Of a DNA stretch of 64,000 bases, positions 1 to 64,000 are shown in pieces. The notes under the pieces are model-generated. The model made no database searches, was not told the origin of the DNA, and saw nothing but the letters and a program-made list of their open reading frames with translations. Made by a program: the position numbers and the translations under genes. Position 1 is the stretch's first letter; every line of letters begins with the position of its first letter. The stretch is from an uncultured Akkermansia sp. Its GTDB lineage: Bacteria; Bacteroidota; Bacteroidia; B-17B0; Aurantibacillaceae. Where the stretch lies: contig CAZAPH010000002.1 in NCBI GenBank assembly GCA_964487105.1, positions 9,125 through 73,124 of the forward strand. The letters run 5' to 3'.

Positions 1-2269
1 TATCTCTTAATTTTAAGAAATCAACGAATGTTTTTTCAAGCTCTATTGATGTAAGTTGGATTTTAGGAATTGCGTTTGGTGTTTTAAATTCATTTAAATT
101 CAGTTTTGTTAAGGCTTTACCTGTACCCCACCAAATATTATTTTTATTATCTATACAAATACTGTTTCTCATAAAATCATTTGCTTTTAATCCTTCTTCA
201 GTATTATAATTAAATATTTTATAATTGTTTTTCTCTTTTATCAAAAGGTTTAATCCAAACTCTGTTGTAATCCAAAAATTATTTTCTTTATCTTGAGTTA
301 TTGATTTTATAGTGTTGTTACTTAAATTGTTTTTAGTGTCTATTATTGTTATTTTTGGATTAGCCGTGCCTATTGTTTTAGCATCAAGAATACTAATTCC
401 ATTGTTATTTCCTCCAAACCATATATTTCCTTCATTATCTTTAAAAACACAGTTTATTTTATTATCTGAAAGACCAGATTTTGTTGTGTACCATTTTAAA
501 AATTCTCCATCATAACAACACGCACCGGCTCCTTCTGTAGCTATCCAAATATTTTTATTATTGTCTTGTGTTATTCCATTAACTATAGCGGATGTTAAAT
601 CTTCATCGTCAATAAAACTTATAATTTGTGAGCCATTAAACCCACAAACTCCACCCTCATCTGTTCCAAACCAAATTACACCATTTTTATCTTTATACGA
701 GCACCTAATATAATCGCTAGTTAAACCTTGTTCTGTAGTATATGATTCAAAAGTAGAGCCGTTAAATTTAACTATTCCGTTTTGTTCTGTACCTAACCAA
801 GTTATATTACTATCATTTATAATAGTCATTATTCTATTACTTGGTAAGCCTTCTTTTTCTGTAAAATGTAAAAACGATTTGCCATCGTGATAAATTAAAC
901 CATCACCAAATGTTCCAAAAATTATGTTATTATTACTATCCTGTGAGATGCCCCTTACTGTATTATTTACAAAACCTTCGTTGGCAGTATAATGTATAAA
1001 AGAGTTTGTTTTTAATTTACACAAACCTCCTCCATAAGTTGCCATCCAAATATTATTAGATAAATCTTTTGCAATACTTAAAATATAATTATTGGTTAGA
1101 CCTTGTTCATTGGTATAACTTGTAATTTCTGAATTGGTATATTTACACAAACCTTTATCATAAGTTCCAATCCATAATGTGTTTTTATCCGTTAATAACG
1201 ATACAACACAGTTACTAGTTAAACCTCTTTTTTGAGTAATGTATTTAAATATTTTACCATCAAAAACATTAACTCCACCATCTTCTGTACCAAAGTATAA
1301 TATTCCGTTTTCATCTTCTGCTATGGCATGAATTATACTACTATTTAATCCTATACGTTCAGTATAATATTCGAAAGATTTTCCATTAAACTTACAAGCG
1401 CCCGAACCGGTTGTGCCAAACCAAATGTTTCCTTTTTTATCTTGTTTAATGCAACGAACCATGTTATTGCTTAACCCTTCGTTTTCTGTATATGGTGTTA
1501 AACTTTTACCATCATAACAATATGCTCCTCCACCATTTGTTCCAATCCAAATATTACCTTTATTGTCTTCTGTTATAGCAAGTACCGTATTATCGCCTAA
1601 ACCATTATCTGAAGTTAAGGCGTTAAAATTTTTTCCATCAAACCAACATACCCCCCCACCTTCTGTTCCAAACCAAATATTACCTTTACTGTCTTCAAAA
1701 ATAGTTAAAATGGTGTTGTTGCAAAGACCGTTATTAATCGTATAATTTAAAAAGGTTTCTCCGTCATACTTACAAACTCCCGCACCGTTAGACCCTATCC
1801 ATATATTATTGTTTTTGTCCACTATTACACTTTTTAATCTAGATGCTAAAAGCCCCTGATCAACATCAACATATTGTATGTTATACGAAGACGCATCTTT
1901 AAACCTAGGTGGCAATGCTTTAATCGGATGAGGTTGCTTACAAAGGGTTGTTTTAGGAGTTACAGTAAAGGAGGTTAGTTTTTTTAAAGTGTCTTCTCCA
2001 GGGGTTGTTATATATAAATCATTTAAAATATCAAAAGCTGTTAAATCGTTAATTGTAACCACATTTGAATTTGTAATAAAATTTAATGGATTAGAGGCTT
2101 TTGTAATTGTTGGTTTGCCGGCTGTTTTAATATCTAATTTAGCTCTGCGTACTTTTATTACCGCTTTATTTTTGTTTTGTGTTTCAGTAACAACTTCATT
2201 TTTATTATCATTTGAGCAAGAATAAAAAACAACAAGTACTATTAAACGTATTAAAAATTGAATTCTCAT
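1..2269 (-). CDS. Two-component regulator beta-propeller (Reg_prop repeat) sensor, probable lipoprotein; runs off the window start
   Basis: Not in the ORF track. ATG at 2269 reads MRIQFLIRLIVLVVFYSC (lipobox-like), followed by many 'DxKGNIWxGTxGGGV...GL' repeats. Confidence 0.85.
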   Translation of the reverse strand, partial: MRIQFLIRLIVLVVFYSCSNDNKNEVVTETQNKNKAVIKVRRAKLDIKTAGKPTITKASNPLNFITNSNVVTINDLTAFDILNDLYITTPGEDTLKKLTSFTVTPKTTLCKQPHPIKALPPRFKDASSYNIQYVDVDQGLLASRLKSVIVDKNNNIWIGSNGAGVCKYDGETFLNYTINNGLCNNTILTIFEDSKGNIWFGTEGGGVCWFDGKNFNALTSDNGLGDNTVLAITEDNKGNIWIGTNGGGAYCYDGKSLTPYTENEGLSNNMVRCIKQDKKGNIWFGTTGSGACKFNGKSFEYYTERIGLNSSIIHAIAEDENGILYFGTEDGGVNVFDGKIFKYITQKRGLTSNCVVSLLTDKNTLWIGTYDKGLCKYTNSEITSYTNEQGLTNNYILSIAKDLSNNIWMATYGGGLCKLKTNSFIHYTANEGFVNNTVRGISQDSNNNIIFGTFGDGLIYHDGKSFLHFTEKEGLPSNRIMTIINDSNITWLGTEQNGIVKFNGSTFESYTTEQGLTSDYIRCSYKDKNGVIWFGTDEGGVCGFNGSQIISFIDDEDLTSAIVNGITQDNNKNIWIATEGAGACCYDGEFLKWYTTKSGLSDNKINCVFKDNEGNIWFGGNNNGISILDAKTIGTANPKITIIDTKNNLSNNTIKSITQDKENNFWITTEFGLNLLIKEKNNYKIFNYNTEEGLKANDFMRNSICIDNKNNIWWGTGKALTKLNLNEFKTPNAIPKIQLTSIELEKTFVDFLKLRD

Positions 2270-2274
2270 TTCTA

Positions 2275-3363
2275 TTAATTAATAAAAATACAATTAAATT
2301 TTTGTTTATCAAACTCTTTCCCATTAACTATTAACGCTATAAAATGCTGTCCCTCATAATAACGACGAGTACTTAAAGGTTTAAAGCTGTGTTTTTTATT
2401 AAAAAATAGTTTTTCGTTAGAGTTTATTTTTCGTTCACTTATTTTAAAAACTTTTTTATTATGTTTATTATTAGAGATTTTAAAATATATTGCGTATTCT
2501 ATCCGAATATTAGTTGGTTTTAACGAATTGTTTACTAACTGAAAACTAAATTCAAGATTGTTGCCAATTTTTATTTGATTATTTTTTAAATTAAATAAAG
2601 AGACTTTTATAAGTTTGTTTTCTTTAACACCAAAGTGTTGTAACGCTTTTTGATTTCCTTGTTTTAATAGTGTACGTGCGCCATGTTTTAAAATCCAATT
2701 AGTGTTAATGTTATCGCTTTTCCATTCTTTTAAAATTTGTAAAACTAGCTCAGGGTTTTCTTTTGAGTAATCGTTAATATGATTGGCAACTGATTTTTTT
2801 ACATACAACTCATCATCTTCTTTTAAAATTTCAAGTATTGGTAATGTAAGATGCGGATTTTTAATTACTTCATCTAACTTAAACGACCATGGCAAACGCG
2901 GACGACACCCTTCGCTAGCTAAACGACGAACATGTGTGTTTTGGTTCTTTGCCCAGCTTTTCATCACTTTTAAAGTTGCTTGAAAATCTTTTTTTAAAAA
3001 AACACGAATTGCAAACTCTGAACTTCCAAATTGTGTAAAATAACTTAATGCTTCTAAAGAAAGATTAAAATCGTTTAAACCGTATAAACCAACATAATCA
3101 GGAAAAATTAAATTAGTATATCCATTTTTAAATTTTGGTGCTACTTGTTTTAAAACAGAAACACTTTCTTTATAATTATTAGGCAAGTACTTATTTAATG
3201 TTACGGTTGTGTGTCGAAGCCTTGCGTTTAACTCTCTGTTTTCTATTCCCTTTAACACATCGGATAAAAACCCTTTATCGTTAAAATTTTTTAATATACT
3301 TTTAATCTCTTTTGCAAGCGATAAATAGTAAACTTTATTAAACATTTCCTTTAGGGGTTCCAT
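2275..3363 (-). CDS. DNA alkylation repair protein (AlkC/AlkD-like HEAT repeat)
   Basis: SSEFAIR, HVRRLASEGCRPRLPW and YVKKSVANHIND motifs. Confidence 0.85.
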   Translation of the reverse strand: MEPLKEMFNKVYYLSLAKEIKSILKNFNDKGFLSDVLKGIENRELNARLRHTTVTLNKYLPNNYKESVSVLKQVAPKFKNGYTNLIFPDYVGLYGLNDFNLSLEALSYFTQFGSSEFAIRVFLKKDFQATLKVMKSWAKNQNTHVRRLASEGCRPRLPWSFKLDEVIKNPHLTLPILEILKEDDELYVKKSVANHINDYSKENPELVLQILKEWKSDNINTNWILKHGARTLLKQGNQKALQHFGVKENKLIKVSLFNLKNNQIKIGNNLEFSFQLVNNSLKPTNIRIEYAIYFKISNNKHNKKVFKISERKINSNEKLFFNKKHSFKPLSTRRYYEGQHFIALIVNGKEFDKQKFNCIFIN

Positions 3364-3369
3364 AAAGAC

Positions 3370-6030
3370 TTAAACTAAAGCATTTAATTGTTCTTTTATG
3401 GCCTTAATTTTAGTTTCAGCATCTGCTTTCTTTTTATTTTCTGAAGCTAAAATTTCGGGTTTTGCATTTGCAACAAACTTTTCGTTACTCAATTTTTTCA
3501 TTACACTTTCTAAAAAGCCAATATTGTAATTTAATTCTTTTTCTAAACGTGCGCGTTCTTCGGCAACGTTTATGTTTGTTGAAAGCGGTATAAAAAACTC
3601 CGTTGTTTTTATTTGAAACGCAAACGCACCTTCTATTTTTTCTTTAGTATAATTAAACTTAGATAAGTTTGCCAGCTTTATTATCGTATCATCAAAATAG
3701 GAATTTGTTGCTTCTGATTTTTCAAACACTTCTAATTTTTCTTTAGGCGAAATTTGTTTTTGTGCACGCACATTTCTTACAGTTGCTACTAATTCTTTTG
3801 CAACTTCAAACTCGACTAATAATTTATTGTCTGTTTTACTTATAGTTGGCCAATTTGCAATTATTATACACTCTTTTTCTGTTCGTGTTGAAATTAAATG
3901 CCAAATTTCTTCGGTAATAAAAGGCATCCACGGGTGCATAATTTTTAATAACTGTTCTAAGAAATTAATTGTAGCATCATACGTTGTTTTATCAATTGGT
4001 TGTGCTTTACCATCAATAAATTCGGGTTTAATAGCTTCCAAATACCAGGCGCAAAAATCATCCCACACTAATTTATAGGTTGTCATTAACGCATCGCTCA
4101 TGCGGTATTTTGAATAATGCTCATTAATAATTTCTAATTGTTCCGATAATCTATTTCCAAACCATGTTATTGCTGCTTTTGATGATTGTGGTTGTTCCAT
4201 CTCGACTCCGTTCGATGTGACAGAGGCTACCTCAAACCCTTTAATTAAGCGGAATGCATTCCATACTTTATTTGCAAAGTTTCTGCCTTGCTCGCAATAA
4301 CTTTCATCAAACATTAAATCGTTACCCGCTGGCGAGCATAACAACATACCAACGCGCACACCATCTGCGCCATATTTTTCAATTAACTCTAATGGGTCAG
4401 GAGAGTTTCCTAAACTCTTACTCATTTTACGGCCAAGTTTATCGCGAACAATTCCCGTTAAATAAACATTGGTAAAAGGTTTTTGTCCTGTATATTCTTT
4501 CCCTGCAATAATCATACGCGCTACCCAAAAAAATAAAATTTCGGGTGCGGTAACTAAATCATTTGTTGGGTAATAGTATTTTAAATCGGCATTGGCTTTA
4601 TCCCAACCATTTTTAATTATGTTTGCATCAAAAACAGTTAATGGCCATAACCACGATGAAAACCAAGTATCGAGAACATCTTCATCTTGTTTTATGTTTT
4701 CGCTTTTAACTTCTGCATTTAAACTTTTAAATTTTTCAAATGCTTCCTCTTTTGTTTTCGCAACTACGGTATTCCCATTACCATCATACCAAGCAGGAAT
4801 GCGTTGTCCCCACCATAATTGGCGACTAATACACCAATCGTGTACATTTTCCATCCAATGCTTGTAGGTATTTATAAATTTTTCGGGAATTAATTTTACT
4901 TCGTTATTTAACACAGCCTCTAAAGCGGGTTTGCTAACGGTATCCATTTTTAAGAACCATTGCATGCTTAGGCGAGGTTCTATAATAGCATCAGTTCGTT
5001 CACTATGCCCATCTTAGTTTTTTATAGTTTCTACTTTAGTAACAAAGCCTTGTTCTTGTAAATCTTTTATAATTTGTTTTCTGCAGGTAAATCTATCCAT
5101 GCCAACATAAATTTGGGCTGCTTCGCTAATTTTACCCTCTTGTGTTAAGCCGTCAATAGTAGGTAAGTTATGTTTTTGTCCTAAATTAAAATCATTAATA
5201 TCGTGTGCTGGTGTTACTTTTAAAGCTCCTGTCCCAAAAGTTGCATCAACATACTCATCAAAAATTAACGGGATAACTTTATTAATTAAAGGAATAATAA
5301 CTTTTTTTCCTTTTAAATGAGTATATCTTTCATCAGTAGGATTTACGCAAACCGCAGTATCTGCCATTATGGTTTCAGGGCGGGTTGTAGCAATGGTTAC
5401 ATGCCCATCTTCACCTTCAATTTTATAATTTATGTAAACCAATTGCGAGTCTTTTTCTTTATAAATCACTTCTTCATCGCTCACGGCAGTTAAGCCTTGG
5501 GGGTCCCAATTTACCATACGAACGCCACGATAAATTTGTCCTTTATTATATAAATCAATAAAAACATCAATTACGGCTTCGCTAAGGGGCTCATCCATAG
5601 TAAATTTTGTGCGGTCCCAATCACAAGAAGCGCCCAGTTTTTTTAATTGCTCAAGAATTATTCCTCCATATTTTTCTTTCCAGTCCCAAGCGTGTTTTAA
5701 AAAATCTTCGCGCGATAAATCTTTTTTACTTATCCCTTTTTCTTTTAATAAAGCAACAACTTTTGCTTCGGTTGCAATACTTGCATGGTCGGTACCTGGC
5801 ACCCAACAAGCATTATACCCTAACATACGCGCACGACGAATTAATACATCTTGTATGGTATTGTTTAACATATGGCCCATGTGCAACACCCCTGTTACAT
5901 TAGGAGGAGGGATAACAATAGTATAAGGTGTTCGGTCATCTGGTGTTGATTTAAAAAATTGATACTTTAACCAATGAGGATACCATTTTAATTCGGCTTC
6001 CTTAGGATTATATGTTTTAGCAATTTCCAT
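3370..6030 (-). CDS. valS: Valine--tRNA ligase, interrupted by one in-frame TAA at 5014-5016
   Basis: [28 protein letters not shown] and a C-terminal coiled coil. The two ORF halves share one frame and the intervening codons read [16 protein letters not shown]. Confidence 0.95.
4198..4222 (-). repeat. REP-like element inside the valS coding sequence
   Basis: TGTCACATCGAACGGAGTCGAGATG matches the intergenic TGTCAGGTCGAGCGGAGTCGAGACT at 12919-12943 in 20 of 25 positions. Confidence 0.65.
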
Positions 6031-6159
6031 GTTTGTTAAATTCGGTAAAAAAATCTGTTAAATTTCGCAAAAATACATAAAGATTACGAGGTGTAAACTA
6101 TCTTTATGGCACGATATTAGTAATATATCAAAATATTTTTAAAACTAAAAAAGAACAAT

Positions 6160-6663
6160 ATGAAAAAATTAATTTACACTTTAGGTTTAGTAATTGGTTT
6201 ATCTACCTTAAGCATTGCACAAGAGCATAGCGCAAACGATGGCCACAATCACGGCGCTGCCCCAACTGTTAGTGCTGCCCCAACTAGTTTAGCAGATATT
6301 AAATTAGATAAGCTTGTACATGATTATGGTAACATTAAACAAGGTGATAATGGAGAGTGTGTGTTTAAATTTACAAATAATGGTAAAGAGCCATTAGTAA
6401 TTACAAGTTGTATGGGTAGTTGCGGTTGCACTGTGCCTCAATGTCCTACTCAACCTATTTTACCAGGTAAAATGGGAGAAATTAAAGTAAAATATGATAC
6501 CAATAGAGTTGGAGGAATTTATAAAACAGTTACTGTAAATAGTAATGCTAAAAGTGGAGTTACTACGTTAACTATTAAAGGTAATGTTGAAGCAAAACCA
6601 GTTGAAACACCTTTCCCAGAAAATAAAACTTCGCAAGGTGCACCAGTTGAGAAAAAAAGCTAA
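6160..6663 (+). CDS. DUF1573 domain secreted protein
   Basis: Signal peptide; F(T)NxGxxPLVI...SCGCT...PILPG motif; His-rich segment. Confidence 0.9.
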   Translation: MKKLIYTLGLVIGLSTLSIAQEHSANDGHNHGAAPTVSAAPTSLADIKLDKLVHDYGNIKQGDNGECVFKFTNNGKEPLVITSCMGSCGCTVPQCPTQPILPGKMGEIKVKYDTNRVGGIYKTVTVNSNAKSGVTTLTIKGNVEAKPVETPFPENKTSQGAPVEKKS

Positions 6664-6678
6664 TTAAATAATTTTACA

Positions 6679-7095
6679 ATGAAAAAATTACTAGTTGTAT
6701 TGTTTGCGTTTTTTGGAAGTTTTGTGTTTGCACAAACTGATGCTAACGCACCAGACATTAAATTTGATTCGGAAATTTTAGATTATGGCTCGATTGATTA
6801 CGATGCTAATGGAATAAGAGAGTTTAAATTTACAAATGTTGGAAAATCTCCTTTAACAATTAGCTCTGTTACCGGAGAGTGTGGATGCACCGCTACTACA
6901 ATTGATGGTAAACCAGGCTGGCCACAAGAACCAATATTACCAGGTAAAAGTGGTGTAATAAAAGTAAAATATGATACAAAACGTGAAGGTAGATTTGATA
7001 AAAATGTAACCGTAAGCAGTAACGCTAAAGTAGCAACTATAAAAATTAGAATTAAAGGAGAAATAAAAGCTAAGCCTTTAGAAGATGCGAAATAA
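6679..7095 (+). CDS. DUF1573 domain secreted protein
   Basis: FTNVGKSPLTI...CGCT...PILPG motif. Confidence 0.9.
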   Translation: MKKLLVVLFAFFGSFVFAQTDANAPDIKFDSEILDYGSIDYDANGIREFKFTNVGKSPLTISSVTGECGCTATTIDGKPGWPQEPILPGKSGVIKVKYDTKREGRFDKNVTVSSNAKVATIKIRIKGEIKAKPLEDAK

Positions 7096-7495
7096 TTTAA
7101 AATTAAAAATTAAAAATCCCACAACTAAATTTTGTGGGATTTTTTTTATACTTTTTCTATACTCATATGGGTTAAGTGCTCAATCAAAAATTGAAATTAG
7201 CGATACTAAAAAAAATTTTGGAATTGTAAAAAAAGGAGAAATTGTAAAAATTAATTATGAGGTTAAAAACACAGGTAACGCCCCTCTTATACTAGACAGT
7301 GTTGAGGTGAGCTGTAGCTGCACAACAAGTGAATTTAGTAAAAAACCCATTTTTACTAACACAACACACACAGTAACTTTAATTTTTAACACAACAACAA
7401 CTTACGATAGGCAAGATAGAATTGCTCTTTTATATAGTAATGGCAGTAAAGAACCTGTAAAATTAAGGTATAAGGGTGTTGTTTTAAAAAAATAA
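7085..7495 (+). CDS. DUF1573 domain protein (start uncertain)
   Basis: KNTGNAPLIL...SCSCT motif. Confidence 0.8.
   Translation: MRNNLKLKIKNPTTKFCGIFFILFLYSYGLSAQSKIEISDTKKNFGIVKKGEIVKINYEVKNTGNAPLILDSVEVSCSCTTSEFSKKPIFTNTTHTVTLIFNTTTTYDRQDRIALLYSNGSKEPVKLRYKGVVLKK
7112..7148 (+). terminator. Intrinsic terminator hairpin overlapping the 5' end of the third DUF1573 ORF
   Basis: AAAAATCCCACAA...TTGTGGGATTTTT stem followed by a T tract. Confidence 0.7.
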
Positions 7496-7497
7496 AT

Positions 7498-8520
7498 TTA
7501 ATACGTAAACGATTTAACGGTATCAACAAATAATTTTACTTTGCTTTTTTCAATATCAGGATACAAACCATGGCCTAAATTGCAAATATAATTTTGTTTT
7601 CCAAAAGCTAGTAACATGGCTTGTGTTTCGCTAACAATTTTTTCGTCGTTTGCATATAATAAACAAGGGTCGGCATTTCCTTGTAATGTTTTACCATTAC
7701 TTAATTTTTTTGCAATTAAAGGGTTAATAGTCCAATCTAAACCTATATTGTTGCAGTTGGTTTGCGCAATTTTTTCTATAGCATAGTGAGCGTCTTTAGC
7801 AAAAATAGTTACAGGGGCTAATGTATGTATTTCATCAACAATTTGCGACATGTAGTTTAAACTAAACTCGTAAAACATTTTTTCGCTTAAAACACCCGCC
7901 CACGAATCAAACAACTGTATAATGTTTGCTCCATTTTTTACTTGTGCTTTTAAATAATTTATAGTTGAAGTAGTTATTTTTTGCAATAAAGCATGCGCTA
8001 ATTTAGGTTCGGTATATAAAAACTGTTTGGCTTTACTAAATGTTTTACTTCCTCCTCCCTCAATCATGTATGCTAAAATAGTAAATGGTGCGCCAGCAAA
8101 ACCAATTAAAGGTACCCTGTTGTTAAGTTCCTTTTTTGAGAGCTGAATAGCTTTTATTACATAATCTAAATCTTCGGCTTGTGCTATTTTTAAAGCGTCA
8201 ATATTTGCTTTTGTTTTAATTGTAGATGGGAAAAAAGGGCCTTTTGCTTCAACCATTTCATAAGGTAAACCCATGGCTTCGGGTATAACTAAAATATCGC
8301 TAAAAATAATTGCAGCATCAACCCCTAAACTATCAACAGGTTGTATTGTAACTTCTGCTGCCAACTCTGGGTTTTTAACAAATTCAATAAAGTTTTTTGC
8401 TTTTGCTCTTGTTGCTCTATATTCTGGCAACACTCTACCCGCTTGTCTCATCAACCAAACCGGAGCTCTTTCTACTTCTTTGCCTAACGAAGCTTTAAGC
8501 AATAAATCGTTCTTCAACAT
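7498..8520 (-). CDS. hemE: Uroporphyrinogen decarboxylase
   Basis: [25 protein letters not shown] and NLGHG motifs. Confidence 0.97.
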
Positions 8521-8609
8521 AATTTATAAAGGTAAAGTTAAATCTCTAAAAATACACGAATGGCAAAACTTTTTAATTTAATTTTTTTGATATTTGTAAA
8601 ATCTCTTTT

Positions 8610-10598
8610 ATGAAAAATATTATTGTTTTATTTTTATTGTTTTCGTTAAATACAATTGCACAAACTCATTTCTGCGCAAAACACAAACAAACCTCAGCGG
8701 CTTCGCAAATTTATCATTCTAAATTAACTTCTAATTTATCCTCTCAAATTTCACATGAGCTAAAGTATGATGTTAAGTTTGTGCACTTAAAATTAAATTT
8801 AGAAAGAACCAATAAAAACGTTAGTGGGGGTGTTACTACAGTTGCAACAGTTACGGTTTCTAGCATGGATACCTTTATGTTAGTGCTACACCAAAACCAC
8901 ACAATAGATTCGGTAAGATTTAACGGTACATTATCCCCTTTTGTTAGACAAGATAGTTCTCTTAAAATTAAAGCGCCTTTACCTTTAGTAAACGGAACAA
9001 CATTTACAGCTACGGTATATTACCACGGCACCGCTCCTGTTGGAGGTGCAGCAATTGGAAATGGATTTAGCAACGGAACTAGTAGTAGTTGGGGTAACCA
9101 AGTTACATGGAGTTTAAGCGAAAGTATTGCTGCATATCATTGGTGGCCTTGTAAACAAATATTAACAGATAAAATTGATAGTAGTTGGGTGTTTGTTACA
9201 ACAGATTCTGCAAACAAAGTGGGCTCTAACGGTTTACTAAAAAACGTAGTTACAATTGGAAATAAAAAAAGATACGAATGGAAAAGCAAAAACCCCATTG
9301 ATTATTATTTAATATCTGTAGCAATAGCAAAATACAAAGAGTATAACATTTATGCTAAACCTTTATTCCTTGGTGGTGATTCTATTTTAATTCAAAATTA
9401 TATTTATGATAATGCGCTAAACAACTCGTTATTTAATAGTCAAAAAACCGCGCTTAATAAAATGCCACAAGTAATGAATTTATTTTGTAATTTATTTGGC
9501 ATGTACCCATTTTATAAAGAAAAATATGGCCACTGTATGGCGCCTTTTGGTGGAGGCATGGAGCATCAAACAATGACTAGCTTAGGTTTTTTTGATTATT
9601 ATGTTGATGCGCACGAATTAGGACATCAATGGTGGGGAGATTATGTTACATGTAAAACTTGGGGTGATATATGGATAAACGAAGGGTTTGCAAGTTATTG
9701 CGAACACCTAACAGCTCAATATTTAGATGCCTCAAACTTTCAACCAAACTTAAGTACAGCACACAGTAATGTTATGAGCCAAAACGGTGGAAGTATTTAT
9801 TTTACCGGTAACGATACAATGGATGCTAATAGAATTTTTGACAGTAGATTAACTTACGATAAAGGTGGTGCAATTATTAGAACCTTACAATTTGTAACCA
9901 ACAATGATAGTTTATGGTTTAATACATTACGTGGGTTTTTAAACACGTATAAATTTAACACCGCTAGTGTTGTTGATTTTAAAAATTACTATCAAACGCA
10001 AACCGGCATAAATGCTACACAGTTTTTTAACCAATGGTATTATGGCGAAGGCTATCCAACCTTTAACGTTACTTATAATAAAATAGGAAATGTGTTTGTT
10101 TTAAAAAGCAACCAAACAACCAGTATGCCAAGTAGTGTGCCCGTTTTTATAACACCAATGGAGTATAAAATAACGCGTACTGCTATGTCCGATACTATAA
10201 TTAGAGTAATGCAAAATTTAAACACCGAAACTTATACTATTGCTATGCAAGGCACAATTACAAGTGTTGTTTGCGATCCAAATAATTTTGTAATTAATAA
10301 AGTAGTTGGTCCTACAAATGATCCCAATTTAATTGTTTGTCTTTCAGAAAATCAATTAAAACACTCATTAATTAAAATAGGTCCTAACCCGTTTAAAAAC
10401 GACATTCAAATTAATAATATTACACCTGATGCGGAATGGGTAGAATTAATTGACGTTAACGGAAAATTAATTACTAAACACTTAATAACAGGCACTCAAC
10501 AAACCATTAATACAAATGTAAAAACGGGGGTTTATTTTATCTCGATAAAAAATAAAAAAAATGAGCCCCTACTAATTTATAAGTTAATTAAAGACTAA
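8610..10598 (+). CDS. M1-family aminopeptidase with T9SS C-terminal sorting domain
   Basis: [14 protein letters not shown]...NEGFA, YDKG; C-terminal PNPF...GVYFI...KLIK. Confidence 0.92.
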
Positions 10599-10689
10599 TT
10601 TTTTTAACCAATTAATTAAAGGTTTAAGTATAAGTTAAACTGTTTCTGGTTAAAGAAAAAGAACTTGTATGTTTATAGTTTTAAAAAAA

Positions 10690-11229
10690 TTAATTTATTG
10701 ATGGTTGATTGAGAATATCACCAAAAATAGCATAAGAGGGTTTAATTAATTCTAGTTGTGTTTTCCAAATAGAATCACTGTTTTTTTCGAAAATTTGTTT
10801 TGTGTTTGCTTTGCTTTTAAACCAATGGTTTTTATCAATCTCGTTTTGCAGCTGACTTGGCCCCCAGCCACTATAGCCCATAAATAATTTTAAATTATTT
10901 TCATGTGCAACACCGGTTTCAACTGCATTTAAAATTTCATCAAAATCGCCACCAATGTATATGTTTTTAGAAATTAATTGTGTGTTAGGAATAATTTCGC
11001 CTAAAGTGTGAATATAAAAAAGTTGATTCCTTCCAACGGGGCCACCATCAAAAACGGGAATGTTTCCATTTTTAATTTGTGGTCTTAAATCCCGTAGTTT
11101 AAATAAAGTTTTAAAATTAATTACAAACCCAAAGCTTTCTTGTTTTGTATGGCTAGTAATTAATACTACAGATTTATTAAAAAAACCATCAAAAGCTAAA
11201 GGATGTGCTATTAAAAATGTAAAATTCAA
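10690..11229 (-). CDS. YqgE/AlgH family protein
   Basis: F.KSVV, GGPV and GYSGWGPSQLQNEI motifs. Confidence 0.9.
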   Translation of the reverse strand: MNFTFLIAHPLAFDGFFNKSVVLITSHTKQESFGFVINFKTLFKLRDLRPQIKNGNIPVFDGGPVGRNQLFYIHTLGEIIPNTQLISKNIYIGGDFDEILNAVETGVAHENNLKLFMGYSGWGPSQLQNEIDKNHWFKSKANTKQIFEKNSDSIWKTQLELIKPSYAIFGDILNQPSIN

Positions 11230-11234
11230 AAAAA

Positions 11235-12152
11235 TTAATCAAGTTTTAAATTAGAACTACCAACCACTACGCCATCGCAAGTTATTTCAATTATATAATT
11301 TCCACTAACTAACTCGCCTTGCCCTTCGCAATAAGTAACCCCTGTAATTTCAACATTTGCATAATTTAAAGTTTCTTTCCCTGCATAATAGCCACTACTT
11401 TTACCAAAAGTAAACTTATACCCATCATCATAACCTTTAGCCATTTCTTTACCATCAGGTGTAATTATTCTAATGTAAACGGTTTTTTCTCCGGCCTTTG
11501 CAATTTTATTTTCGCCTAAAGAAAATGTTACTTTTATTTTTTCAGCTTTTCGGGCTTTGCTTGTTTCTACTTCTTTTTTACCTCCACGTTTTAATTGAAC
11601 ACCTTTTGCGGTTATATTAAAACAAGTTAATACACTTCCTTTTGCAATTGTAGTTTTTAATTCTTCTTTTTCTTTAATTAATGTGTTTTCTTTTTCTTTT
11701 TGCTCATCTAATTGTTTTAAAACCGTTTTCTTTTCAGCTACTAAATTTTGATTTAATGTGTTTAATGAATCTATTGTTTTTACATAGCCTTTCATTATTT
11801 CGCGCAACGTTTCTGTTTCTTTTCTAAGTTTAGAAATAATATAAGCATCGCCTTTATGTTTTTCGGCTTCTTTAATTAACTCTTCTATTCTGGCTTTTTT
11901 TTCATCTATATCAGCCTGCATTGCGGCATTGTTGGTTTTTAAGCCGTCAAAATCTGTTTTTAATGCAATTAAATCGTTTTTTACATTATCGCGCTCAATA
12001 ATAATTTTTTCGGTAACAATTTTTTGTTCTATTATTTTGTTTTTTTCTGTAAATAATAACCAACCTGTTATACCGTTAGTAATTAATAAAAAAAGTATTA
12101 AAATCCATAAAAAAACGGCTCTGTTTTTTTTGTTTGTTTGTTGGTCTGTCAT
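11235..12152 (-). CDS. Membrane-anchored coiled-coil hypothetical protein
   Basis: N-terminal TM segment, long heptad region, beta-rich C-terminal domain. Confidence 0.7.
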   Translation of the reverse strand: MTDQQTNKKNRAVFLWILILFLLITNGITGWLLFTEKNKIIEQKIVTEKIIIERDNVKNDLIALKTDFDGLKTNNAAMQADIDEKKARIEELIKEAEKHKGDAYIISKLRKETETLREIMKGYVKTIDSLNTLNQNLVAEKKTVLKQLDEQKEKENTLIKEKEELKTTIAKGSVLTCFNITAKGVQLKRGGKKEVETSKARKAEKIKVTFSLGENKIAKAGEKTVYIRIITPDGKEMAKGYDDGYKFTFGKSSGYYAGKETLNYANVEITGVTYCEGQGELVSGNYIIEITCDGVVVGSSNLKLD

Positions 12153-12211
12153 TTTAAATAAAAAATTAATACAAAATTACTAATCTTTAGTTGTACTTTT
12201 GAAATGGTATT

Positions 12212-12892
12212 ATGAGTTTTATTAACGATTTTATGTCATTAATATTTCCAAGAAATTGTGAGGCTTGTTTAGGAATATTGTATAAGCACGAGCAGTTTAT
12301 GTGTAATAGTTGCCGTTATTCACTATCAAGTAATACTGCTCTTTATAAAAACAAAATAAATTTAATTTTTGCCGGACGCGTACCTGTTAATAACACCTGT
12401 TGTTTGTTTGTGTTTTTAAAAGATGGTAAGGTTCAAAAACTGTTGCATTCAATTAAATATCAACAGCAAAAAGAGCTTGCTGAATTTATAGGAAAATTAT
12501 TTGCTAAAAACTTTAAAAACGAACTTAAAGAAATTGATAGTATTATTCCAATTCCTTTGCACACAAAAAAGTTAAAACTTCGTGGTTTTAACCAAAGCGA
12601 AATGTTTGCCAAAGGTATTAGTAATGAAACTAAACTCCCTTTAAATACTAATAACTTAATTCGAGAAAAACACACAAGCACTCAAACAAAAAAAAGAAAA
12701 TATGAGCGTTGGCAAAATGTAGACGGTGTGTTTACTTTATTAAACCCAAATGAATTAAAAAACAAACACATATTATTGGTTGATGATGTTATTACAACTG
12801 GAGCTACTATAGAAGCGGCTTGGAATTATTTAAAAGACATTGAAGGGTTAAAAATAACAATAGGAAGTATAGCTTATGCAGCAAAAACTTAA
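12212..12892 (+). CDS. comF: ComF family phosphoribosyltransferase
   Basis: N-terminal CxxC pair, RGFNQS and ILLVDDVITTGAT. Confidence 0.9.
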   Translation: MSFINDFMSLIFPRNCEACLGILYKHEQFMCNSCRYSLSSNTALYKNKINLIFAGRVPVNNTCCLFVFLKDGKVQKLLHSIKYQQQKELAEFIGKLFAKNFKNELKEIDSIIPIPLHTKKLKLRGFNQSEMFAKGISNETKLPLNTNNLIREKHTSTQTKKRKYERWQNVDGVFTLLNPNELKNKHILLVDDVITTGATIEAAWNYLKDIEGLKITIGSIAYAAKT

Positions 12893-12906
12893 CCCTCAGG
12901 GGGCTA

Positions 12907-12990
12907 TTTAATGAACTGTGTCAGGTCGAGCGGAGTCGAGACTCAATACACCTTCTTCGTCGGCACTCGAAGTGACTGGCGTTCATTAAA
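12907..12990. repeat. Intergenic REP-like palindromic element
   Basis: TTTAATGAAC/GTTCATTAAA terminal inverted repeat plus inner GTCA..TCGAG/CTCGA..TGAC arms. Confidence 0.7.
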
Positions 12991-13046
12991 CGCAAACGCC
13001 GATAATTGTAACCCCGCTAAAGCTGGATTCATTTATCTGGCGTTCA

Positions 13047-13570
13047 CTAAATGCGAACGCCGATAATTGTAACATCATCTACCTGCTCCATATCACCTAT
13101 CCAGTTGGTAAATGTTTTTTCTAATAATTTTTTTTGTTGGTGCATTGGTAAATGAGCATTGTTTGCTAAGAGTTCTCTTAAGTTTTTGCTCATAAATTTT
13201 TTACCTTTTTCGCCACCAAATTGGTCAGGAAATCCATCAGTTAAGGTATAAACTACATCGCCTTTTTGGAGTTGAACTTCATGTAGTGTAAATGGTATTT
13301 GATCTTTATCGTGTTTACCAACTGGCATTTTATCGGGTTTTATTTCTATTACTTCAGGAGCGTCATTACGAGTATCCGTAGGAAGCGAAGTAATCTCATT
13401 TGGATGTTGAGATTGCTTCGTCCTATCGTCCTCGCAATGACGAGATCGTACAATCCACACAGGATTATTGGCTGCTGCTATAAATAATTTCATGTTTTTA
13501 AAATCGTATAAACACAAGCTGCAATCCATACCGTCTTTACCGCCCTCGGCACTACCATCTTTTTTTAATC
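13047..13570 (-). pseudogene. 5'-truncated SpoIIE/PP2C-type phosphatase (C-terminal half only)
   Basis: KDGMDCSLC, AAANNPVW, TDGFPDQFGG and QVDDVTIIG are present; the VSGDFY/ADCTGHG half found in the paralog at 48946-51087 is absent. Confidence 0.8.
13361..13442. repeat. 82-bp palindromic element inserted in frame in the phosphatase
   Basis: CGTCATTACGAG...CGAAGTAATCTC-loop-GAGATTGCTTCG...CTCGCAATGACG. Confidence 0.85.
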
Positions 13571-13796
13571 CAAATTAAAAATTTATAATGAGAATTAATA
13601 ACTCAACAAAACATGAACTTTTTAGGGCGGGACATAATCGCCTTAACGATAGTAAATGAGCTAAAATTGCGAAGTTTTAAATTTAGAAGAGATTTTGGTT
13701 CGTAATAGAATATCTAATGTAAAACCTGAGCCGAAGTCTATTTAAAAAATAAAATGTTTTTGAGAGATGGGTAATTTATCTCAATCCTAATCTTTT

Positions 13797-14684
13797 TTAA
13801 TTTGTGTTTTTAAACACATAAACAACGCTAGAATAGTTTTTGGTGGTCTTTGCCTTTAGGTTAGATTTTAAACCCGTAAAAAAGGCTTTAAAATAGTTTA
13901 TTTTGCCTGTTTTATATTTTTCGCTAAGCATGCTTACATAAAAACTATCAAATTTCATTGGTAAAGTTTCTATTAGTGAAAAGCCAAATGGCTTAACAAG
14001 GTTTTGTATAGAGTTTATATCAAAATGGTATAAATGACGAGGCACATCATAAGCTGCCCAATGTTCATTATAATAATTGGCATCATAACTTTTATAATTG
14101 GGAAGGGCGATTATTAAAACTCCATTTTTATCAAGGTTGTTTTTAAAAAATGCCAGGGTATCTTCTAAATCCGTTACATGCTCTAAAACATGCCATAAAG
14201 TAATTATATTAAACTTTGTGTTGTTGGTATAGGTGATTACTCTGTTTTTGTCTGAAAACACGTTTAAGCCCATTTCTGTGGCAAATTTTGCGGCTCCAGC
14301 ATCTGGTTCCAATCCACAAACTTTCCAGCCGTTTTGTTTACAAACATTTAAAAACATGCCTGTGCCACAACCATAATCCAATAAAGTTCCACGTGAAACA
14401 TATTTATTAATTAATTTTAGCTTGTTTTTAAGGGTATAGTTTCTAATCGTTTTATATAACTTAGAAATTAATCCTTTACTTGTATTGCTGTGGGAAATAT
14501 AATCTTCGCTCAAATAATAACTGCCTAAATCCTCAACATTTGGTGTTGGGTTTGTAAACACAAATTTACAATTAGAACAAGTTACGATATTAAAATTTTC
14601 TTTACTTACGGTATAATCTTTACAGATTAAAAACGATGTAAAAGATTGGTTTTTACAAACCGGACAGTTGTTAATTTGATTCAT
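13797..14684 (-). CDS. Class I SAM-dependent methyltransferase with N-terminal Zn ribbon
   Basis: CxxC...CxxC, LLDYGCGTG and WHVLEH motifs. Confidence 0.9.
   Translation of the reverse strand: MNQINNCPVCKNQSFTSFLICKDYTVSKENFNIVTCSNCKFVFTNPTPNVEDLGSYYLSEDYISHSNTSKGLISKLYKTIRNYTLKNKLKLINKYVSRGTLLDYGCGTGMFLNVCKQNGWKVCGLEPDAGAAKFATEMGLNVFSDKNRVITYTNNTKFNIITLWHVLEHVTDLEDTLAFFKNNLDKNGVLIIALPNYKSYDANYYNEHWAAYDVPRHLYHFDINSIQNLVKPFGFSLIETLPMKFDSFYVSMLSEKYKTGKINYFKAFFTGLKSNLKAKTTKNYSSVVYVFKNTN
14385..14400. promoter_or_regulatory. parS site
   Basis: AGTTCCACGTGAAACA versus consensus TGTTNCACGTGAAACA. Confidence 0.85.
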
Positions 14685-14690
14685 AGTTGT

Positions 14691-15236
14691 TTAAATTGTT
14701 TCACGTGGAACAAAATTTGTTTTTAATAAAGAATATGCTTCTGTATCCATAAAAGAGTTTTTATAAAAATAATCTTGTTTAAAATAGGCTTCTTTTATAA
14801 AGCCAAACTTTAATAAAAGCTGTTTTGAGGCTGAGTTTTTAGGATTAATTCTTGCTTCAATAGAATGAAGGTTTAGTGTTACAAAAGCATATTCTAATAA
14901 GTGGGGAAGTAAATTAGTCATGTGTCCATTTTTACGATAATCCTTAAACAAAACATAGCCAATTTCTGCTCTGTAATTTTTATAATCTACCTTTAAACCA
15001 AAGTTTCCTATTATAGTAGAGTTATAGTTAATTAACCACCACAAACTATTTGGTTTAGCGCTGTTTGGAAACATATTGGACAATAATTTGTAAACAACCT
15101 CATCGCTCTCTGGTTCTTGATCAAGATCAGACATAATTTCTGGACTTTGTCTAAACATTGCTAAAATTTTAAAATCTTCGCTTTGTATTAAATCAAAAGT
15201 ATAATTTAGGTGGGGTTTTAAAAAATACTGTTTCAC
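14691..15236 (-). CDS. GNAT acetyltransferase, RimJ/RimL family
   Basis: AEIGY, LHSIEARINPKNSAS..LL.KFGF.KE motifs. Confidence 0.88.
   Translation of the reverse strand: MKQYFLKPHLNYTFDLIQSEDFKILAMFRQSPEIMSDLDQEPESDEVVYKLLSNMFPNSAKPNSLWWLINYNSTIIGNFGLKVDYKNYRAEIGYVLFKDYRKNGHMTNLLPHLLEYAFVTLNLHSIEARINPKNSASKQLLLKFGFIKEAYFKQDYFYKNSFMDTEAYSLLKTNFVPRETI
14697..14712. promoter_or_regulatory. parS site
   Basis: TGTTTCACGTGGAACA, a full consensus match. Confidence 0.9.
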
Positions 15237-15244
15237 GTGGAACG
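15229..15244. promoter_or_regulatory. parS site
   Basis: TGTTTCACGTGGAACG, one mismatch to consensus. Confidence 0.85.
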
Positions 15245-16474
15245 TTTTTTAAAATAATAAAACATATAAATTATAACTCCGATTAAAAAGCCACAAAACA
15301 ATACAAGAACAATTTCTAAAGTTGTAAAATTAGTTTTTACTACAGTATTTAAATTTGTTTCAGGTTTAAAAGTATTTAGTTCTTGGGTGTTAGATGAGTC
15401 TAATCCATTTTTAAAATCATTTAAAACAATGGTTTTGGCTTTATGGAGTTTCACGGATTCATCGTAATAATTTTTTAAGGCTAAATACGCTTCTTTATAA
15501 TTGTTTAAAGCAAAATACGTTGAACTTAAACTAAAATAACAATCAATTATTTGGTTTTTGTTATTTATGCCTTTGGCAATTTTAAGTGCATTTAAAAATT
15601 TTTGTTGTGCTAATTCGGGTTTATTTTGATGTAAATAACAAGCCCCTAGTGCAATTAAAGCCATGGCTTGGCCATGTACATCTAACTGTTCATTATATAT
15701 GGTTAATGCTTTATTAATGTAAAAAGCACTGGAATCAAAAATTTTTTCTCTATCATAAAAAATTCCTAAATTATTATAAGCGTTAGCTAAATTTAGTTTA
15801 TTGTTAAACCTATTATAAATTAAAATAGCTTGTTTAATGTAATAAAAAGCAGAATCCTTTTTATTTTCTATATAATAAATAGAAGCAAAAGCATTATATC
15901 CTTTTGCAATACCTATAGAATCGCCCAACTTAACTCTAGTAAAAAAGGCTTTTTGCATAAATTTGGTACCATTTAAAGTATCTTTTAAGCTATAATAAAG
16001 GTTAGATAAGTTGTTATACACAACACCTAAAGCTTCATGATTTTTATTTTTAGAGGCAAGTGCAATACATTTTTCGTAATATTTTAATGCTAAATTATAA
16101 TTACCGGTATTATAATATAAAAAAGCAATGTTGTTTAATGTATTAATTTCTTCTTTAATATTATTTATATCTAGCAGTAAATCAAGTGATTGGAAATAAT
16201 AAAGTAGGGCAGAGTCTGGTTTTGACTTATTACTTAAATAAAAACCATAGTTGTTTAACGCCACAGATTCTGAAGATTTAAAAAAATAAAATTGTTTTTG
16301 TAATTTGGAGGTGGTTGAAGAAATAGTTTTAAGTTTATTATTATAAATTATCCAAACTTCTGGGTTGTCTTCATTTTCAATTTCATTAATTAAAAAAACA
16401 CATTTTAAACTATCATCTTTAATAGTTTCTAATTTTTTTAAAACGTTGTTTTGAGCATTTATAAAAAACGCCAA
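15233..16474 (-). CDS. TPR-repeat protein with C-terminal TM anchor (start uncertain)
   Basis: Multiple NNLG/YNN TPR units and a C-terminal hydrophobic helix. Confidence 0.8.
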   Translation of the reverse strand: MAFFINAQNNVLKKLETIKDDSLKCVFLINEIENEDNPEVWIIYNNKLKTISSTTSKLQKQFYFFKSSESVALNNYGFYLSNKSKPDSALLYYFQSLDLLLDINNIKEEINTLNNIAFLYYNTGNYNLALKYYEKCIALASKNKNHEALGVVYNNLSNLYYSLKDTLNGTKFMQKAFFTRVKLGDSIGIAKGYNAFASIYYIENKKDSAFYYIKQAILIYNRFNNKLNLANAYNNLGIFYDREKIFDSSAFYINKALTIYNEQLDVHGQAMALIALGACYLHQNKPELAQQKFLNALKIAKGINNKNQIIDCYFSLSSTYFALNNYKEAYLALKNYYDESVKLHKAKTIVLNDFKNGLDSSNTQELNTFKPETNLNTVVKTNFTTLEIVLVLFCGFLIGVIIYMFYYFKKRST

Positions 16475-16631
16475 AAAACAAAAAATATACGTTAACCTAT
16501 TTATAAAACAAATTTATGTTTTGCTCTGTTATACTCTTAAAATCAAAGTAAATCTTATTAAGAGTTAAAAGTTAATAATAATGAATTTGTGGTATTAAAT
16601 TGGATTTAAAATTTAATTTACTTTAAGTTGT

Positions 16632-18734
16632 ATGAAAAACAAATTAATTGTATTTGTTGTAGTTAGTTTAATTTCTAAACTATACGCACAAGAAATTGAT
16701 GTAAGTAGTTGGCCGCGTGCTCAACAAAAATATTTTGAAAGTGCAAATGTTTTTTATGAAGAAAAATTATATCCTTTTGCTTATGAGCGCTACGACTCTT
16801 TATTAAAGCTACATCCAAACGATTTATATTTAAAATATTTAACGGGTATTTGTGCAATATATGTTTCGGATAAACACAAAGTAGCAGAAACCTATTTAAA
16901 CACTGTTAAAGAAAGAAATAAAAAGGCTGCCGATTTAGATTATTATTTTGCCATTTTATATCATAAAACTTACCAGTTCGAAAAATCTAAAAATTTAATT
17001 GCAACACTATTATCAAACAACAAACTAAAAAATGAGCAAATTAAAATATTAAAACAAACGGATAATTATAACGATAATGCGCTTGCTTTAGTAAATAATC
17101 CCATAAAAGTAAATATTCAAAACCTTGGTGAGCCACTAAACTCAAAACACGCAGAATATTCGCCTGTAATAACAGCTGATGAGGAAAACATGTTAATTAC
17201 CTATAGGGGTATAAAGAGTATTGGTGGATTAAGAGATTTATATGGTAAACAAAACGCGTTAGGAATTTATTTTGAGGATATTTTAATTTCTCAAAAAAAA
17301 GAAAACAAGTGGACAGAACCACGAACATTACAAAATATTAATACCGAATCTAACGATGCTGTTATAGCTATTAGTAACGATGGTCAAAAATTATTTGTGT
17401 TCAGATCTAATATTGAAGATGGTGGAGATATTTACGAGTGTAAATTAAATGGTACTGAATTTTCTGAACCTGAAAAAATAAAAGGAGAAATAAACACTAA
17501 AAGTTGGGAAGGCAGTGTTAGTTTATCCGCAAACCAACGCAAATTAATTTTTGCAAGCGAAAAGCCGGGTGGGTTTGGTGGTAAAGATTTATACGAGGCT
17601 ACGCTATTAGACGACGGCACATGGGGCAAAGTAAAAAATTTAGGTAAAACCATAAATACAGAACAAGATGAAGATGCGCCCTTTTTACACCCCGACGGAA
17701 GAACCTTAGTGTTTAGTTCTATGGGACATAACAGTATGGGTGGATTCGATATATTTATGTCTGATATAGATGATATTGACAGTACTTGGAAAACACCAAC
17801 AAACTTGGGGTACCCAGTAAACACAACTGATGATGACATCTATTATGTTTTATCAGCCGATGGAAAGCGTGGCTATTACGCGAGTGCAAGAGAGGGTGGA
17901 GTAGGGGATAAAGATATTTATGTTGTAGAGCCGGCTATTACTTCTAAAAAATCAATATTAACAGTAATAAAAGGTAAATTAACTGAAAACCTAAAACCTT
18001 ATGAAGGAAAAATTCAAGTTTTTTTAGAAAACAACAAAGTGTATGGTGAATTTAGTTCAAACTCTTCGTCAGGAAATTATTTAATAAGCGTACCATCGGG
18101 CTACAATTATAAAATAAATTATTATCATCCGGTTTTAGGAGATAGAATATACGAGGTAAAAACCAATAAAATAGATGGATACGCAGAAAAATTAATTAAC
18201 ATCAATTTTGGAGATGCAGATACAATTCCAAAAATTAAAACGGTTGAAGTAACGCCTGCTGATTCAATTAAAATAAAACTTGAACCTGGTATGTTTGAAA
18301 AAACATCATCGGGTAATACAGTAGCAAATAGTACTACAACAGAAAATACAACAAGCCTTGTAGAGAACAAAAACACAGCAACCAATAGTGCAAACCCACA
18401 AACCGATAGGCAAAAACTTATGGAACAATATGGTAAAAAAGCTTCGCCGGGTTTATTATATTCTGTACAGGTTGGGGCTTATAGAAAACCACAAAATTTT
18501 AATAACAGTAATCTAAATTCTTTAGGCGGAAGCAAACAAACTGAAATAATAATGGGCGATATACAATTAATTGTTGTAAACAAAACGTTTACAACTTGGT
18601 TTGAAGCTGATGACTATTTAACAAAAGTAAAAAATGTAGGTTATACAGATGCCTTTATAACAGCCAGCCATAACGGTAAACGAATGTATTTAAAAGATTT
18701 AGTTTTTGAAAAAATAGTAAATAACGTTAATTAA
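16632..18734 (+). CDS. Secreted TPR + PD40 beta-propeller protein with SPOR-like C-terminus
   Basis: Signal peptide, TPRs, PD40 repeats (NLG..INT..DE.AP) and C-terminal YSVQVGAY...GYTDAFI. Confidence 0.8.
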   Translation: MKNKLIVFVVVSLISKLYAQEIDVSSWPRAQQKYFESANVFYEEKLYPFAYERYDSLLKLHPNDLYLKYLTGICAIYVSDKHKVAETYLNTVKERNKKAADLDYYFAILYHKTYQFEKSKNLIATLLSNNKLKNEQIKILKQTDNYNDNALALVNNPIKVNIQNLGEPLNSKHAEYSPVITADEENMLITYRGIKSIGGLRDLYGKQNALGIYFEDILISQKKENKWTEPRTLQNINTESNDAVIAISNDGQKLFVFRSNIEDGGDIYECKLNGTEFSEPEKIKGEINTKSWEGSVSLSANQRKLIFASEKPGGFGGKDLYEATLLDDGTWGKVKNLGKTINTEQDEDAPFLHPDGRTLVFSSMGHNSMGGFDIFMSDIDDIDSTWKTPTNLGYPVNTTDDDIYYVLSADGKRGYYASAREGGVGDKDIYVVEPAITSKKSILTVIKGKLTENLKPYEGKIQVFLENNKVYGEFSSNSSSGNYLISVPSGYNYKINYYHPVLGDRIYEVKTNKIDGYAEKLININFGDADTIPKIKTVEVTPADSIKIKLEPGMFEKTSSGNTVANSTTTENTTSLVENKNTATNSANPQTDRQKLMEQYGKKASPGLLYSVQVGAYRKPQNFNNSNLNSLGGSKQTEIIMGDIQLIVVNKTFTTWFEADDYLTKVKNVGYTDAFITASHNGKRMYLKDLVFEKIVNNVN

Positions 18735-18793
18735 TAAACCGTTAATTTTTTATTATATATAATTGAGTAAATTTACGGCTCATTTACTATGCG

Positions 18794-19681
18794 TTGCTAA
18801 TGTTAACAAAACTAAAAACATACAAATTCGGAATTTTTTCTTTTTTAATTGTTTTATTGTTTATGCCAATTGGCCACGCTTTAATGGTGTTAAACGAAAA
18901 ACTATTTGAACATTATAAATTTATTGGTGCTTTTACCATTGGTTTTATTGGATTAATTAGTTTAATAATTGGCATCACAAAAAACAAAAATCAATTTGCA
19001 GCTACCTTATTTGGTTTGTTAGCCGGTGTTTTAGTATGGACCGGTTGGGTAGAATTTTCGTTTGTTTGGATTGCAGAAAAACTTAACGTTGCGCCTTTAA
19101 TGGAAAACGGGGAAATTGCTACTAAGCCAGAATATTTAGTGATGATGTCTTCACTAGGTTTATTATTAACCTTTTTAGTGTTTTTTATTTTAAAGCAAAC
19201 TAATTGTCAATTTTTTATTTGGGTTCAAAACTTAATTGGTTTAAGAAAGTATATTAAACAAGAGGCAAATTCTAACAAACCATTTGCCATACTAACCTTT
19301 ATTGAAACAATAGTTATATTATGGACGTTTTATATTGTATTATTGTTGGTGTATGATAATGATATTGCTGGAGATAAACACCCGGCAACTTACTTTGTTG
19401 CATTTGGTTCTTTGTTTTGGTCGTTATATTTAACTTTAAAACTTATAAAAATTCAAAAGTTTGATTATGCGATAAGATATGCAGTACCTACAGTAATAAT
19501 TTTTTGGAATTTTATAGAAGTAATTGGCCGCTGGAATTTATTAAAAGAAATTTGGATACACCCTTTTGAACATTGGTTAGAAAACTTAATTATACTGGCC
19601 TTGTTAATTTTTTTTATTGGCTACTATATTGCTGAAATGTATATGAATAAATCTAAAAAAGTAATTAAATCTAATTTATAG
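18794..19681 (+). CDS. Multi-pass membrane hypothetical protein
   Basis: About eight hydrophobic segments. Confidence 0.7.
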   Translation: MLMLTKLKTYKFGIFSFLIVLLFMPIGHALMVLNEKLFEHYKFIGAFTIGFIGLISLIIGITKNKNQFAATLFGLLAGVLVWTGWVEFSFVWIAEKLNVAPLMENGEIATKPEYLVMMSSLGLLLTFLVFFILKQTNCQFFIWVQNLIGLRKYIKQEANSNKPFAILTFIETIVILWTFYIVLLLVYDNDIAGDKHPATYFVAFGSLFWSLYLTLKLIKIQKFDYAIRYAVPTVIIFWNFIEVIGRWNLLKEIWIHPFEHWLENLIILALLIFFIGYYIAEMYMNKSKKVIKSNL

Positions 19682-20561
19682 CCTCTAATCGTTTTTTAAA
19701 CGCATCGGTAGATTCTTTTTGTTTATTAATTTCTTTTAGTTTATCATTTAATTTTTCTTCGTTCTTTTTAATATCTTTTTCTTTATCTTTTATTTTATCG
19801 TTATAATTATCAATTTCTTTTTTTAGAGATCGTTTTTCTTTTTCTAAACTAGATAATTGGTCGGTAAGTTTTTCATATATTTTTTTTGAAGCTTTGGCTT
19901 GTTCCGCAACTGCGCCAGAACTGGCTTCAACTACTTTTTTTTGAACCTCAACTTCAGATTTCTTTTTAGAAATTTCTCCTTCGTTAGAGGTTAGTAACGT
20001 TTCGTTTTTAGCTATTTTAGCTTTATAATCAACAATGTCGTTTTTTAAGGATTCTCTTTTCTTTTCAATACTTTTTTGATCGCTTTCTAAACTGTTAAGT
20101 TTTTTTTCATTCGTTTTTACTAGTTCAATAAGCGGCGTTTTAGTTTGTGTAAGGGCAAAATCTTTAATTATTTTTTCAAAATAACTGTATTTATCTTTAT
20201 CTACACTACTACTTAAATAGGTTCCGCCTAAATCAATAGCTGTAGCCATTTTTACGGTTTTGTCTTTTTTATTAGCAATAAAAGTTGTGTAAACATCAAC
20301 CGTATTATTTCCCCATTCTTTTATTAATAGGTTATCGGCAAACAACTCACCTTTACTATCTTTTACTGTTTCGTTTTTATAATTTTTAAGTGTTTTTTTC
20401 CATGCATTTAATACATCGTCTAATGTGTTTTCGTAAACTGTAGTTACAATAGCGTTTTGTGAACCTGTAGAAAAGTTTTCTTTGTTTTCGGTAACGTTAA
20501 TGATTTGTGCGTTAACACAAAAAGAAACTATTAAAAAAGTTGTAAATATAATTTTTTTCAT
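19671..20561 (-). CDS. Secreted coiled-coil hypothetical protein
   Basis: MKKIIF signal peptide and long K/E heptads. Confidence 0.7.
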   Translation of the reverse strand: MKKIIFTTFLIVSFCVNAQIINVTENKENFSTGSQNAIVTTVYENTLDDVLNAWKKTLKNYKNETVKDSKGELFADNLLIKEWGNNTVDVYTTFIANKKDKTVKMATAIDLGGTYLSSSVDKDKYSYFEKIIKDFALTQTKTPLIELVKTNEKKLNSLESDQKSIEKKRESLKNDIVDYKAKIAKNETLLTSNEGEISKKKSEVEVQKKVVEASSGAVAEQAKASKKIYEKLTDQLSSLEKEKRSLKKEIDNYNDKIKDKEKDIKKNEEKLNDKLKEINKQKESTDAFKKRLEAIN

Positions 20562-20563
20562 AA

Positions 20564-20800
20564 TTAATCTAAATCCCAAACGCTTGGGCGTTTTTTTTGA
20601 TAAAAAGGTTTAAAGTAGTTTTTGTGTTCAAGAAAAAAAGCTAAAATAAAGTAAACAATAATTGGGCTACCAAAGGTAAAAAACGATAAATAAATAAAAT
20701 ATAATCTTACGGTTGTGCTTTTAATGCCTAGTTTTTTTCCGAGCCAATCACAAACACCAAAGGCCTTATGTTCAAACCAAAAAATTATTTTTTTTATCAT
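20564..20800 (-). CDS. PspC domain protein
   Basis: FGVC.WLG..LGI...VRLYFIY motif. Confidence 0.85.
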   Translation of the reverse strand: MIKKIIFWFEHKAFGVCDWLGKKLGIKSTTVRLYFIYLSFFTFGSPIIVYFILAFFLEHKNYFKPFYQKKRPSVWDLD

Positions 20801-20803
20801 TAA

Positions 20804-21562
20804 TTATAATAAATTTAGTTTCTTCATTAATTCATCTCTATAGCTACCACCAACGGGAATAGTTTTTTTATCATTTTCTAAAACTACATTTTGTGAATCA
20901 ATGCTTGCAATTTTATCTAGCCTAGCAATGTATGATCTGTGAACGCGTGCAAACTCGATATTGCCAAGTTTTTTTTCTATTTCTTTCATTGTACTATGAA
21001 TTGTGTAACGCGCATATTGTGTGTTAATAATTACATAGTCTTTTAATGCTTCAACAAAATAAATATCTTTTAATAAAACCTTTACCAATCTACTGTTAGC
21101 CTTTACAAATAAAATATCTTTGTTGCTTTCTTCTTTACTTTCTACAAGCGAATATAAAAAATCACGTTCTTTTTGTAATTCAGAATCTTTTTGGTGCTTA
21201 TAATAGGCCATTTCGATAGTTGAGTGTAAATCAACTTCTTTAAATGGTTTTAAAATATAACCGTAAGGCTCGGTAATTTTGGCTTTTGCAAGGGTTCCTT
21301 CATCAGCATAAGCAGTTAAAAATATTATAGGTACGTTTATCTGTTCTTTTATTTTTTCGCTAACATCTATACCTGTTAAATCTCCCTTAATCATAATGTC
21401 CATTAGCAACAGGTCGGGTTTAAGTTCTAAAATTTTTTCAATTGCGTCTTTTCCATTATTTGCAATACCTACAACATTATATCCTAATTTTATTAAGCTA
21501 TTTTGTATATCTTTTGCAACAATGCTTTCGTCTTCAACAATAAAAATATTTAATTTTTCCAT
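20804..21562 (-). CDS. Response regulator, REC-LytTR
   Basis: IVEDE, LMDI, FLTA and KPF receiver motifs; FARVHRSYI LytTR motif. Confidence 0.93.
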   Translation of the reverse strand: MEKLNIFIVEDESIVAKDIQNSLIKLGYNVVGIANNGKDAIEKILELKPDLLLMDIMIKGDLTGIDVSEKIKEQINVPIIFLTAYADEGTLAKAKITEPYGYILKPFKEVDLHSTIEMAYYKHQKDSELQKERDFLYSLVESKEESNKDILFVKANSRLVKVLLKDIYFVEALKDYVIINTQYARYTIHSTMKEIEKKLGNIEFARVHRSYIARLDKIASIDSQNVVLENDKKTIPVGGSYRDELMKKLNLL

Positions 21563-21568
21563 AGTTTA

Positions 21569-24500
21569 TTATACTTTAAATGTAATAAAAACATTGGTAC
21601 CTTGGTTCTTTTTAGAAGAAAAATTTATACTTCCATTTATTTGTTCTACAAGCGAATTAACTAATTGTAGTCCTAAAGATGGGCTGTTGTAAAAATCTAT
21701 ATATTCATCAAAACCAGTACCGTTATCTGTAATTGATAAGTTAATTGTATTTAATTCTTGTTTTAAATTTAAGGTTATGTTTCCAATTTTATTGCCCGGA
21801 AAGGCATGTTTTATAGCGTTACTTAAAAGTTCATTTACAATTAATCCTGTTGGTATTGCGTTATCTAAAGAAAGCGCAATTTTTTGAATGTTTAAATCTA
21901 GTTTTACTTTAGATTCGCTGATAGAATATGATTGTATAATGTTGTTAGTTAGAGTTTCTAAATATTCAGAAAAATTAACCGAAGTAAATGTTTTATTTTG
22001 ATATAAACTTTCGTGTATATAAGACATAGTTTTTATACGGTTTTGGCTTTCTTTTAAAACCGATAATGCATAAGGGTCGTTTAAATAAGATGATTGTAAA
22101 TTTAAAATACTACTTACAATTTGCATGTTATTTTTTACACGATGGTGTATTTCTTTTAATAATACTTCTTTTTCTTTTAAAGACTGTTCAACCTTTTGTT
22201 GACTTAATTTTTTTTCCGTTGTATCGTGTGCAATTCCACTAACTTCGGTAATTATATTTGTATCTTTATTTAGTATTGGATTTAAAAAAACCTCTAAATA
22301 TATTTTATTTTCATTTATATCTTGGGTTTCTATTTCAAAATAACTTGCTGCACCATTAAATGCCTTTTGATATTGAGCCTTTAGAGTGTCGTTATAATCT
22401 TTATCTGTTTTTAAAATACCTCTATTTAATTTAAAACCAACAAAGGGTTTAGTGTTATAAATAGATTCTATTAAATGAAAATAATTTTTATTAAATGATG
22501 TTAATCTTTGTCTGTTATCAATAGTCCAAATATAATGATGGCTACTATCAATAATTGAATTTAGTTTAGCTGCTTGGTCAATAATTTTTTGACTTGAAAT
22601 TCTTTTTTCGGTAATATCATAAGCAACGCCGCTAACCTCAACAACTTTTTTATTTGTATCAAAAATTGGCGTTAAATATATTTGTCGAATAGTAAGATTT
22701 CCTTTTTGATTAATGGTGTTAGAAATAAACTCAGCAGGTTGACCACTAAAAGCAATAGCGTAATTGTTTAACCATAAATTTTTATGTGTTTCGTTTTGAT
22801 AAGAAATACCAACTTTAGGATCGGTTGCTTTTAAGCCAACAACGGGTTTTTTGCCATGAATATCTTTCATTGCAAGCAAATAACTTTCGTTAACTGAGGT
22901 TAATTCTCTATTAGCGTTTATTGTCCACATGGGTTGGTTTCCTCTTTCAAAAATTGCTATTAACCTTGCGGTTTGATTTAATAGTTTTTCTTCATAAATT
23001 TTTTCTTGAGAAACATCATTAGCTATACAGCTTAGTTCTATTATTTGCTTGTTTTTATAAATTGGATTTACAAAAATTTTAAAGTGTACTTTATTATTGT
23101 TTTTATCTGTTTCTTTAATAAAAAAGGATTGTTTTTCGCCAGTAAACGATTTTGCATAAATTTTAAACCAAAAATCAGCATAACGTTGTTTTAAAACAGG
23201 GTCTTTAATTAAATCAACAACATTATCACCCACTTTAAATTTAATTTTAAATAGCCCTAATAGTAATAAATAAAATTTATGGTTAAAAGAGGTGAGCTTA
23301 TAGTTTTTATCAATAGTCCAAACCAAGTGTTCTGAATTATCTAAAATTGATTTTAAATGTGCTGATTTTTCAATTAATAAATTTTGTATTTTTTTGTTTT
23401 GATTAATTTGATTTTCTAATTTTTTATTTAATTGATTGGTGATTTCAAATTTAATGCGTTCTGTGTCTATTTCTTTTTGCTTGGTTAAATTAGTAACCAT
23501 TGATAAAATACAATCTTTATTATTATATTTTTGTTTATAGGAAATAATTTCTGTTTCTATAATTTTTCCTTTTACATCTTTTATTAAATATTGACTAGGG
23601 TAACTTAATATTTTATTTTCGTAAAGCTCTTTAATTCTATTTTTTGCTTTTTGAATAGATTTACTATCAATAAAATTAAAAATAGATTTGCCTATAATTT
23701 GATTTTTATTTTTTGCTTTTAAAACGTTCATTAGGGCGTTGTTGCAGTATAATATTATACCATTATCGTATATTAAATATGCAACCGGCGATTTTTCTAA
23801 TAATTGTTCGAGGATGTTTTTTTGTTGTTCTAGTTCCAGCTCTTTAGATTTTTGTATAGTTACATCTCTATACAAATTTAAATAAAACGCAATTTTACCT
23901 TCGTTGTTTAATATGGGTGTTAGTTTATTTTCCAACCAAATCTCTTGGCCGTTTTTATGGGTAGATTTATAAACATAGGTTTGATTTTTAATTACATTAT
24001 TTTTTTGATTTTGTTTTAATAAGGCATCCATTTTATCAAAAATGGGCTTAGTGTCTTTGCTTTTTTTAGAAAAAAACAAATGATCTTTTAAAACATCTTT
24101 AACTGTATAACCGTTTAATTTGGTAATGTTTGGACTAACGTAAAAATATTTTTCTTGAGGGTAATACGTATAAAAAGCAACAACATCGTTACCATTATTT
24201 GTAATTAAATCAAATTTTTGTTTGGCTTCGTTAAGTAAAATTTGTGTTGTGTGGTTTTCGGTAACATCTTTTAATGTACCAATTATTCCTACAAGTTGAT
24301 TTTGTTTGTTATATATTGGTTGGCTCCTGCCCTGTAAGTAAATAATTTGATTTTTAGTTTTATAAAATCTATAAAAAGCTTCTCCTGGTTTACTTGCGCC
24401 ATATTTTTTTTTATAACTATTTAATGAATTAGAGTATTGGTGAAGGTCATCAGGATGAATGTTTTTATAAACTTGATTTGGAGTTTTACCTAATATTCTT

Positions 24501-24982
24501 TTTACAGAATCGCTAATGTATGTAATAGCAGGCTTAGGGAAAAAATTTAATTCAAAAATTACTTCATCAGAATTTTTTCCAAGACTTGATAAAATATTAG
24601 CTGTTTTTTTTAATTGTTTTATTTGAGAAATTCTATTATTAATTTCAATAAATGTAGATTGAACCGCTTTTTTACCCTGATAAATTATTTTTGTTGATTT
24701 TGCTTCAATATAATATTCATTGCCCTTATTATCTAAAATGGGCATTTCTATTATTGGATAATTATTTTTGGTTAAAATTGTTTGTATTGTTTTTTTAACT
24801 TGGCTGTGTCTTTCTTTAGGAAAAAATTGAAGAATATTAATTTTTTTAGTTAAATTTTTTAGTTTAAAAAAATTTTTTGCTTCATTATTTATAAATAAAA
24901 TTTCATGTTCATTATAAATAATAACAGGCAACGGAAAACTGTTTAAAGTATTTAAATCAATATTATGTTTGTGTTTTTCCAA
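21569..24982 (-). CDS. Cytoplasmic multi-PAS histidine kinase (HisKA_2 type)
   Basis: Repeated PAS/PAC domains, EIHHRVKNNMQ, NELLSNAIKHAF and DNGTG. Confidence 0.92.
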   Translation of the reverse strand: MEKHKHNIDLNTLNSFPLPVIIYNEHEILFINNEAKNFFKLKNLTKKINILQFFPKERHSQVKKTIQTILTKNNYPIIEMPILDNKGNEYYIEAKSTKIIYQGKKAVQSTFIEINNRISQIKQLKKTANILSSLGKNSDEVIFELNFFPKPAITYISDSVKRILGKTPNQVYKNIHPDDLHQYSNSLNSYKKKYGASKPGEAFYRFYKTKNQIIYLQGRSQPIYNKQNQLVGIIGTLKDVTENHTTQILLNEAKQKFDLITNNGNDVVAFYTYYPQEKYFYVSPNITKLNGYTVKDVLKDHLFFSKKSKDTKPIFDKMDALLKQNQKNNVIKNQTYVYKSTHKNGQEIWLENKLTPILNNEGKIAFYLNLYRDVTIQKSKELELEQQKNILEQLLEKSPVAYLIYDNGIILYCNNALMNVLKAKNKNQIIGKSIFNFIDSKSIQKAKNRIKELYENKILSYPSQYLIKDVKGKIIETEIISYKQKYNNKDCILSMVTNLTKQKEIDTERIKFEITNQLNKKLENQINQNKKIQNLLIEKSAHLKSILDNSEHLVWTIDKNYKLTSFNHKFYLLLLGLFKIKFKVGDNVVDLIKDPVLKQRYADFWFKIYAKSFTGEKQSFFIKETDKNNNKVHFKIFVNPIYKNKQIIELSCIANDVSQEKIYEEKLLNQTARLIAIFERGNQPMWTINANRELTSVNESYLLAMKDIHGKKPVVGLKATDPKVGISYQNETHKNLWLNNYAIAFSGQPAEFISNTINQKGNLTIRQIYLTPIFDTNKKVVEVSGVAYDITEKRISSQKIIDQAAKLNSIIDSSHHYIWTIDNRQRLTSFNKNYFHLIESIYNTKPFVGFKLNRGILKTDKDYNDTLKAQYQKAFNGAASYFEIETQDINENKIYLEVFLNPILNKDTNIITEVSGIAHDTTEKKLSQQKVEQSLKEKEVLLKEIHHRVKNNMQIVSSILNLQSSYLNDPYALSVLKESQNRIKTMSYIHESLYQNKTFTSVNFSEYLETLTNNIIQSYSISESKVKLDLNIQKIALSLDNAIPTGLIVNELLSNAIKHAFPGNKIGNITLNLKQELNTINLSITDNGTGFDEYIDFYNSPSLGLQLVNSLVEQINGSINFSSKKNQGTNVFITFKV

Positions 24983-24983
24983 A

Positions 24984-26645
24984 TTACTTTTTAATAGTTT
25001 GTGTTTTATTATCGTCTAATTTAATATTATAACTTCGTAAACCTTGCTCGTATGTAGGTATTATTTTAATTCCTTGCCAAGCCACTTCAATATCATTATC
25101 ATACTTTATTTTAAGTTCTAAAAAACCTAATTCGTCATAAAAAAACCAATCACCGTTTTTAGCACCATTACTATAGGTTCCGCTCACAAATTTTTTTCCG
25201 TTTGAGTGGTAATAAGTGTGTAAACCAACAGGTTCTCCGTTTTGAAAACGACCCTCAAAACGTTTTTTACCACTTGGCATGTAATAACTATTCCATACAC
25301 TATCAGGTTGGCCAGCAACATAATTTCCAATTTCTTTATAATCAGGGGTTTCATAAATCCAATTACCTTCTTGATTATTATCAAAATACATTCCTTTTAA
25401 AATAATTTTACCTTGTTCATCATAATCTGTTAATTCGCCTTCGCGTTTACCATTAACATAATTTTCTTGTCTCCAAAGGTTACCACTTTCATAAAACCAT
25501 TTCCATACACCGGTTGGTTTTCCTGTTTTTGAATATTTTCCTTTTTGTTCAAGTTTTCCGCTGGCGTAAAAAAACTCCCATTCACCAACTCTATTACCTT
25601 CTTTATAAACGCCTTTACCTTTAAATTCGCCCGTGTAATGATATTCTTTCCAAACACCTATTCTATTTCTTACACTATCTACAGCGCCTTTAGCAATAAC
25701 AGTTCCATCAAAATATTCAATACAGCTATCTGGCACAGGTATATTACGACAAACTAATTTATTTACATATTTTTTTTCTAAGGAAGTTGAATCGTCAACT
25801 AAAAATAAACTACTATCGCATTGGCGTTTTTGTTTATAAGTAAAATGAGTTCCTATAGCAACACCATCGCTATAAACGCCTTCGTATTTTAAAGTCCCAT
25901 CGTTGTAGGTTTCTTTATAAACTTCTACATTAGCAATTTCGGGGGCATTTAAAATTTGTTTACCATTATTAAATTTTTTAGTACTTGTTAAATTTCCTTT
26001 TTTATCAAATTCTTTAACATAACCATCTAAACTATCGTCGTTGTATTTAGCTTCTTTTTTAATAGTTAAATCATTGTAAAATTCTTTCCAAATACCTTGT
26101 TTTTTACCTTCATTATCTTTTTGGTTCATTTTTTCATAACTCTGTAAAATACCCATTTTATAAACAATTATTGTTGTAATAATAGAATCTTCAGAATATT
26201 CGTAAGCTGTACCATTTTGTTTACCTTTAGTAAAAGGTATGATGTTTTTAACTTTACCTGATTTATAAAAGTTTATTCTGTTACCATCAATTAAATCATT
26301 TGTATAGGTTTCAGAAGTAACTAATTTTCCGAGTGTGTCAAAATAATTAGTTAATCCATTTTTTTTACCTTCAAAATAATTTACTGTTTTTTGAATACGC
26401 GCTTTATCATCGTAAAATTTCCAAATACTATCTAAAACAAAATTTTTACGATTACCTTCTATTTTAATTTTTCCATTTTTATGATAATTTTTCCAATAAC
26501 CATCAGGTTTACCATCTCGCATATAACCTTCGCTACTAACAACTCCATTTTCATGAAAAAATTTATTATAACCATTTGGATTTGTTGCTTGAGCCCAACT
26601 TTTTTTAATAAATAATAATAAAAATATTAGTACAATTTTTTTCAT
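24984..26645 (-). CDS. Secreted MORN-variant repeat (YwqK-like) protein
   Basis: Repeated G.W..YY.SG motifs and a signal peptide. Confidence 0.85.
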   Translation of the reverse strand: MKKIVLIFLLLFIKKSWAQATNPNGYNKFFHENGVVSSEGYMRDGKPDGYWKNYHKNGKIKIEGNRKNFVLDSIWKFYDDKARIQKTVNYFEGKKNGLTNYFDTLGKLVTSETYTNDLIDGNRINFYKSGKVKNIIPFTKGKQNGTAYEYSEDSIITTIIVYKMGILQSYEKMNQKDNEGKKQGIWKEFYNDLTIKKEAKYNDDSLDGYVKEFDKKGNLTSTKKFNNGKQILNAPEIANVEVYKETYNDGTLKYEGVYSDGVAIGTHFTYKQKRQCDSSLFLVDDSTSLEKKYVNKLVCRNIPVPDSCIEYFDGTVIAKGAVDSVRNRIGVWKEYHYTGEFKGKGVYKEGNRVGEWEFFYASGKLEQKGKYSKTGKPTGVWKWFYESGNLWRQENYVNGKREGELTDYDEQGKIILKGMYFDNNQEGNWIYETPDYKEIGNYVAGQPDSVWNSYYMPSGKKRFEGRFQNGEPVGLHTYYHSNGKKFVSGTYSNGAKNGDWFFYDELGFLELKIKYDNDIEVAWQGIKIIPTYEQGLRSYNIKLDDNKTQTIKK

Positions 26646-26700
26646 TTAAAAAAACACTAGTTAAAGTGTTATCTCTCAAATTTACTAATTAATTATAAGT

Positions 26701-27678
26701 TTACAAACCAAATTTAGCACTTAAATCAAGCATTTTAAGAATAGGTAATTTAGCTTTTTCAATTAAGTTTGAGTTCATTAATAATTCTGGTTGTTCGTAC
26801 TTTAAAGCAATATAAATTTTTTCAATAGTATTTAATTTCATATAAGGGCATTCGTTACAAGCACAATTATTATTGGGTGGAGCAGGAATAAAAGTTTTAG
26901 TAGGATTTGCTTTTTGCATTTGATGTAAAATACCTGTTTCTGTTACAACAATAAATTCGTTACCATTTTCGGGTTTTTTAGTAAAATTTAATAAAGCAGT
27001 TGTACTTCCAATAAAATCGGCATGTTCTAATAACGGAGCTTCACACTCAGGATGTGCAATTATTTTTGTATTAGGATTTTGATGTTTTAGTTTAATTAAT
27101 TTTTCTAAGCTAAAAATTTCGTGTACCATACACGTTCCATCCCATAAAACCATATCACGTCCGGTTTTTTTATTAATATAAGCACCTAAATTTTTATCGG
27201 GAGCAAAAATAATTGGTTGTTCTTTTGGAAAAGATTCAACAATTTGAACTGCATTAGTAGAAGTAACAATAACATCGCTTAATGCTTTAATATCTGCAGT
27301 ACAATTAATATAAGTTAATACAATATGGTTTGGATGTTTTTGTTTAAAACTAGCAAATAAATCAGGTGGACAAGAATCTGCTAAACTACAACCTGCATTT
27401 AAATCAGGAATTAAAACTTTTTTACTAGGATTTAATATTTTTGCAGTTTCAGCCATAAAATGAACACCAGCAAATAAAATAATATCAGCATTTGTTTTTT
27501 CGGCTTGTTGTGCTAAACCTAAACTATCGCCAATATAATCAGCAATATCTTGAATATCAGAATTTTGATAGTAGTGAGCTAAAATTACAGCATTCTTTTC
27601 TTTTTTAAGATAATTAATTTCTTTAATTAAATCAAGAGACAAATCAATATCCACATCTAAATATCCTTTATATAACAT
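26701..27678 (-). CDS. nadA: Quinolinate synthase
   Basis: [30 protein letters not shown] and CPYMK motifs. Confidence 0.97.
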
Positions 27679-27689
27679 ATATATAAAAT

Positions 27690-28165
27690 TTTTTAAAAAA
27701 TAAATTATGTATTAATATATATAGCTTGTTAATACTGTTTATTATTTAGTATTAATAAACTTGTTTTTTAAGTAATTAACAACAACTAACAATTAATAAA
27801 CAAATTTACAAAATTAAATACTTGAAAATCAGTATTACATTTCTTAAGTTTAAAATATTAAAATGATATTTGTTAGTAATAAACTAAAAGATTTAAGTGT
27901 TAAAAACATAAAATTTATATGTATAACTAAATACATAAACTTAAAAATTAATTTTGATTTTAAAAAAATTGTATTAAACAAAACTTTATATTTAGTTTAG
28001 TAAAAATAGTTTTGGTAATTGTTAACATATAAAATACTTAATTAACATTAAAATTGTTAATTTGTTAATTTAAATTTTATTCATTTTCAATAAGTTAGTT
28101 TATTAATGTTAATTAACGTTCATTATTATTTTTAAACAAATGTTATTTTTGATTTTTAAAATTAC
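27690..28165. other. Candidate replication origin (oriC)
   Basis: About 490-bp extremely AT-rich gene-free region with repeated TAATTAACA/TGTTAAT motifs; parS cluster and mnmG nearby. Confidence 0.5.
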
Positions 28166-28171
28166 TAAAAT

Positions 28172-28606
28172 ATGAGTATAAAATTAGCTATTGGTTGTGA
28201 TCATGCAGGTTTTGAATTAAAACAACATATTATTACCTATTTAAAAGAAAAGAAAATTAATTTTATTGATAAAGGTTGTTATACAATTGATAGAGTAGAT
28301 TATCCGGATTTTGGACATGAAGTAGCACTAAGTATTTTAAATAACGATGTAAACGTTGGGATTTTAATTTGTGGAAGTGGAAATGGAATTAATATGAGTG
28401 CAAATAAACATAAAGGAATAAGAGCTGCTTTATGTTGGAATGAAGAAATAGCTAAACTTGCTAAACAACATAATAATGCAAATATATTAACTTTACCAGG
28501 TAGGTTTATTACAGTAGATGAAGCTTTAAAATGTGTAAATGCTTTTTTAAATGAAACGTTTGAGGGCGGAAGACATACTGATAGAATTAATAAAATAGAT
28601 TTATAA
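28172..28606 (+). CDS. rpiB: Ribose-5-phosphate isomerase B
   Basis: DHAG, DYPD, CGSGNG, HNNAN and FEGGRH motifs. Confidence 0.96.
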   Translation: MSIKLAIGCDHAGFELKQHIITYLKEKKINFIDKGCYTIDRVDYPDFGHEVALSILNNDVNVGILICGSGNGINMSANKHKGIRAALCWNEEIAKLAKQHNNANILTLPGRFITVDEALKCVNAFLNETFEGGRHTDRINKIDL

Positions 28607-28617
28607 AAAAAACATAT

Positions 28618-29145
28618 ATGAAAAAAATAGCAATTATTATATTAAGTATTTTGTGTTTAAAAATAGCAGCACAAAACGGAAAAACATTTCCAACAATTAT
28701 TGGTGAAACATTAGAGGGTAAAGCTATAAGTTTACCTATTAAAAATAATAAAAAAACAATTGTAGCCTGGGTTTTTAGTAGAGGTGCAGAAGATGAATTA
28801 AAAAAATGGTTAAATCCACTTTATAGTACATTTATGGATAAACCAAATGGAAAACCTGCTTTTGGACAAACTGTTTACGATGTTAATTTTGTATTTATTC
28901 CTTTAATAGGTGGAATAAAAAAAATTAGAGAAGATTTTAAATCAACTACAGATAAAGGTTTTTGGCCTTATATTATGGACACTGATAAATTTGATATGAA
29001 ACTACAAGCAGATTTATTAGGTATAAAAGATAAAAGCCTACCTTATATAATGGTATTGGATAAAGATGGAAAAATTATAGATACCCAAAGCGGTAAGTAT
29101 AGTGAAGATAAGGAAGAAAAAATTGAAGATGCTGTTGGCGAATAA
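28618..29145 (+). CDS. Secreted hypothetical protein, thioredoxin-like fold probable
   Basis: Signal peptide, FP.I.GETL.G and PYIMVLDKDGKI motifs. Confidence 0.6.
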   Translation: MKKIAIIILSILCLKIAAQNGKTFPTIIGETLEGKAISLPIKNNKKTIVAWVFSRGAEDELKKWLNPLYSTFMDKPNGKPAFGQTVYDVNFVFIPLIGGIKKIREDFKSTTDKGFWPYIMDTDKFDMKLQADLLGIKDKSLPYIMVLDKDGKIIDTQSGKYSEDKEEKIEDAVGE

Positions 29146-29157
29146 TTTTAAAAAAAA

Positions 29158-30618
29158 ATTAAATTACATTTTAAAATATTTATAATTTTTTTTATTGGAA
29201 TAGGATTCAAATGTTATTCGCAAAATAAAAAATTAGACTCTATTAAATTAATAATAGAAAATTTACCTAATGATACAAATAAAGTAAAACAGTATTTAAA
29301 ATTTACTAAACAAAATTATTTAAATAAAAATGTTGTTTTAGATAGTTTATTTCATCTTAAAACAACACAAAAAGCTATAAAATTATCAAAATCATTAAAC
29401 TATTATAATGGTATTAAAAATTCTTATTTTACTATAATAAATATAAACTTTTTAAAAGTAATGCATTATAAAAATAAATTTTATATTGATACTTTAAGAA
29501 AAATTTTAATAGAAAATAAAGATACTTCAGCTTTAGCAAATTTATATAAAATAGAAGGAAATATTTTTGTTAAACAAGGCTTAAATACAAAAGCTGCCGA
29601 GTATTATCATAAAGCAATTAGTTTAATTGAAAAATCTCATAATGATAATATTTTAGCAAGTATATATAATGCGTTAGGTGTTTTGTATATAAACACAAAT
29701 GATTATAAAAAAGCAGTTTATTATCATAAAAAAGCATTAACTATAAGAACTAAAATTAATGATACATTAAAAATTTCACATAGTTTTTTAAATATTGGCG
29801 AATCATATACTAATGGGAAAATGTATGATTCTGCAAAATATTTTTATTCAAAAGCATTACAAATACAAACACTTAAAAATAATAAAGTAGGGCAATCATA
29901 TAGTTATGAAGGAATAGGCCAAATATATTTTAAAAAAAACCAATTTAAAGAAGCACTTCAATATTTTACCAGAGCAAACGCTTTAGTAGATTCTGTTACA
30001 GATTTTTATCAATTTAATTTATTACAACTTGATTTAGCTAAAACTCACTTAAAATTAAATAATATTAAAAACGCATTTGATTATTATAAAATAACTGAAA
30101 ATAACTCAGTAAATAAAAGCGATGCTGTTGTATTATGTGATGTGTATTTTGGTTTATATAATATTTATGCTCAAAAAAACGATTTTAAAAACGCTTTAAC
30201 TTATCAAGAAAAATATTACACTTTAAAAGACAGTTTGTTAAATGATAATAACCATAGAAAAATAATAAACTTAGAATCAGAACACACAATTTCTCAAGAA
30301 AAGAAAAAAAACAATTTAAAAACTAAAAACTTAATTAAAAAAATAGAGATTAATAAAAAACAACAAAAAACAAAAATTTATATTATAGTATGTATTTTAA
30401 TTATTGTAATAATTTGTTGCGTTGTATTATTTAAATATAATAAATTAAGCGAAAAACAAAATAAAATAATAGAAAAACAAAATCTTAGTATTAAAAACAA
30501 AACTAATTTAATTGAAGAAAAACAAAAAGAAATTATTGAAAGTATAAACTATTCTAAACGAATACAACAAGCGTTATTACCCCAATTTAAATACATAAAA
30601 GAAAAATTAAATATATAA
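29158..30618 (+). CDS. TPR-TM protein ending at the SpoIIE linker helix (true start upstream of 29461)
   Basis: The frame is open from 29152 and includes a signal peptide (KIFIIFFIGIGFKCYSQ); C-terminus EKQKEIIESINYSKRIQQALLP. Confidence 0.75.
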   Translation: MKLHFKIFIIFFIGIGFKCYSQNKKLDSIKLIIENLPNDTNKVKQYLKFTKQNYLNKNVVLDSLFHLKTTQKAIKLSKSLNYYNGIKNSYFTIININFLKVMHYKNKFYIDTLRKILIENKDTSALANLYKIEGNIFVKQGLNTKAAEYYHKAISLIEKSHNDNILASIYNALGVLYINTNDYKKAVYYHKKALTIRTKINDTLKISHSFLNIGESYTNGKMYDSAKYFYSKALQIQTLKNNKVGQSYSYEGIGQIYFKKNQFKEALQYFTRANALVDSVTDFYQFNLLQLDLAKTHLKLNNIKNAFDYYKITENNSVNKSDAVVLCDVYFGLYNIYAQKNDFKNALTYQEKYYTLKDSLLNDNNHRKIINLESEHTISQEKKKNNLKTKNLIKKIEINKKQQKTKIYIIVCILIIVIICCVVLFKYNKLSEKQNKIIEKQNLSIKNKTNLIEEKQKEIIESINYSKRIQQALLPQFKYIKEKLNI

Positions 30619-30619
30619 T

Positions 30620-32056
30620 TTGAAACTATTCATCATATTTATTTTAACCCCATTTGTTGTTCTAACAGCAAACTTAGATTCGTTAAAAAATGCTCTTTTA
30701 AACAGCAAAAACGACACTAGTAAAGTAACATTACTAATGCAAATTGCTAAAGCAGAGTTTAACAAAAACCTTTATGTTAATAACACAAATTATATAAACA
30801 GGCTTACGCCAGCAATTGTTTTATCTAAACAATTAAATTATAAAAAAGGCGTTTTTAATGCCTATTTTTATATATGTTTTTTAAATACAATTAATAAAAA
30901 ATTTAATTTAAATGAATTGTATTTTGATACACTATCAAAATATTTTAATAACAATTTTGATAGCGTACAATACGCTAAATTTTTAAATACTAAAAGTTTT
31001 AGTTATATAAGACAAGATAAATTTTTTATTGCTGCTAAAAATTTATACGAAGCTTTAGCAATAAATGAAAAACTAAACGACACACTTCAAATAAGAGAAA
31101 CCTATAATAGTTTAGGTATATTATTTTTTAATATTAGTGATTTTAAAAAAGCAATTCAATATTACACAAAAGCAATAAGTTTAGATTTAAATAACGAAAA
31201 AAAAGTTAGTGTTTCTTATTTAAATTTAGGAGAAGCATATAGAGAAATAAATGATTTAGATTCATCTTTATTTTTTTATCAAAAAGCATTAAATTTATTT
31301 ATTAAAAACAACCGTAAAGCTTTTCAGGCAAGGGTTTATGAGGGTTTCGCTCAAATTTATAATTTAAAGCACGATTACAATAAAGCATTACATTATTTAA
31401 TTAAAGCAAAAAACTTATCTAGCAACACTTATGATCTTACTAATCAAATTCAAGTTGATTTAGAAATTGCAAAATGCCAATTAAACCTTAACAACACAAA
31501 AGAAGCAAAACAAAATTTTATTATATTAATTAATAAACAAAAACAAATTAATGATGTTTCTGTTTTAATGAAAGCCTATTTTGGTTTGTATAAAATTTAT
31601 AAATCAGAAAACAATCATAAAGAAGCATATATTAATTATACATTATACAATAATTATAACGATAGCTTAACCAACCAAACAAATTTTAAAAACCTTACTA
31701 ATATTGAAACAGAATTTTTATTAAATCAAGAAAAAGAACTAGGTTTAATTGAGCGAGAAAACTTAAGAGAACAATTTGAAATATATAAAAAAAATAAAAA
31801 CCTATTTATTTTAGCAACAATAATAATTTTAGGCTTTATAATAATTTTTTCTTTTTATTTAACAGGGATGTTTATTAAACGGAAGAAGAAAAATAAAATT
31901 ATTATATCACAACAAACCGAATTAAACCATCAAAACGCTATAATTGAAGAAAAACAAAAAGAAATTTTAGATAGTATTTATTGTGCTAAAAAAATACAAA
32001 TTGCCCTTTTGCCAAACAATAAATATTTAAGTAAATATTTAAAAAATAATTTGTAA
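30620..32056 (+). CDS. TPR-TM protein ending at the SpoIIE linker helix
   Basis: Signal peptide, TPRs, TM, EKQKEILDSIYCAKKIQIALLP. Confidence 0.85.
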   Translation: MKLFIIFILTPFVVLTANLDSLKNALLNSKNDTSKVTLLMQIAKAEFNKNLYVNNTNYINRLTPAIVLSKQLNYKKGVFNAYFYICFLNTINKKFNLNELYFDTLSKYFNNNFDSVQYAKFLNTKSFSYIRQDKFFIAAKNLYEALAINEKLNDTLQIRETYNSLGILFFNISDFKKAIQYYTKAISLDLNNEKKVSVSYLNLGEAYREINDLDSSLFFYQKALNLFIKNNRKAFQARVYEGFAQIYNLKHDYNKALHYLIKAKNLSSNTYDLTNQIQVDLEIAKCQLNLNNTKEAKQNFIILINKQKQINDVSVLMKAYFGLYKIYKSENNHKEAYINYTLYNNYNDSLTNQTNFKNLTNIETEFLLNQEKELGLIERENLREQFEIYKKNKNLFILATIIILGFIIIFSFYLTGMFIKRKKKNKIIISQQTELNHQNAIIEEKQKEILDSIYCAKKIQIALLPNNKYLSKYLKNNL

Positions 32057-32075
32057 CTTAGTTATTGTAAATTTC

Positions 32076-32972
32076 ATGATTATGAAAACAGCCTTAACTG
32101 CATTATTTGTATTTATTATTTTTAATTTATACGCTCAAAACATCAATAACTATAGTTTTAATAATTCATTAATTTTTACAAACCCCGCTTTTGCAGGTAG
32201 TAACGGCGGTTTAAGGGTTCAAAGCAATTATATATTAAGTACACAGCCTTTTAATTATGATAAAAACTTAAGATATAATTCTGTTGATGGTTATATTTCT
32301 AAATTAAAAATGGGTGTTTTTGTTAGTGAAAATGGATATAATTCAGAGTTTTCTAACATTAATACACAACTTTCAACCGGAATTTCAAAAAAAATAAGTT
32401 TAAAAAACGGACTTACCTTTGTACCTGCAATTAGTGGTACCTATTTAAACGGTAATAATAAGTATTTTTATGGATGGTGCGCCACTCCGCCCGTTACTCT
32501 TTATAATGTAAATTGTTCAGAAATTACTGCCAACTCCGGTTTAATTATAAGCTATAAAAATTTTTATGCCGGTATTAGTTTTAATAATATGTTTTCTGAA
32601 AAATACAAAAACAAACCATACTTTTTAAAAGAACAAACAAACGCGCATATAGCATATTCCTATAAATTAAATGAGAAAAACTTAATACAACTTAATGCGG
32701 CGCTTTTTGTACAAAATTATTATCAAAGTGCGCAAGTGGGCGCAAACGCAATTATACAAAATCATTTTTTAATAGGGTTTGGTTACAATAATTCTAATGA
32801 AATTATAAATAGTATAGGTTTTAAAACTAATATATTTTCAGTTAAATATAATTTAAATTATGGCACTAGTAAACTATCCGAAACAAATTATTATTTACAT
32901 TCTATTTCAGCATCTTTAAATTTAAAACCTAAAAACAATAAAATAAATTTAAAACTATTTGAAGAATTTTAA
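32076..32972 (+). CDS. PorP/SprF family T9SS beta-barrel protein
   Basis: NPAFAG motif after the signal peptide; amphipathic strands. Confidence 0.75.
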   Translation: MIMKTALTALFVFIIFNLYAQNINNYSFNNSLIFTNPAFAGSNGGLRVQSNYILSTQPFNYDKNLRYNSVDGYISKLKMGVFVSENGYNSEFSNINTQLSTGISKKISLKNGLTFVPAISGTYLNGNNKYFYGWCATPPVTLYNVNCSEITANSGLIISYKNFYAGISFNNMFSEKYKNKPYFLKEQTNAHIAYSYKLNEKNLIQLNAALFVQNYYQSAQVGANAIIQNHFLIGFGYNNSNEIINSIGFKTNIFSVKYNLNYGTSKLSETNYYLHSISASLNLKPKNNKINLKLFEEF

Positions 32973-34595
32973 TTAAACAATAGTTGCTTTGTTTATTCCA
33001 TCGTATTGAATAAATAAAACATTTTTATTTTGAGTTGCTTTTGTTTTAAAATCAAAATTAATTGGTAGGGCTACAAACCTGTATTTATGATGGTTTAATT
33101 TGTTTTTTTCTAATAGTTCAAATTTTAATTTTTTATCAATTTCATTAATTAATAAAGGTTTAGGTTTTACTTTATGGTACAAATAATAATCTATTGCAAT
33201 AAGCTCTTTTAAAATAATATTATTACTAAAATGAGTATTTATAAACTCGTTTAATATTAAAAACACATCATCTAAACTATATTTATGGTAATCTTTTCGG
33301 GTTCCAAAATATTTACCTAAACCTAATAAAAAATCAAAACTACTATGGTTTTCTATTATATATTTTAAAGTGTTTATTGCTTTTTTTCCATTCCAATAAA
33401 TTTCAAGCGCATGCTCCAATTTTACAATATCTTCTAATTGATTTTCATTTAAATATTTACTTTTTATAATTTGATAGGGTGGGTTAGGGTCAAAAACAAA
33501 CTCGTGTTGTGCTTTATCCCTCATGGTGGTTCCTTTTAAAAACTTTAAAAAACCTAATTGTAGTTCTGGGGCTTGTAGTTTAAATACTTCTTCAAAACTA
33601 TATTTTATATCGTCCCAATAGTCTAATGGTAAACCAACAATTAAATCTAAATGTAATTCAACTTTATCTTGTACTTGTTCTATTATGCTTTTGGTTTTTT
33701 CAAAATTTTGTTTACGACTAACCTCTAAATTAGCAGCTTTATTAACGGTTTGTATGCCTATTTCAAATCTAAATAAATTTTTTGGTACACGCTCATTTAT
33801 AAATTTAATAATATCAGGGTGTAAAATATCGGCGGTAATTTCAAACTGAAATACATTTTCTTTTCGATGATTTTGTAAAATAAACTCAAAAATTTCTATT
33901 GTAAAATCACGTTTTATATTAAATGTTCTGTCTAAAAATTTAATTGTTCGTCCGTTTTGCATTAAATAAAGTAAATGCTCTTTAATAGTTGGTGTTGGTA
34001 ATCGCCTAACTACATTATCTAAACTTGCCAAACAAAACTCACATTTATATGGGCATCCCCTGCTGGTTTCTACATAACAAATCTTATTATTTAGTTCCTG
34101 GGGTAAATCTTCACTATATGGATTTATGTTTTCTAATTTTAATAAATTAAAATTTGGTGCAGTTTTATTCCTTTTAATTTCATTGTTTTGTTTATACACT
34201 AAATTACTAACGTTTTGGTAGTTTTCATTACAGTTTAAAAATTCTTCAAACGCTACCTCGCCCTCACCTTCTATAATAAAATCTATAAACTCTAAATTTA
34301 TAATTGTGTTGTTCTCATAACTAACCTCTGGACCACCTAAAAGTATTTTACAATTTGGGTTTATTTGTTTAATTAGTTTACAAACCTCTAATGTTTGTGT
34401 GATATTCCAGATATAACAACTAAAAGCTATAATTGAAAAATTAGAACATTCTTTAGCTATTTTTTCTTTATCATCTTTAATTGTAAATTCTTTATACTTT
34501 AAATTGTGTTTACCTTTATTTAAATGATACAATAACCTTATTGCCAAGTTTAAATGAATGTATTTAGAGTTTAAGGTAGTTAAAAGCGTAGCCAC
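32973..34595 (-). CDS. B12-binding radical SAM protein
   Basis: LNSKYIH, GGPEVS, ETSRGCPYKCEFC and FEIGIQT motifs. Confidence 0.9.
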   Translation of the reverse strand: MATLLTTLNSKYIHLNLAIRLLYHLNKGKHNLKYKEFTIKDDKEKIAKECSNFSIIAFSCYIWNITQTLEVCKLIKQINPNCKILLGGPEVSYENNTIINLEFIDFIIEGEGEVAFEEFLNCNENYQNVSNLVYKQNNEIKRNKTAPNFNLLKLENINPYSEDLPQELNNKICYVETSRGCPYKCEFCLASLDNVVRRLPTPTIKEHLLYLMQNGRTIKFLDRTFNIKRDFTIEIFEFILQNHRKENVFQFEITADILHPDIIKFINERVPKNLFRFEIGIQTVNKAANLEVSRKQNFEKTKSIIEQVQDKVELHLDLIVGLPLDYWDDIKYSFEEVFKLQAPELQLGFLKFLKGTTMRDKAQHEFVFDPNPPYQIIKSKYLNENQLEDIVKLEHALEIYWNGKKAINTLKYIIENHSSFDFLLGLGKYFGTRKDYHKYSLDDVFLILNEFINTHFSNNIILKELIAIDYYLYHKVKPKPLLINEIDKKLKFELLEKNKLNHHKYRFVALPINFDFKTKATQNKNVLFIQYDGINKATIV

Positions 34596-34628
34596 AATGC
34601 TAAATTACGTAATTTTTAGTTGTGTTTT

Positions 34629-35885
34629 TTAGTGATTGGATTTATTTATGTGCTTGCTAATGTATTTTTCGTTTGGTAATAAAGCTTTTTGTATTCTTTT
34701 AGCGTAATTTATTGAGGCAATAATTTCTTTTTGTTTTTCATCTACTGCGTATTTTTGTTCTTTAATTATTTTGTTTAACACTTTCTGTTTTCTTAAATTT
34801 TTATACACAATAAATAAAAAACACACAATTGCTAAAACTACACCTATGCTTAATAATAATGTATAATTTTTAATTTTTTTTTCGTAACTTATTTTTTGAG
34901 AATTTATTTCTTGTTCTTTTTTTAATTCCACTTCAAAGGATAATTTGTTTATTTCAAATTCGTTTGTGTTATCATTTTCTTGTTTAACAGACTCACTATA
35001 TTTTAGTAAATATTTTAACGCCGAATCTTTATTATTTAACCCTAAATAAGTTAAATATAAGTTTTTAAAATAAAATTTATTTTTGGAAGCATCATCTATT
35101 TTATTTAATAAATCCGACTGTTCAGATAAAATGTTTAATGCTTTTATGTAATTTTTTTGATTATAGAATAGTTTAAATTCGGATTCTTTAAAATTATAAA
35201 TACATGTTATGTCTATCGTTTTTCTATATTTATTTATAAGTGCTCTGTTGCATTTTAAAAGTTGTTCAACCGTGTCAATTATGTTTTTTGACAAGTATAT
35301 ATCTACTAAGTTGTTTCTAATGCTAAAAAGTGCTTCTGCTTGCTTTTCTTCGTTGGTTATATTTTTTAAACCAAAATAATAATATTTTAAGGCTTTAACC
35401 GTATCTGTACTTTCTTCGCTAATAATTCCCATGTTGTTACAAAAACTTGAAAGTCCTTCTTTGTATGGTTGTTGCAACAATAACATCAGTGTTGTGTCTC
35501 CATAATTTAATGCAATTTTTTTATTTCCACCTAAGTAATATGCTTGTACAAAATTTGATGTTACTTTACTTTGCCCTAAAATATTTTTTTGTTTAAAAAA
35601 ATTCAAATAAGCTAAATTCCCAAACTCTATTGATTTTTGAAAATTACTTACCTGTAAATAAATTATTTGTTTGTTTAATAGAGTTTTTGCATAGAATTCA
35701 TTTAATTCGTTATTAGCAAGAGCATTTAATATGGAGTCGCTAACAACAAGGGCTTTATTATATTCTCCTCTATCCATCAGGGCCCTTGTGTGATTATAGC
35801 TTTTATGTATTTCGTTTTGACTATTGCAAAAATTTATAAATAAAGAAAATACACTCGTAAGGATTATTATTTGTAAACTCATCAT
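34629..35885 (-). CDS. TPR-TM protein ending at the SpoIIE linker helix
   Basis: TPRs, TM, EKQKEIIASINYAKRIQKALLP. Confidence 0.85.
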   Translation of the reverse strand: MMSLQIIILTSVFSLFINFCNSQNEIHKSYNHTRALMDRGEYNKALVVSDSILNALANNELNEFYAKTLLNKQIIYLQVSNFQKSIEFGNLAYLNFFKQKNILGQSKVTSNFVQAYYLGGNKKIALNYGDTTLMLLLQQPYKEGLSSFCNNMGIISEESTDTVKALKYYYFGLKNITNEEKQAEALFSIRNNLVDIYLSKNIIDTVEQLLKCNRALINKYRKTIDITCIYNFKESEFKLFYNQKNYIKALNILSEQSDLLNKIDDASKNKFYFKNLYLTYLGLNNKDSALKYLLKYSESVKQENDNTNEFEINKLSFEVELKKEQEINSQKISYEKKIKNYTLLLSIGVVLAIVCFLFIVYKNLRKQKVLNKIIKEQKYAVDEKQKEIIASINYAKRIQKALLPNEKYISKHINKSNH

Positions 35886-35942
35886 CTATTAATTTAATAC
35901 TAAAATAATAAATTTTATTTTTGTTACCTTTACAAACTTTGA

Positions 35943-37826
35943 ATGCAAAATAATTACGATGTAATAGTTGTTGGTGCTGGCCATGCTGGCTGTGAGGCCG
36001 CTGCTGCCGCCGCCAACATGGGGAGTAAAGTTTTGTTACTTACCATGAATATGCAAACCATTGCACAAATGAGCTGTAACCCTGCAATGGGTGGTATTGC
36101 AAAAGGACAAATTGTAAGAGAAATAGATGCGCTTGGTGGTTATAGCGGTATAGTTTCTGATAAATCTGCTATACAATTTCGTATGTTAAACCGTAGTAAA
36201 GGCCCCGCCATGTGGAGCCCGCGTACACAAAACGATAGAATGTTATTTGCCGCAACGTGGCGAGAAATGTTAGAACAAACCCCAAATGTTGATTTTTGGC
36301 AAGACATGTGTAAAGGATTGTTAGTTAGCAAAGATGGAAAAAACATTGAGGGTGTTGTAACCGGTTTGGGTATAGAATTTAAAGCTAAAGCAGTTGTTTT
36401 AACAAACGGAACATTTTTAAATGGTTTAATTCATATTGGCGAAAAACAACTAGGGGGTGGTAGAAGCGGCGAAAGCGCTAGTTATGGAATTACTGAGCAG
36501 TTGATACAACTTGGTTTTGAAAGTGGACGAATGAAAACAGGAACTCCACCAAGAATTGACGGAAGAAGTTTAGATTACTCTAAAATGGAGGAACAACAAG
36601 GAGATGAGTTTTTAGATAAATTTTCTTATTTACAAAATACCTCACCGTTTATTTCTGGCGAAAAAAAACAATTACCCTGCCATATTACTTATACTAATCC
36701 CAAAGTTCATGAAATATTAAAAACTGGATTTGAAAAATCACCTATGTTTCAAGGACGAATACAAGGTTTAGGCCCGCGTTATTGTCCTAGTATTGAAGAT
36801 AAAATAAACAGATTTAGTGAACGTGAAAGACACCAACTTTTTGTAGAACCTGAAGGCTGGAATACCGTTGAAATTTATTTGAATGGTTTTTCTTCATCAT
36901 TACCTGAAGATGTTCAATACAAAGCATTACAACAAATACCCGGTTTAGAAAACGCAAAAATGTTTCGGCCAGGTTATGCAATAGAATATGATTATTTTCC
37001 GCCTACTCAATTAAAATTAACATTAGAAACTCAATTAGTTGAAAATTTATATTTTGCCGGTCAAATTAACGGAACAACTGGTTACGAAGAAGCCGCTTGC
37101 CAAGGATTAATGGCGGGTATTAATGCGCATTTAAAAATAAATAATAAAGAAGCTTTAATTTTAAATAGGTACGAAGCTTACATTGGCGTTTTAATTGACG
37201 ATTTAGTAAATAAAGGAACCGACGAACCGTACAGAATGTTTACGAGTAGGGCAGAGTACAGATTGTTATTAAGACAAGATAATGCAGATGTTAGACTTAC
37301 TGAATTATCATACAACTTAGGATTAGCAAGTAAATTTAGATACGATACCGTTAAGGAAAAAATTAAAAATTACGAAGAAATTATACATTATTTTAAAAAT
37401 AACAGTGCCGAGCCAAGCGTAACAAATCCTTTTTTAGAAAGTATAGCATCGGCCCCATTAACACAAAAATGGCGTTATTATAATGTTTTATCTCGCCCTA
37501 ATATTTCAATTAACGATTTAATTAAACACGACGAAACTTTACAAAATTTCATTAAAAATTTTAATAACGAAACCATTGAACAAGCTGAAATTTTAATGAA
37601 GTACGATGGGTACATTGAACGAGAAAAAGAAAACGCAGATAAATTAAAAAAATTAGAAGAATATAAAATACCTTTAAATTTTAATTACAATGCAGTTAAA
37701 AGTTTAGGATTAGAAGCCACTGAAAAATTTAAAAAATTTAAACCTACTACAATTGGTCAAGCTAGTCGTATAAGCGGAATTAATCCGGCAGACGTTAATG
37801 TTCTTTTAATTCATTTAGGAAGATAA
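35943..37826 (+). CDS. mnmG: tRNA U34 carboxymethylaminomethyl modification enzyme MnmG (GidA)
   Basis: [30 protein letters not shown] and [13 protein letters not shown] motifs. Confidence 0.98.
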
Positions 37827-37846
37827 ACACATTAAATTAAAATAAC

Positions 37847-38890
37847 ATGAATAATAATTTTTTTATAATTATTATTTTTTTTATAGTTCAACTTACCAAC
37901 TCGCAAGAAGTTAAAATAAAAACTTTTCAAACATCTGGTTTAGATTGTAGCTGGGATGTTTCAGGATCTAATTTAATTGCATATTCTAAAAAAGGAAGCG
38001 ATAAGTTTTACGACATTTATCTTTCTTTACCCAACGGAACAAAAGATACTTGTATAACGTGTAATAACCCTTTACTACCCAATAAACACATTGCAAATAT
38101 GGCGTGGCACCCATCAGGTAAATGGTTAATAGCTATTGTTGAAAAAAAAGTACATAAAGGTTCATCTACCGATGCATTACCTGGTTTTGGAGCATATTGC
38201 GATGTTTGGCTTATAAGAAAAGATGGTAAAAAAGTGTTTAAACTAATTGATATACCTAATGATTACGACCACGGTGTAATTGCCCCGCGCTTTTCAAACA
38301 ATGGAAAAAAAATAGTTTGGACGGAAAGAAAAATAAAACCAAAGTTTATAAGCCCAACGCAAACATTTGGTTTTTGGGTTATTAAAACTGCAAATTTTGA
38401 ATTTGATAAGGATAGTATACCTATTGTAAAAGAGATTAAAACAATAGAACCAAAAGGAGATGGTTTTTATGAGTGTTATGGATTTTCTCCCAATGATAAG
38501 CAACTTATTTTTTGTAGTAGTATGTCAGAAAAGTCCGTTTGGACACAACAAATTTATTTAATTGACACAAGTGGTACAGATTTAAAAAAACTAACTACTG
38601 AAGGCTATAATGAACATTCGGTTTTTACGCCAGATGGAACAAAAATAGTTTGGATGAGTAATTTAAATAATAAAAATAAAGGCACAGATTGGTGGATAAT
38701 GAATGCAGATGGTTCTGATAAAAAACGATTAACGTATTTTAATGATAAAAACAGTAAACACTATGAGGGTCATGCCCGTTGGGCAGGATTAATTTCTTTT
38801 TCGCCCGATGGTAAACAATTTGTTGGAGGCGTGCAATTAAGTTTAATTAGCCAAGAAGGAAAAATTGTAATTGTTACTTTAGTAGAATAA
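37847..38890 (+). CDS. TolB-like/PD40 beta-propeller secreted protein
   Basis: WHPSG, FSPND, FTPDG and MNADGSDKKRLT motifs. Confidence 0.8.
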   Translation: MNNNFFIIIIFFIVQLTNSQEVKIKTFQTSGLDCSWDVSGSNLIAYSKKGSDKFYDIYLSLPNGTKDTCITCNNPLLPNKHIANMAWHPSGKWLIAIVEKKVHKGSSTDALPGFGAYCDVWLIRKDGKKVFKLIDIPNDYDHGVIAPRFSNNGKKIVWTERKIKPKFISPTQTFGFWVIKTANFEFDKDSIPIVKEIKTIEPKGDGFYECYGFSPNDKQLIFCSSMSEKSVWTQQIYLIDTSGTDLKKLTTEGYNEHSVFTPDGTKIVWMSNLNNKNKGTDWWIMNADGSDKKRLTYFNDKNSKHYEGHARWAGLISFSPDGKQFVGGVQLSLISQEGKIVIVTLVE

Positions 38891-38906
38891 TTCTTTTAAA
38901 CCCATC

Positions 38907-40490
38907 TTATATAATTTTTAATCGCTCTTCTTCCAAATCTATTTGATAAAGTTGATCCCTAATAATTTCTTCATTAATTTTTGGATCTTTGTTAAGTTCA
39001 ATAAGATATTTCCTTTGTAATTCAAGCGACTCAACAAACAAAGCTTTTGTTTTTTCTGTCATTAAATCTTCGTCGGTTGCTTTAGCTCTTTCCTCCCATT
39101 GTTTCAATACTCTTTCAAAAGCAGCATGACCCTGATATTCGTTATCATATTTCTTTTTCAAAAACTCATAAACTATTTGTTTTAAACCTTGTTTCATTTT
39201 TTGTTTAGCAAGAGCTTCTGCTTCTTCACTTGCTGGATTATCAAAAACGTGGTAGCGTTTAATAATATAAGGGAGTGTTAATCCTTGTATTAAAAGTGTA
39301 AGTAAAATAGCAATAAACGTAACAAATAAAATCAAATTACGATACGGAAATTCTGCTCCGTTTTCTAAAGTTACAGGTATAGCTAAAGCGGCCGCTAGCG
39401 ACACCACGCCCCGCATACCCGTCCAACCAAGCACCAACGGCAACAAAAACTGTCTTTTTCGGGTAGACGCACGCGGTGCCACGCTTGGTCTAAAAATAAA
39501 TGTTGCAAACATAGCGACATATGAACTAATCATCCTAGCTAGAATTAAAACAACTGTAACTAAAATACCGTAACCAATAGCTGTAATTAATGGAATACCT
39601 TTTGAGCGCAAACCTTCAACTATTTCAGGAAGGCCTAAGCCAATAATTAAAAAAACAATACCATTTAAAATAAACACAAAACTTTCCCATACACTAAAGC
39701 CCCTAATACGACTTGCGCTGTTTAAAAATACCAATCGTTTAGCTGACATATACAAACCCCCGCTTACAACTGCCAATACTCCCGAAGCGTGTACTTGCTC
39801 TGCTATCCAATACATAAAATAAGGCTCAATTAATGTTAAAGCTACATCAGATGGTGCGTCGGTTGGCAAATATTTATGCGCTTTTACAAATAACCAAGCA
39901 ATAATTATGCCTATAGCTGCGCCACCCAAAACCATCCACAAAAAACTTACTGCCGCTTGCTGCCAAACAAATTGCCCGGTGCCAACAGCTACCAAAGCAA
40001 ACCTAAAAATAATTAATGAAGATGCGTCATTTAACAAACTCTCTCCTTCTAAAACAGCCTTTGTGGATTTAGGAATTTTTACAAATTTCATAATAGCCCC
40101 TGTGCTTACGGCATCTGGCGGAGATACTATTCCTCCTAATAAAAAACCTAATGCAATTGTAAACCCAGGAATGTAATAATTAGTAACCAAAGCAACCGAT
40201 AGAGCTGTGAAAAACACCACTAAAAAAGCAAAACTACCAATAATTCGCCACCACTTTTTCATTTCTTTAAACGAAATTCCCCAAGCAGCTTCAAATAATA
40301 AGGGGGGTAAAAAAATAAAGAATATTAAGTCTGGGTTTATTTTTACTTTCGGTAAACAAGGAATAAAACTTATTACTAAACCGGCAATAATCAAAACAAT
40401 AGGATAGGCTACTTTTAACTTAGTTGCCCACATTTCTAGCAGAACCACCGCTAAAATCATTGCTAATAAAAAAGGTAAAATAGTTTGCAT
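38907..40490 (-). CDS. Na+/H+ antiporter (CPA1 family)
   Basis: FLPPLLF, PPDAV, EGESLLNDA and GMRGVVSLAAAL motifs. Confidence 0.93.
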   Translation of the reverse strand: MQTILPFLLAMILAVVLLEMWATKLKVAYPIVLIIAGLVISFIPCLPKVKINPDLIFFIFLPPLLFEAAWGISFKEMKKWWRIIGSFAFLVVFFTALSVALVTNYYIPGFTIALGFLLGGIVSPPDAVSTGAIMKFVKIPKSTKAVLEGESLLNDASSLIIFRFALVAVGTGQFVWQQAAVSFLWMVLGGAAIGIIIAWLFVKAHKYLPTDAPSDVALTLIEPYFMYWIAEQVHASGVLAVVSGGLYMSAKRLVFLNSASRIRGFSVWESFVFILNGIVFLIIGLGLPEIVEGLRSKGIPLITAIGYGILVTVVLILARMISSYVAMFATFIFRPSVAPRASTRKRQFLLPLVLGWTGMRGVVSLAAALAIPVTLENGAEFPYRNLILFVTFIAILLTLLIQGLTLPYIIKRYHVFDNPASEEAEALAKQKMKQGLKQIVYEFLKKKYDNEYQGHAAFERVLKQWEERAKATDEDLMTEKTKALFVESLELQRKYLIELNKDPKINEEIIRDQLYQIDLEEERLKII

Positions 40491-40547
40491 TTAAAAAGCA
40501 TTAAATTATAAAAGGATTGAATTTAGTAAAAATACTGAGTTTAATTT

Positions 40548-40742
40548 GTTGCACAGTTTGTAAGCTTGCACAGTGCGTTTTTGAAACATTACGCTTTCTA
40601 AACGACGAAATGTTTTTATTGAAACACCATGCTCACTTTTTGCTTACATAAAAATAATAATTTCTGCGAAGCAGGCAAAAAATGTAAGCAAAAAATTTAT
40701 ACGTCAGCCCGCATTGTTCAATTGTTTGCTGTTAGGGGCTGG
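40548..40742 (-). other. Degenerate orphan attC-like site
   Basis: Directly after a stop codon: CCCCTAAC-AGC...TTGAACAATGCG-GGCTGACG ... CGCACTGTGCAA...CAAACTGTGCAAC; parallels the site at 63521-63710. Confidence 0.55.
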
Positions 40743-41525
40743 TTACTTGTCTATTGTATTAAACTTGTATTCACTTAGTTCTTTCATTGCCATTTCATAA
40801 GTAAAGGAGTCAGCCATTAATTGTTTGAATGTCATTTTTTTAATATCAATCAAGAATTCTACAAGAATTTCTGATTCATAATACTCGAATACAAATTGAT
40901 TTCCTTCCCAAAAAGATGTATCATTATAAAGAGCGACCCTATTTTTAAAATTATATGTACTGTCGGTTTGCTTTGGGTAAATATTTGAAGCGTATTCAGC
41001 ATAACCTTCTTGTTTCCAAGTAGGGAGTTCGGCTGCTTTCTTGTCACCAAGTTTTTTATTAACGAACGAATGTATTATTTCATGACAAATCGTTTCTTGT
41101 ATATTTCCCTCCATAGCGGAATACAGTACTATTTTATTAGCTGTTTTTCGGTCGGAATGTACTTGTTCAATAAAAGGTTTAGATATATAAATTTTATTAA
41201 AAGCGCGCATATTAAAGCCTTGTGCTGGATATCCTGAGCCCGCAATTGTCGCATAAAATTTAAACGTACTTTCCGATGAAAATATATAAATATCATGTTC
41301 TATATTCTGGTCATAAAGTTCGCATGCTTTTAATCTTTGGTCAATTTGATTTAGAAATTCATTTGAATTGTCAAAAACTGAATTTGTATATAAATTATAT
41401 TTCCCAAAATTATAGTTGTTACTAAACCAATATTTTGTAGAATAGAATACTGAAAAGTAAATTAATGTAATTAATATAATTAAAACTCCTAATATTATTA
41501 ATATTTTTTTCAGTCGTTTATTCAT
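40743..41525 (-). CDS. Membrane-anchored putative zinc metallopeptidase
   Basis: N-terminal TM, HEIIH...W.QEGYAEY gluzincin-like motif. Confidence 0.7.
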   Translation of the reverse strand: MNKRLKKILIILGVLIILITLIYFSVFYSTKYWFSNNYNFGKYNLYTNSVFDNSNEFLNQIDQRLKACELYDQNIEHDIYIFSSESTFKFYATIAGSGYPAQGFNMRAFNKIYISKPFIEQVHSDRKTANKIVLYSAMEGNIQETICHEIIHSFVNKKLGDKKAAELPTWKQEGYAEYASNIYPKQTDSTYNFKNRVALYNDTSFWEGNQFVFEYYESEILVEFLIDIKKMTFKQLMADSFTYEMAMKELSEYKFNTIDK

Positions 41526-41529
41526 TCTA

Positions 41530-41715
41530 TTATTGGATTTTCTCTGTAAGTTTTGGACTTGACAAAACCATAATGAAACCAATTATAGGACTTAGTAATA
41601 TACACCAATATATAGAGTTACTATATCCAATTTGTCTGTGAGTGCCAATATATTTAGCGATTAAATATGTTAGCCCAAAATAGAGAACAAATGCAATAAG
41701 CCAAATGAAATTCAT
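41530..41715 (-). CDS. Small membrane protein
   Basis: Two TM segments, R.IGY...LLSPIIG. Confidence 0.65.
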   Translation of the reverse strand: MNFIWLIAFVLYFGLTYLIAKYIGTHRQIGYSNSIYWCILLSPIIGFIMVLSSPKLTEKIQ

Positions 41716-42185
41716 ATTTATGTTTTTTAGTTATTACAAATCTATTGAATTTTAGTTTGAAACCAAATGATGTGCCCCCTGAGATTAGGTCGACAAGTTT
41801 AAAGATGTTTGCGGTTAGGTCTTCCGGTTTTAGTGGGATATACAGGCTTAGGTTCAAAAAAACTGTTTTAAAATTGCGGAAATCAATTGTTAATTTAAAC
41901 TAAATAAGATTTGAAATTTGTTGTCTAACGTAGGTTTTTTGTCTGTCACCTGTAACTTGCCACTATCTAACAAGTAAGGTTTAAAAAATGTTTTTAAGTT
42001 TAACTATTTAATTAGTTTTTAAAATTTTGCAAAAAACCAAACATTAAAAAACAACATAATTGGTTTTATAAAATTTCTTCTCAATTAAAAACAAGTTATG
42101 TTTTTACCATCTAAAATAAAACACAAATAATAACGCCACTTTCACTTATATACAACAACACAAAGTGGTTATTTTTAAAAATTAA

Positions 42186-43352
42186 TTACAAAGTTCCTCT
42201 TAAGGCTTGTTCTCTTTCAATACTTTCAAACAAAGCTTTAAAGTTTCCTGCTCCAAAACCGGTGGCGCCCATACGTTGTATTATTTCAAAAAATAATGTT
42301 GGTCTGTCTTCTAACGGTTTGGTAAAAATTTGTAATAAATAACCATCTTCGTCAGCATCAACTAAAATAGAAAGTTCTTGTAATTTTTTTAAATCTTCTT
42401 TCATCATATCTTTATGCACACCTAACCGTTTAGGTATTTCATCGTAATATGCTTGAGGTGGAGGAGGTAAAAACTCAACACCACGAGCTTTTAATTGGCC
42501 AACAGTTTCAATTATATCATCTGTTGCCAAAGCTAAGTGCTGTACACCTTCACCCTCATAAAAATCAATATACTCTTCTATTTGCGATTTCTTTTTACCT
42601 TTTGCTGGTTCGTTAATGGGGTATTTTATTCGGCCATTACCATTACTCATAACTTTACTCATTAAAGCAGAATATTCAGTGGTAATTTGTTTATCATCAA
42701 AGCTTAAAAAATTCACAAAACCCATTACATCTTCGTACCATTTCATGGCTACATTCATTCTGTTCCAACCTGTATTGGCAACCATGTGATCAACAAATTT
42801 AAACCCTACTGGGCTAGGGTTATAGTCTGACACCCATTTTTTATAACCAGGTAAAAATACACCTTTATAGTTTTTACGCTCAACAAACATGTGAATTGTT
42901 TCGCCGTAAGGTGCGTAAATACCCGCGCGAACAACTTCGCCATTTTCGTCTTTTTCAACTTTTGGTTCCATAAATGGTTTGGCGCCACGTTTAACAGTTT
43001 CTTCAAAAGATTTACGAGCGTCTTCAACCCATAAGGCATTTACTTTTACACCATCACCATGTTTTTTTACGTGCTCTCCAATGTGTGAGTTGCTGTTAAG
43101 CGCTGTGGTTAATACAATTCTAATTTTATTTTGTACTAAAACATAAGATGCCGCTTCTCTGTTTCCGGTTTCTAAACCGCTATAAGCTAATGATTGAAAC
43201 CCAAAAGCTGTTTTATAATAATGTGCAGCTTGTTTAGCGTTACCCACATAAAATTCAACATAATCTGTACCTAATAATGGTAAAAAATCTTGAGCGCCAT
43301 CAAAAATTTTTTCTAAACCATATTCAACGTTTTCTATTTTTTTATTAATCAT
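42186..43352 (-). CDS. hppD: 4-hydroxyphenylpyruvate dioxygenase
   Basis: EGVQHLAL, YLLQIFT, FFEIIQR and GFGAGNFKALFE motifs. Confidence 0.97.
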   Translation of the reverse strand: MINKKIENVEYGLEKIFDGAQDFLPLLGTDYVEFYVGNAKQAAHYYKTAFGFQSLAYSGLETGNREAASYVLVQNKIRIVLTTALNSNSHIGEHVKKHGDGVKVNALWVEDARKSFEETVKRGAKPFMEPKVEKDENGEVVRAGIYAPYGETIHMFVERKNYKGVFLPGYKKWVSDYNPSPVGFKFVDHMVANTGWNRMNVAMKWYEDVMGFVNFLSFDDKQITTEYSALMSKVMSNGNGRIKYPINEPAKGKKKSQIEEYIDFYEGEGVQHLALATDDIIETVGQLKARGVEFLPPPPQAYYDEIPKRLGVHKDMMKEDLKKLQELSILVDADEDGYLLQIFTKPLEDRPTLFFEIIQRMGATGFGAGNFKALFESIEREQALRGTL

Positions 43353-43360
43353 ATCTGTAT

Positions 43361-43777
43361 TTAATTTAGTCTATAAAAGAAAAAAAAGATTGCAGCTGCA
43401 GCCCAATTTGGATTAATGTTTTTTGCATATCCAATAGTGTTATAACTGCTGTTTTGAACTGTACCATCTTGTTTTATGTATCCAATGGTATTATAACTAC
43501 TATTTTGAACTGTACCATCTTGTTTTATGTATCCGATAGTGTTATAACTACTGTTTTGAATTGTACCATCTTGTTTTATGTATCCAATAGTGTTATAGCT
43601 GCTGTTTTGAACTGTACCATCTTGTTTTATGTATCCAATGGTATTATAACTGCTGTTTTGAACGGCACCATCTTGTTTTATGTATCCAATAGTGTTATAA
43701 CTGCTGTTTTGTACTTGTTGAGAAAACAGTTTAAACGCACATAAGAATAAAATTAAGTGTAAAAACGGACCTTTCAT
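43361..43777 (-). CDS. Secreted 17-aa tandem repeat protein
   Basis: Signal peptide, six (V/I)QNSSYNTIGY(IKQDG) units and a hydrophobic tail. Confidence 0.85.
   Translation of the reverse strand: MKGPFLHLILFLCAFKLFSQQVQNSSYNTIGYIKQDGAVQNSSYNTIGYIKQDGTVQNSSYNTIGYIKQDGTIQNSSYNTIGYIKQDGTVQNSSYNTIGYIKQDGTVQNSSYNTIGYAKNINPNWAAAAIFFFFYRLN
43428..43712. repeat. 51-bp coding tandem repeat, about 5.6 copies
   Basis: Unit TATCCAATAGTGTTATAACTGCTGTTTTGAACTGTACCATCTTGTTTTATG with mostly synonymous variation. Confidence 0.95.
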
Positions 43778-43868
43778 GTGTAAACGCTTTTAATTTTAAC
43801 ACACAAATTTAACTATTTTAACTAAAAAATTATGTAAATGGTAAGTTAAATTTATTATCTTTGTTTAA

Positions 43869-44213
43869 GTGAAATACAATATCATATTAATTTTTATATG
43901 TTTACTTTTTAGTATAAGTAATATGAGTTTTATGTACATTACTGAAAATAAATCAACCGAAACAGAAGTTTGTGAAAGTGAAGAAAACTGTTGTGAATCG
44001 ACAACTTCGCAAGAAGAAAGTTGTTGTAACGAAAACAGTTGTTGCGAAAAAGTACCAGGAACTTCGTTTCATGTTAATGTTATTTCTGTTTATTTAAACA
44101 AAACATTTTCAGTGCAGTTTTTTAATCAAGAATTAGCCTCAACCGTTTTTTTATATAATAAGCCAGTTTCTTCTGGTTATTTAAGTTCTGTTTTTAGGCC
44201 ACCATTGGTTTAG
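43869..44213 (+). CDS. Cys/acidic-rich hypothetical protein with C-terminal RPP motif
   Basis: CC pairs in an E-rich tract, VFRPP end, TAtcTTTG promoter at 43856. Confidence 0.65.
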   Translation: MKYNIILIFICLLFSISNMSFMYITENKSTETEVCESEENCCESTTSQEESCCNENSCCEKVPGTSFHVNVISVYLNKTFSVQFFNQELASTVFLYNKPVSSGYLSSVFRPPLV

Positions 44214-44290
44214 TGTTACCTTTAGAGTGTTTATTAAAACAAATAAACACAGCATTAAAAATCAATTTAAAAATTTAAAACCAAAAAACA

Positions 44291-44617
44291 ATGAAAAATA
44301 TTTTATTGGCATTAGTATGCCTATTAAGCTTTAGCTTTAAAACAATTAACAATAACGATAGACCAGCTTGCTGCACTGATAAATGCAGTAAAGAGTGTAT
44401 TGAAAAATGTAAAAAAAATAAATGCGAAGACAAAGATTGCTGTAAAAACTGTGAAACCAAAGGATGCGAAGGAAAAGCATGTGTGGGTAAAGAAGGTAAA
44501 TGCTGCAAAGATGTTTCGCATAAAGCTTGTAAAGAAAATTGCGAAAGCGGTAAATGTGGAGATGCTTGTAAAGAAGAGTGCCACAAAGAAGGTAAAAAAT
44601 GTTGTTCAAAAAAATAA
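44291..44617 (+). CDS. Secreted Cys/Lys-rich metallothionein-like protein
   Basis: Signal peptide followed by dense CxxxC/CC motifs. Confidence 0.75.
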   Translation: MKNILLALVCLLSFSFKTINNNDRPACCTDKCSKECIEKCKKNKCEDKDCCKNCETKGCEGKACVGKEGKCCKDVSHKACKENCESGKCGDACKEECHKEGKKCCSKK

Positions 44618-44631
44618 CAACAAGTTAACTG

Positions 44632-44665
44632 AAAAAAGGGCTACCAAATATGGTGGCCTTTTTTT
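44632..44665. terminator. Bidirectional intrinsic terminator
   Basis: AAAAAAGGGCTACCA-aata-TGGTGGCCTTTTTTT between convergent genes. Confidence 0.75.
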
Positions 44666-45854
44666 ATGAATTTACTTTATGTAATTTTTTTGTACCGGAA
44701 TATAATTCGTATTTTAAAAACCTACACTCAAGCGCACCATTATAAATTTGTATTTTTTTAGAAGGATGAAGCCCTATAGATTTAATACCATCAGGATTAC
44801 TCGTTATTATCCACGCGTTAAAATTTTGAAAATCTTTTTTTAATTTATTACCAATTTCTTTATACAGCTCTGTTACTTCTTTAATTGGTAACCTTTCGCC
44901 ATAAGGAGGGTTTAAAATAATTACTCCACCGCTTCTTTCGGGTTTAATGTCAAAAAAAGATTCGTTTGTGCATTTTACTACATCATCAACTTTTGCATTA
45001 ATGGTATTAGTACGTGCTTTTTTTAAAGTAGGCGCATGTATATCGTTTGCAATTATTTGAACAGAATTGTTTTTAATTTTATTAATAGAGCTATCAAATA
45101 TTGTATCGTATAATTTTTCATCAAAATTACGCCACCTCATACAAGTAAAATCATTACGGTAATAGCCCGGAGGTATTTGGTTGGCAATTAAAGCCGCTTC
45201 AATTGCAATTGTTGCAGCACCACACATTCCATCAATAAGCAATAAGTGAGGTTCCCAGCCACTTAATTTTACTAATCCTGCAGCTAAAACCTCTTTAATA
45301 GGCGCTTCGTTTATATCGCTTCTATAACCTCTTTTGTATAGAGGATCGCCGCTACTATCAAGGTTTATACTAATTTCATTTTTAAAAATGTGTATATAAA
45401 GCTTAAAACTAGGTTTTATTAAATCTACGTTTGGTCGTTTACCTGTTTTTTCTCTAAACCTATCAACTATACCATCTTTTACTTTTTGTGAAACAAATAA
45501 ACTGTGTGTAAATAATTCGGTATTTAATACACTTTCAATTTGAATGCTGTCATTTATATCAATAAATTGTTCCCATGGTAAGGCTTTAATATTTTCATAT
45601 AATTGGTGTTCGTTATCGGCTTTAAATTTTGTAATTGGCACTAAAACTTTTAATGCCGTGTGTAAACATAAATTACATTTATATAAAAATCCAATATCGC
45701 CAGTAACGGCAACACCTCGTTTAAATGGAGTAATGTTTTTTCCACCTAACTTTAATAATTCTTTTGCAAGTATATCTTCTAAACCAAAAAAGGTTGTAAT
45801 TTTTAGTTCAAAATCGTGTGTTACATTAAAGTTATAGATGAAGGGAGTATTCAC
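44664..45854 (-). CDS. THUMP-domain RNA methyltransferase (RlmL-like)
   Basis: DSSG.PLYKRGYR, EAPIKEVLAA and NPPYGER motifs. Confidence 0.92.
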   Translation of the reverse strand: MNTPFIYNFNVTHDFELKITTFFGLEDILAKELLKLGGKNITPFKRGVAVTGDIGFLYKCNLCLHTALKVLVPITKFKADNEHQLYENIKALPWEQFIDINDSIQIESVLNTELFTHSLFVSQKVKDGIVDRFREKTGKRPNVDLIKPSFKLYIHIFKNEISINLDSSGDPLYKRGYRSDINEAPIKEVLAAGLVKLSGWEPHLLLIDGMCGAATIAIEAALIANQIPPGYYRNDFTCMRWRNFDEKLYDTIFDSSINKIKNNSVQIIANDIHAPTLKKARTNTINAKVDDVVKCTNESFFDIKPERSGGVIILNPPYGERLPIKEVTELYKEIGNKLKKDFQNFNAWIITSNPDGIKSIGLHPSKKIQIYNGALECRFLKYELYSGTKKLHKVNS

Positions 45855-45866
45855 AATTAAATGAGA

Positions 45867-46520
45867 TTATATGGCGTTATTTAAAAAAAGAATTAAAGGC
45901 TTAATGGCTTTAAAAGCATCGTTAACAGTGGTTACAAATTGTTCGCTTTTAATAACATTATTGGATAGTGCGTGGCTTGCAATAAAGTGTTTATGTTTTA
46001 AATACTCAATCATTGGGTTATTTGCATCGTAACCTTTTGGTGTTGTTTTTAATTTATCAATAGTGTTTAACCCTTTAAAATAAGTGGTAAAAGTTGGAGA
46101 TGATAGTGTTTTAATAAAAAATTTATTGTTATAGTCAATTTCTTGTCTAATATTATTTAGTGCTAAAGGATTAGGCATATAAATTCCACCAGCAACAAAA
46201 CTAGCGTTGTTTTGAATGTGAATGTAATAACCAGCCTTACCACTTTTTTTACCACCTGGGTTTATACTTGCGCCCATATTAATTTTATAAGGTGTTTTGT
46301 CTTTACTAAACCTTACATCTTTATAAATTCTGTACACACAATGTTTTGCTTCTAAATTTTTTTCAATAGAGGAATCAAATTTTTTTAGTTCATCAATTAC
46401 TTCAGTAATTTTATTTTCAAAAATAGTTTTTGCATTTATATATGCATCTTTATTAAGATCGAACCATTGTTTTGAATTATTGTTTTCTAACTCTTTTAAA
46501 AAATTTAATACGTGTTTCAT
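45867..46520 (-). CDS. DUF2461 family protein
   Basis: NNSKQWF and RIYKDVRFSKDKTPYK motifs. Confidence 0.92.
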   Translation of the reverse strand: MKHVLNFLKELENNNSKQWFDLNKDAYINAKTIFENKITEVIDELKKFDSSIEKNLEAKHCVYRIYKDVRFSKDKTPYKINMGASINPGGKKSGKAGYYIHIQNNASFVAGGIYMPNPLALNNIRQEIDYNNKFFIKTLSSPTFTTYFKGLNTIDKLKTTPKGYDANNPMIEYLKHKHFIASHALSNNVIKSEQFVTTVNDAFKAIKPLILFLNNAI

Positions 46521-47608
46521 TATTCTTCTATTGTATCGCTTATTTTTTTAAAAAACTTTAAGTGCGTTAAAAATTCTTTAGCAATAATTCTAATTAAAGT
46601 GTATGCCGGTAAGGCAATAACCATTCCAAAAATTCCACCTAAAGTGCCCGCCATAAGTGTAACAATAAAAATTTCTAATGGATGAGCTTTTACAGAATTA
46701 GAAAATATATAAGTTTGAATTAAAAACCCATCTATTAAATTAATTGTAATTAATGCAAAAAATATTTTATTAATTGTTGGTCCAATTAAGTGGTAACTAC
46801 CAGCACTAATACATCCGCTTACACCTAAAAATATAGCTAAAAACAGTGTAATAACGGGCCCAATGTAGGGTATAACATTTAGCGTACCCGCCACAATTGC
46901 AATAATTAAAGCGTTTTTAATTCCTAAAACGGTAAGCGTAATAAAAACTAAAACACTTACAATGAGCATATCAATAAATAAACCAGCAAAATATTTACTT
47001 AGCATTTTTTTACTTACTCTAAATATTTCGCGCATTTCTTTTTCTTTACCGCTTGGAGTTAACACCATTAAACTTTGTTTTACAATTAACTCATCTTTTA
47101 AAAAGAAAAACGTAATAAACAAAACACATGTTATTCCTCCAATAATAGTTCCTGCATAACCGGTAATGTTATTAAGCAAATAGGTTAAGTTGTTTGTGCT
47201 TGTGTATTGGCTTAATTGTGCCGATAAACTAATTTTAATATCTTGCTCAGAGCTTATGCTATAAAGTAAATTTTGAATTTTTGGATATTGTTGTAAAATA
47301 TTATGTAACACATCGTAAAAATTTAATTTTGATAAATTTTTAGCCTCAATAATAAGAGGAGGAATAATTGTATAAAAAATTAATGTAATTATTCCCACAA
47401 TACAAATTAATGTAATTGTAGCCGCTAAGCTATCGGGCAGTTTAAACTTCCCAATTTTTATTTTTTCTAAAGCGTAGGTTAAGGGGTAAGCTACTAAAAA
47501 TAAAACCGTAGCAACGCTTAAATAAATTACAATTTTAAAAAACACATAAACAAAAATTAAAATTAGGATAAGACCTAAAAATTTTAACCAATTGTTTTTA
47601 ATTTGCAT
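46520..47608 (-). CDS. AI-2E family transporter
   Basis: LNVIPYIGP, HPLEIF and GM.IALP motifs; start revised to MQIK at 47608. Confidence 0.9.
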   Translation of the reverse strand: MQIKNNWLKFLGLILILIFVYVFFKIVIYLSVATVLFLVAYPLTYALEKIKIGKFKLPDSLAATITLICIVGIITLIFYTIIPPLIIEAKNLSKLNFYDVLHNILQQYPKIQNLLYSISSEQDIKISLSAQLSQYTSTNNLTYLLNNITGYAGTIIGGITCVLFITFFFLKDELIVKQSLMVLTPSGKEKEMREIFRVSKKMLSKYFAGLFIDMLIVSVLVFITLTVLGIKNALIIAIVAGTLNVIPYIGPVITLFLAIFLGVSGCISAGSYHLIGPTINKIFFALITINLIDGFLIQTYIFSNSVKAHPLEIFIVTLMAGTLGGIFGMVIALPAYTLIRIIAKEFLTHLKFFKKISDTIEE

Positions 47609-47639
47609 AAACAAATATAAGTTTTTATACCTTTGTGTA

Positions 47640-48911
47640 ATGCGCTTTTTAATAATCTGTTTAGTTTTTTTTAGTTTTTTTGGCGCCTGTGTTTCAAAAC
47701 GAAATAGGTATGTTGATAAACCAACAAAATCTATTTCAAACCCAGATAACGATTTGTTACAAGTTAATTCTGTTTTGTTTAACAATTCAGAAACTACAAC
47801 TACGGTTTACTTAACTATTGATAATGAAAATTTAATTTACAAAAGACCCGATACAACAGTTAATTTTTATGCTGAACTTAAAATAAAATATGCTTTATAT
47901 AACGAAAACAACATTAAAAAAATTATTGATAGCGCCTCTTTTAAATTTATTGATAAAGAAGATGAACAAATAAGAAACAAACAGATTCCGCTTAGTTTTA
48001 AACTTAGTACACAAAACGGAAACAATTATGTGTTAGAGCTAATTGTAACGGACGAAAATAAAAAAACACATTATAACCAATCGCTTAACATAAACAGAAA
48101 AAATCATTTATCGAGACAAAATTTTTTAACTACAACCAACGGTAAAATTTCTTATAAAAATGCATTTTTAGCTTTACAAAATGTAAATATTTCGTTAAAC
48201 ACAAGTATTATAAATACAGCAACAGTTGATTGTTTTTTTTCTGATTTACCCATTGCTTTACCGCCTTTTTCTAATAAACCAATTGAGGAATTAAAATATA
48301 AACCAGATAGTAGCTTTGTAGTAAGCATTTCTAATTCTAATTTTAATATTATAATGCCCGAAAATGGCTTTTACCACATAAGGTTTGGCGAAGATAACAA
48401 CGAAGGCTTAACCCTTTATACTTTTGATGAGGCTTTTCCTGGAATTAGCAACAATAAAGAAATGGTTTTAGCCACAAGGTATATTATGACAAAACAAGAG
48501 TATGAAACGTGTACAAACACAACAGATTATAAAACAGCAATTGATAAATTTTGGTTAGCATTAGGTGGAAGCAACGAAAGGGCTAAAGAATTATTAAAAC
48601 GTTATTACAACAGGGTTAAAGAAAGTAATAAACTATACACAAGCTATAATAAAGGGTGGAAAACAGATAGAGGAATGATATTTATTGTTTTTGGAAAACC
48701 AACACAAATATATAAAAACAGCAGGGGCGAAACTTGGCTTTACGGTATTGAAAACAATCCAAACGCATTTAGATTTACGTTTTATAAAACCCAAAACCCC
48801 TTTAGCACTAATGATTTTATTTTAGAGAGAAGTCAGTTTTATAAAGATCAGTGGTATTTTGCAGTTGATTATTGGCGACAGGGCAGGGTTTATAATGTGT
48901 TTGAAAGGTAA
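47640..48911 (+). CDS. GWxTD domain lipoprotein
   Basis: GWKTDRGMIFIVFGKP; signal peptide ending FFGAC from ATG 47640. Confidence 0.9.
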   Translation: MRFLIICLVFFSFFGACVSKRNRYVDKPTKSISNPDNDLLQVNSVLFNNSETTTTVYLTIDNENLIYKRPDTTVNFYAELKIKYALYNENNIKKIIDSASFKFIDKEDEQIRNKQIPLSFKLSTQNGNNYVLELIVTDENKKTHYNQSLNINRKNHLSRQNFLTTTNGKISYKNAFLALQNVNISLNTSIINTATVDCFFSDLPIALPPFSNKPIEELKYKPDSSFVVSISNSNFNIIMPENGFYHIRFGEDNNEGLTLYTFDEAFPGISNNKEMVLATRYIMTKQEYETCTNTTDYKTAIDKFWLALGGSNERAKELLKRYYNRVKESNKLYTSYNKGWKTDRGMIFIVFGKPTQIYKNSRGETWLYGIENNPNAFRFTFYKTQNPFSTNDFILERSQFYKDQWYFAVDYWRQGRVYNVFER

Positions 48912-48945
48912 TTATTTTAAAAAAGAAACTCCCCTTTTTAATTAA

Positions 48946-51087
48946 CTATACTTTAATTCCAATTACAGATACGTCGTCAACTTGATGGTGTATCCCTTGC
49001 CAATTTACTAATGATTCTTCTAATAATTGTTTTTGTGTTATCATATCTTGATGACTATTTTTAACTAATAGCTCAATCATTGTTTTGTATTTCAACTTTT
49101 TCCCTTTTGGACCTCCAAATTGATCTGCAAATCCATCAGTACTTAAATATATCATGTCGCCTTTTTGTAATTGAATAAGCGTAGCGGTAAAAGGCTTATC
49201 TTCTTCTAAATAAGTACCAATTGGCATTTTATCAGCTTTGTATTCAATGAAATTTTCATCTCTCACTATCCACAATGGATTATTTGCTGCTGAAAACTCA
49301 AGTGTGTTTTCTAGTTTATTCCACACGCACAACGTCATATCCATTCCATCTTTTTGTTGTTCTCCACCTTTTTGTTCCAATGCCATTATGATTTTAGAAC
49401 GTAGTTTATTTAAAATTTCATCTGCTTTAAAAAGTTTGTTTTCAATAACAATTTCATTTAAAAAACTATTACCTAACATGCTCATAAAACCTCCTGGTAC
49501 GCCATGCCCTGTACAGTCAGCTAACGCAAATATTGAACGTCCATTTGGTGTATTATAAGCCCAATAAAAATCGCCACTTACAATATCTTTTGGTTTAAAT
49601 AAAATAAAATGATCTTTCGAAATTTTATTCCACACATCTTCGCCAGTTAGTACGGCTTGTTGAATTCGTTTGGCATAATTAATACTGTCAATAATTTCTT
49701 TTTGTTTTTCTTCAACCAAATCTTTTTGATGAGTAATTTCTTCGTTTTTTAATTCAACTTCTAATTTTTGGTTTTCGATAATAAAGTTTTGTTTTTTGGA
49801 AACTTGTAAACGATTAAAAATAAATATAGCTACACATATCAACGTAAAAACACCTCCATATAAAGCATATCGTTGTGTTTTTTCTTGTTTAAATTTTGCT
49901 TCTGTAATTTTTTTGTTGGCAACAATCTGTAAACTATCTATTGCTTTTTTCTTTGAGTAATCAAAATCTAATTCTTTTTTGTAAGACTCTTTTTTTAGAC
50001 TCTCATTATTTAAACTATCTTTAAGATTATGTGCCATTACTTGAAATTTTAATGCCTCTTTATATTTCCCCATTTTTTCACTAATATCAACCATATTCGT
50101 TAAACAAACATATAAATTCTGAGCTTTATTAACTTGTTTGGCGTGTTCGTATCCTCGATTTATATATTCAAAAGCCTTAGGCCAATTATTTAATTTTTTG
50201 TAGTGGTTTCCGATATTATTTTCTAAAAGCGAAATATCTTCTGTTGCACCAAGCTCAATGGCTGTTTCTAAACTTAATAAGGTATACTTTAAGGCCTCTG
50301 AGTAATTATTATATTTACTGTGCAAAAGGCCTATATTATTATATAATATATAAATACCACTTTTGTCGTTAATTTTTTGCCTGATTGCTAACGATTGTCT
50401 ATAATATTCCATTGCTTTAGCTGAATCTAATTTAACGGCATACACATAACCTATATTGCTTAAATACAAAGCTGTATTTTCTAAATTATTTATTTTTTGT
50501 TGAAGAGTTACACACATTAAAAACTCTTTTAGGGCTTTATCATATTCTCCTAAACTAAAATTAATAGTAGCAATATTATTTCTAGTAATCGTTATTCCAT
50601 CAATATCATTAATTTTTTCTTGTAATTTAAGGCTTTTGTAATAATAATCTAGAGCCTTAACATTATCGCCTTTGCAACTATAAACATACCCAAGTTCTCT
50701 TAATGCTTGCGCATACATTTTTTGATTATCAATCTCCTTATAAAGATTTAAGCTATTGTTATAATAATACATTGAGCTATCAAATATTCCTTTTTTGCTG
50801 TAATAAAATGCAAAATTAAGCAAGGCGGTAGCTTTAAATAGCTTAAAATTTTTTTTATCAATGGCATTTGCATTGGGTATATTTTTATCGCATATTTCAA
50901 TGGCTTTTGTTACAAAATACTTTACGGTATCTACATTTATTTTACCATAATATTCCGAAAAATAAACAAGAATTTTTGCCTTTGTGGTATCGCTTTTTGT
51001 GTTTTTATAAACTTGGGTTATACTATCTAACTGCGAAAATAAAGCGCTTGAAATAAAGCATAAAATTATTGCAAAAATCTGTTTCAT
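48946..51087 (-). CDS. TPR-TM-SpoIIE (PP2C-like) sensor phosphatase, full length
   Basis: TPRs, TM, SINYAKRIQ, PKDIVSGDFYW, ADCTGHGVPG, DGMD, TDGFADQFGG and QVDD motifs. Confidence 0.93.
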   Translation of the reverse strand: MKQIFAIILCFISSALFSQLDSITQVYKNTKSDTTKAKILVYFSEYYGKINVDTVKYFVTKAIEICDKNIPNANAIDKKNFKLFKATALLNFAFYYSKKGIFDSSMYYYNNSLNLYKEIDNQKMYAQALRELGYVYSCKGDNVKALDYYYKSLKLQEKINDIDGITITRNNIATINFSLGEYDKALKEFLMCVTLQQKINNLENTALYLSNIGYVYAVKLDSAKAMEYYRQSLAIRQKINDKSGIYILYNNIGLLHSKYNNYSEALKYTLLSLETAIELGATEDISLLENNIGNHYKKLNNWPKAFEYINRGYEHAKQVNKAQNLYVCLTNMVDISEKMGKYKEALKFQVMAHNLKDSLNNESLKKESYKKELDFDYSKKKAIDSLQIVANKKITEAKFKQEKTQRYALYGGVFTLICVAIFIFNRLQVSKKQNFIIENQKLEVELKNEEITHQKDLVEEKQKEIIDSINYAKRIQQAVLTGEDVWNKISKDHFILFKPKDIVSGDFYWAYNTPNGRSIFALADCTGHGVPGGFMSMLGNSFLNEIVIENKLFKADEILNKLRSKIIMALEQKGGEQQKDGMDMTLCVWNKLENTLEFSAANNPLWIVRDENFIEYKADKMPIGTYLEEDKPFTATLIQLQKGDMIYLSTDGFADQFGGPKGKKLKYKTMIELLVKNSHQDMITQKQLLEESLVNWQGIHHQVDDVSVIGIKV

Positions 51088-51104
51088 TATACTAAAATTA
51101 CATA

Positions 51105-51251
51105 TCACCCAAACAACCCATCAAACACTTTTTCCATTTTTGCTACTGCAACAATTTCAAATTTATAATGTTTAACATCAAGTCCTTTTAGGTTGTGTGA
51201 AGGTATATAAATTTTTTTAAATCTTAATTGTTGTGCCTCAGAAGTTAGCCG
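51105..51251 (-). pseudogene. radA: 3' remnant of radA/sms
   Basis: Translates to RLTSEAQQLRFKKIYIPSHNLKGLDVKHYKFEIVAVAKMEKVFDGLFG*, resembling the RadA C-terminus (RIxEAxKLGFKKI...LFG). Confidence 0.6.
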
Positions 51252-51389
51252 TTCAATTCATCCGTGTGTATTGTAATAATGTTTTGAAAAAGCTTCTTTA
51301 AAAATTTTCCAACTGATAAGGGATGATTATGGTTTTATTGTTTTTGATAGCATGCATGCACAAACCTGCCGTTTTTTAGGAGCGATTAA

Positions 51390-51848
51390 TTATTTTAAAA
51401 ATGATTTTTCGTACAAAGCAATCCAATCGTTAACACTCATTTTTTTAACGAGCTCTTTAATTAAATTAAAAGGAATATCATCTGTTTTTTTAAATCGAAT
51501 ACAGCTTTTTCCTGCATCTAACTTACTTTTACAATGGTTTGGATATTCAGCTATAAACCATTCATACAACTCTTTGTTTGCATATAAACCCATGTGGTAT
51601 AACGCAATAAAATTTTTTTGAGCGGCTATACTTATAAAAGGTAATGGTAATAGTGTATTACAGTGGTAACCTTTAGGATATGTTTTTAAAGGCACCACAA
51701 ACGAGGGCATATTGTAATTAATACATTCTTCAAATCCTTTAGGAAGATTTTTTAATAATGTTGCTCTTAGTTTTTCAAACGCCTCTTTTTTAGTGGGCTC
51801 AACCGTTTTTATATAATCGTTAACTGACTGAAGGTTTATTTTTGACAT
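51390..51848 (-). CDS. DUF1801 (YdhG-like) protein
   Basis: LPKGFEE, YPKGYHC and GKSCIRFKK motifs. Confidence 0.88.
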   Translation of the reverse strand: MSKINLQSVNDYIKTVEPTKKEAFEKLRATLLKNLPKGFEECINYNMPSFVVPLKTYPKGYHCNTLLPLPFISIAAQKNFIALYHMGLYANKELYEWFIAEYPNHCKSKLDAGKSCIRFKKTDDIPFNLIKELVKKMSVNDWIALYEKSFLK

Positions 51849-51904
51849 TGATTTATAGTTTAATTAAATTGAAGATACTACTTTTACACCACAATAAATA
51901 AAAA

Positions 51905-52534
51905 TTGAAAATTTTATTAAACATTTATTATTTTTTTAGATCTATTTATTTAAGAGGTTTAATAAACACATTACATATAATTTTTTATGAAACTAAAGCT
52001 GAAAAAAAATATAAAATTAACACCACAGGAATTAAAGCAAGTAATTCGGCGTTAAATTTTCATTACCAAGGCGCAAACTATTTAATTCTTGAAAAAGCCA
52101 TTAAAGAAGCAAATGAAATTTTACCTAATGCTGTTTTTTTTGATATTGGATGCGGAAAGGGCAGAGCATGTATTGTTGCCGCCAAATTAGGATTTACAAA
52201 AATTATAGGAATAGATTTAGATTCGGAATTAATAGCTTTAGCTAAAACGAATGCAAAGCTTGCTAATGTTGAGGTAACGTTTAGCGTTGTTAACGCAACG
52301 GATTATGTGTATCAAAACAACATTACAGTTTATTTTTTATTTAACCCTTTTAATAATTTTGTTTTAACACAAGTTTTAAAAGCAATAAAACAAGTTACTA
52401 CAAAAAAAATAATTGTTGTTTATATGAACCCTATGTATAACAAAGTGTTTTATGATAATGGGTTTAAATTGTTAAAGCAAATAAAAACAAAACAATATTT
52501 AGAGGCTGATTTTTTTAGTTTAAACATAGATTAA
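51905..52534 (+). CDS. Class I SAM-dependent methyltransferase
   Basis: FFDIGCGKGR and FLFNPF motifs. Confidence 0.88.
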   Translation: MKILLNIYYFFRSIYLRGLINTLHIIFYETKAEKKYKINTTGIKASNSALNFHYQGANYLILEKAIKEANEILPNAVFFDIGCGKGRACIVAAKLGFTKIIGIDLDSELIALAKTNAKLANVEVTFSVVNATDYVYQNNITVYFLFNPFNNFVLTQVLKAIKQVTTKKIIVVYMNPMYNKVFYDNGFKLLKQIKTKQYLEADFFSLNID

Positions 52535-52591
52535 GGTTTAGAATTTTACCACATTAAAGTTTAGCAATAAAACTGTACTTTTACACAACTT

Positions 52592-53152
52592 ATGACATTA
52601 TATGTAAAAAATATGGTGTGTAGCCGTTGCAAAATGATTGTACGAGATGAGCTTGTTAAGTTAGGCATTGATTTTCTTTCTGTTGAACTTGGTGAAATTC
52701 AAGTTAAAAATGAACTAACGGCTAAGCAATTAGAAAATTTAAATAACGGATTAAAAAACTATGGCTTTGAACTTATTGGTGATAAAAAAAGTAGAATTAT
52801 TGAGAAAATAAAAAACGAAGTTGTAAAACTTATTCACCATTCTAACAGTAATATAAAAGTTAATCTTTCTAACTTTATTGCGGATAAACTTCATTATGAT
52901 TATACCTATTTAAGTAATCTTTTTTCGGAGGTTGAGGGTACAACTATTGAGAAATATTTTATAGCACAACGCATCGAAAAAGTAAAGGAATTGTTAGTTT
53001 ACAACGAGCTTTCTCTTTCCGAAATTTCTGATCGTTTAGGTTATAGTAGTGTGGCTTATTTATCAAGTCAATTTAAAAAAATTACTGGGTTAACACCTTC
53101 TTATTTCAAAACATTAAAAAATCACAAACGTAAGAATATTGAGGAACTGTAA
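52592..53152 (+). CDS. AraC-family regulator with N-terminal metal-binding CxxC
   Basis: KNMVCSRC; C-terminal LGYSSVAYLSSQFKKITGLTPS HTH. Confidence 0.92.
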   Translation: MTLYVKNMVCSRCKMIVRDELVKLGIDFLSVELGEIQVKNELTAKQLENLNNGLKNYGFELIGDKKSRIIEKIKNEVVKLIHHSNSNIKVNLSNFIADKLHYDYTYLSNLFSEVEGTTIEKYFIAQRIEKVKELLVYNELSLSEISDRLGYSSVAYLSSQFKKITGLTPSYFKTLKNHKRKNIEEL

Positions 53153-53249
53153 ATCTCATAAACTCTTCCAAAAATTCCATAAACATTAAACGGGGTTGTT
53201 GCCGTACCTTTGTATAGACAAATAAATGTCGAATTAAAAAACAAAAATT

Positions 53250-53369
53250 ATGGAAACAAACAAAGCAAAAAGCAACTGTGGTAACGTAAACTGCACTTGC
53301 AACAAATGTACATGTGGTAACAATTGCACCGGCTCAAATTGTGGTTGTGGCTGTTCTTGCTGTAAATAG
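53250..53369 (+). CDS. 39-aa metallothionein-like protein (not in ORF track)
   Basis: METNKAKSNCGNVNCTCNKCTCGNNCTGSNCGCGCSCCK*, 11 Cys; promoter TAccTTTG near 53205; A-rich translation start; terminator downstream. Confidence 0.85.
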   Translation: METNKAKSNCGNVNCTCNKCTCGNNCTGSNCGCGCSCCK

Positions 53370-53370
53370 A

Positions 53371-53400
53371 AAAAGGGGGTTAAAAGCCTCCTTTTCTTTT
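53371..53400 (+). terminator. Intrinsic terminator
   Basis: AAAAGGGGGTT-aa-AAGCCTCCTTTT followed by a T tract. Confidence 0.7.
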
Positions 53401-53511
53401 AGTTTAACACTAACTCTACTATAATAAAACAACCTAAAGTAAATAATAATTTAGTTTAAATTGTTTTTAAACCTTTTTTAATTTTTTAAGTCTAAGTTTT
53501 AAATTCTTTTT

Positions 53512-53928
53512 ATGAAATATAAATTATTGTTTTTTGTTTTTCTTTTTTGGTTTACAAATTCGTATTCACAAAAAAGGGTGCGTGTTGTAAATCGCCCAAA
53601 CCATATACACAGAAGACACGTAGTTGTATATAAAAGCGCATATCGCCCTCGTAAAGTTGTGGTTTATCATCCGGTATGGCGTCCTGCTTATAGTTATAAT
53701 AGGCGATGGATATTTTTTCCAAAATATAATTTATACTGGGATAATTGGCGCAACCATTATTATTTTTGGAATGCTGGTGTTTGGGTAAGTCAGCCAACGC
53801 CTCCTCCTGTTATAGTTAATGTTAATTTAGAAAAGGAAAAAAGTTATGAGTTAAAAGATTCTGATGATGATACTGATAATATTGAAAAAGATAACGAAAC
53901 CCACAAAACAGAATATAAAGCAGATTAA
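53512..53928 (+). CDS. Secreted hypothetical protein
   Basis: Signal peptide, R/H/V/W-rich region and acidic tail. Confidence 0.7.
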   Translation: MKYKLLFFVFLFWFTNSYSQKRVRVVNRPNHIHRRHVVVYKSAYRPRKVVVYHPVWRPAYSYNRRWIFFPKYNLYWDNWRNHYYFWNAGVWVSQPTPPPVIVNVNLEKEKSYELKDSDDDTDNIEKDNETHKTEYKAD

Positions 53929-53942
53929 GTATTAAAATAAAA

Positions 53943-54284
53943 TTAGCATTTTTTTACAAACTCGCTTTTTAATGCCATTGCACCAAACCCTTCAATTTTG
54001 CAATCAATATTGTGGTCGCTATCAACCAATTTTATGTTTCTAACTTTTGTTCCTGCTTTTATTGATTGTGACGAACCTTTTACGGGTAAGGTTTTTATAG
54101 TTACTACACTATCGCCGTTTTTTAAAACATTGCCATTTACATCTTTAACTATAAATTTAGTTTCTGTAACCTCAACAGGGATTTCATCATTAGTCCATTC
54201 GTTAAAACAATCAGGGCAAGTATAAACCTCATCGTAAACATAAGTATTTATACCTTTACATTTTGGGCAGTTGGGATAGTCCAT
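53943..54284 (-). CDS. Zinc-ribbon PhnA/YjdM protein
   Basis: CPKC...CPDC..EW, KDVNGN.L..GD and LKSEFVKK motifs. Confidence 0.92.
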
Positions 54285-54294
54285 TATTAAAATT

Positions 54295-55701
54295 TTAAAT
54301 GTGAATAGCTCTTTTCCCTGTAGCGTCTAAGGCGGCTTCTTTTAAGCTTTCGGTAAATGTTGGATGTGCGTGGCAAATACGCGAAATATCTTCGGCGCTA
54401 GCTTTGTATTCCATAGCTACAACAGCTTCTGCAATCATATCAGCGGTGCGAGGACCAATCATATGAACACCTAAAATTTCATCTGTTTTTTCATCAGCTA
54501 AAACTTTTACAAAACCATCAGTATCCATACTTGCGCGGGCTCTACCACTTGCTTTAAACGGAAAAGAACCAGTTTTATATTTTATACCTTTTTCTTTTAA
54601 TTGTTCTTCGGTAAAACCAACAGCAGCAACTTCGGGCCAAGTGTAAACAACACCCGGAATTAAATTATAATTAATGTGTGGTTTTTGACCAGCAATTTGT
54701 TCTGCAACATAAACCCCTTCTTCTTCTGCTTTATGCGCAAGCATTGCTCCTACAACCACATCTCCAATTGCATAAATATTTTCTATATTCGTTTTTAAGT
54801 GTGTATCAACGGCAACTCTACCGCGTTCATCTAGTTTAACACCTGCTTTTTCAAGGTTTAACCCTTCGGTGTATGGTTTTCGGCCAACAGCCATTAATAC
54901 ATAATCTCCTTTAATTTCTATTTTTTCACCTTTACCATTATCTGCAGCTACTGTTACATCTTTACCTTTTACAACAACACTTTCAACTTTGTGTTTCATA
55001 AAAAACTCAACTTTAAGGTCTTTTTTCATAACCCTTTGAAGTTCTTTACCTAATGCGGCATCCATAGTTGGGATTAAACGATCCATAAATTCAACAACCG
55101 AAACTTTTGCACCTAAACGCGCATAAACACTACCTAATTCTAAACCAATTACTCCACCACCAATTACTATTAAGTGTTTTGGAATTTCTTGTAATTCTAA
55201 CGCTTCAGTTGAGGTAATAATCCTTTTTTTATCAATGGTAATTCCTGGTAAAGATGAAGGTTTAGAGCCTGTGGCAATAATTGTTTTTGATGATTCTATT
55301 TGTTGTTTTTTACCACTGCTATCGGTAATATTAATTACTGTTTTAGAATCAAAACTACCTACACCATTAAAAACGGTAATGTTATTTTTTTTCATTAAAT
55401 AATTAATACCATCGCAGGTCATTTTTACTACACCTCGTTTACGTTCAATCATTTGTTTGATGTTAACTTTTGGTGATTTTACTTCAATACCATGTTCTTC
55501 AAAATGATTTACGGCATTAAAATAATGTTCAGACGAATCTAATAATGCTTTAGAAGGGATGCAACCAACGTTTAAACAAGTGCCACCAAGGGTAGCATAT
55601 TTTTCAATTAATGCAGTTTTCATTCCTAATTGTGCACAACGTATTGCAGCAACATATCCACCAGGGCCAGAGCCTATAACAGTTACATCAAATTTTTCCA
55701 T
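54295..55701 (-). CDS. lpdA: Dihydrolipoamide dehydrogenase
   Basis: [20 protein letters not shown] and HAHPT motifs. Confidence 0.97.
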
Positions 55702-55797
55702 GTTAATTAAAATAATTAAGGTATAAAATTAACAATTTTATATGGTATTTACTAAGAAAAGAAAACACAAAACAATAAGGTTTTAATACTTAAAACT

Positions 55798-56629
55798 TTA
55801 ATCTTCTAAATAACCAAATTTACCTGTGTTATAATCGTTAAACGCATCAATTAACTGTTGTTGGGTATTCATTACAAAAGGGCCGTGTGCCGCAATGGGC
55901 TCGTTTAATGGTTGGCCGCTTAAAACCAAAACAATTGCGTTTTCATTTGCTTGTACTGTAAAATTTTCGCCATCGTTTGCCATTAAAGCTAAATGATCTG
56001 TTTCAACTTTTTCAGTATCATTAACAATTACTTCGCCCTCAATAACCAATAAAGCGGTGTTGTAGCTATTTGGAATATTAAAACTTATTTTTCCGTTTTT
56101 GTTAAGGTTAGCATTTAAAATATTAAGTGGACTAAACGTACTTGCGCTCCCTTTTGTTCCGTTAAATTCACCAGCAATTACCTCAACTACGCCTGCGTTT
56201 AAAGGCAGGTTTACTTTTGCCATTTCGCTATTAATTATGGATTGATACTTTGGTGCACTCATTTTATCTTTAGCGGGTAAATTAACCCAAAGTTGTACCA
56301 TTTGAAAAATACCACCTTTTTTACTCCATTCTGTTTCGTGAAATTCTTCCAATTATACCGCCACCGCCCGAAGAATCGTGATGTTCTACTTTTCCTTGAT
56401 AAGCAATGGTTACGGTTTCAAACCCACGATGAGGGTGTACGCCAACACCTTTTGGTATTTGCGAAGGAGGAAAATTATATTTAGAATTGTAATCTAACAT
56501 AATAAACGGGTCCATTCTTTTCATATTCATTCCAGGGTAGCTTGGAATAAAATTATGTACCCTAAAACCATCACCCACAAAATGAGGAGTACCTGGTTTA
56601 GCAATAATTTCTACATTTTTTTGTTTCAT
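55798..56629 (-). pseudogene. Pirin family protein with an internal frameshifting deletion near 56350
   Basis: HPHRGFETVT in the first ORF and QLWVNLP/GPFVMN in the second; the conserved QWMTA...H segment is missing. Confidence 0.85.
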
Positions 56630-56964
56630 AGTTTTAATTTTTAATACTTCAAAAATACAATTGAATTAAAACAGAGGCATTGATGTATGTTAAGAAATTA
56701 TACCGCTCATAAATAATAATTAGTCAACCCTTAAAAAGTTATATTTCTTTTTCCACTTTTTCTTAACAAAAAGTGGAGCAAAAGTCAAGGCGTTTCGAAC
56801 TACCCGCCCGCTCTTAATTTTTCTTGAAAATTTAATCGACGTAAATTTTATACCGCTTTGCTTTAACAGCTTTTCCTATAATCAGAAACAAGTTTTCTTG
56901 GAGGCGGCATTACCATTGTAAAATTATAAAATAGTGCAAAACTATTTTTTAATTACAATTGGTA

Positions 56965-57549
56965 TTATTTAGTTATACTTATTTCTTTTCTTACTCTGCT
57001 TAGGCTTTCTGGAGTAATACCAAGGTATGAAGCAACATAAGTTTGAGGTACACGCATTAAAACATCGGGATAGGTGTTTATAAAATCTAAATAACGCTCT
57101 TTAGCTGTTTTACTTTGTAGTTGTGTAATGCGTTTTTGTAAGCTGGCAATGTGTTTGTGTAATAATTGAATATTAAAATTTAAAAAGAGCGAATTGGTTA
57201 ATGCTAATTTATCAATTAATTCTTTTTCAATTATAAACACCGTTGTGTTTTCAACCGCTTCAATGTAATAGGATGATGGTAAATTAAAACACTCGCCCTC
57301 TCTGTTGGCCATAAACCAATTTTCAGGAGCAAATTGTATAATATGTTCTTTTCCTTTATCATCAATAGAGAATTGTCGTAATAAACCATCTTCAACAAAG
57401 TATGATTTTTTACTTAACTCGCCCTCACGCAACAAAAATTCTCCTTTTTTATAATGTTGTGTTGCGCAATTGTTTAATAGTTCTTTATTTATTAATTCTA
57501 GCGAGTCAACATTGCTTGTTAGATAAGTTTTAAATCTAAATGTTTTCAT
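56965..57549 (-). CDS. Crp/Fnr family transcriptional regulator
   Basis: cNMP-binding domain and ASYLGITPESLSRVRK HTH. Confidence 0.92.
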   Translation of the reverse strand: MKTFRFKTYLTSNVDSLELINKELLNNCATQHYKKGEFLLREGELSKKSYFVEDGLLRQFSIDDKGKEHIIQFAPENWFMANREGECFNLPSSYYIEAVENTTVFIIEKELIDKLALTNSLFLNFNIQLLHKHIASLQKRITQLQSKTAKERYLDFINTYPDVLMRVPQTYVASYLGITPESLSRVRKEISITK

Positions 57550-58363
57550 TTATTTGTGTTGCTATAAAATTTGGATTTTTTAAATTTTGTTTGTTATAAG
57601 TTAGCGGTAAATTGGTTTCGGTTCTTATAATTGTTCCGTTGGCGTTATTTAAAATACAATGCCCTGCTGCGGTATCCCACTCCATTGTGGTGCCAAACCG
57701 GGGGTATTCGTTAGCTTCACCATCTGCAACTAAACACATTTTTAAACTACTACCAGTATTAATTAAATTTATAGTGCCTTTTTTACTTTCTAATTGTTTT
57801 ATATGGCTATTTAATTCAGTACTTAAATGCGACCTACTTGCAACAACTGTATAATTTTTTGGTTTATTAACCGTTGGAAGTTGTTGAGCAGAATTTAAAA
57901 TTGTTTTAAAGCAATCTAATTTATTAGTATTTATAAGACTTATAACGTTGTGCGGATTAATTTTAAAACTACCTAAACCATTTAACGCAAAAAATAAATT
58001 TTTAAAAACAGGCGAGTAAATTACGCCAATTACCGGCTTATCGTATTCAATTAATGCAATATTTACAGTAAACTCGCCGTTACGTTTTATAAATTCTTTT
58101 GTACCATCTAGGGGGTCTATTAACCAAAGTTTTTGCCAATTTTTTCGTGTTTCATAATTTTCAATATTTTCTTCTTCGCAAATAAAAGGAATATTAAAGC
58201 TAGAGAGAGAATTTATAATTGATTTTGATGCCGCCTTATCTGCTAGGGTTACAGGCGTGTTATCTAGTTTAATTTCAACCTTAAAATTAGTATCGTAAAT
58301 TTTTAAAATGTCGTGGCCAGCATTTATTGCCGCCTTAATTGCGCTATGGAGTAGTTCGTTCAT
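57536..58363 (-). CDS. cysQ: 3'(2'),5'-bisphosphate nucleotidase CysQ
   Basis: WLIDPLDGTKEFI, GSSLK and EWDTAAG motifs. Confidence 0.95.
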   Translation of the reverse strand: MNELLHSAIKAAINAGHDILKIYDTNFKVEIKLDNTPVTLADKAASKSIINSLSSFNIPFICEEENIENYETRKNWQKLWLIDPLDGTKEFIKRNGEFTVNIALIEYDKPVIGVIYSPVFKNLFFALNGLGSFKINPHNVISLINTNKLDCFKTILNSAQQLPTVNKPKNYTVVASRSHLSTELNSHIKQLESKKGTINLINTGSSLKMCLVADGEANEYPRFGTTMEWDTAAGHCILNNANGTIIRTETNLPLTYNKQNLKNPNFIATQINENI

Positions 58364-58405
58364 TAAAATGGTTAATTTTGTAAATTAATTTTAGTTAGGG
58401 TTTAT

Positions 58406-59818
58406 ATGAGCAAGATAAAGAAAAATTATATTATAAACGATTTAGAAGTGGTTGATATAAGCACAGAAGGTAAAGCCATTGCCAAACAAGATGGCTTGGT
58501 TGTGTTTATAGAAGGAGCTGTTCCTGGCGATAGGGTTGATGTAATGGTACATCGAAAAAAAAACAGTTTTGCCGAAGGAAAGGTTTATCAAATTAATAAA
58601 TTTTCAGAAGATAGGGTGGAGCCTGCGTGCAAACACTTTGGCACATGTGGCGGTTGCAAATGGCAAAATTTTAATTACTCAAAACAATTGTATTTTAAAC
58701 AAAAATATGTTTTTGATGCTTTTACAAGAATTGGAAAATTAGAGTTTGATGAAATTAAGCCTATACTCGGAAACAAAGAAAAATATTATTATAGAAACAA
58801 ATTAGAATTTTCTTTTTCAAACAAAAAATGGCTTACCAATGATGAAATAAAAAATGCTGAACAAATAGAAAATAAAAACGCGCTTGGGTTTCATATACCC
58901 GGTTTGTTTGATAAGGTGTTGGATATTGAACATTGTTTTTTACAAAAAGGATTAAGTAATGAGATAAGAAATTCTATTAAGCAATATGCGTTACAAAACA
59001 ATTTAAGCTTTTTTCAAATTAGAGACAAACAAAATTTTTTACGCACCTTAATGATACGTACTACAAGTACAGGCGAAACCATGGTGGTGTTAAGCGTTTT
59101 TGAATATTTAGAAAACGAATTGTTTAAGCTTTTAAATTATATTAAAAATAATTTTCCAACTATAACAAGCCTACAATATACTCATAATCCAAAAGGTAAT
59201 GATACTTTAAACGATTTAGAGTTACACACCTTTTATGGCACGCCTTATATTACAGAGCAAATGGAAGGCTTAAAATTTAGAATAAGTGCAAAAAGTTTTT
59301 ATCAAACCAATTCTGAACAAGCTTTTGAACTTTACAAAATTACAAGAGATTTTGCGGGATTGAAAGGAAATGAAACCGTGTATGATTTATATACAGGCAC
59401 CGGAACTATAGCAAACTTTATTGCAAGGTTTTGTAAAAAAGTTATTGGAATTGAATATGTTGAAGATGCAATTAGCGATGCAAAAGTAAATTCAGAAATT
59501 AATCAAATAACCAACACAAGTTTTTTTGCCGGCGACATGAAAAATGTTTTAAACGAGCAATTTATAAATACGCATGGGCAACCAGATGTGGTAATAACAG
59601 ATCCACCAAGAGCCGGTATGGCGCCCGAGGTAGTTGAGGTTTTATTAAAGGTAAAACCAAAAAAAATCGTTTACGTTAGCTGCAACCCAAGCACACAAGC
59701 CCGAGATTTGGATTTAATGCGTAACGTGTATAAAATAATTAAAACACAACCTGTTGATATGTTTCCGCAAACAGCACATGTAGAAAATGTTGTGTTGCTT
59801 GAAATTATAAATAAATAA
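58406..59818 (+). CDS. rlmD: 23S rRNA m5U1939 methyltransferase
   Basis: TRAM domain, C.HFG.CGGC, SFYQTN, DPPRAG and YVSCNP motifs. Confidence 0.93.
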   Translation: MSKIKKNYIINDLEVVDISTEGKAIAKQDGLVVFIEGAVPGDRVDVMVHRKKNSFAEGKVYQINKFSEDRVEPACKHFGTCGGCKWQNFNYSKQLYFKQKYVFDAFTRIGKLEFDEIKPILGNKEKYYYRNKLEFSFSNKKWLTNDEIKNAEQIENKNALGFHIPGLFDKVLDIEHCFLQKGLSNEIRNSIKQYALQNNLSFFQIRDKQNFLRTLMIRTTSTGETMVVLSVFEYLENELFKLLNYIKNNFPTITSLQYTHNPKGNDTLNDLELHTFYGTPYITEQMEGLKFRISAKSFYQTNSEQAFELYKITRDFAGLKGNETVYDLYTGTGTIANFIARFCKKVIGIEYVEDAISDAKVNSEINQITNTSFFAGDMKNVLNEQFINTHGQPDVVITDPPRAGMAPEVVEVLLKVKPKKIVYVSCNPSTQARDLDLMRNVYKIIKTQPVDMFPQTAHVENVVLLEIINK

Positions 59819-59885
59819 GGTAATTAATATTACTTGAAATAACGTTAAAATAAGTATATTTGGTAATTCACTAATTAATTTAAAA

Positions 59886-60362
59886 ATGAAAAAAATTTTA
59901 TTGATAGCTTTGGTTTTAGGATTTTTTAGTTGTTCAAACCCAACAAAAACCGAACTTTTAGATTATGTAAATAATAAAATTATTGTTGCCTCTGGTTGGG
60001 AAACAAAAGCCATTAGAGCCTATGAGCAGGTAAGCGGTACAAATTATAAAAACGATTCGCTTATGTATTTAACAATACAATCAGACGTTAAGCCTAATTA
60101 CACAACCTTTTGTAAAGAGTTGCAAAAATTTCAAACAGAATTAACACAACCCGAAATTAGTAATTTAAATAAAAAATATATTGAAGGCGCAAACTTACAA
60201 CTAAAAGGGTTTGAATTAATTTCGGAAGCTTTAGAAAAGCAAGATACAGCCTTAATTATTAATGCAAATGAATGTTTAACCAAAGGTAGAGTTTTAATTG
60301 AAGAGTGGCGTGTTGGGTTAGATAGTGTTTGTAAAAAATATGATATTACGCTTACAAAGTAA
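59886..60362 (+). CDS. Lipoprotein, hypothetical
   Basis: Lipobox FFSC; helical body. Confidence 0.75.
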   Translation: MKKILLIALVLGFFSCSNPTKTELLDYVNNKIIVASGWETKAIRAYEQVSGTNYKNDSLMYLTIQSDVKPNYTTFCKELQKFQTELTQPEISNLNKKYIEGANLQLKGFELISEALEKQDTALIINANECLTKGRVLIEEWRVGLDSVCKKYDITLTK

Positions 60363-60365
60363 TTA

Positions 60366-61079
60366 ATGAGTAAAAAAAATATAGTTGTTTTTACTGGTGC
60401 AGGAGTAAGTGCAGATAGTGGAATAAAAACGTTTAGAGATGCTGATGGCTTATGGGAAAACCATAAAGTAGAAGATGTTGCAACACCCGAAGCTTGGATT
60501 AAAAATAAAGAATTGGTTTTAAAATTTTATAACGAAAGACGAAAACAATTACTTAATGCACAGCCAAACGCTATGCATATATTTATTGCAAGTTTAGAAA
60601 AGGAATATAATGTAAATGTAATTACACAAAATGTTGATGATTTGCATGAGCGTGCTGGCAGTAAAAATGTTTTACACTTACATGGCGAGTTAACTAAAGC
60701 CAGAAGTACAATTAACCCCGAATTAATTTATACAATAAAAAAAGACACCTTAGAGTTAGGAGATTTATGCGAATTAAAATCGCAACTAAGGCCGCACATT
60801 GTTTGGTTTGGCGAAGATGTTCCAGAAATGGACAATGCTTATAAACAAACAGAATTTACGGATTTATTTATTGTGGTTGGTACATCGTTAAGTGTATATC
60901 CAGCAGCAAATTTATTAACCTACGTTAGTGCTTATACACCAAAAATTTTGGTTGACCCCGGAACATTTAATTTAGATTATGTAAAAAATCTAACCCACAT
61001 ACAAGCAACTGCTGCAAATGGTGTAATTGCATTAAACCAAGCAATAGACAAACTATTTAATGTTAAAAGTTTTTTATAA
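60366..61079 (+). CDS. cobB: Sir2-family NAD-dependent deacylase
   Basis: GAGVSADSGIKTFR, TQNVDDLHERAG, HG and GTSL motifs. Confidence 0.93.
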   Translation: MSKKNIVVFTGAGVSADSGIKTFRDADGLWENHKVEDVATPEAWIKNKELVLKFYNERRKQLLNAQPNAMHIFIASLEKEYNVNVITQNVDDLHERAGSKNVLHLHGELTKARSTINPELIYTIKKDTLELGDLCELKSQLRPHIVWFGEDVPEMDNAYKQTEFTDLFIVVGTSLSVYPAANLLTYVSAYTPKILVDPGTFNLDYVKNLTHIQATAANGVIALNQAIDKLFNVKSFL

Positions 61080-61238
61080 CCGGTTAATTTTTAGCAAATT
61101 AAAATTTTACAAAAACTTTCTAATTTCTTTTTAAATTACTATATTTATTTTATTTCCGTAGTAGTTTTATGGGACTAAGGTTAGCGAAGCTATGTTTTGT
61201 AGCAACCAATTGATACAATTTGTATTATTTTTGAGTGA

Positions 61239-62285
61239 ATGAATTCACCTCAACTAATTAATCACAAAGGCGAAAGTAGAATAGTTTTTTATTGTGAACA
61301 AAACTCAGAACTAGAAACACAAATTAAGCAGATTAAAGGGCGTAAGTGGAGCGCAACATTAAAAGCTTGGCATATACCAAACAGTAAAGAAAACAGAGAA
61401 CGTTTTTTATTAACCAATAAAACGGCTATTAACGCAGAAAATATAAACACCACAAACACCCAAATAGCTTATTTTACAAAATGGATGAGCACAATAAGAT
61501 ACAGTAAAAACACCATAGATACGTACAGAGAGGCGTTAAAACAATTTTTGCTTTATTATCAAAACACACCAATTAATGAAATTAGTAACCAACACGTAAT
61601 TAATTTTAATAACGATTATATTATAAAAAACAAACTATCAACATCCTATCAAAATCAAATAATAAACGCCATAAAATTATATTTTAAAAAAATAGAAAAT
61701 AAAAAACTCGAAATTGATAACATTCAAAGACCAAAGCGCGAAAAAAAATTACCTAATGTATTAAGTAAAGCTGAGGTAAAATTAATTTTAACAGCACACG
61801 CCAATTTAAAACACAAAACCATGTTAAGTTTAATATATAGTTGTGGTTTAAGGTGTGGCGAATTACTTAATTTAAAAGTAGGAGATATTGATTCGAAAAG
61901 AAACTTAGTTATTATAAAGTTGGCCAAAGGCAAAAAAGATAGAATTGTGCCATTGAGCAATTCAATTTTAGTAATGTTAAGAGAATATTATACGGTTTAT
62001 AAACCATTAAATTGGTTGTTTGAAGGGCAGGTTAAAGGCACGCAATATGATGCCAGGAGCCTGCAACAAGTATTAAAACAAAGTTTACTAAAAACAAAAA
62101 TAGTAAAGCCCGTAACCTTACATTGGTTAAGACACAGTTATGCCACACATTTATTAGAATCTGGTACAGATTTACGCTATATACAAGAATTATTGGGCCA
62201 TAATAGTAGTAAAACCACCGAAATTTATACACACGTAAGTACAAACGCAATACAAAATATAGTATCGCCGTTTGATACTTTATAA
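61239..62285 (+). CDS. Tyrosine recombinase, integron-integrase-like
   Basis: SAM-like N-domain, LPNVLS, GLR, KGKKDR, HWLRHSYATHLLE, LGH and TEIYTH motifs. Confidence 0.93.
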   Translation: MNSPQLINHKGESRIVFYCEQNSELETQIKQIKGRKWSATLKAWHIPNSKENRERFLLTNKTAINAENINTTNTQIAYFTKWMSTIRYSKNTIDTYREALKQFLLYYQNTPINEISNQHVINFNNDYIIKNKLSTSYQNQIINAIKLYFKKIENKKLEIDNIQRPKREKKLPNVLSKAEVKLILTAHANLKHKTMLSLIYSCGLRCGELLNLKVGDIDSKRNLVIIKLAKGKKDRIVPLSNSILVMLREYYTVYKPLNWLFEGQVKGTQYDARSLQQVLKQSLLKTKIVKPVTLHWLRHSYATHLLESGTDLRYIQELLGHNSSKTTEIYTHVSTNAIQNIVSPFDTL

Positions 62286-62301
62286 AAAAACATTAAATTT
62301 G
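62271..62301 (+). promoter_or_regulatory. Bacteroidota sigma-A promoter facing the cassette array (Pc analogue)
   Basis: TTTG (62271-62274), 19 nt, TAAATTTG (62294-62301). Confidence 0.65.
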
Positions 62302-62354
62302 AATAACGCTAAAAACATTCGCCTATACAACCAACGGTTATTATAAAGGGAATA

Positions 62355-62384
62355 TTTTTATCGAGTATAAACAAGTTATGTGTA
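62355..62384 (+). other. attI-like site; core GTTATGTGTA at 62375
   Basis: Base composition changes here, and the 10-mer is the exact reverse complement of 63521-63530. Confidence 0.7.
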
Positions 62385-62392
62385 ATTAAGAC

Positions 62393-63511
62393 ATGGGAAA
62401 AAAGCCAGTCAGAGAATTAAAAACCATTCCAGTAATAATTGGAAATTGCGCACCATTTCGACTTGTGCTAAGAGACGGAGACATATGGAATCCGACTTTG
62501 GAGCAAATAAATAATAGAACGTACGATTACGTCAAGCTGAATAGAATGTCGACCTATGTTGACATCGGAATCAATCCATTTTCCCTTGGAATAGGCTTCG
62601 ATGGCAGTCTCATTTTGCCAGCAGTTCCAGATTATGCTTCACGTGAGCAAGCGCTCAATAAATTCAATGAAACATTAGGAATATTAATGCTTGGCGGCAT
62701 TTATTCCGAAGCTGTACATCCAACAGACATAAGTTATGGTAGCTTAACCCTTGACGGATATGTGCGATTTCATGGAGGAAGTGGCTCTTTAGCAGAGTTT
62801 CATTCCTCTATTCGATCTAAAATCATCGGCGCTCTTGGTGCAATTCGATTACTTAACCCCCAAGAAATATCGATTGCCGAATTTGAGGATTCCTATAAAA
62901 AAGGTAAAGAAATTTTTCAGAAAATAAAAGATTTGAATCCCAGTTTACTTCTCGGAGGGACTTCAAAGTTTGTAACTCATGAGTGGGCAGAAAGTCTAAT
63001 TTTCTTGTGGACATCAATAGAGCAAATAATAAATATACTTTGGAAAAGACACATGCTTGACATTTCAACCAAGATAAAAATTGAAGGCAGGAAAGATTTT
63101 CTTAAAGATCACAGAACGTGGACAAGTTCAAACAAAATCGAAATGTTGTATCAAAAAGCCGTTATACCTATTGAATTATACGACTTGCTAAACAATGCTA
63201 GGAAAACAAGAAATGAATTTATTCATAGCGCAAAAAGACTTGAAATGAAAAATGTTAAGCCAGCGCTTGAAGGTTTGTTTAAACTCATTTCCATAATAAT
63301 AAGTGACGGCGCTGAACTAACAAAATTGGATAGCGTTATAGATACAATATATCGAAATCAAAGAGGAGATCTCTTTCCAAAGAAAACAACACTTGGTAAT
63401 CCTGAAGTCACACATTGGATGCCTCTTCCTCCTCTTCCCGGTGACAAAGAATGGTGTAACAAAGAGTACGAAATTATCGACGACCTGATGTTAAGACCTT
63501 TAAAAAAATAA
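62393..63511 (+). CDS. Cassette 1: hypothetical protein with HEPN-like RxxxxH motif
   Basis: LWTSIEQ...RKTRNEFIH; codon usage and GC visibly differ from the flanking genes. Confidence 0.7.
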   Translation: MGKKPVRELKTIPVIIGNCAPFRLVLRDGDIWNPTLEQINNRTYDYVKLNRMSTYVDIGINPFSLGIGFDGSLILPAVPDYASREQALNKFNETLGILMLGGIYSEAVHPTDISYGSLTLDGYVRFHGGSGSLAEFHSSIRSKIIGALGAIRLLNPQEISIAEFEDSYKKGKEIFQKIKDLNPSLLLGGTSKFVTHEWAESLIFLWTSIEQIINILWKRHMLDISTKIKIEGRKDFLKDHRTWTSSNKIEMLYQKAVIPIELYDLLNNARKTRNEFIHSAKRLEMKNVKPALEGLFKLISIIISDGAELTKLDSVIDTIYRNQRGDLFPKKTTLGNPEVTHWMPLPPLPGDKEWCNKEYEIIDDLMLRPLKK

Positions 63512-63520
63512 TCTATTAAC

Positions 63521-63710
63521 TACACATAACAGCACCTACTGGCCATTGGGCAGACGAGGGTCATCGCCGCGCGCTATTAACAAGGTCGCTTCGCGAAATT
63601 TAATTTGCGGCGGCTAAAAAACTTGGGTATCTTTAAATAAACATTTGAGGTTATAGACAGTTGATGCTCCGAAAGCCCAACGGCCAGTAGCCGCCAAACG
63701 TTATGGGCAA
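63521..63710 (+). other. attC-like recombination hairpin
   Basis: TACACATAAC...CTACTGGCCATTGGGC (63536-63551) and GCCCAACGGCCAGTAG (63675-63690)...GTTATGGGC (63700); arms are 15/16 complementary. Confidence 0.8.
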
Positions 63711-63714
63711 CTCT

Positions 63715-64000
63715 ATGAACGACACAGATAAACATAAACTTCGACAGCCAGAACTTGAAGCTGACATCTACTACTTGACTGAACAAGAAGGTGGACGAAA
63801 GACTGCTGTGGGAAATGGTTATCGTGGACAGTTTTACTATAACGGAAAAGACTGGGATGCAACACAACAATTCTTGGACAAGGAAATTTGTAATCCTGGC
63901 GAGACAGTAAAAGTTTATTTGCAAACATTAAGCACAGACTTTCACGTTGGACAATTTTTTGTCGGACAGGAATTTGAAACAAGAGAAGGTGCGAAAACAG
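63715..64000 (+). CDS. Cassette 2: stand-alone EF-Tu domain III-like protein (runs off the window end)
   Basis: MNDTDKHKLRQPELEADIYYLTEQEGGRKTAVGNGYRGQFYYNGKDWDA...CNPGETVKV...EFETREGAKT, resembling EF-Tu FEAxVYxLxKEEGGR...GYRPQF...PGD...FAIREGGRT. Confidence 0.75.
   Translation, partial: MNDTDKHKLRQPELEADIYYLTEQEGGRKTAVGNGYRGQFYYNGKDWDATQQFLDKEICNPGETVKVYLQTLSTDFHVGQFFVGQEFETREGAKT

Follow-up and report, generated by a model that had tools for sequence, protein, structure and literature searches.

A probable integron-like cassette platform headed by a tyrosine recombinase without the IntI-specific insertion in a Bacteroidota genome

Classical integrons and the locus described here have in common a tyrosine recombinase of the same broad clade with an adjoining attI site, promoterless-looking single-ORF cassettes in one orientation, and attC-like imperfect palindromes with ...AAC and GTT... 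boxes. They also share the predicted crossover at GTT, a cassette start that is complementary to the cassette's own site, a bottom strand that folds better, and arrays of 20 or more cassettes. Classical attC sites carry two or three single extrahelical bases, unlike the 4-nt bulge and G.T wobbles reported below, and in the 'inverted' group of sedentary chromosomal integrons intI reads in the same direction as the array. Integron biology and the survey tools rest on the IntI-specific domain; here, a recombinase without this domain heads arrays of up to 22 cassettes. The insertion is called defining in the available part of the Archaea-integron preprint and essential for integron function in the available part of PMC8138268. 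IntegronFinder, according to the accessible sections of PMC4889954, tells IntI from other tyrosine recombinases by the IntI-specific domain near patch III. A program that requires this domain would report the present arrays at best as integrase-less attC clusters (CALIN-like). Unlike CALINs, which are attC clusters without an integron integrase, the arrays described here are headed by a conserved recombinase and an attI.

Compared by description only, the nearest published system of the Bacteroidota appears to be rAID-1 of gut Bacteroidales. Its arrays were called 'reminiscent of integrons' in 2019 (accessible text). The available portions of the published accounts place rAID-1 in Bacteroidales only and present it as a reservoir of orphan T6SS immunity genes; analyses of folding, crossover and cassette boundaries are absent from them. 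The biogenesis is stated as unknown in the accessible part of a 2025 paper. The criteria given in the available text of 10.1101/471110 are a 5' recombinase with an identity of 44% or more to B. fragilis BF9343_RS08045, an array G+C content of at most 41% that is skewed against the surroundings, and a cargo of orphan interbacterial immunity genes. As in rAID-1 so described, at least two co-directional downstream genes with conserved intergenic repeats were found here. The cassettes of the present locus have a G+C content of ~38%, above the 29% of the genome, and the array of one relative (G035) has 30.2%, below the 36.7% of the next 30 kb. Unlike the hosts and cargo given in those portions, the hosts here are flavobacteria-like and other Bacteroidota, and the cargo is mostly without family. 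A literature search for such integrons in Flavobacteri*/Bacteroidota, with subscription journals and bioRxiv supplements outside its scope, returned nothing beyond rAID-1.

The window, i.e. the whole stretch of 64,000 nucleotides that was analysed, contains on its plus strand a tyrosine recombinase gene (61239-62285, 348 aa), whose product belongs to an IntI/XerA-like group without the IntI-specific insertion and is a predicted cassette integrase. A Sir2/CobB-type gene (60366-61079; Pfam SIR2, E 1e-46) lies 160 nt upstream. The first-pass annotation had called this neighbor 'housekeeping cobB'; it is a member of the Sir2 family with scores under the NCBIfam equivalog cut-offs. The cobB, rlmD-like and lipoprotein genes beside the recombinase were found at none of 138 related loci (tblastn with five upstream proteins). 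The recombinase locus is without a conserved chromosomal place.

The recombinase missed all Xer equivalog cut-offs of NCBIfam: XerA_Arch, which gave the best score, with 212.9 bits (cut-off 220), XerD with 192.3 (329.6) and XerC with 179.3 (335.15). The integron integrase model TIGR02249 gave 204.1 bits (cut-off 265), with a match in two stretches, model positions 5-178 and 237-315 only. The IntI model is failed because the IntI-specific insertion is missing. In the alignment with VchIntIA (2a3v), residues 185-244 (~60) of that chain correspond to an 18-residue link (query 255-272) in the recombinase, the extra helix is absent at this position of the AF2 model (pLDDT 84.9), and the same gap was found in all five array-bearing relatives. 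This agrees with the non-canonical system proposed from the first reading. Top Foldseek matches were XerA (5hxy) and IntI (2a3v), the best PDB match being XerA, and the closest recombinase found is 68% identical. In a quick tree with long branches the recombinase and canonical IntI form one clade, apart from the two separate XerC/D-like genes of the window's genome (contigs C20 and C113). The branching order inside the clade, the sister relation to IntI included, is not resolved in this tree, and the suggestion of a 'convergent' origin found no support in it.

The first ~55 aa of the protein (61239-61403, plus strand) form an N-terminal domain with the order strand-strand-helix-strand-strand-helix (AF2 secondary structure). 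It lies outside the aligned PDB chains of IntI, XerD and XerA, where the alignments begin at query residue 71 or later, and a Pfam search gave no family for it. H9, W37, S38 and W44 are conserved in array-linked homologues (alignments A1, A2 and A5). With this extra domain and without the IntI-specific insertion, the protein differs from the integrases of classical integrons. The layout of core-binding and catalytic parts is shared with Xer (XerC/D, and archaeal XerA at dif); unlike these, the recombinase of the window has the added domain, misses every Xer cut-off, branches apart from the XerC/D-like genes of its own genome and heads a cassette array.

The recombinase gene is co-directional with the array, and attI follows ~90 nt past its stop codon; in both points, and in the Bacteroidetes type of the promoter box that precedes the array, the locus departs from classical integrons. 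The promoter-like sequence TTTG-N19-TAAATTTG (62271-62301, plus strand), a candidate for the role of Pc, spans the recombinase stop codon and points into the array. The TTTG-N19-TAnnTTTG pattern of the first-pass annotation is present, although by itself its match in the window does not exceed chance (expectation 0.71 per 6.8 kb; at least one in 103 of 200 shuffles). Its position is nevertheless conserved: 45 of the 74 related loci have TAnnTTTG 8-18 nt past the stop codon of the recombinase, while it occurs in 5.6% of 90-nt windows drawn at random from these loci, and the full pattern was found in 16 of the 74, versus 0.5% of control windows. An attI-like site (62302-62378, plus strand) adjoins. 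It contains two CGCCTATAC / CGAGTATAA boxes and a core, TATAAACAAGTTA (62366-62378), that ends at the first cassette. A core of the form TAT[AT]-N3-6-[AT]AGTT[AG] lies ~90 nt (about 92) past the stop codon in 45/61 related loci, where it is preceded by a covarying inverted repeat. The expected start of the first cassette was located 27-169 nt past the stop in six of nine array loci.

The junction of attI and cassette 1, and predicted crossover point, is the GTT at 62375-62377 (plus strand). Cassette 1 (62376-63700, plus strand; 1325 nt from the TT to the G of the next GTT) is bounded by two GTT cores. It begins with GTTATGTGTA (62375-62384), and the exact reverse complement TACACATAAC lies at 63521-63530; the ATGTGTA after the GTT is the complement of the R'' box of the cassette's own site. 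The ORF of cassette 1 (62393-63511, plus strand, 372 aa) starts 18 nt after the G of GTT, and TACACATAAC begins at the 10th nt after its stop. The arrangement first noticed here, i.e. a recombinase, a GTT core at 62375, an ORF 18 nt on and an exact reverse complement past its stop, is present in every element. The same construction occurs again 0.9 kb further on, beyond the window, and in numerous other genomes, and is therefore more than chance. No confident family was assigned to the ORF, and NCBIfam gave no match. A weak DUF4145/HEPN-like stretch with RNEFIH was detected (Pfam DUF4145, E 0.0021, sub-cut-off; PADLOC CARF_HEPN, E 9e-4); a role as defence gene was considered and dropped, these hints being sub-threshold only.

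Cassette 2 starts at the GTT of the R' box of site 1 (63700-63702, plus strand), the cassette 1/cassette 2 junction, and occupies the rest of the window (63701-64000, plus strand). Its ORF, from 63703, continues past the window end by 440 nt and has 245 aa in full (L001 4828-5565), with an N-terminal EF-Tu domain-3-like fold (Pfam GTP_EFTU_D3, E 3e-12). A second GTTA core with a new ORF 15 bp later had been noted; the core is there and the distance fits the second ATG of the ORF at 63715, while the ORF itself already opens at 63703. Cassette 2 begins with GTTATGGG and is closed beyond the window by CCCATAAC and a 132-nt hairpin, so that in both cassettes of the locus the 5' end is complementary to R'' of the own site. 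Contigs of runs X3, X4 and X5, from three other studies, have cassette 2 behind a different site; they share the cassette from a point 4 nt ahead of the GTT, and upstream of that point the sequence is unlike. Among the X5 contigs, coverage of the backbone reaches L001 3504 and is lacking over cassette 1; all compared runs are contigs, and this hole and the contig end therefore prove nothing. Lone cassettes with the same kind of site occur on contigs C4 and C9 of the window's genome; a GTT-plus-complement start was sought upstream of them and not found. Among 14 ORFs scanned in or beside the cassettes of this genome, five had no Pfam family, one had only the sub-threshold DUF4145 match, and no immunity family by name was present among the families found.

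The attC-like site 1 (63521-63709, plus strand; 183-nt class) matched the covariance model R1 built for such sites with 68.4 bits (E 5e-12). It is an imperfect inverted repeat, CTACTGGCCATTGGGC ... GCCCAACGGCCAGTAG, followed by GTTATGG (63700-63706), and reads in the order R'' ACATAAC, spacer AGCAC, stem, loop, spacer CCGCCAAAC, R' GTTATGG. The stem has 16 bp with one A.C mismatch. In DNA folding the bottom strand reached -37.6 kcal/mol and the top strand -31.0; the predicted folding and recombining strand is the minus (bottom) one. The bottom strand was also the more stable in 58/69 sites of a first fold comparison, in which the detector favoured bottom-strand wobbles. A comparison of attI, the two sites and a 70-nt hairpin close by with Rfam gave no family.

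Among 58 aligned sites AAC(G) and (T)GTT are invariant. On the bottom strand 23 pairs are formed, with compensatory changes in 18, and the covariation score is 0.681 versus 0.165 in shuffles (0/500 as high; maximum of slid controls 0.139). Paired cells amount to 94.4%, compared with 66.3% in shuffles, a percentage that is partly built in because the site detector demands a 12-bp stem. Covariation and fixed G.T pairs are not built in by this detector. A G.T wobble occupies one pair in 58/58 sites and another in 56/58, and a 4-nt bulge is conserved, as are parts of the loop sequences. Most often a site is ~132 nt long, and the 183-nt site of the window belongs to a minor length class. The dominant ~132-nt class, with its bulge and fixed wobbles, is a further difference from classical integrons.

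Neighboring sites are connected by a chain rule: the five bases that follow GTT in one site are exactly complementary to the five that precede AAC in the next. This was found in 43 of 58 neighboring detected pairs, from ten array regions in nine genomes. By this rule the crossover falls 5' of the base that follows GTT. Within a single site, the R' and R'' boxes mostly agree at 0-4 of 5 positions. The rule fails in the remaining 15/58 pairs, which probably reflect sites that were missed or wrongly called, and the ends of arrays. The complementarity between the 5' end of a cassette and its own 3' site, as read from a single cassette, was in this way recovered across genomes. The 43 validated cassettes have a median length of 998 nt, and in 40 of them the longest ORF is on the array strand. 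The expected further units of an ORF and an AAC-hairpin-GTT site were found downstream, as a second site on the contig and as 22 sites in a row within 20 kb after the recombinase in G035; in the next 37 kb of that genome the detector picked up one further hairpin, which is not chain-linked (0 of 5).

Model R1 gave 166 matches in 80 named Bacteroidota loci (1.06 Mb), all on the strand of the recombinase and 165 of them downstream of it, with scores of 30.5-125 bits. Of the 27 loci with 5 kb or more of downstream sequence, 25 have a match (21/23 without the loci used for model training). At loci L116 and L143 a homologous recombinase is present, and R1 gave no match. A loose hairpin detector was also run on the plus strand of the 80 loci (196 matches downstream in 299 kb, 120 upstream in 679 kb). 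The pattern being palindromic, nearly as many matches came from the minus strand, and the detector was replaced by R1 as too unspecific. Downstream of short relatives of ~280 aa from one family (G185, G122, G146, G229 and G273) there is neither a site nor a family of repeats; these relatives form a different subgroup and were excluded from the counts. The named relatives include Flavobacterium, Chitinophaga, Pedobacter, Ignavibacteria and others; Bacteroides is absent from the 80 kept loci, and a second protein search added only MAGs named 'Bacteroidales bacterium' and 'Chlorobiales bacterium'. Across the phylum, 137 of the 401 genomes sampled contain relatives of the recombinase.

The locus could be part of a classical integron with the real IntI elsewhere, unassembled or distant, and the adjacent recombinase a bystander. 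The window's genome is indeed in 200 contigs and 97% complete, canonical IntI (TIGR02249 above cut-off) exists in 113/401 sampled genomes of the phylum, and canonical arrays of the phylum have sites of the same general build. Yet no canonical IntI was found in the window's genome or in any of the five array-bearing relatives, which are 99-100% complete and one of which is a single contig. In the window's class canonical IntI occurs in 1/99 sampled genomes, again unlike the hosts of classical integrons, and relatives of the recombinase in 63 of the same 99. The position of 165 of the 166 sites directly downstream of the recombinase on the same strand, the conserved attI at a fixed distance from its stop codon, and R1 scores of at most 27.9 bits for sites near canonical IntI also speak against a bystander, and we regard this reading as very improbable. 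Equally small is the chance that the sites are self-spread intergenic repeats (REP-/MITE-like hairpins or terminators) that undergo no cassette recombination, with the Xer-like gene nearby by accident or as a regulator. Self-spread would leave several features unexplained. By the chain rule, the variable bases that follow GTT agree with the next site rather than with their own; the sites keep strictly to one strand and one side of the recombinase; attI is conserved and has the GTT core too; each unit has one forward ORF; and cassette 2 also occurs after a different site, the break lying at the core. Such elements would fit sites that are hairpins between genes, the partly conserved loops, the single copies elsewhere in the genome, and the very high depth of parts of site 2 and of the nearby 70-nt hairpin in sludge contigs.

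Slightly less remote, and still unlikely, is a double-strand exchange of Xer/dif-like modules (dif modules, IMEX), in which the R boxes would act as duplex cores and the hairpin would have no role. It draws on the XerA model score, as high as that of the IntI model, on XerA among the best solved relatives, and on an enzyme without the domain that IntI uses on folded DNA. R'' and R' are, against this, ~120 nt apart and yet complementary within each cassette circle, and the stem covaries. The two strands differ through the conserved G.T wobbles and the 4-nt bulge, a difference that is meaningless for duplex sites, and the sites are direct repeats throughout the arrays.

We consider it highly probable that the locus is an integron-like capture platform, in which a recombinase without the IntI domain inserts and excises cassettes with attC-like ends at GTT cores. 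The link between recombinase and array is one of association. In this platform the bottom strand of a site would fold into a hairpin with an AACG/TGTT box, the 4-nt bulge, a 3-bp helix, a stem of ~15 bp and the fixed G.T wobble, and the folded site would be recognised by the adjacent recombinase. Recombination of two sites would release a circle, which could then enter behind the promoter box, at attI (TATAAACAAG|TTA). The N-terminal domain, perhaps together with the bulge and the wobbles, may replace the reading of extrahelical bases that is done by the extra domain of IntI.

If the recombinase is confirmed as the catalyst, there would be a second way of recognising folded recombination sites, and environmental and host-associated Bacteroidota would hold a large unexplored pool of cassettes. 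A mechanism would then be offered for the rAID-1 arrays, and possibly a tool for site-specific insertion in a phylum that is hard to engineer. We lean slightly towards a broader reading, in which the platform represents a major integron lineage of the Bacteroidota in its own right. Its recombinase would never have had, or would have lost, the extra domain of IntI and would read a code of bulge and G.T pairs via the N-terminal domain; rAID-1 and the arrays of Flavobacterium phages would be branches of this lineage, and surveys based on IntI would miss the main gene-capture device of the phylum. Should this be true, the rule that integrons need the IntI domain would fail for the Bacteroidota.

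The gene for a tyrosine recombinase of 348 aa lies on the plus strand at 61239-62285, starting 160 nt downstream of a Sir2/CobB-type gene. A promoter-like sequence, TTTG-N19-TAAATTTG, is present by pattern match at 62271-62301, and an attI-like core, TATAAACAAGTTA (62366-62378), ends at the first cassette, which starts at 62375 with GTTATGTGTA. The ORF of cassette 1 (372 aa) occupies 62393-63511. Nine nt past its stop, positions 63521-63530 read TACACATAAC, an exact match, once reverse-complemented, to the ten bases that start at 62375. An imperfect inverted repeat, GTTATGG at 63700 and the next ORF from 63703 follow. All sequence features reported in the first-pass annotation (a recombinase beside cobB, the promoter pattern, the GTT core, complementary ends, and a second core with its ORF) are present. 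The genes upstream of cobB (56965-60362), named from their translations, are ordinary ones: a Crp-like regulator, a CysQ-like phosphatase, an RlmD-like methyltransferase and a small lipoprotein; no mobile element was noticed in these translations. The cobB neighbourhood is common to none of 138 related loci.

Contig C2 extends 1672 nt beyond the window end and terminates within cassette 3. Further units of ORF plus hairpin, which the annotation had proposed to look for past the window end, were sought there, and a second unit is present, comprising an ORF of 245 aa and its site. In the rest of C2 this ORF is followed by CCCATAAC AGCAC CTACCC..., a loop, and ...GGGTAG CTGCAAACC GTTACCAC. Cassette 2 begins with eight bases (GTTATGGG) that are perfectly complementary to the box opening its own 3' site; in cassette 1 the complementarity between start and own site spans ten bases. 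The ends common to sites 1 and 2 are ATAACAGCACCTAC and GTAGCyGC..AAAC.GTTA. The 5' end of cassette 3, just beyond the window end, carries a 70-nt hairpin ending in GTTTTTTA, at 5888-5957 of L001, the locus sequence fetched for this stretch (C2:73887-73956). It sits within an ORF of 81 aa that is probably spurious, has a depth of 100-170x in sludge contigs, and gave no match in Rfam. Similar stretches lie directly after sites in three other loci (L032, L151, L031), and a 71-nt twin occurs in the array of genome G033.

The recombinase scores 212.9 with the NCBIfam model XerA_Arch, just below the cut-off of 220, and 204.1 with the integron integrase model TIGR02249 (cut-off 265), which matches in two pieces. 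Aligned to the solved VchIntIA, it has 18 residues where that chain has about 60, the IntI-specific insertion, and no helix is seen at this position in the AF2 model (mean pLDDT 84.9). Smyshlyaev et al. (PMC8138268) describe the insertion as 'not fully conserved' in their integron-like subgroup. XerA and IntI together rank top in Foldseek. Residues 5-55 form a small added N-terminal domain (strand-strand-helix-strand-strand-helix), for which no Pfam family was matched; its H9, W37, S38 and W44 are kept in array-linked homologues. TIGR02249 gave no match above its cut-off in the genome of the window or in G035, G033, G003, G021 and G016, and the best match in each of these six genomes is the array-side recombinase, skipping model positions about 180-236. 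In a quick tree (33 rows, long branches, careful search unfinished), six canonical IntI, the recombinase family (SH-aLRT 94), a second array-linked group and a short array-less group form a clade (99), outside which fall the XerC/D of the same genome; the branching order within the clade is unresolved.

Most genomes of the genus, and members of other families, encode proteins with 57-68% identity to the recombinase, frequently at the ends of contigs. For ten of these relatives, up to 60 kb of adjoining sequence was fetched and searched for arrays with a simple hairpin detector (AAC, spacer, 12-bp stem ... stem, spacer, GTT). Rows of sites were detected downstream of the recombinase gene and on its strand: 22 sites of about 132 nt within 20 kb in G035, where the following 37 kb hold a single further hairpin with a chain match of 0/5, and shorter rows in G033, G003, G012, G016, G021 and G027. 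Shuffled sequence gave 0-6 matches per region. In 43 of 58 neighbouring pairs, the five bases past one GTT are the exact complement of the five before the next AAC; R boxes within one site usually match at 0-4 of 5 positions. The 15 pairs that fail this chain rule include array ends, and probably missed or falsely called sites. As a sequence pattern, the chain rule is the trace that would be expected of cassette circles cut and joined at GTT, and it puts the predicted crossover 5' to the base that follows GTT. The 43 cassettes validated in this way have a median length of 998 nt (range 494-4997), and in 40 of them the array strand carries the longest ORF. Recombinases of a second subgroup, with about 45-48% identity to that of the window, also head chain-linked arrays, in L075 (G252), L081 (G316) and L082 (G332), with other spacers (3-4 / 5-6) and site lengths of 130 or 230 nt. 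The G252 recombinase is a complete 289-aa ORF without the N-terminal domain, and it alone informs on the N-terminus of this subgroup, the sequences fetched for the G316 and G332 genes starting downstream of the 5' ends.

The structure of the sites was derived from 58 sites in 16 loci, all chain-validated and of the main length class, which were aligned as bottom strands. RNAalifold gave 23 pairs, with compensatory changes in 18. In the alignment 94.4% of cells are paired vs 66.3% in shuffles, a percentage that is partly built in by the stem-requiring detector that chose the sites; the diversity of the stem sequences is not. The covariation score is 0.681 vs 0.165 in shuffles, none of 500 of which equals it; the highest score among slid controls is 0.139. 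Along the bottom strand, xxxxYAAC-G is followed by a bulge of 4 nt and a helix of 3 bp; a single unpaired base then leads into a stem of ~15 bp, which is closed by a loop of ~75 nt, and the return strand runs into T-GTT-Rxxxx. Two G.T wobbles are fixed, in 58/58 and 56/58 sites chosen by a detector that scored both wobble kinds alike, and are A.C mismatches on the top strand. As DNA, site 1 folds at -37.6 kcal/mol on the bottom vs -31.0 on the top strand, and site 2 at -21.1 vs -16.3 kcal/mol. The bottom strand is more stable in 58 of 69 detected sites, a set from an earlier detector that favoured bottom-strand wobbles. The fixed wobbles and the fold energies argue that the two strands of a site are built unequal. 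Such inequality is the hallmark of sites that act as single strands and are recognised by their structure, attC among them; folding in the cell is predicted. Conserved sequence, including TATCTTTAAATAAAC and TTTGTGGT, recurs in the loops of 183-nt sites and of some 130-nt ones (window 63560-63690; L002, on contig C4, 7990-8070; L040, on contig C3, 5020-5150). This conservation exceeds the needs of a mere spacer, and one idea is that the loops might hold a promoter reading into the next cassette.

The start expected for the first cassette was located 27-169 nt past the recombinase stop codon in six of nine array loci. Among 61 named loci, 45 have a core TAT[AT]-N3-6-[AT]AGTT[AG] about 92 nt past the stop, and several of the other 16 have near variants by eye. 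The inverted repeat ahead of this core differs among genomes, stays complementary, and flanks TACCC...GGGT. A cassette circle would enter the predicted attI between TATAAACAAG and TT. TTTG/TAnnTTTG is the promoter consensus of Bacteroidetes; TAnnTTTG occurs 8-18 nt past the stop in 45/74 loci vs 5.6% of random 90-nt windows, and together with TTTG 17-21 nt upstream in 16/74 vs 0.5% of controls.

Association with the recombinase was assessed with R1, a covariance model of the bottom-strand site. A scan with the N-terminal 175 recombinase residues, one genome per species, yielded 564 confirmed relatives, and the best 80 of the 564 loci were kept. Their titles comprise Flavobacterium (including F. 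psychrophilum), Lutibacter, Epilithonimonas, Chitinophaga, Pedobacter, Cytophagales, Sphingobacteriales, Saprospiraceae and Ignavibacteria. Within the 1.06 Mb of these best 80 loci, oriented with the recombinase on the plus strand, R1 gave 166 matches (E 1e-3 or better), all on the minus strand and 165 downstream of the recombinase gene, the sole exception being L103 8615-8746. A match was present in 25 of 27 loci with at least 5 kb downstream, L116 and L143 having none, and in 21 of 23 once the four loci contributing to the model were excluded. For many other loci the sequence ends less than about 1 kb from the recombinase gene, which would be expected if repeated sites break assemblies.

R1 gave five solid sites in the genome of the window: the pair on C2, one close to the beginning of C3, and a lone site each on C4 and C9; one more match, on C84, is marginal. 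C3:1-5900 (L040) has raised GC (35-42%) and a 183-nt site resembling site 1, then a last small cassette and a large opposite-strand gene. The array on C2 may have its other end here, beyond an assembly gap. The loop of this site is nearly identical to that of site 1, and the site closes a six-gene block (AraC regulator, YceI, SDR, DsbA-like, LigB dioxygenase, glycine transporter). The lone site at C4:54961-55096 (L002 7962-8098) follows one raised-GC ORF of 167 aa, and that at C9:12399-12536 (about 4400-4537 of L167) follows one ORF of 279 aa with 38% GC vs 26-30% in its surroundings. Both are of the same kind as the array sites, lie far from the recombinase, and look like single cassettes at secondary sites; the left borders of these cassettes were sought and not found. 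No family was matched by the lone-cassette proteins. Cassette 1 likewise has no confident family, with sub-threshold DUF4145/HEPN hints only; cassette 2 has an EF-Tu domain-3-like fold at its start, and cassette 3 encodes a family-2 glycosyltransferase.

The stretch was found in wastewater and activated-sludge metagenome runs. In contigs of three runs from three other studies (X3, X4, X5), cassette 2 can be followed from L001 4821 onward, starting four nt ahead of the site 1 GTT, and the sequence upstream is unlike the window; these data are contigs, not reads, and uncovered parts and contig ends carry no evidential weight. The unlike part in X5 ends ...GCCGCGA, resembling the end of another site. 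Cassette 2 thus sits behind a different site elsewhere.

Relatives of the recombinase (E 1e-45 or better) were found in 137 of 401 genomes of a phylum sample, all at least 90% complete. In the 'same class' families (19 families, 99 genomes), 63 genomes have a relative, and a canonical IntI passes the cut-off in one; elsewhere in the sample canonical IntI is common, with another 112 genomes. Chain-linked sites lie beside two of five canonical IntI genes inspected, the clear cases being G213, in which IntI is divergent from the array, and G165. These sites have the same general build as those described here, but their spacers differ, and R1 gives them at most 27.9 bits vs 30.5-125 bits in the best 80 loci. 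Several out-of-class genomes, e.g. G275, G187 and G327, combine a canonical IntI that passes the cut-off with a recombinase relative; the two systems may coexist in the same genomes.

For Bacteroidetes, the IntegronFinder 2.0 article gives no more than In0 elements and a single complete integron, that of Salinibacter. According to Ross et al. (10.1101/471110), rAID-1, an array of gut Bacteroidales found in 226/423 Bacteroidales, consists of a XerD-like recombinase and a co-directional array with repeats 'reminiscent of integrons'; a 2025 paper gives the biogenesis of rAID-1 as unknown. The literature search returned no description of such a system in flavobacteria, nor of its site structure. 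The atypical integron-like cassette platform that had been proposed for this locus is borne out at the level of sequence as a real one, with a non-IntI recombinase whose catalytic role is predicted.
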